DNA of 63,255 nucleotides, the filler included, from Collodictyon triciliatum (Eukaryota), in assembly GCA_043381765.1 (NCBI GenBank). It is 4 parts of 4 records of this genome, joined end to end, with 100 filler letters (N's around TTAATTAATTAA, not from the genome) between each part and the next. Parts side by side here need not be neighbours in the genome. Positions count along the whole stretch, not along the records: positions 1 to 25,648 come from JBHJMP010000417.1; 3 more parts are not named here. One strand, 5' to 3'. The translations under genes were made by a program, and so were the position numbers. The notes under the pieces are model-generated. The model worked only from the letters and a program-made list of their open reading frames with translations, did not search any database and was not told the DNA's origin. Below, in pieces: positions 1 to 63,255 of the stretch (position 1 is its first letter; each line of letters opens with the position of its first letter).

Positions 1-14000: not shown

Positions 14001-15823
14001 CCAACATAAAATAAGCTATCCACGATTCTATCTGGTGACTATGACTTGAAGATTTCCCGACAAAATTACCACACTGAAAAACAAGATAAGGTATGACTAT
14101 GATATTTTAGCTTCATAATGGATTAATCTAGATATTGACTAACCAGAATGTCGGTCCGTGAATGAAAGGTAATAAATATGTTGATTGGACAACAAGCCAG
14201 ACACGTTCTATTTTCTTTGGCGATGCAACAAAGTGGTGGTCATATGCAAATGGTTCAAACTCTGGTCGAAAAAATATCTTCAGAGCTATCTTTGTATCAT
14301 GACTTTCATCAACAAAGAATGGTTTAAATTTTATATCAAGATTCCTATGCACAAAATTAGATTTACAATCTATAAATAATTGACTTTCAACTCTTTCATT
14401 TCTAGTTTCCCCTTTGCTTGACTTAAATTCCCAAAAAAAAATATCCTCATTTCAAGGAATACGTTTACTATTTTTACTTATTATTCCTTACATATTCGAA
14501 GTTTGTATATATAATGTGAATATGCTTCACAGATTGTTGGACAAAGAATTTCAGCTCCCAATCAACAACAGCAGCGTAAAACGATAGATTCTAAGGATTA
14601 TCTATCATACGCACTGCACACCATTCTTCACGGTCGTGTTGGTGGGATTGAATTTCCTTGCTCATCATAAATTAGTTTAACCATTAAAAAATGAATTATA
14701 TAATGTAAATAAAAAAGAATTCCTTTTTGTAAATATCTAGCTGGATGAATTAATCTCTTTTTTTTTATTTTACCAATTAAGCTGTTTCTGGTTTATGATT
14801 GATATCGTTTTTGTTTGCCATAGAATCGGACGTCCCATTCATTAGGCTGGATGCAGCATCAGCAAAATCTTCTCAGATTGGAGAGGAAATTCGCACTGTT
14901 GAGAGAAACCGCGGATTAATCCACTCTGAATTCGAAAGGATGGTTACCACGATGTATATATTTTTTTATTTTGATTTATTTTTAAAATAAAGAAAATATT
15001 GATTACCCTTGTTATTTTTATTTGCTTTTATATCAGAAATTGAGTTGTCATTTTAATTCATCCTACGTGCAAACAGCGAAGAATCAGTTTCATCACTCAG
15101 AAAAATGTATAACCAATGTGGTAAATCGTCTGACGGGCAATCACCTATTGAAGTTACTCTTTATGAAATTAATTGCATCAAAATCGACAACACAATAATG
15201 ATGATGATAATAATAATTTTGTTTTATATTGAAAGGAAGGGCCTCTTTCTCAAAGCTAAATAAATTTTTGTTTCTATTTTCTGTGTTACATTAAATATTA
15301 TTAGTATTGTTATTGTTATTGTTGTTATTATTATGATGATTATTATATCCTCGCACAGGAGCTCAAGAAGGAACATCAGAAGCTTTCGTCGAGCCTTGGC
15401 AGTCTCAGCGACGTACTCAACTCACTAATTGAAGAAAGAAGCTCCCTCCTTCAAGTATGTGCATCCAATTCGTTGCATGGTATCGCCATCATAACACTAC
15501 CTCCCTTCTGTAGGATATCCAGCGCTGGCCGAAGGAACAACGCGACGAACGCAAGCTCTATGTCCAATTCTTTCTTGCACCCGATCATCTCCGTGCCTCT
15601 GTCGGTGAACTAGAGCGAAGGGTTTGTTGAGAAAGTGTTCTCTCTTCTTTGTCTTTGTCTTTGTCTTTGTCTTTGTCTTTGTCTTTGTCTTTGTCTTTGT
15701 CTTTGTCTTTGTCTTTGTCTTTGTCTTTGTCTTTGTCTTTGTCTTTGTCAATCGGCTGCACATAGTTGTCTGACCGCAAGTCGTAAATAGGTTGCTGCGC
15801 TCAATCCGTCAAAAGCGCAGTAG
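11020..15823 (+). CDS. HAUS3: HAUS augmin-like complex subunit 3, multi-exon
   Basis: Spliced N-terminus LQSIG|FPTKIRGEQLEWVNDEPNLRVFLQSL..SQNSILS matches the HAUS3 pattern (LKKIGYP..GEDFDW..FLKWF..QNVLS). Also AYLQKQFHQ, ILSGDYDLKISRQNYH and the C-terminal ERKLYVQFF. Stop TAG at 15821-15823. Confidence 0.85.
11768..12137. repeat. (TTC)n / (TTCTAC)n microsatellite spanning an N gap, intronic in HAUS3
   Basis: Directly visible. Confidence 0.95.
15648..15748. repeat. (TTTGTC)n intronic microsatellite
   Basis: Directly visible in the last HAUS3 intron. Confidence 0.95.
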
Positions 15824-17548
15824 CAGATGGAGTAGCTGCACAATGAACAATTAAAAAAAAACAATACCCCTACCCATCCATAGATTTATGTTAAATCTGT
15901 ATCTTCATTCTATCCCATACATAAATTTGGTGAGTCTGTTTGTTTGTGCACATGTTCGCGCGAATGTAAATTTCCTGGGTTGATGGGAATTAAATGAAAA
16001 TACTAAATCTGTAATTTCCAAAGTCTAAATTCCAAATCTGTAAAATAAATGTAAACTTATATTCATCACACTGGGAGAGACTAAATTGATAGAAGCAACA
16101 TGAAAAAACGCAATTAATAAGAAAAAAATGTCCTTTGTTGAAAAATAACCCACTGAGAGAAAAAGGACACATTCTCTGGTAAATAATATCAACGCACTGG
16201 AGTTCTTTCCTTCTTTCTCCCAACCCCACCACGCTCTGAAGCCGGAGAAAAAAAAACAAAAAAACACACAAGCGATCGGAAAGAGCGATCCTGGGAAGGA
16301 CGAGACCGTCTACCAGGAGACCAACGCCACAGCCCTGCCCCATGGAACGCCCACTGACCGCACGCAAACCGAGAGGGCCGATGCAGCCAGTGCAGAGAGC
16401 GAAAAGGTCACTTTACTACATCCCTTGCAACACAGGTTATGCACCGAGACACACCGACGATCAAGACGCCAGCTGCCACCGACCCGTGAGTGCAACAAGC
16501 TAATAATAAGACAGAGCGAGCTCTTCGAATAAAGGAAAAAAAAAAAAAGACAGAGCGAGCTCTTTGAAAGAAAGAATAATAATGAAGGGAATAAAAAAAA
16601 AGGCTGAAAGGCTCAAGCCACCGACCCACGGGTAGCAAGATAAGTATGAATATATCACTTATCATAAGTTGCTCTGACTCGTTTATCTTCTCTTTTTTCT
16701 TTTTCTTCTTTTTCTTCTTTTTCTTCTTTTTCTTCTTTTTCTTCTTTTTCTTCTTTTTCTTTTCTCTTTTTCTCTTTTTCTCTTTTTCTCTTTTTCTCTT
16801 TTTCTCTTTTTCTCTTTTTCTCTTTTTCTCTTTTCCTCTTTTTTCTCTCCTTCGGTCTCATTCAGCCTGTAAATGGATAAACTTCATTACAAAGGATGTG
16901 AAGAACTTGGTTTTATCCCTTTCAAGGCACAACACTTTTTATGTGACGAAAGTCCAAGGCATATGGCAGTTTATTGCACATACAACCATGGAATTAAATC
17001 TGAGTTGAAGAAAGCAGGAGCTTTGATGAATCCAAGAAGGAACCTGAATAATACAACAGTATGATTAGTATATATAATATGGTTAAAAATACTTAATAAT
17101 CTCATTCTGTTGCTATAACCAATTTATATTTTATTTTTATATGTGTAATATCATTCAAATTGAAAGATTACAAACAAGCTGTTGCCTTGGCCCAGACAGA
17201 ACCCACCCTATAAACCTGCCACCAACATGAATTCCAAAAAAGCATACTATTCACACTTGCGGTGGTAATCATGTTGTTTGGGCCGATATGTTGACTTTCA
17301 GTCGCAATGGCCGTATGGCCGTCCTTTCGAACTCGCCGAATCAGCTCTCATCGTTTTGTCTCAAAATACTTATAAAAAACTATGTGAGTTTGTTTGCCGC
17401 AATGCGCACATTTTGAGAGTCTCGGTAGATGCTTAATTTTACCTGAATTGATTTTATGCATTTTATTTTTATTTATTTATTAAATTGACTGTTTTACTAA
17501 AGTTTTATTAAAATTGAAAACTCGGTAGTTTTCTAAAGGAAAAAGTAA

Positions 17549-19424
17549 AACAAAGACTTTCAGACTAAGAATAGAAAATGTCTTGAGTTTGAGAGTCTAA
17601 ACTCTGTAAAACCAGACTACCGAAATGTGAAAACGTCTCCAAAGTCGATTGTAAAGAATGCGGATGACTATTACAAAATCAACGATACGGTTTTATTGTG
17701 TCATTTTTGGTTACCGAGACTTGTCTGTTTGCAAGATGTTACATATTGAAATCACAAAACTCACAACAATCGATGAAATGATTATTCATTTATTTTTTTG
17801 TACGCTTTAAAGATAGTCGGAGTAGTTTCACAAGATAGACCCGCAAGATTAAAAAAAAAAAAAACAACCATTTACGAGTAAAGATATGATGACTTTTTAT
17901 CTCCATGATTTTCGATTCCTTTTGTCCCGAAAAGAACGCTTTCCGTTGGTTGGACTCTCTCATGTATCACCGTACTTGGCGAAGCAAATATTCACAGCTT
18001 ATCATAATAACATTAAGGGGCAATTTGTAAAGAGGCTAATGCGCTTTACAAATCAAACAGTTCCTAAAGATGAGAATACTATGGAAGCTATTAAAAAGGC
18101 AGAGTTACAAAAGTTAAAAAAGCCACCTTCGAGAAACTCCAAATACCAAAACAATATAAAGAATGGGATATAATGCATTTGCATCGTATCATTCCCAGCG
18201 GTATTGAAAAAGGTATCGAATTTGACGTCAAAGTCAATCCAAATAAGTACATTCCATGTCTGATTTACATGAAACACATTTTTGAGAACATTGTAGCCAA
18301 ACAGTTTCAACCAATCCCCATAAGAACTAATAATATACCATGCATATTACTCTAGATACTGCATGTTTGATAGGTCTATTAGTATCAACTGGAAAAAATT
18401 ATTACTGAAGAATATATCAGGATGCAAAGAGACACTATGGGATAAGTTCTTTGAAATGAAGAAGAGGGTTTTCATCAAACAGACTACAATTTTAAATACA
18501 TGATACAAACAGACGGGTTGGCAGTGTCATTATTGTTTGAAAAGAAAGGTATTACAAATTCAAAAATCCAAATATAACCAAAAAAACCAAGAATATGTTT
18601 ATATAGGTGAGCTTTCCGAAGAGCAGCTATCTTTATTAGCGACAAAAAAATAGTTGGAGTGGACGCAGGCAAGTTTAATTTTGTTTACATGGTGGATGAG
18701 ACAGGTAAGAAATACGCTACACGGCACACCAAAGAAGACATGATAGCGAATCTCTTAAAAATCACAAAATACTCTTGCGTGAGAAAGAAAGGTAGATGCT
18801 TCAGGGATATCTATGGCAACATATATTTACAAAGTGCTGTTTCTTTTGGTCACAGGACTTTTGAAGAGAATCAGCAGTTTGAGACATCAAGAGTATATTT
18901 AATCGATTTAGAGACATAACTGAGTAAACATAATTCATGCTCGGTCGATTATGAAAAATTTTTGAAAATGTGTATCTTTGAAATCAAGATACCAGATAGA
19001 ATTATCCAGATTTTATGTACAAGGAACTTTTCGAAAGATGAGATGGGACATTATGGAAATACGAAAAGAAGTGAACAATTGTTTATGGATCGAATTGTAA
19101 AGACATTTGGCAAGGATGTTGTACTGGTGTATGGAAACTGGAGCAGAAAATCTCGATGAAACATTTTATGCCAACAATTGGAAGGGGATTACAAAAAATA
19201 CTACTGAATCGTTTTGAAGCAATTATTGTAAATGAATTTGGAACCTCCAAGATGTGCTGTATCTGCGAAAAAGAACTGGAATATATGAAACTGAACGGAA
19301 ATTCAAGAAAAAAGTGTATATGTGTCACATATGTAAAGTATGCATTCGCTCAGAAAGCAAACAAAGTATATTCTTGACAAGGGACTTTAACAGCGCTAAT
19401 AATATACACAAGAAAGTTCTTTAA
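17549..19424 (+). pseudogene. Fanzor1 (TnpB/Cas12-family RNA-guided endonuclease), intronless, multiple frameshifts and stops
   Basis: Motifs in order across frames: VKTSPKSIVK..INDTV, YHNNIKGQF..RF.N, FQPIPIRTNNIP..ILLD, YMIQTDGLAVSLLF (~18500-18540), RuvC-I IVGVDAG (D 18662-18664), VLVYGNWS (~19120-19144), RuvC-II VNEFGTSK (E 19234-19236), Zn ribbon CCIC (19255-19266) and CKVC (19332-19343), RuvC-III TRDFNSANNI (D 19383-19385). Stop at 19422-19424. Confidence 0.9.
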
Positions 19425-19477
19425 AATTCTTCAAAAAAACAAAAAAACAAAAAAAAACATACGCCTCCTTAAAAAAT

Positions 19478-19598
19478 AGGCTGTTGGGTCATTCCTGGCA
19501 GCCTTCACCACTACACGATCTTTGTGAAAAAAGCGGTGAGACCTTGGATACTAGCGCTCCAGGTTTCACCAATCGAAAGATTGGTATGCCCCTTCTAG
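19478..19598 (+). ncRNA. Candidate Fanzor omegaRNA scaffold (guide would be the flank starting ~19599)
   Basis: Four consecutive hairpins: 19478-19504, 19505-19539, 19540-19565 and 19568-19585 (GAAA tetraloop). Loop TACTAG (19549-19554) is complementary to CTAGTA (19595-19600). Position is immediately 3' of the Fanzor ORF. Confidence 0.7.
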
Positions 19599-19699
19599 TA
19601 TATATAAACTATAAAATAATATAATAGGAGAAAACGAAAACGAAAGTGCAAATAAAAGAAGGCAGCTAGGCAAGGCAAGGCAAGTACAGTATATTGCAC

Positions 19700-21972
19700 A
19701 TGCGGCGGCTGCTCCTGGCGTGTCTCGCTGCTGGGCTTTTTGTTGTGGTGTCTTACAACATCCTCGGATCCGCCGAAAGTATGAAGCAGCCCACCCGACA
19801 TATCCTTCGCTGTGCGCATCGTGGCTTTCGCTCACGCGCACCCGAAAACACTCTCGTGTCATTTCAACAGGCACTCAAAGCCGGAGTTGACTGTCTCGAG
19901 TTGGATGTGGTTCTGACTGGTGATGGTATTGTTGCAGTGGCACATCCAAAGACCTTCGACGAGATTGTGAGGGCCTTTTTGTTTAGCACTTAAGCTCTAC
20001 TCATTCTCAAGTATCACTTTTTGGGTGTTTTTTCTTCTCAGTGAATACACGCTTCATATTTATTTATTCTTTATATGTTGTCTTGATGATTTATTTTTCA
20101 TCTTTATTCTTCATTAATACTTTAATATTAATTCTTTATATGGTCAGTTCGTGAACCCATCTATCTATTATGTATGTGAAAACCGAGAAGAGAAGCAGAG
20201 GAATGTATGGATACCAAGCTTTACCTCATAACTTGTTGCTGAGCTTGCTATAGGTGCTCGGACACTATCGTGTGAACGACTCGATTCATTTGATGGCGTA
20301 CGATGTCGCTCGCAAATACGACATGGGTCCACCATTTGACTGTAAAAAAGAGGCTTATTTGGACACACTGGAGAGAGTTATCAGCGCACTAACGGATAAA
20401 AAATCAAATCTGGATGTTGTTTTATTGATAGAGTTGAAACCTCGCACGGTGAGTTGGTTCATGTATTCTGTCTCTTATGTTCTCCTCTCTATCATTCATG
20501 CAATATCATATCTCCCACATAAATATGTATGTTGTTTTTAACGAAAATATCGTTGCGACTAAATGACCATTTTGCATCATATTTAAGTAGCGTACTTTTA
20601 TCTATTTTTTTTATTGGGCACGTTTTTGGCTCTAAAGACCTTGATTTGGCATTAATTTTAATCGCATTCATTTTGAATCGAATAAAGGGAAAATTGAATC
20701 GCATTCATCACATTTCATCATATTACGAGCAAAAGTTAAAAAAATTAAACGAACATGTATATTGTTTTTTAGGATTCTTCCGATGCTGAAAATCTTGTCG
20801 AAAAGGTTGTTCAGTCAATTCAAAGATTCAGTTGCTACAATCGTTGTTTCCTGTCTTCTTACGACCATTGTAAATTTTGAATGAATCGAATGAGTCGTAA
20901 ATAACACACTCTAATATCTTCTATTTGTAAAAAAAAAAAAAACCCCCATCACCCACTGGATAATATAATGAGATACTTTCTAAAATATATAGTTATTTAT
21001 TTCATGATTATTATGATTATTATGATTATTATGATTATTATGATTATTATGATTATGATGATTATGATGATTATGATGATTATGATGATTATGATTATTG
21101 TTATGCATTCAATATGTGCAAGATGGTGGGGTTTTGCGTTTAGTTATCTAGCCTTCTGCGAAATTTTCTAATTTATATCATCCCAGCTATGATACAAAAG
21201 GTCAAGGATTTGGATAGTAGAATTCATTGGGGTTACATTTTGGGCGACTATACAAATACCCCCTCAGAAGTTGTCAAGCTTTTAGACAAAGAATGCAGGT
21301 TAGAGAAATATTACCTCTTATATATATATAATTACTTCATCTGTTCAATATATTTTTTAAATAATTTTTTTTTGCTTTATTTTGTGGTCAATTCATTAAT
21401 CCTGACATACCCATCTTCATTTACTGAAGATGTGTTGGATATGAATTTTCCGCTTAAAATTGTTCCCTTCCACAAGAAATAATTAACAAATAAATAAATC
21501 ATACATGGCAGGAACGGATGCCCTTTTGATGCGATATTTATTCAATACAACCTCCTGGTTAGCAGTGTGGTCTGGAATCTACAAAAGCAGTGAGTGTAAA
21601 TAAATGCTTCAAAATGAAATGTACTTGTTTCAAATAACTTATCTATAAAGCCCGATGCTTTTATACTTAAACGTATGTGTTAAATGCAGCAACATTTGGA
21701 CGTTTACTTGGACAGCCGATGATGAAAATGTGATAAGAAACATAGCCACCATGGCAGTAGATGGTTTGTTGGGCTCTATATAGTCTCTTCCGGAATCTAT
21801 TAGTTGAAACCATCGTGTCATCCAATCTTTCCATGTTTTTTTTAACATCCCTTGCTGCTTTATTTATTCATCTTTCTGCCATCATGTATTCACGTCATAT
21901 TCCCTCTTTGGTACAGGTATTGTGTCTAATGACCCAGAGACTCTTGTTCGAGTTATCAATAGCGAGAAGTGA
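19700..21972 (+). CDS. Glycerophosphodiester phosphodiesterase (GDPD/UgpQ-like) with N-terminal hydrophobic segment, multi-exon
   Basis: CAHRG..APENTL..F..A..G.D.LELDV..T.DG...V.H, LLIELK, SSYDH, then AVDG|IVSNDP near the C-terminus. Stop TGA at 21970-21972. Confidence 0.92.
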
Positions 21973-22400
21973 CCACACGGGCATTTAATTGGTGCCAACT
22001 TTAGATTCAGATCCATGCGGGATATATATTTGCTCATAAATATAACCACCATTCGCTCTAAATGAATCGTAGAGGTTCCTTCAAATTGATATAATGCATC
22101 TTAGGCCATCAATTTTAGATCAACAACCCAAAGTATGGACATTCAAAAAATATTAATGAATGTCTTTGAAGCAGAATAAATAAACAAAAATGTATCTTTT
22201 GAGATGGACTGGGCTTTCCATAAAATATTCCCGTCGTGTGAAACTATGTTCTAAGAGAAAGAGGAGCCAAAAATAAAATAGAAGCTTTTAACGGTTATCA
22301 TATATGTGTGTTTTACAAGAATTCATGTGGTGGTTCACAAAGTGAGACTTTATTGTTTGGTTATGCTTCCATAATTTTTTTTGTGGCATTTAGAATTTGC

Positions 22401-22582
22401 TCATTTGTTGTGGTCGGCGATGAGCTTATCCAAGTTTGTGTCAAACAGTTCACAGCGGCAAGGCATGTCAAGGACGTAGTACGGATTCTACCCATTTTTT
22501 TTTTTAAAAAAAACAGTGTTTTATTGAGAAAATTCACCACGGATAGTATCCTCTCACTATACATATTCTTTTTTCGTATGAT

Positions 22583-22663
<81 letters not shown>

Positions 22664-23502
22664 AGCTTGAATTTGAGTGAGTACCTTCAATACGTAATCT
22701 GAGAAAACTTCGTAGACAGAGTGCAACACTACATCAAGGTTCGAATGATTCAAGTCTGCGATGATGTAAAACTTTGTTCCTAGAAAATAGATAGTGGATG
22801 ACCGAAGGAATTACATCTTTATCTACTTACAAGCATACAATGAAGAGCATTTCATAAGGTTTCAGTAGAAGGCAATTTTGATTTCCAGCGGCACCTGTTG
22901 GACACTCGAACGACTGTAGTCTGAACATGTCTGTCTCGAGGCTGATGATTCCAGATGATGGCCCAACCGGAGATATTTTGCTTGTGATTGTGTGGAGGCC
23001 GTGGAAGGTGGAGGCGAGTCGCATGGATTCGTTGACAGAGTTGCGCGGTGCGTTTGTGAACTCCTTTTTGTTTGGCGTGTCGGTACGTTGAAAGGGATGT
23101 CCGTGAGCAAAAAGTTCAAGAGTATACATAAAACATATGTGAATAATCATAATTACTGATTTGACTTTGATTATTATTGTTATTATTATGATTATGATTA
23201 TTATTTTGAAACATGCCTGTTGGTAGATCATGCCACCTTGACAATAAGAGCGGTGGGGTTAAGGGACAGGAAAGAGATTAGCAGGAGAGAAGGAAAGATA
23301 ATGAATAAAGGGAAAAAACAGGAGAAAAGAAAAGATAAAAACGTCGCATATGCCAGGAGATTCCAAAAAATATCAAATGGAAATTATAGCGGTTCATTCT
23401 GTCTGGAAAAGGGCAAGGCGTTTCTGATGGCTTAGAGGTTGAAAGTTGCAGAAGAAGGCGGTTACCGCTTTTGTTGATGACGTATAGCGAATAGATCGTC
23501 AT
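22401..23502 (-). CDS. TRAPPC4: Trafficking protein particle complex subunit 4 (Trs23/synbindin)
   Basis: MTIYSLYVINKSG|GMIYQQ|EF..NESMRLASTFHGLH..SGI..LETD.FRL..F...TG|TKF..VYEVFSDYVLK|NPYY.LDMP.RCELFD. Confidence 0.95.
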
Positions 23503-23861
23503 ACTTTGGAGGCCTGCGATGTGTTAAGGGGTCAGAGAGGAATGAGCAGGTTGCAAGAATTCACTAAGAGACGAGTTTTAGATAAACAAATCTTCTGGTG
23601 GTTGGGCTTGGGCTTGCGTCTAAAGCTCTTTTGCCGTGTCCGGCAACTCTGAACGAGGGTTTTAGATTGGTTGGATCGACGAGCCAGAAAGTAACAAAAA
23701 AACTCAACACATATATTTTCCAGAATTATTTTTTACATGTGGAATTTATATCTTCATTTACTCCCAAGCTCTTTTTTGCGGTTGGTTTCCAGCTTGTCAC
23801 TTTATGCACCAAACCAAATTGCCTGGAGGGAAATCGCAGGTCTGGCTTTTGCAAGGCAGAA

Positions 23862-25392
23862 CTAGTGATGGCCGCCATGCGAAGATTCCGATCGAAGTCG
23901 GATAGGAGTCTTGAGTACGTACATCCCTTCATCGGAAAGCTCCAAAACGATGATGGCGCAGTTACCCGGATTGCAGAGGTCGTGAAACTTCTCGACAGAC
24001 CAGCGAAAGTACCGCATTAGAAAGAGACGGATAAAGAGGCTATGCGTAATGAGAACAGCAGCGTCTGAGCGTGTCTATTTCAAGTGGGATTGTTTTGATT
24101 TAGAGAGAAAGAAAAAAGACTTCATTTTGTATTGACCATACAAATGCTTTAAAATCATGTTAAGTATATATTAAAATTGCGCAGGTCGTTACATTACGTA
24201 TAATAAGATTATAATATAGAATATGAGGAAAATGCTATGTTTTCTTACTGATCCGACAAATTCCCGAAAGAGTGATTCTAGGAAGCTGGAGGCTCTGTCG
24301 TAAACATCAGCTCCTGACTCACCACTTGGAAATCGGTAGTAAAAGGCACCAATATTGGCGGATGAGATATAGATTTGAATCTGGACCCAATGTATAGCAA
24401 TCACACAGTTAAAGTCTAGAGATAATTGAAACTCAAACTACCTTGTCTCTTTCTTTGTGCAGCGCCTCGTATCCCTCTGCTACTTGCAGATTTCCCCATT
24501 CTTGCTCCCGAATGCGAGGCTCGATTCGGACACGATGATTCCTCTCTCCAAATGACAGCACAATATTTTCGTAAGTCTAAAAAAAAAAAAAAGAAAGAAA
24601 GGTACATTAGTGCGGCTGCTGTGTACTATTGAGACAATACTGTGAGTCGTAAATATTCAACAAATGATATAAAGTCGATGATATGTAATACTGCCAATTA
24701 AAAGGCAAAATATTTTGAATTTTCCATCTTATAAACAGGGGAGTATATTATTTATATAAAGTACCATGACTGTTCTCCTGAACGGAGAGACATAAAAAAG
24801 AACTTTCCCGTCCCCTACAATTGATTTTAATGTTTCCCCAGCCACCCTATGATAATTAAATCGCAGTCAGAATTTAGCGGTCCAATGAAGATATCCCTCT
24901 AGTCTTTGCAAAAAGATCGCATCAGAAGAGCCCAACAACTTTGAGCTTAATTAAACAGTAGTATTCTACTTGGCCTGCCCGATTCCATTTTCAGTCAAAC
25001 CTATCTTGTTATCCGGAGTATTGAAATAAATGGATGAGTCTACGTTTGCTTCCGACTCACCGTGCCTGATCAGAATCAGATGTTTCGGCATCCTCTTTAA
25101 ATCAATATTGGGATAAAAAAACTAATTTTTAACATGTAGATAACAAGAAACCCAGCGAATTAGAATCACTCCAAAACTCGGTTTATGAAGTAAAATTGAA
25201 AATCGTGAATAAATGAAATTTATGCCGATATACAACACATACTTTCTTCTTGGCCATTGTATTTTCACGGTCCATGTACTGGAAAAAAGAGCGTCTTAAT
25301 GGAGGGACAAACATGGTTGCCACCGCGAATGCCCCAACTCCCGCAAGAACCGGAACGGCAATTCTCGTCACATTGGCAATGATGGACTCCAT
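23862..25392 (-). CDS. Histidine phosphatase superfamily protein (phosphoglycerate mutase-like, DET1/AT74-like) with N-terminal TM anchor
   Basis: LIRHGESEAN, LTENG..QA, EPRIREQEWGN, FYYRFPSGESGADVYDR, VLITHS.FIRLFLMRYF.WSVE.F. Stop TAG at 23862-23864. Confidence 0.92.
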
Positions 25393-25437
25393 CCTACTTA
25401 TAAGATTATTCCTGTTTTAACAGGTTTTAAATTGTAT

Positions 25438-25648
25438 TTGTTTTTGTGTTTTTGTGTTTTTGTGTTTTTGTGTTTTTGTGTTTTTGTGTTTTTGTGTTTT
25501 TGTGTTTTTGTTTTGTTTCTTTGTTTTTTATGTTTTTTTGTTTTTTGTTTTTTGTTTTTTGTTTTTTGTTTTTTGTTTTTTGTTTTTTGTTTTTTTTTGT
25601 TTTTTTGTGTTTTGTGTTTTTTGTGTTTTTTGTGTTTTTTGTGTTTTT
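25438..25648. repeat. (TTTTTGTG)-type microsatellite next to a gap
   Basis: Directly visible. Confidence 0.9.
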
Positions 25649-25692
25649 NNNNNNNNNNNNNNNNNNNNNNNNNNNNNNNNNNNNNNNNNNNN

Positions 25693-25704
25693 TTAATTAA
25701 TTAA
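25693..25704. other. Artificial TTAATTAATTAA linker embedded in N gap (also at 53099-53110 and 58110-58121)
   Basis: An identical 12-mer centred in three 100-N gaps; it places stop codons in all six frames. Confidence 0.9.
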
Positions 25705-26469
25705 NNNNNNNNNNNNNNNNNNNNNNNNNNNNNNNNNNNNNNNNNNNNTTTTTGTTTTTTGTTTTTTTGTTTATTTGTTTAACCTGTCATGCTTTAAAAA
25801 GAATCAATAGACAGCCAGCTCCGGAGCGCTTCCAAGCAAACAACCACAGACAGAAACACCCAAAGCAGCGCCCACCCCAAACAAACCAGCGCGCATCCTC
25901 ACCGGAAACAGAGTCTCGGCAAAGTGCACGATGATCGACGCGTTCATGATTGCGGGTTTGGACGTCGCCCTGCCTCTGTGCTTCTTTTCGCACGGCTTCA
26001 CCGCAGACTGGAACGGAATGATGCGAAAGAAGCGCGAGCAGTTTATCCTTGCGCGGCTTTCCATGGACTGGTCCTTCCGCGCCTCGTGTGCGCCGGCCTC
26101 TGACCCTCGAAAGCAGGGTGGCCTTGTCCCCGCTGCCGAACCACGGTTCATGCCCTGCCTCGCAAACCCTTGTCTTATCTCTATTCTCTCTATATCTTTT
26201 CTTCATCTCCCTTTTTCTCATATCGTTCCATTCCACTTTGTTTCATTTTGTTTCATTCATCTGACTGATGTTGGGACAACAGACAGCCCAACAGCAGCTT
26301 CGAAGAAGGCGTCACAGAGCTCCAATCACCGCTGTTTTCGGCAAACACACATGCGTACTGGCGAGCACAGCACGGGTTCTTTCAATTCACTTTGTTGTAT
26401 TCATCATGATGGTTTGAATGCTGTGTGGTACACTCACTTTCGTATGGTGCGTGTGTTTGGGACTCTTAT

Positions 26470-27160
26470 CGGGCGATTGACTCAGTCGTATAACAGGACC
26501 GCCTTGATTGTAATCACAGCACAGGAGGAAAACGTCCTTCTTGTGTCGCAGTTTCTCAAAGCAATGAGCATCTCCCTCAACGAAACGTTCAAGACAAACG
26601 TCTTTTTTTCTCCGCTGGAGGTTTTTTTTTCTTTCATCCCTTTCTATCTATTTTTCCTCCCTTTCTTCCTTAATCAGCATTCCATTTGGCTTCGTCAACG
26701 GCCAAGAAATGCAGCAGCGACTCTCTTTGTGCTCTCTTCCTTTGCTTTGCCTTTGCGCTTTTGTCCCGTGTTTCTAGTTCTGACCAATACTTGGGCGATT
26801 GAATCTCCTGCTATGTATGAGCCTAACTGATGGACTGTGTTTGTGATGTGATTGGGCAGATGACAACACGCGCAGACGAAGTCCTCGCCAACCTGACGCA
26901 GCTTCTTCCGCACGGACATCTGCTCTTCATCAACAACGCATTCCTTCGCCAACTGCGCAGAAACGCCGATGCCGCACTCGGTTGAGACGCAGACTCACTC
27001 CAGAAACACCGGACACGACACCGCCTCCTTGTGTATTTCGGTGGATTCTCAGATGTTTTCACGGCACTTTCGTTTTTCCTCTTTCTTTCTCTGTTTTTTC
27101 TTCTTCTCAGTTCGTCCCTGTCCTTCTCCGGCGGTTCGTTGTCGTCGTCAGCGTGATGGG
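26470..27160 (-). pseudogene. Possible decayed RING-finger-containing sequence (two RING-like remnants)
   Basis: Across frameshifts: SCPVFLE..C.H.FC..KSRCP.C (~27030-26905) and VCLERFVEGD..LRNC..F..C (~26600-26470). Needs several indels to reconstruct. Confidence 0.25.
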
Positions 27161-27395
27161 AGGAACAAGCATATGGGACGCTTTTCATTTCTCCACAGAA
27201 GAAATATACAGGAGGAAAGAGAAATAAAGATACGCAGCGAAGGGAATGAAGAGACGAGGACACGGCGAACGAGCCTCTTTCTTTCTTTCGTCCTCTTGTT
27301 TCTATCGTCTTGTTTCAGAAGAAACCTGGACGAGCGGCTTCTGCACAGTTTAATCAAGGGTGAAAGAGGGAGTGAGAGAGAGCGACTCGTTCAGC

Positions 27396-27551
27396 TTATT
27401 TCGCGTGGGGCGGATTTGGGTCTTTGATCAACTTCGAGTTGAACTCGGAGAAGTGGATTGGGCGGCGGTGTCGCTTCAGCAGAGCTGTGAAGAGGATTTC
27501 GTCCAGCACGGTCGGCTCCACACCAAGGTCGTTGATGGTCAGGGCGTTTTC

Positions 27552-27595
<44 letters not shown>

Positions 27596-29965
27596 CTGGC
27601 GAATCTTTGATGTGTATCACTCCATTACCACCAACAAGAAGGTCCTGACGATCAACGACAACTCCGTCGCGGGTCATGTAAGGGAACGGGAACTTTTCGA
27701 GGACTCCAGCCACGGCACTGAAGTGATTGCGATTGCGATTGCGGTTAGGAATGATGTTGATATTTACTTAGAATGCAGCAGAGAACGAGACCATGGTATG
27801 TGTAATAATGCTTAAAATAAAATCGTTAGGATTCAATATTGCAAAGATATGAGAGGTAACGCAAACACCCAGGTAATACAGCGGGAAAGTTACAGTAATC
27901 GGTATATAGTTTCATCAAGGTATGAGACGGAGTTGAGGTCTGCATATGTGTATGCATTTGTAGGCGATTTGATTGATTCACTACTCAATGATAGGAGCGG
28001 GCATATTGACAAGGTTGCGGCGAAGACCAGTCATGGCATAGACAATATCGACAAGTTCCTTGATGGTGTATGTTGCGGGTCCTCCGAGTTCGTAGGTGTT
28101 TCCAGTTGTGTTTGGGTTGCGGAGGGCGGCGACGGCAGCAGCAGCAACATCGACCACCTGTGCAAACGTTATTCAAAGAAGAAAAAAAAAGGGAAAAAAA
28201 GGGGAAAAAAGGGAAAAAAGGAAAAAGAGGGGAAAAAAGGGAAAGGGAAAGGGAAAAAGGAAAATCCAAACAAACATAGATTGGCTGGCGAGCGGCAGCG
28301 CCTTCGTTGTGGAAAGGAACTATGGGGATTGTGCGGGCGAGGAATCCGAAGCGGTTGAGGAAGCGGTCTTCAAATCCAAGCATGAGTGATGGGCGAAGGA
28401 TGGTTGCCTGAGGAAATGCATCTCGCACGGCATTTTCACCCTCGGCCTGAAGTTTGTAATTTGTTGATATTGTGGCAAAAATAAATAATTAATTATATGA
28501 AAAAGTCAGGCTAATATCGGTTGTGGATAGAGGAGAGGCGAACCTTTGTGCGCAGCTGGGCGGATGGTGAGTTAATGTCAGCTCCGAGCATGGAGACATG
28601 AATGAGGCGCTCGACTCCAATTTCAGTGGAAATCTGAGTTGTTTTTTAAATAAATGTGTTCAGTTAATTTACTCATGAATTTGAGATTATGAGTCAGATT
28701 TATACTGATGCGTTTGGAAGCAAACGTGGATTAGATAAGCGATTTGGGAGAAGTGGAAAAATGCGGACCCTTAAGATATAGATAAGTAAACATGGCGCTA
28801 ACCTGGGCGATTTCGCGGGCAATTTTGACGTTGACATCGTCCAGGGTGTAGTTTTTTGTTTCGTATTCGCGACCAATGAGATTGATGACGCAGTTTGCGT
28901 TGCGCATGACCTTAAGGTCATATGAACGAGAGTGAATGATACAAAAAAAACACTAATTTGAACATTGCTTTTGGTTAAAAGTATTGTTGATTTCAACCAT
29001 TGTAATTGATTACTGCATGCCTAGGAAATATGACACATATTGGATAGAAATGATGTCTTCTTTGTTTATGAAGAATGTATATTAGGTGAACATATTTGTA
29101 GAGAGGTGGTTATAGAGAAAGAACGAAAGGAAATAGATACGAGTGAGACAATACAAAAAAAAAAACGAAAAAAACATACATCACGAATAGACTCTTTGTC
29201 CTTGGGATCAAACTCGAGCGGCACAATCTGACCCAAATCGCCCATGATTTTCAAGTGGCGAGTCTCATGAGGATCACCGCGGTAAGGAACGATGACCTGA
29301 CAACCGGAGGGTAATAAAAAAAGAAAGGAAAAGTGATTAAGCAAGCAAGCGAACAGCCAAACAAGCAATCCAGACTTCGACACATACAAGACACGTTCCA
29401 TTTCAAAACAAAGTTTAAGTAGCATTCAATAGTTACTTAATGACTTTTTTTCTCATGATTTTACGATACTGCAGCACTTGTTATTTAAAATTTAATAATA
29501 ATAATAATCATAATAATAATAAGAGGGTATAGAAGACAAGACATCGAGAAAAAAAGGATTATTGCAGGTTGCTCTAACCTGAGAGCCGATCTTGCCGAGT
29601 CGATTCACCACATAGCGCCCGAGAAAGCCTGTGGCTCCGAAAACGGCGCAGACAATGCCGCTGACGGAAGAGCGGCCGCCGGTGCCGTAGCGTTCGTGGA
29701 ATCCGCGCACAGGGACGAAGTGGCGGGCGGCAATTGTGTGGTTGACTCCTGCACAAGTGAATCAGCGCGAGTGAATCAGCGTTTAGTCCATCGGTCTCTG
29801 CGAGTGCCTTTGAGGAGGATTGCAGGAAGGCGCAGTGATCAAGAGAAAAGCGGGAAGGAAAGGGCGCAAAGGCGGTTTGTCGGGGTGGAAGAAAAGCGGA
29901 CGGAGATTTGGCTACTCGGGATGCAGACCTTGGAGGGCTTTTGTGAGCGGCTGGACCGACTGCAT
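27396..29965 (-). CDS. NDUFA9: NADH dehydrogenase (ubiquinone) 1 alpha subcomplex subunit 9 (39 kDa SDR subunit)
   Basis: [44 protein letters not shown]...[25 protein letters not shown]...G.EDRFLN, QPIY|V.DVA. Putative ATG at 29965 in a short first exon. Confidence 0.95.
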
Positions 29966-30320
29966 TCTTTCGCGAGAGTGGAAAACCTGCGTTTTTTTTT
30001 TCTTTTAGTTGTCTCTGTGTTGGTGTTTTTGTTTTGTTTATGTTTTGTTTATGTTCTGCTTTGGTTTTTGGCGATTCTGATTGGGGTGATTAGAACTGAT
30101 CAAGCGGATTCACGCTTTCAATGTGGTGTCCAAATAATCTCGATTTAAGAAACTCCGTTTGTCCATATTTGGTATCAGCACGAATAAATTTATTCATACC
30201 TAAAAAGAGGGACAAGGGCTGTAAGTCAGAACTTGTATTTTGGTTCTAAATCACTATTTTTATCCTTTTTTTTTAACTCTCAAATAGGAGTGCCGCTGTG
30301 CTTACATTTCTTTTCTTCCT

Positions 30321-32655
30321 TCACTGTTGCACCTCTTTTGCGGCCCTTTTTTCAGAATCAAGTGCCTGGAACAACTCTCTGGGTGAGAGAAACTTGGAGC
30401 GCACTTTGCCCGTGGCCGCGCCCATCCGGGTCTCCAGGTTGTCGATAATCTGCCAGTCGCGGTAAGTAATCACACGATGCCCGCGCTCTGTGAGGAAACG
30501 AAGGATGTCATTCTGAGCTGAATTAGGCATTGGGGGGTCTTCAAGGAGTCCGTCGTTCCAATCCTGCAACAACGCACGGACCGTTTCTTGAGCATCCCAT
30601 CGATTTGTGCCGATGATTCCAGAAGGCCCGCGTTTGGCCCAGCCGCAGACATACACGTTCTTTGCAACTGGTTCTTGAATGGTGGTGTTGAAAACCACAC
30701 GACCTCCGTTGTTTGCTATTGTTCCCTTCTTTTCGTCAAGCGGGACACCCTGTTTCAAGCCCATGAATAATTACAAAACGCGAGTCTCTCCACAATAAAT
30801 AATTGATGGGAAACACAATATAAGGTATATGATAAGACCCGCTTGAAAAGGAGATTCATTTATACAACTCAACATATCGGACTGGAACGCTTGAATAGAG
30901 GGTACATTAAATATGATTTCAGCAGGGAAACACAAAATTGTTGTATTAATCAGGACACAGACAAACCGGTATTTTGGCGCATTTGTAGCCGATGCTTTGC
31001 ACAATCATTTCGCAGGCGATATCCTTTGTGATACCGGTTGAAACAGCGCGCGGATTTGCTATGTCACCCTCCAGTTTTGTCCTCTCCACCACTAGCGAGT
31101 TGATAACTGATGCCTTCTCATTTCGCCCCATGCGAATCCCAAGCGGGCTGGCATAAAAGTGCAGATGCACATACCGCACATCGGCGTTGGCTTCGGCCAG
31201 GAAAAGCTGGCGTTGTTTTGCGATTGACTGCAGAAGCTCGTATTGGCGGCGGCGAGGTCGGTCGGTCTTCAAGAGGGCTTCGGAGGCTGAATCAAGAACC
31301 TGCATAGGATTTGGACAAGTTTACCATCAAACATAATATTATGGATTACAAACATTCTTTTCGAAACAGTTGGGGCTGATTGTATGAACGAATGAGACAA
31401 AATCAATATTCAGACAGATAAAAGTGAAGAAGCATCACGTGAGAATTCGAATCTGCAAAGAGAGGTAGATATTGTACGAAATCCCTTTTTTTCTTTTTCT
31501 TTTTCTTTTTGAGGAAGCGACTAGTTCAGATCTACTTAGAATGTGTAGATGATGCAAAAACCACGGAGGACCCCACCATCCACAATTTATACTCACCAAG
31601 TCATTCGAATCCACCAACAGCCGCACTGATGGAATCGAAGCCAACTCCCGCAACTCTGCAATCGTGTATGCCGCCTGCAAAGGCCCGCGTCTGGCCACCA
31701 AATGAACATGCTTCACTGCACGACAGCGCAGAAACTCAAGTGCCACCGGCGATATGTCAGTGCCCGCCAAATCCTCGACAGGGCGCGTCATGATTCGAGC
31801 CACGTCCAGGGCCACATTGCCAACTCCCACAATGGCCACGGAGCCGACGCCCCTCCACCAAGCAACATTCTCATCTGCAACACGAAAGCTTGCATCAAAC
31901 GAACCCATCAGCGCTGCGTAATCCGGATGCCCGTTGACGAACGCGACCCATTCACGAGCGGATAGAATGCGAGGAAAGAGTGATGATGATGGTGATGACG
32001 GTGATGATGATGACGGTGATGATGATGATGGTGATGATGACGGTGATGATGATGACGGTGATGATGATGATGGTGATGATGGTGATGATGGTGATGATGG
32101 TGATGATGGTGATGATAGTGATGATGATGATGGTGATGATGATGATGGTGATGATGATGGTGATGATGATGGTGATAGTGATGATGACGTTTCAGAGATG
32201 ACAGGCAACTCCATGGACCGATCAGCATCCGCCCCAGAAGCCAGGATCACTGCGTGGTATCGCCTGCACAGCTCAGCGAGTGTGACATCGGCCCCGAGTG
32301 AGACATTCCCCAGGAAGCGCACCTTCTCGTGGGAAAGGACACGCGTGAAACGCTGCTCGGCCTGCTTCACTTCGGGATGGTCGGGCGCAACGCCGTAGCG
32401 AACGAGTCCAAAAGGCGTCGGGAGCTTCTCAAACAGATCAAGTGTGCAGCGCGTGGTTGCGCCCAGCAGCGAATCGGCTGCGTAGAGACCGGACGGCCCG
32501 CTTCCGACTATGGCCACGCGCAGCAGTCGCGGATTCGAGTCGGCCGCAGAGGCGGAGAAAGCGTTTGCCTCTGCTGTGCTTTGCGGGCGGACAGTTGGAA
32601 AGACGCGGCTCTTTGGCCGTCGCAGATGCCCATGCAGAAGCGAGAGGAGTCGCAT
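30321..32655 (-). CDS. FDXR: NADPH:adrenodoxin oxidoreductase, mitochondrial (ferredoxin reductase), with Ser/Pro insertion
   Basis: Arg-rich presequence, VAIVGSGPSG, PTPFGLVRYGVAPDHPEVK, GVGNVALDVAR, RRGPLQAAYTIAELREL, SIGYK, GWAKRGPSGIIGTN, KVRSKF. Confidence 0.96.
31981..32187. repeat. (GAT/GGT)n compound trinucleotide repeat inside the FDXR reading frame
   Basis: Encodes ~69 Ser/Pro residues on the minus strand. Confidence 0.95.
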
Positions 32656-32799
32656 GAAGACGGCGTTCTATGTCTTTGTGTGTCTTTGTGTCTTTGTGTC
32701 TTTGTGTCTTTGTGTCTTTGTGTCTTTGTGTCTTTGTGTCTTTGTGTGTCTTTGTGTCTTTGTGTCTTTATGGTTTCTGAGCTGTTCAAGGTGTTTGGT

Positions 32800-35700
32800 C
32801 TACGCTTCGCCCGACGACTCAAGGCGGCTCCAGAGGCTGCCGTGGGAAGACACTTTGTTCCAGAAGTCTTTGAAGCGCCATTTGAAGTCGGTGCGGAGGG
32901 AGTAGAGGAGGAAAAGACAGGGAGCAGCCTGTTTGGCTTGATGTGTGAGTATGCGTTGGCGAGAACTCATGTGCGTCTGGCAAAGGGCTTCTCAGTAAAG
33001 GGGCTTACCTCGAAGAGCAGGAACGGGATGATGGCCACCCATATGCTTTCGGTGTCGTAGATGAGGGTGAGAAGCACATACCCGGATTGAAGGAAGAAGG
33101 CCAGGCTGCATATCATCGCCACGATGCCGACCTGTGTTTTGTGGAATTGAGTCGGCAAATAGACATAGACATAGACGTAGACATAGATGTAGATGTAGAT
33201 GTAGATGTAGATGTAGATGTAGATGTAGATGTAGATGTAGATGTAGATGTAGATGTAGATGTAGATGTAGATGTAGATGTAGAAGTAGATGTAGATGTAG
33301 ATGTAGATGTAGATGTAGATGTAGATGTAGATGTAGATGTGGATGTAGATGTGGATGTAGATGTGGATGTAGATGTGGATGTAGATGTAGATATAGACGT
33401 ATCATAACCAATCCTTCTTTCTTTTTTCTCTTTTTTTATTTTAGAAAATAGTGTGAGATTTTATGTCACTTATTTTTCTTTTACCTACCTTTATTGCGAC
33501 GACTTTGCGGGGGCCCGGCTTGTCTGATGCGATGCTGAAGGAGAGCTTGTAATAAATTTTCCTTCCGTATAGCACAAACCCCAGCGATATACACAAGGAC
33601 AGCAGGGCCAAGTAAGAGTAATAGATGCACTTTAAAACAAAACTCGCTTCCTGCCGATGCAATGGAAAAAGAGAACAAAGTGAATTGGTCAATTTTAGGT
33701 AATCAATCAGGAAGTGAGATGAACCATCTGTCCTTCAATCAAGATTATATCAAAGAATTCATTATAGTCACGTATATTTGTTAAATTGAACGGAAATGGG
33801 AGGTGGAAAAGTCAGGTAATTGAATATATGAGAACATCGCCCAGCGTCGCTTCCAGTATGACGATGAAAATAAAAATGGCATAAGTGGTAGCGTTGGAAA
33901 TATAATATGGCTTCTTGAATGTGTCCGATGACAAGTCCATATTCATGGACTCTGAGGATAATTCTGCCCTAAGATTTTCAATGAAGCGTGAAGATAGGGA
34001 ACAACACAGGAGAAAATAAAATATGGCAGCTGTGTTATAACGTCAGAAGTAGGAGATGTGTTGAAAAGTTCAAATTACCACAGTATCACCAGCGTTGTAT
34101 ATGCTGAATAAAATATCATGCGGGGGGCATCATAGAGGAAAAGTTGAGTTCCAGATCCCTCGTTGATGCCGTCGTTTATAAATACTGCGAGGTAAGCGAT
34201 GCGGACTAGTATTTAAGTGTCAGAAATTATTATACGACTATTGGCTGTAGAAAAAAATCTCAGTGCAAGGACATTAAAAAAAAATAGATGCGAATTTCAT
34301 ATTATTTCAGAATGATTGATGGAGAACAGAAAAGGAGATAAAGCGTGATTATATATGTATCAAATGTATATATAAAAAGGAAATATTCCTCACATATGGA
34401 AAATAGAGCTATTTGTATGTAAACTAGTCTCTGAATTAATCTCTTTTTTGTTAAGATTGCAGCAATAGATTTGGCGACCGAGAAAATACAAACAAAGGAG
34501 AAGGTTGATATGGCCAAATAGACGGCTATGTGCTGGTGTATTTCATCCTAAAAGTCAGAGTATGAGAAAACTAAAATTCTTTTTTATTTTTACATATACC
34601 TTTACATAATAATGGCAATACTTTAAAAAGAATAGAAACACTACGTCATTCATCCAATCCCTATCAAGATACCCTGGAAATAATGTAATTCCACCAATTG
34701 ACGACATAGAAACCAACGCACAAAACGTGATATTATCGACTTTGACGTCCTCCAAAAATGGGACGAAGGAGGAATCATTGAGCCTGGAAGCATCAATCAA
34801 AAAATTAAATGGTAACAGAACGAGTAAATTAGTGCCGAATACAGAAATCCTATTAATGATCTACAAGATTTTTTCCCAATTAAAACTCGTGGTATAATTA
34901 GATGAAATAAAGGCATTGCTATCGAAAATGTGTCGTAGATTTATATGATTGAAGTGGAGATATGATGAAAATCAAAAGACCTGGCAATCATTGCAGGAAG
35001 AGGAAACTGCGAGTCACGAGAAATATCCTTTCTCCGTTCGATGCAAATGGAGACATTGTTCATGTCACCAGTGAAAGAGAACTGCATTCCATCTCCAGCA
35101 ATTTGCCCAACAGTCCGGCCATTATACTTCACTACTGCGTAAGGATGATTTGAACCCTTGAAGCGTATATGGACCATAGTTTAGTAATAGGCATGATTGT
35201 GTTGTACAATTTTTCATCGTATATATGATTCAAATTCACTCATTCACTTCCAATTCTCAAATAAGTGCACCGCATAAATGAAAAGGAAAACAAAGAAATA
35301 AAGGATAAAAAAAAAGTATAAGTAATAATATGTGACGAAAATAATAGACGCTGCTCGAAAAAATCATTACGTCGTTGGAAACTTTGGATAATTGGTCGGA
35401 ACTAAGGGAATCATCTTTCGTCTTTCGTTTGAATTGAGTTGCGGATATGAGAGTCAGAACGACATCGACACAGTTCAGTTCGATTGGCACGGAGTACTTT
35501 TGGACTTTGATTTCGACTGGACGAGACTGTCATATTGAGAAAAAAAATACGAAAGGCAGTTACATGTAGAATCTCATGGATATTTGAAAAAAAAACTATA
35601 ATTCTAAAATAAAATGAAGAGAGAAGGATTTATTTTTTTATTTTTTTTTTACTTTTATCCAATCTTCAATTCCGTGACAGAACCTCTGAGTTCCAACAAT

Positions 35701-38700
35701 TCTCTCTCGAACAGTGTCTGGATAGCATGTAGATGGACCTCCCAGAGGGTCGAAGCAGTCGCATGTAAGCATCCGGAGATTGTCAATGAGCGCTTGGAAT
35801 CTATTGATTGTGATGATGTACTCGATTTTTCTTTATCGCTCTGTTATTAAGTGAGGAATGATATAAAAACAAAAAATATAAATCCGAAACCTGCATCTAT
35901 TCTCAGACTCAAAGTATCCACTGTATCGAGTGGCAGCAGACTGCTGTGCAATGAGCTCCACTTTTGTAAAGTTTACGGTAAGCGTATAGTTGTTTTGTGA
36001 TAAAAACTGTGGCTTCAGCCATGAGGTTGGTTTCATGACTCCTCCTTTTGTCCACTGGGACTTTCTCCACAAAAGATTTGATTTGTATTCGCCCCCACAT
36101 TCATCACAATAGCTCATGTTCATGGGGTTCAGGATTGTCTGAGAATCAAACAAGTCGCATCCCTTGGAATTTTCGTAGGTGACATTGTTAGGGGAGGGAA
36201 AGGTGAAGTGCATCGAGTGAGATAATGTTAATAGCATCAGCATGAAAGTGAAAACAAAATAGGCCATTTGAACACACACGTTGGCATTCACAAAGGATAT
36301 GTAAGCATAGAAACTACGATTACTGACATGTAATGAGGCATACCTGTCCTTTCCCAATCGTACAGTCCTGTTCGGAGAGTGACTTGTGAATCCACCTGTG
36401 ATTACCCTATAAAATCATTTTGGATGAGATTCCCGCTCTCAGTCCGTTAATTACCGACGGCCATATCAAAACTGAAAATAAAAAAGTATCTATACCAAAT
36501 GAAGTATTAGAAGATGGAAAAAAATATTGTGAAGCCAACCAGCGATTCACAGTCGTCTCTTGTGTAAACTGTAGAGTTGATGCACCCCAAGGGAGAAGGG
36601 CGAAGGCCATCCATCGAACTGCAGTAAGGTTTCCCATTCTTTCCGATACTGAATTCTTTCACACAGGACCCAAAACTGAAGAATGGTTTGAACGAAGATA
36701 TTTAAACTTTTGGTTTTTTATCAAGAAAATAAAAAACACAAATTTTAAAATATATCAATTTATAAGGCTATGTCACCGATCTCGTAAATAGATATTTAGA
36801 GTATGGCCATAAGGACAAGCACCAATTCGTATTTGATGCATCTTCGTAGGCGAAAGAAACCGTCAGTCCACACGAAGGATTAGAGTTGTAAAGGACGTTA
36901 TCGATGCACTCACCACCTAAACAATTTACAATTGAAATGAAAACTGAAGCTATTGATGACTGTTGGATGTGCACCTTTTTTCTTAAAAAACAAAACAATA
37001 TTTTGACATGTTGATTGGACAATTACTTTGAGGGGACGTGCAAAATTGTTCAGGAGGGGAAACGTTTCTAGTGATAGCACATTTTAAGAAACTCTGGAGA
37101 ACAGGACAGGATGTCCCATTTGCATTTGTTATGCAATCAAAGCACTGGTCGTTGCTTAATTCCTCGCAAGACTATAAAAAAACGAAAGAAAATGCCATAT
37201 TTAAAACCAGATGGAAAGGGAATAGGCAAGGAAATCAGAGCGCATACATGAAAGAAATTTACCACGGTAATTGTATTACAAATAATCATGCTAAGATTAT
37301 GTGTTTGAATGAAGTGCCTGGTAAGTGTATCCATTCTGAAGACATTCCGTCTTGCTGAGTTGGTGTACACATTTCAAGATTTTCTTATCATAAGCAGCGC
37401 CTGAAAGGTAAAGTATATATTGGATATATTGATTAAGCGAGGAAAGAGATGCATATTTGTAAGTAAAAATAACAGAGAATAGTATTGGATGGAAGTACTT
37501 CTGGCAGTTTAGAAAGGAAAATATTGGATGCTATTGAAACTAAGCTAAGGTTGCACATGCTTTTAATATTTATATATAATTTTTGGAATTGGCGGCGGTC
37601 ATTAAAAATTCACACCTAATTTCAAACATTCACAAATGGGCTTGTCGGAGTAACATAGATCAAGGCCAATTTGACTAATGCATCTTGGAACGGACATTCC
37701 GCATGATTCATATGTGTCACACTAAGAATGAAGAGAATATGTATAAAAACATAAAAATAATGAGAAATTCGTTTTTATTCTCTTTTTCTTCTTTTTTGAT
37801 AAACTACAAATTTCATAAAAGTTAAAAAGGGAAAAGATAAAACAAGATATAAAAGCCCAAGAAACTTGTGGATTTGCTACACTCAATTCTAATGAGGAAT
37901 GAAAAGATGAAGTTTTTCCACATTGTGCTTTCAAATACAAAAATATTCAACAATCCCACTTACTCCTTTTTTTGATAACCCGAGGAATAGGTAATCCCCA
38001 ATGCTGCAAATGCCTTGACAGGTTTTTTCAGCAGAGTGTATATCATAATTCCAACTGCGCCCACCGAACCAGGTTCCGTTTGATGAAAGACAGAGTTGCT
38101 CATCAGGCGAAGGAAGGATAATAGTGCATAGCCCTGTTGCATTCATATTTTATACACACAAAAGAAAAAAAAGACATACGATATTTCCAACATATTTTTC
38201 AAAACGGAGTATTATGCGAAATGATGAATAATGGGCCAATTATTTCATGCAGCGTAGTGGATAAAGAAAAAGAAACCATCGCCTCCAGCTAGATTTTGCT
38301 CCCAGCGCTTGGGAAGGTCTCGCTTTGTAGAAATCGAAGCACAATCGTAGTCCTGCATCAACTCTGCACACTTTTGATAATCAACATCCTTCAGATAACA
38401 TATCGGTTGGTCACAGCTCATCGTAATCAGATAATTCCGCTGCAGGAATGGTTATTAGAAAAATAAAATTCACCGTCAACTGTACTGTGGAAATATTTGG
38501 ATAGTTTAGAGACTGGATGTGTGCTTTCATACTCATGCCAAAAATGATATTGAGGTGACTATACAGAATATTTGGGGCAGATAGACTTTGGAAGGCACTC
38601 GTCAATGGTGGTTATGTTTTTGAATATGCATGAGTACGGATCCATCGAAAAGTCATAAAATCCACCAAACTCTTCGCAAGCTTCCGGATTGGATGCTTCT

Positions 38701-39623
38701 TGTATCGTGAAGCACGACTTTGGGCGACTTAGCTGTGAGGCAGATCGGTCATCGCGATACGAACATGAATTAAAGTATAAAGACGTTTGCTTTTGGTCAT
38801 AAAGGGAAGCGCTTAAATGGTTCACGATTTTGTAACAATGTAATTTTCAGCTGCTGCTTTTTTATCCTTACTTCAATCATAATTTATTGACTTACATAAG
38901 TGCAGCTCGGGCCATTACAAATCCCGCAAAAATTGCGACCTTCAAGCCCATTCATACATTCTTCTTCATCGAGTAGGCGATTCCAGTTGCAGGATTTTAA
39001 TGATAGGCATGTTTCTTCATCAACAGGTATGTACTAAGAGGGTAGAATAGGACACCTTCAATTTTCCACTGTTGGTTTCAATATGAAAAAGAACCCTCTT
39101 TGGGACAAACTTTCGATTTTACTTTTGGCCGTTTCGAGACGCAGAATGATTACACGGCTATAGATAGAACATGTGAACCTTTCCATTCTCGAATGTCAGA
39201 AACGACGACGACAGTCCAACGCAGTTCACGTCGGATAGCTTTTCGATTAGGGTCGATTGAAATGCTTCGTCAGAGTCTGATGCAGACAAGCCCCAAAATA
39301 ATCGCATGGTGACTTCTATGGACGGATCCATCTTTTCGTTGTAGCACTGCGCCACATGAGAGTAATTTAAAAAATACAACAAAGGTAATAACATGACGAA
39401 ATGATAGAACGATTGAACTTTTGATTCGACATAAACAATATTGAATTTTTTTCTTGAAAATAGTAGAGCATATAGAGAAAAATGGATCGATAATTACCCT
39501 CGCAAATGTTTCGTCCCAATGAAACCAAGGAGTCATGCAATATCCCTGGATGAGCGCGAATATATTTTGCACGTGATGTAATGTTGCTGCTTGTGATAAG
39601 AACAAAAACTACTCATATATTTA

Positions 39624-39661
<38 letters not shown>

Positions 39662-58350: not shown

Positions 58351-61300
58351 ATGGCCTCTCGACTCGCAGACTTGGAGGAGCTGCAGAAAATCACACAGGA
58401 CAGCAACACCATTACCCTACAAAACCGCACAAAGTTAGATCTCAAGAAAAAATCGCTCTCCACCGTCCCTCGTGGAGTCTTTGAGCTCAGCGCTTTGCTC
58501 GAGTTGTACATCTATGAAAACACTTTGTCCTTACTTCCGCCAGATATCTCACTCTTGACGGCGCTATCTTACCTGCACATGAGCTGGAACGAGCTGTCCA
58601 GCTTGCCCCCGGAAATAGCTCACTTGATAAATCTCAAAGAGCTTTATGTTGACGGCAACAAACTCTCTTCACTGCCACCAGAAATATCGCGCTTCTCCAA
58701 TCTCCGTCAGCTCCACATCAATAACAACAAGCTATCATCGCTACCACCAGAAATATCCTGCTTGATTCGCCTAACATATCTTAGCATCTATGAAAACATG
58801 GTATAAATATACTTCTTCGTTATATAAACAGATGATCTTTTCATTCAAGCCACACAAAAATAATAACGATAGACTTTGTAGTTGGAAGAACTCCCGCCAC
58901 AAATCACCGCACTTTCAGAGTTGAGGGATCTTTGGATAAAATACTCCTCCTCTAAAATTATCACAGGAGCCCCTCGTGGAATCACACGCCTTCCTTGCTG
59001 GTCAAACACAAACAACGCCGACTATCATTATATACGTAACCTGACATTTTACGAAGTTCTGGTAGAGTTTTTCTTCTGTCCCAAAGGCATATAATTTATT
59101 TCCCAAACAATCATTAAGCTTTTTCATCTCTAAAATAAAATAAAAATAAAGGATCAAGGAACGCTACACACAGGCTGGGCACCGAACAAAAAGCAAATCC
59201 TTTATGAGTCTCTTAGCTTTCATGGGATGGGCATTTCCAGACTACCAACTAATTTGACCCGTTTGACTTGTCTGAAATATCTCAACATTAGCCACAACAA
59301 GGTATTCCAACATCATACTCAAAATCTACAAATAACAATAATATTAATATTAAATCGGAGGGTCAAAGCCGTTTTAAAAATAGGATAATTAAAAAGAAAA
59401 AATGACCATTTCACATATTTACCGACACAACTATATCGCTAAAGTTCAGTCCACTCTCTTGGCATATCTATGAACAAGGCTTTTATGAACAATGTGACAA
59501 TGTTATCAAAATGCCTGCTTATTCGAGTGATTAGCCCGAAAACAGCTCACATGAATTTTTTTTTTTTTTTTTTTTAAAATAAAAATAAATTATTCCTTTC
59601 CTTTCTTTTTTTTTTTTAATTTTTTTAATTATAAAACTTTATTTTNNNNNNNNNNNNNNNNNNNNNNNNNNNNNNNNNNNNNNNNNNNNNNNNNNNNNNN
59701 NNNNNNNNNNNNNNNNNNNNNNNNNNNNNNNNNNNNNNNNNNNNNTTATTTATATTTCTTCTTTTTTTATTTATTAACAAAAAAAAAAAAAACATAAATT
59801 TTTTTTTTTTTTTTTTTTTTTTTTACAATCAAACATAGATCATACCGTACCCTCCGTGGCTCGGTAGCATGACTTCAATTACAAAGCTGAATGTCTCACG
59901 ATGCGAGGTAAACTCTCTTCTCTTAACTCCTACTACAAGCCAAAAAAAAAAATTAGAAAATTATCTCATTCCTCCCCATTTATATTATTTTTTCATGTAT
60001 TATTTGGAATCGAGAAATGGTGATATTGGTCTCTAATGTTCATTTAGTTTAATGAAAAAGATATTTATTTCCCTCATCGTAAACAAAGTAAAGAATTTTC
60101 AACACATCTCGTATGTGAAATAAAAGAAGAAAAATCAAAGAAAAAGTAATATTCTAACGTCGTGGAAAAAAAACAATAGCTAAGCAGAATACCAGATGTA
60201 ATTGCAAACTTGAAAAATCTTGAAGTGTTGGATTTTTCATACAATAAGGTGGATTTTTTTTTTGTTATAAACTCATAAAATTTCTTCTTTTTTAAAATAA
60301 TAAAACCTATTAGTTCCCATATTAATCCACTTTCATTCATATGCATTGTTTGAATATACGCAAGATACAAGAGATACCATCATTCCTTTCAAGTATGAAG
60401 AGTTTGAGAATCGGACTCTATTTTGAGGGAAACCCCATCCTGAATGTCCCAGCAAATGTGCTTCAGAGAGGCTCAGGAGGTGTATTCGACTACGTTGTAT
60501 CTTTTAGTGAAATGATTCTTAACAAGGAAGGGCGCATTCTATTGCTTGGTGAAGGTGAAGCAGGGAAAACGACGCTACGAATGTCCTTGAAGCAGAGTAA
60601 ACCCGAATCATCACAGAAATTCTCTTCAACAGTAGACCCTGCGCAGAAAAGAACTGACGGTATTGAGATTGAGGAGCAAATTATCCATTTAAATTACAGA
60701 GAGCCCTTTATCGATGCCAAGCTATGGGATTTTGGCGGTCAAGACATTTTTCATGCAACACATTCATTTTTCTTGTCTGGTAATGCATTAACATTGATAA
60801 TCTACAAGATGACTGAGCAGCCACATCTAGAAAGTGTGTCCCAATGGCTCAACATGATTTCATGCTTCTGTTCACAAGCTAGTGTGGTAATTGTGGGTAC
60901 ACACCTGGATAAGTTTACAACCCTGGAAGAGAAAAGCCGTGTATCCACTAACTGTAGGATTGCTTACCAAAAAATGAAAGCCTCGAATTACTTCAGATCT
61001 AAAATAATGTTTTGTGGGCACTTCGTGACAAGTAACAAAACAGGGGAGGGGATATTTGAACTCAAAGAACACATTTACCATGAGTTGGTGAAATTGCCCA
61101 ATGTTGGGAAGCAAATACCAAAAAAATACAACCAGCTGAAGGATATATTGATGAATTGGAGACAAAGTCATCTATCAGTCTCCGTTGATGATGCACTCGA
61201 CGCTGGCAAAAAATTCCAACTTGAAACTGAATCTGGGAAATCAGCTCTCCGATTCCTTTCGGATCTCGGCATCATAGTCTGGAATGAAAAGGGAGAAAAA

Positions 61301-63143
61301 ATCGCCGACACAGTTTTCCTCCAGCCAGAAATGCTAATATCTTGTTTCCGTGAGGTTTTTAACCTCGAAGTTGTCACGAACACTCAATCCACTATAACGG
61401 CTGACAAACCTACAATCAGAGGCGTTTATGAAGAAAAGGAACTAGAGAAAGCGTTGGTGAAGTGTATTTCATCAAAATTTTTATCAATACTACCTTCATC
61501 GATGCCATTATGCACGAAGAAAGTGATGAAGCTTTTTTGTGATTATAAACTTGCATATTATATTGGAAAGACAAGAATAATATTTCCAATTCTTGTTGAT
61601 GATGAAGAACCTTACGGTATATGGGTTTCAGATTTTGTGAAAGTAAAGGAAGCTGTTCATTATATGATTGAATATGCCCATGAAATTCCCAAAAATGATG
61701 TTAGCCACATAATTAGTGATATTGTAGCAAAGCTGAGTAGCTCCTCTAAAATATTGCCAAAGGGGTTATTTCTTAGCAAGCAACGTATGATATTTCCGTT
61801 TTCGTTGATTGATATCCCTGAACGTGCGATGGTGATGAGCGAAAAAAGCGATTATGTCGCATTTATACATTTTGTCTCCAAATTATCTCCTCAGGTATGT
61901 TTGATAAATAAACATAAGGCTTATTAAACTTATTACTGACCACTCAAAATACCCTATATTAAAAAAAATCACGCATAGGAAAATACACATCAACTCAAAG
62001 ATGTTAAATTGCCGAGAACACAAAAAATCATCATAATAGTGAAAACTGTAAATGAAAACGGATGTACACTAAAAGCTTTGGAATACATCGCAGATAAAAT
62101 GATTAAATCTAAGATCAAGACTAGAATTCAGAATGAAGGAATCATGTGCCCAAAGTGCATCGAGGCTTACCAAGAAAAAAACAGAGTAGTTGAATATAGA
62201 TTCTTACTTTGGCCAGAATTCACAGGTACTATTGAGCCAGGTCTCTTAACTGTCAAAACGGAAGCAGGAACACCGCACAAAAGCCACATTTTACCCTCTA
62301 TTCTTGAAAGATGGAGTCCATTTCATTTAAGTGTTCGATGCAACAAAATTAAATCAGTACATGAGATTAAACAGGCTGAATATATGGGATTGAGACTTCC
62401 TACCAATACTCTACGTTTGCATTATGCTGGGACAAAACATTCGAATGATAATAAGATTGAGCAAGGAACGAAAGAGATTAGGATTTTTATTGCATCAACA
62501 TTCCAGGATATGAAAAAAGTTCGGGAAAGCTTTTGCAGATTTGCACAGCCTTGGTAAATAAAATCATTGGGAAAAATCTGTCGTATATACTTAATTTTGA
62601 AATTGATATATAACACGCATAATAAAAATAGCTTCATATTAGCATCATAAGTGCGGCCCAGAAGCGAAGAATTACTGTCAGATTTATCGATTTGAGATGG
62701 GGTGTTTTATCTAAGGAGGCAGAGAATGGAGATGTATCATCTGTTTATTTCAATTTATTTTTGCATACCACACAAATATAAAGAGGCATAACCTACATCT
62801 CATTTAATGAAAAAGTCCAATATACTTACATTTATCCATCTATTCAATTTATAAATTATATAATAATTATTGAATCTTACAACAGACAACTCTCCAGTGT
62901 TTGCAAGGAGTCCGAAGTTCAAAGTACTTTGTCTGTTTCCTGGGTTCGAGGTTTGAAAGAGTTCTTTTTCGACATAAAATATAATAATTTTTGTGGCTCT
63001 TTTAAACAATCTCGTGTGCATCAAATTATAGGTACGGATGGGTCCCTGATAGGAATAATTCTAATGAATGGAATAAGAGTCTAGAGAATGGCGATTTCGG
63101 TTGGGTGAAAGGGTATCGAGAAGCTAGTGTCACGGAGCTCGAG
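58351..63143 (+). CDS. Roco protein: LRR - ROC GTPase - COR - DUF4062; continues beyond the window
   Basis: 23-aa LRRs (LSSLPPEI..L..L..L.L..N). ROC motifs GEGEAGKTT, RTDGIEI, WDFGGQ..F...H.FF, VGTHLD, SNKTGEGI. COR motifs IPKKY..L, ALRFLSDLG, VFLQP. DUF4062 motifs RIFIASTFQDM, RFIDLRWGV, FVCFLGSR|YGWVP, SVTELE. Confidence 0.92.
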
Positions 63144-63255
63144 GTAACAATTATACCAAAACAAAATAATTACTGCGCTTTTTTTTTTTTTTTTTTTTTA
63201 TAAAAATTTTTTATTTTTTTTTTTTTTTTTTTTTTATTATTTTTTTGTTGTTTTT

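Follow-up and report, generated by a model that had tools for sequence, protein, structure and literature searches.

Features of the locus

The window analysed here is a stretch of 63,255 nucleotides from Collodictyon triciliatum (GCA_043381765.1), made of four parts joined end to end with filler, in which the segment from about 16860 to about 19600 is one copy of a diverged multi-copy DNA element whose only recognisable gene is of the Fanzor1 type (Table 1). Once frame changes are permitted, a Fanzor1-type protein of about 620 codons is encoded by 17567-19421 on the + strand. All of the motifs listed in the initial annotation are present at their assigned places in the + strand translations and, as it had claimed, no single ORF reveals them, the motifs being spread over three different frames with no long ORF in 17549-19424. 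The start proposed there (17549) proved to be only the first codon after a stop, with homology starting near 17567.

A host GDPD gene follows some 100 nt downstream of the element, and GAF-PDE and LRR-Roc-COR genes are found in the same neighbourhood. The Pfam domains of these neighbours are split between ORFs by short gaps (the PDE domain, for instance, extends over two ORFs about 100 nt apart), marking them as host genes with introns, and no viral gene flanks the element. A search for tRNA and Rfam matches gave none that would speak against a eukaryotic setting.

Table 1. Coordinates of the features of the Fanzor1 locus, counted from the first letter of the window
Feature	Position	Strand	Evidence or remark
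5' part of the repeated unit	16860..17566	.	other copies cover 16896-17653
ATG-started 63-codon ORF in the 5' part	16873-17061
Fanzor1 pseudo-gene, ~620 codons	17567..19424	+	tblastn, frameshift-aware alignments, profile matches
TDG, family-invariant	18509..18517	+	T318 D319 G320 of P0010
RuvC-I catalytic Asp in GVDAG	18662..18664	+	invariant D372 of P0010
Candidate 64-nt GT..AG intron or lineage-specific insert	18791..18854	+	sequence reading and alignment gap
In-frame TAA within the pseudo-gene	18917..18919	+	on the alignment path in 10/14 runs
GNWS	19133..19144	+	Gly 19133-19135 aligns to invariant G496 of P0010
Alternative catalytic Glu in VNEFGTS	19234..19236	+	invariant E530 of P0010
TS of VNEFGTS	19243-19248	+
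C4 zinc ribbon	19255..19334	+	CxxC 19255-19266 and CxxC 19323-19334, frame break near 19303 between them
RuvC-III catalytic Asp in RDFNSANNI	19383..19385	+	invariant D581 of P0010; RD at 19380-19385
Terminal TAA stop	19422-19424	+
3' non-coding tail, candidate guide-RNA (omega/fRNA) scaffold	19425..19600	+	hairpins, three in number, predicted within 19478-19586
X1 depth differing from the window	17705		100% (4/4 contigs, one more base)
X1 depth differing from the window	18469		52%
X1 depth differing from the window	18562		22%
X1 depth differing from the window	18712		42%
X1 depth differing from the window	19046		69%
X1 depth differing from the window	19153		52%

Identity of the gene

In a search of 1.84 billion cluster representatives with a piece of 100 amino acids translated from 19075-19377, 78 proteins reached E<=1e-3, the top match having an E value of 2.5e-12 and 51% identity. 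Each of the 78 was then aligned to the window with tblastn, and those of full length matched it in successive frames. The main guide protein for these alignments, P0010, is an intact relative of 634 amino acids. With tblastn, its residues 18-593 matched 17612-19421 as three pieces in shifted frames, with a summed E of 1e-46; in a frameshift-aware alignment, residues 2-593 extend over 17567-19421, and 252 of the 632 columns are identical. Intact relatives of 590-640 amino acids are colinear with 17567-19421 at 39-43% identity, and profile A1, built from an alignment of 11 intact relatives, matched 13 pieces of the window, which follow one another in strict colinearity and span profile positions 10-579. 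A read-through of the pseudo-gene, in which the frames were joined with an X at each break, matched all 160 of the 160 relatives' loci fetched, the best match within this set extending over residues 7-620 (38.8% identity, E 2e-132).

The class of the protein was addressed through the solved structures. P0010 matched the Fanzor1 of Spizellomyces punctatus (SpuFz1, 8gkh) at 9e-37 over residues 14-607, that of Parasitella (9cf0) at 7e-34, and that of Guillardia (9cer) at 7e-16. The A1 profile returned the same three proteins, all of them Fanzor1 (9cf0 8e-71, 8gkh 1e-67, 9cer 4e-51), followed by LaTranC at 0.035, with no Fanzor2 or TnpB chain at E<=10. Single pieces of the window were less telling: of five searched against the PDB, three had no convincing match alone, and the piece 19075-19377 matched the 9cf0 Fanzor1 alone, across the Glu-TS-CxxC stretch, at E 0.0055. 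Pfam applied to single pieces gave only PF07282 (Cas12f1-like_TNB), at E 0.0084 and below its curated cut-off. Judged by sequence, then, the stretch 17567-19424 (+) is a decayed copy of a Fanzor1 gene, its class being assigned by the A1 profile search. This agrees with the initial annotation, which had arrived at a decayed Fanzor1 copy and had suggested a comparison with TnpB and Fanzor profiles: that comparison has now returned Fanzor1 structures only, and the catalytic residues are kept.

Thirty-eight of the 42 columns invariant in A1 are retained by the window copy, including the Asp/Glu/Asp triad, G496, and the four cysteines; of the four lost, three are substituted and one falls on a frame break. 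The survival of all three catalytic residues, another early claim, holds true in the frameshift-aware alignment, where the equivalents of D372, E530, and D581 are present. Bao and Jurka (2013, PMC3627910) define the Fanzor/TnpB superfamily by the motif D-X(125,275)-[TS][TS]-X-X-[C4 zinc finger]-X(5,50)-RD, which occurs in the window copy, where its two spacers are about 194 and about 15 codons long. The same authors describe G500 and E536 of SPu-1-1p as extremely conserved in Fanzor1, and the Gly of GNWS and the Glu of VNEFGTS in the window were traced, via the alignment of P0010 with SpuFz1, to the GDWS and DEYKTS motifs of the latter. As set out by Jiang et al. (PMC10530073), the rearranged Fanzor site has an inert Gly or Pro at the position of the RuvC-II Glu of most TnpBs, together with a compensating Glu downstream. 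The equivalence of the window Gly to that TnpB column is taken from these two papers rather than from an alignment of our own.

State of the copy

Aligned with P0010, the pseudo-gene shows two in-frame stops and 15 frame breaks, of which ten lack one base and five have one base too many. Between 9 and 16 breaks, and at least one stop, were obtained in all 14 runs, which combined seven guide proteins with two frameshift penalties, in keeping with the many frameshifts of the initial annotation. The most reproducible lie near 19154 (14/14 runs), 18341 (13/14), and 19047 (12/14). A second in-frame stop, at 18793, is present or absent depending on the alignment path. The first open piece (17549-17749) holds no Met, so that the start codon is gone or displaced. 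Given some 15 one-base breaks, at least one robust stop, and the want of a start codon, the window copy is dead and cannot make the protein.

The gene had also been described as intronless. It is indeed colinear with its intron-free relatives, apart from one 64-nt GT..AG segment (Table 1), the removal of which joins the upstream and downstream frames in phase. The loose ends of other copies at 18786, which lack the GT, argue against an intron; the segment is regarded as an insert or, possibly, an intron. Two further GT..AG joints, 18546/18638 and 18702/18910, were rejected as introns, each being seen in one contig and each removing conserved codons.

Other copies in public sequencing runs

The region 16800-20100 was compared with four public runs, namely X1 and three freshwater or lake metagenome runs. 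None of them is likely to be the source sample, because none has more than 13% of the sampled words of the stretch. The three metagenome runs gave 6, 150, and 14 contigs on the stretch and X1 gave 423, at 85-99% likeness (40 at >=99% identity, 83 at 95-99%, 190 at 90-95%, and 110 below 90%). The family members which the initial annotation had expected elsewhere thus exist, in the form of indel-variant copies; the intact close relative that it had also envisaged was not found among clustered proteins, metagenome contigs, or viral contigs. As a side observation, the level of decay is coherent: the copies show 5-15% difference, and the window copy has lost 3-4 of 42 invariant residues.

The summed depth of X1, a quantity added up from contigs and not equal to copy number, was 78-331 in most bins of 16800-19574 (only 34 in bin 17355-17465) and 16-23 from 19575 on, with 23 on the host flank. 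There, 19626-20100 is covered by a single contig of 1343 nt with five differences and no gap, which runs unspliced through the apparent first intron of the GDPD gene; for this reason, X1 was treated as DNA from the same or a closely related species. Six of the best 12 among 80 X1 indel rows lie at, or no more than 5 nt from, the break sites of the window copy, and at these six sites (Table 1) other copies carry one base more or fewer than the window. These six breaks are hence not common to the whole family, and at all of the sites but 17705 some X1 contigs share the state of the window.

Extent and parts of the repeated unit

Coverage of the window by other copies runs from 16896 or earlier (18 contigs) to about 19600, and contigs in the public runs bridge 16966-17137, 17182-17536, and 17236-17653. 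The right end is placed at about 19600 by the fall in depth after about 19575, by diverging loose ends, and by a host-flank contig lying about 21 nt short of 19626, while the left end lies at or beyond a (CTTTTT)n array that ends near 16860. No terminal inverted repeats were found between the right end and 14000-17600, and no target-site duplication of the window element was found. A 12-nt direct repeat (17066-17077 / 19596-19607) was considered as a target duplication and dismissed, as an X4 contig runs through 16966-17137 and the repeat is an AT-rich low-complexity word rather than a boundary. Within the window, the element occurs once: blastn returned only the element itself, and the best tblastn match outside 17400-19500 had E 0.002 and 23% identity.

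The 63-codon ORF of the 5' part has no Pfam match, no homologue, and no convincing match in the atlas (best 0.90, low recognition), and the 5' 700 nt or so show no similarity to the relatives' loci. The DDE_3 transposase that accompanies some of the relatives left no trace in the window (best E 3.5). The label of transposon for the window element rests on its copy number and on its relatives.

The non-coding tail behind the stop codon folds, over 19460-19602, into three hairpins at -43.1 kcal/mol, with a z-score of -2.78 on the + strand versus -1.50 on the - strand, and three of 200 shuffles fold as well. Rfam gave no match on the tail at the gathering score or at E<=1, and X1 depth over the tail does not exceed that over the ORF. 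In the Fanzors described in PMC10530073 and PMC10432273, the guide RNA derives from a 3' non-coding region that abuts the right end of the transposon, with the guide reaching into the flank. By analogy, this structured tail of 175 nt could be a guide-RNA scaffold.

Relatives and their setting

Close relatives of the window copy were sought with two pieces among the longer proteins of the 90%-cluster collection, where there were none, in metagenome contigs, where none of 341 pattern matches was confirmed, and in viral contigs, where none of 14 and 12 pattern matches was confirmed. The wider circle defined by A1 is well populated, with at least 563 relatives confirmed among 599 pattern matches in metagenome contigs and at least 488 confirmed among 597 in the viral collection, 80 being analysed in either case. 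Many of the latter lie on contigs named GVMAG, for giant-virus metagenome-assembled genomes. An intact ORF of at least 400 amino acids is present at 78 of the 80 metagenome loci analysed (median 622 aa), and 16 of the 80 have a DDE_3+HTH transposase.

On two long relatives' contigs, the Fanzor gene is surrounded by dense intron-free genes (ribonucleotide reductase small chain, XPG nuclease, DUF5755, and glycosyltransferase), with the DDE_3+HTH transposase just upstream of it on the opposite strand. Loci L001-L003 have in common a 3.3-kb unit bounded by inverted repeats of 33-37 bp, in which no more than about 47 nt separate the stop of the Fanzor gene from the right end. This Tc1/mariner-Fanzor1 arrangement is known from algal giant viruses, according to PMC3627910 and PMC10530073. 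In a FastTree phylogeny of 111 rows, the window read-through formed a long branch (1.07), sister to the clade of P0010 and L001-L007 with a support of 89, a placement that is unsure owing to the length of the branch; its highest identity to any intact protein in the tree was 43%.

Weighing the explanations

The frame breaks might be errors in the assembly consensus, made within a repeated region, with the gene intact in the organism. In each of the ten most reproducible breaks one base is missing, eight of the 15 lie within 10 nt of a run of at least four identical bases, all four X1 contigs at 17705 have one base more than the window, and the window holds 764 N in repeat gaps, all of which would suit such errors. 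The reading is nonetheless highly improbable, in view of the 22-69% of X1 depth to which the difference is limited at 18469, 18562, 18712, 19046, and 19153, of the stop at 18917 and the lack of a start codon, neither of which is an indel, of the seven breaks away from homopolymers, and of two host ORFs, one of 1602 nt (Roc-COR) and one of 1233 nt, that are unbroken at comparable homopolymer density. The break at 17705 could be an assembly error, because every covering X1 contig differs there by one base; the frame breaks at large are not general assembly noise. Lowest in probability is a locus that still functions, either as a spliced or recoded gene or as a donor of guide RNA in trans for intact copies. 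The in-phase joining of two frames by the 64-nt GT..AG segment and a tail that folds better than its shuffles would be compatible with it, as would the extra stand-alone fRNA copies in Chlamydomonas mentioned in PMC10530073. Against this, each of some 14 further breaks shifts the frame by one base and has no insert of intron size, the z-score of the fold is modest when three in 200 shuffles do as well, and the tail is no deeper in X1 than the ORF.

The origin of the stretch has likewise to be considered, as it might be a piece of an integrated giant-virus genome rather than a member of a host-resident transposon family. The nearest intact relatives retrieved all lie on dense intron-free contigs, up to 255 kb, that carry ribonucleotide reductase, XPG, and DUF5755 genes; the relatives confirmed in the viral collection, many of them on GVMAG contigs, are of the same tenor, and PMC3627910 describes Fanzor1 elements borne by viruses as well as virus-integrated copies. 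A viral fragment is still very unlikely, for the identity to the relatives on viral contigs is only 39-43%, no close relative was found in viral contigs, the flanking genes are intron-bearing host genes, and the hundreds of diverged X1 contigs point to amplification in a cellular genome. By far the best account is that the segment from about 16860 to 19600 is, very probably, a dead copy of a multi-copy element carrying a Fanzor1 gene, with a pattern of damage that fits ordinary neutral decay.

Proposed mechanism and significance

The product of the gene would belong to the TnpB-derived RNA-guided RuvC endonucleases with a Fanzor-type active site, comprising the RuvC-I Asp, a Gly where the RuvC-II residue usually sits, a Glu that has moved to just before the C4 zinc ribbon, and the RuvC-III Asp. 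By analogy with the Fanzors that have been studied, the protein of an intact element would associate with a structured RNA derived from the element's 3' end, the 3' extension of this RNA would read the flanking DNA, and cleavage of matching DNA by the protein would favour the persistence or spread of the element. The copy upstream of the GDPD gene would be an old transposon copy that decayed neutrally.

The Fanzor1 family of the window could be entirely extinct. The prospect that the host genome or its freshwater relatives still hold intact and active members, which would form a new subfamily of Fanzor1 that has a guide scaffold of its own and travels on a vehicle of unclassified type, is rather unlikely. 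The lineage shares no more than 43% identity with any of the intact proteins retrieved, and its carrier differs from the elements of the relatives in showing no DDE transposase, in an unexplained 5' module of 700 nt, and in a candidate guide-RNA tail of 175 nt behind the ORF, where the virus-borne relatives have about 47 nt. As matters stand, the lineage is distinct in sequence (<=43% identity) and its carrier is unlike that of its virus-borne relatives, while nothing departs from a known kind.

Fanzors are eukaryotic RNA-guided nucleases under development as compact genome editors, and each divergent lineage is for that reason a possible source of guide scaffolds and target-motif preferences. 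A dead copy adds little on its own; its value lies in the sign it gives that a freshwater eukaryote carries a Fanzor1 family with many diverged copies. The occurrence of this family's nearest intact relatives on giant-virus Tc1/mariner elements fits the published idea of viruses ferrying Fanzors between eukaryotes. For annotation, the stretch of about 2.7 kb upstream of GDPD should be masked as a transposon relic and not treated as a promoter.

Comparison with known systems

SpuFz1 (SPu-1, 8gkh) and the Fanzor1 of Parasitella parasitica (9cf0) are of the same family and length class (about 630 amino acids) as the window copy, are colinear with the window family over nearly the whole protein (via P0010 and A1), and have the same layout of Asp, Gly...Glu, C4, and Asp; unlike either of them, the window copy is a pseudogene. 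As a transposon, SPu-1 is given in PMC3627910 as about 2.1 kb long with 33-bp terminal inverted repeats and TA duplications, whereas the repeated unit in the window is at least 2.7 kb long, with no terminal inverted repeat found, and has a tail of 175 nt. The bacterial TnpB of IS200/IS605 elements (e.g. ISDra2) represents the ancestor family, with a split RuvC, a zinc ribbon, and a guide RNA from the 3' end of the element, as described in PMC10432273 and PMC10530073. The latter further states that most TnpBs keep the RuvC-II Glu, where the window copy has a Gly; the TnpB setting is bacterial and that of the window eukaryotic. A1 drew no TnpB chain at the threshold given above.

The nearest intact proteins (39-43% identity, equal motifs) belong to the giant-virus Tc1/mariner Fanzor1 elements of the PGv-1 type (Bao and Jurka 2013; here L001-L003, L025), which measure about 3.3 kb, have terminal inverted repeats of 33-37 bp, and bear a divergently oriented gene for a DDE_3+HTH transposase. 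The window element differs from them in having no trace of DDE_3, in its tail of 175 nt as against about 47 nt, and in its unrelated 5' 700 nt. A further counterpart is CMe-1A of Cyanidioschyzon merolae, portrayed by Bao and Jurka (2013, PMC3627910) as an old multi-copy Fanzor1 family of about 3 kb with strongly diverged copies, no terminal inverted repeats, and a transposon class that is not known. CMe-1A belongs to another organism and lineage, and some of its copies are given there as intact, compared with none seen for the window family; by description, it closely parallels the window element.

Copies of the repeated unit and its insertion site

The multi-copy Fanzor1-bearing repeat varies in length between copies. 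Across the AT-rich segment of its 5′ part, the summed contig depth of the public sequencing run X1 falls from about 316 to 34, and at least one other copy joins positions 17350 and 17528, so that element copies are polymorphic for this segment, whether through insertion or deletion. A 63-codon ORF in the same part, followed directly at its 3′ side by a donor-like GTATGA site, could represent either noise or the opening exon of some unknown gene of the element; searches for relatives in Pfam, in the atlas, and by sequence returned none.

Only about 100 nt (19600-19702) separate the right end of the element from the start codon of a downstream host gene for glycerophosphodiester phosphodiesterase (GDPD), so that the element sits in what is likely the promoter or 5′ UTR of that gene. 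An identical 12-nt AT-rich direct repeat, considered as a target-site duplication, is disfavoured and probably due to chance, since a contig from another run crosses its first copy.

Two further host genes were identified in the window, and the PDEase domain of one, the GAF-domain cyclic-nucleotide phosphodiesterase, is interrupted by an intron of about 100 nt (48134-48232). Several of the long microsatellite arrays are broken by N stretches (the whole window has 764 N), which suggests a short-read, scaffolded assembly gapped in simple repeats.

Features of the window and of the related loci
Feature	Position	Strand	Remark
63-codon ORF	16873-17061	+	ATG start; within repeated unit
AT-rich segment	17351-17527		177 nt
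12-nt repeat	17066-17077; 19596-19607		within 5′ part; near right end
GDPD first exon	~19702-19975		
GAF-domain phosphodiesterase gene	46079-48649	+	
LRR-Roc-COR (ROCO-type GTPase) gene	58114-62557	+	
Microsatellite arrays	16655-16860; 11790-12100; 54400-54700; 58114-58170		(CTTTTT)n, (CTT)n-type and others
Tc1/mariner-type element	L001:173-3508; L002:2635-5953; L003:2629-5954		3.3 kb

Relatives on giant-virus-like contigs

On three giant-virus-like metagenome contigs (loci L001-L003), intact 634-aa Fanzor1 relatives reside in a Tc1/mariner-type element bounded by terminal inverted repeats of 33-37 bp, in which the Fanzor1 gene and a DDE_3+HTH transposase gene occupy opposite strands. As its copies in these different contigs are 73-80% identical, this element has moved recently between viral genomes.

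Follow-up and report, generated by a model that had tools for sequence, protein, structure and literature searches.

A structured stretch at the right end of a decayed Fanzor1 element in Collodictyon triciliatum: probable remains of a guide RNA

A stably folding stretch of DNA that lies at the 3' end of a broken nuclease gene raises the question of what it once encoded. At positions 19478-19600 of a stretch of the Collodictyon triciliatum genome (assembly GCA_043381765.1), an intact omegaRNA scaffold of four stems had been predicted, closed by a terminal pseudoknot that would mark the junction with the guide. Here "the window" means the whole stretch of DNA analyzed, 63,255 nucleotides in four joined parts with filler included; it includes 764 N in microsatellite-rich gaps. 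Having observed the gene context, strand, fold stability and end position of the structured stretch, we consider it probable that it is the right end, encoding the omegaRNA, of a Fanzor1 element that is decayed and non-autonomous. The features on which the argument draws are collected in Table 1.

Table 1. Coordinates of the structured stretch, the ends of the putative element and the neighboring genes
Feature	Position	Strand	Details
Fanzor1-like (TnpB-like RuvC nuclease) pseudogene, frame-broken	17612-19421	+	tblastn of P0007, stop-to-stop ORFs
Left copy of 12-nt direct repeat	17066-17077	+	TAGTATATATAA; putative target-site duplication
A-rich low-complexity tract	19430-19463	+	between last coding motif and structured stretch; skipped as repeat in contig comparison
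Stem A	19478-19504	+	AGGCTGTTGGG (19478-19488) with CCTGGCAGCCT (19494-19504); 11 pairs, 3 of them G-U; 5-nt loop
Stem B	19505-19539	+	TCACCACT (19505-19512) with AGCGGTGA (19532-19539); 7 pairs and an A-C mismatch (19510/19534)
Stem C	19540-19565	+	GACC-T-TGGA (19540-19548) with TCCA-GGTT (19558-19565); one bulged T, one G-U; loop TACTAG
Stem D	19568-19585	+	ACCAATC-GAAA-GATTGGT; 7 pairs, GAAA loop; -9.0 kcal/mol
CTAGTA	19595-19600	+	exact complement of stem C loop TACTAG (19549-19554); proposed pseudoknot or 3' strand of a terminal helix
Right copy of 12-nt direct repeat	19596-19607	+	TAGTATATATAA; element's last base 19595, or 19598 if the duplication is shorter
Unique right flank	19608-19627	+	candidate guide-encoding DNA if the duplication is counted as scaffold, otherwise guide start 19596-19601, following the Fanzor/TnpB model as described in PMC10711439
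First exon of host GDPD-family gene	19670-19993	+	Pfam GDPD, E 4.5e-15; about 100 nt downstream of element end

The gene context is as originally predicted: a broken Fanzor-type gene immediately precedes the structured stretch on its strand. Used as a query against all protein representatives, a 182-residue piece of the window gene (P0001, with one stop read as X) gave 77 hits, most of them to proteins about 600 residues long with 30-40% identity, and a few to short fragments at 62-70%. P0007, the nearest relative that is complete, aligns over its residues 18-593 with the whole interval listed in Table 1, in three frames and with a joint E of 1e-46. The motifs RuvC-I VGVDAGK near 18650, GNWS, VNEFGTSK (E-TSK), CCIC..CHIC and RDFNSANNI can be read in these frames, the last of them containing the RuvC-III Asp codon at 19383, and there is a weak Pfam match to Cas12f1-like_TNB (E 0.008). 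The gene thus carries the RuvC D..E..D triad and a C4 zinc finger, and it is homologous to solved Fanzor1 proteins via P0007, whose three PDB matches are all Fanzor1 chains (SpuFz1, E 9e-37; PpFz1, 7e-34; GtFz1, 7e-16), with none from the TnpB/Fanzor2 clade. Searched directly against the PDB, the window fragment P0001 itself gave no match; the link to solved Fanzor1 passes through P0007. This alignment, and the restriction of the PDB matches to Fanzor1, lead us to identify the gene, as judged from its sequence, as a Fanzor1 pseudogene. It has no intact open reading frame, the match spanning at least three frames with in-frame stops, and no intact close family member was found either by a word-based P0001 search for longer proteins or by the search of protein representatives.

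Two observations place the right end of the element at about 19595-19598. One is the 12-nt direct repeat, which is present only twice in the window, starting at 17066 and 19596; 0.01 were expected, and two or more copies occurred in 0 of 100 shuffles. The repeat (D13) was chosen after the fact, so that its weight is about p = 0.01 given where its copies lie, and a second, unrelated exact 12-mer repeat (D14) occurs within the same 2.85 kb. The other is how far the right end lies from the Asp codon, 213 nt for an end at 19595 and 216 nt for one at 19598; at 71 related Fanzor1 loci from metagenomes, where right ends were defined by a sharp loss of conservation, the median is 218 nt (IQR 214-224). 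The span between the window repeats is 2518 nt, the inferred ORF begins about 483 nt after the left repeat, and the corresponding medians in the relatives are 2391 and 444 (the 48 of 71 loci at which both ends were found). The structured stretch is therefore found at, or beyond, the nuclease gene's 3' end, on its strand, and reaches the element's right end. Scaffold end and guide junction had been predicted at 19598-19600, on the strength of the pseudoknot; this is right to within about 5 nt, but by virtue of the direct repeat and the Asp-codon distance.

A search of the window for an inverted repeat of the right end, with up to 3 mismatches of 22, returned one match, the end itself. In this the element resembles, by description, MCi-2 of Mucor circinelloides and the Helitron2-borne CRe Fanzor1 elements, which are described as sharing a 3' hairpin and the absence of terminal inverted repeats (PMC3627910; Bao and Jurka 2013). 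The duplications given there are 11-12 bp for MCi-2 and 7-19 bp for the Helitron2-borne elements (PMC3627910), against 12 nt at a single insertion here. The sequence that follows the two 12-mers is also alike when gaps are allowed (17066-17098 and 19596-19626; score 31, where the best of 300 shuffles scored 29). We regard this further likeness as weak because the sequence is of low complexity; it could reflect a longer, decayed duplication like that of Helitron2-borne Fanzor1, or AT-rich low complexity. A 63-codon ORF without a Pfam match (16873-17064) ends 2 nt before the left repeat copy.

Does the stretch fold like an RNA? All four predicted stems and both hexamers of the predicted pseudoknot were found in the sequence where they had been placed. 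A 156-nt plus-strand RNA (19470-19625) has a minimum free energy (MFE) of -44.7 kcal/mol and a z-score of -4.07, and none of 200 shuffles was as stable; for the minus-strand RNA of the same stretch the z-score is -2.53, with 1 of 200 shuffles as stable. The whole fold is therefore beyond chance, and the G-U pairs together with the fold energies favor the plus-strand RNA, bearing out the strand preference of the prediction. Stem A, which alone is worth -16.6 kcal/mol, appears in both the MFE and the centroid folds. The exact four-stem drawing comes to -38.9 kcal/mol for 19478-19620, versus -44.3 for the MFE fold, which keeps stem A, leaves stem B open, and replaces stems B and C by one long hairpin pairing GGTGAGACC..GG (19535-19547) with CC..GGTTTCACC (19559-19570). 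The predicted fold thus stands as regards the presence of the stems and the place of stem A in the MFE structure, but the MFE fold differs from it elsewhere, and the A-C mismatch in stem B had gone unmentioned. At the structured stretch, no Rfam family scored above threshold and a tRNA scan found none.

Relatives of the gene provide a view of what such an end looks like in an intact element. A locus search with the P0007 alignment gave 548 confirmed stretches in metagenome contigs, of which 80 were kept (L001-L080, on contigs up to 255 kb). These loci have intact ORFs of 610-642 residues, perfect 14-nt inverted repeats and elements of about 2.39 kb, and their conserved stretch overlaps the 3' end of the gene and stops right after GGTGTAA (for example L009:5762-5903 and L012:5747-5886). 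Their omegaRNA, represented by 63 distinct sequences, forms four helices with compensatory changes: changes on both sides occur in 22 of 31 pairs, pairing holds in 86.3% of cells as against 44-51% when the partners are slid, and the covariation score was reached in 0 of 500 shuffles. The last 12 bases, which consist of the right inverted repeat plus TA, pair with a segment some 60 nt upstream, with a hairpin enclosed between the two; at the 63 loci this terminal helix is nested, not a pseudoknot, and its match in SpuFz1 is stem 2, described as having a 3' strand that abuts the guide (PMC10432273). At one locus a second match to the model described below lies some 3 kb downstream from the Fanzor gene, on both strands (L052:8859-9022; 50.3 and 46.7 bits), and may be a solo or inverted copy.

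The window element resembles this clade in its protein (30-37% identity over the RuvC region), in its size and Asp-to-end distance, and in having a possible long-range helix with its 3' strand at the very element end; it differs from the clade's intact ORFs, 14-nt inverted repeats and nested terminal helix. It is also missed by the clade's omegaRNA model. Built from 57 of the relatives' sequences, this covariance model (R1) recovered all six held-out loci (L001-L006; E 6.5e-8 to 9e-3), but among its 24 hits in the window, at E up to 10, none lay at 19478-19600, and nhmmer with the relatives' omegaRNA alignment likewise found nothing there. The support from relatives is therefore positional and architectural and not one of RNA homology. 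Two likenesses noted by eye were rejected: one to the relatives' omegaRNA (TTCACCAC, GAAAAAG, AGACC, TTGAT-like), which had no R1 or nhmmer match, and one of a tail peptide to P0007, for which shuffled Smith-Waterman z-scores were all below 1.2.

Other copies of the element were sought in sequencing runs. Two of these (X1 and X2) derive from organisms closely related to the source, their host-gene contigs differing at 9 of 822 positions. On 17800-20800 they contribute 300 and 291 contigs, mostly at 80-99% likeness, from which we conclude that the element belongs to a multi-copy family; within the window it is present in this one copy. Parts of the structured stretch recur in these copies, with differences. 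At 19558 the window has T, where all contigs covering the position have A (3 of 3 in X1, 7 of 7 in X2), and the apical pair of stem C (19548/19558) is missing in all other copies seen. A contig from a metagenome run (X4) carries 19532-19561 as a 30-nt copy that differs at four positions. Of these changes, C>T at 19534 would make stem B's A-C mismatch an A-U pair, so that the window copy itself has at least one stem-weakening base that this copy repairs; A>C at 19548 and T>A at 19558 remove the top pair of stem C; and T>G at 19552 alters the proposed pseudoknot loop. The changes seen in these copies, which cover at least 19532-19561, are single ones; the covariation described above belongs to the distant clade. 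An identical 435-nt DNA contig in X3 bridges 19546-19980.

Summed contig depth falls from the bin 19416-19516 to the bin 19517-19617 (X1, 141 to 25; X2, 112 to 46); these are contig runs in 101-nt bins, so we did not use the drop to place a boundary, and divergence of many copies near 19516 could equally account for it. Inside the pseudogene, X1 and X2 contigs also skip three stretches with GT..AG ends (18213-18355, 18547-18637 and 18703-18909). We rejected a reading of such joints, for example 18213-18355, as introns because the removed parts align with conserved P0007 sequence; the skipped stretches look like cryptic splicing or deleted copies. Searches for close copies elsewhere were negative: a DNA motif was matched by none of the metagenome, viral and genome contigs; P0002 gave 17 pattern matches in genome contigs and 2 in viral contigs, and P0001 gave 12 in viral contigs, with 0 confirmed in each case. 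A 73-residue frame across the scaffold had no homologue.

The element that we propose would extend from about 17078 to 19595, roughly 2.5 kb, without terminal inverted repeats and flanked by the 12-nt direct repeat. In an active copy, plus-strand transcription would read across the nuclease gene's 3' end, the transcript would be processed and would fold into a stem-loop scaffold bound by the Fanzor1 protein, and the RNA would run on into bases from the flank, which would guide DNA cleavage. Such an arrangement has precedent in the Fanzor1 omegaRNAs of SpuFz1, PpFz1 and GtFz1 (PDB 8GKH, 9CF0, 9CER). As these are described (PMC11423790, PMC10432273), they too lie at or after the 3' end of the Fanzor1 gene and extend to the right end of the element; their stem-loop scaffold is about 75-150 nt, as here; a 7-bp stem-loop is constant, and stem D has seven pairs; and the last scaffold bases are paired (stem 2 in SpuFz1). 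The structured stretch differs from them in that R1 and nhmmer, as above, found no match, in that its 7-bp stem is the last and not the first, in that a paired 3' end would cross stem C, and in that its protein partner is a pseudogene. Because the nuclease gene is dead in the window copy, the RNA would matter only if another copy supplied the protein. There is a parallel in the "ghost" omegaRNAs of SpuFz1, which have no working nuclease gene beside them and are described as working in trans (PMC10432273); unlike those, the window locus is known from its sequence, and no intact partner was found.

The structure might instead be mainly a cis-acting DNA transposon end, with the layout of a Helitron 3' terminus, or a recombination site, and not a guide-RNA scaffold. 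We think this unlikely, but several features fit it. The subterminal hairpin, stem D, is 10-13 nt away from the putative end of the element; it stops 9 nt before CTAG (19595-19598), and the next base, 19599, is T. By the definition in PMC3627910, a Helitron 3' terminus has a hairpin about 10-12 nt from a CTRR-3' end, followed by T, and this is what is found here. That account also gives Helitron1 a single 3'-subterminal hairpin and CTRR-3' ends and has Fanzor1 genes often carried by Helitrons, and the want of an inverted repeat in the window would fit. A Helitron would, however, also call for a 5'-TC end and a RepHel gene or family, neither of which is among the features identified; the left repeat copy also starts with TAG, which suggests that the TAG derives from the target; and stems A-C are left unexplained. 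The two readings are not exclusive in any case, since transposon end and omegaRNA are described as overlapping in Fanzor elements (PMC10711439).

A function of any kind is in doubt if the fold arose by chance in the decaying 3' tail of a pseudogene, or if the stretch is part of the GDPD gene's promoter or 5' leader, that gene beginning about 100 nt downstream. The lack of an Rfam family, and of homology to the relatives' omegaRNA by R1 or nhmmer, would be expected on this account, and same-strand contigs of the host gene start at 19626 or earlier. We nevertheless hold it to be improbable: a z-score of -4.07 with no shuffle of 200 as stable speaks against chance, the placement relative to the RuvC-III motif agrees with that in 71 relatives, and parts of the stretch recur in other copies.

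About equally doubtful is the original prediction in its full form, in which an intact omegaRNA carries an H-type pseudoknot, TACTAG with CTAGTA, that sets the guide junction, and acts in trans with the Fanzor of another copy. The complement at the element end is exact over 6 nt, about six extra pairs would bring the four-stem fold near the MFE, and the ghost omegaRNAs provide a model for action in trans. The geometry, too, is a real one: in TnpB (ISDra2, ISXfa1) and Fanzor2 (ApmFz2), about five bases before the guide are described as pairing with an upstream apical loop, an arrangement required in IS607 TnpB and seen in ApmFz2 (PMC10711439, PMC11832414). The premise that Fanzor omegaRNAs in general have such a pseudoknot fails at this point, however, because on these accounts it holds for TnpB and Fanzor2, and the gene here groups with Fanzor1; the omegaRNAs of SpuFz1 and other solved Fanzor1 proteins are described without it (PMC10432273, PMC11832414, PMC10711439).

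Nor does the pairing itself stand out. In 60 of 1000 dinucleotide shuffles, a 6-mer in a hairpin loop of the MFE fold had an exact downstream complement, so that the complementarity alone is within chance. Five of the six bases of the 3' strand (TAGTA) lie inside the putative target-site duplication and would therefore differ between insertions, one other copy has G in the loop at 19552, and the equivalent terminal pairing is nested in the 63 related loci. The pairing together with stem D comes to -12.9 kcal/mol, and a nested alternative without stem C to -35.8 kcal/mol. On these grounds we find the predicted terminal pseudoknot unsupported. TACTAG/CTAGTA is at best this element's counterpart of the guide-abutting helix of Fanzor1, and is more likely fortuitous. 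That a Fanzor1 lineage kept or re-invented a TnpB-style pseudoknot, with the penultimate stem's loop pairing with the last base of the element and the first bases of the duplicated target, seems to us very improbable; if true, it would mean that the scaffold is completed only by the insertion site, tying guide-RNA folding to the target sequence.

Insertion of the proposed Fanzor1 element also bears on its neighbor. Its right end lies about 100 nt upstream of the GDPD start codon, on the same strand, and X1 and X2 contigs cover 19626-20447 with a GT..AG joint (20447>20772), from which we infer that these runs contain spliced RNA. Given this distance, and contigs that begin at or before 19626, the insertion is in the promoter or leader of the GDPD gene. 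Farther along the window, long open frames at 58114-62557 encode leucine-rich repeats followed by a GTPase-like region. Presumably this resembles proteins of the Roc-COR type.

In summary, the stretch is most likely an ordinary member of a known system, the leftover guide-RNA end of a Fanzor1 element in an AT-rich eukaryote. Fanzor1 elements and their omegaRNAs have already been described, and one decayed copy adds little by itself; the strongest claim made for it, a pseudoknot that predicts the guide junction, rested on a premise that fails for Fanzor1. The junction can nevertheless be placed independently, by the flanking repeat and the conserved distance from the RuvC-III codon, and this distance is a simple rule that may aid the annotation of other Fanzor1 ends. 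Since close relatives of the source organism contain the family in multiple copies, an intact copy there, if one exists, would be a candidate for a working pair of nuclease and guide.
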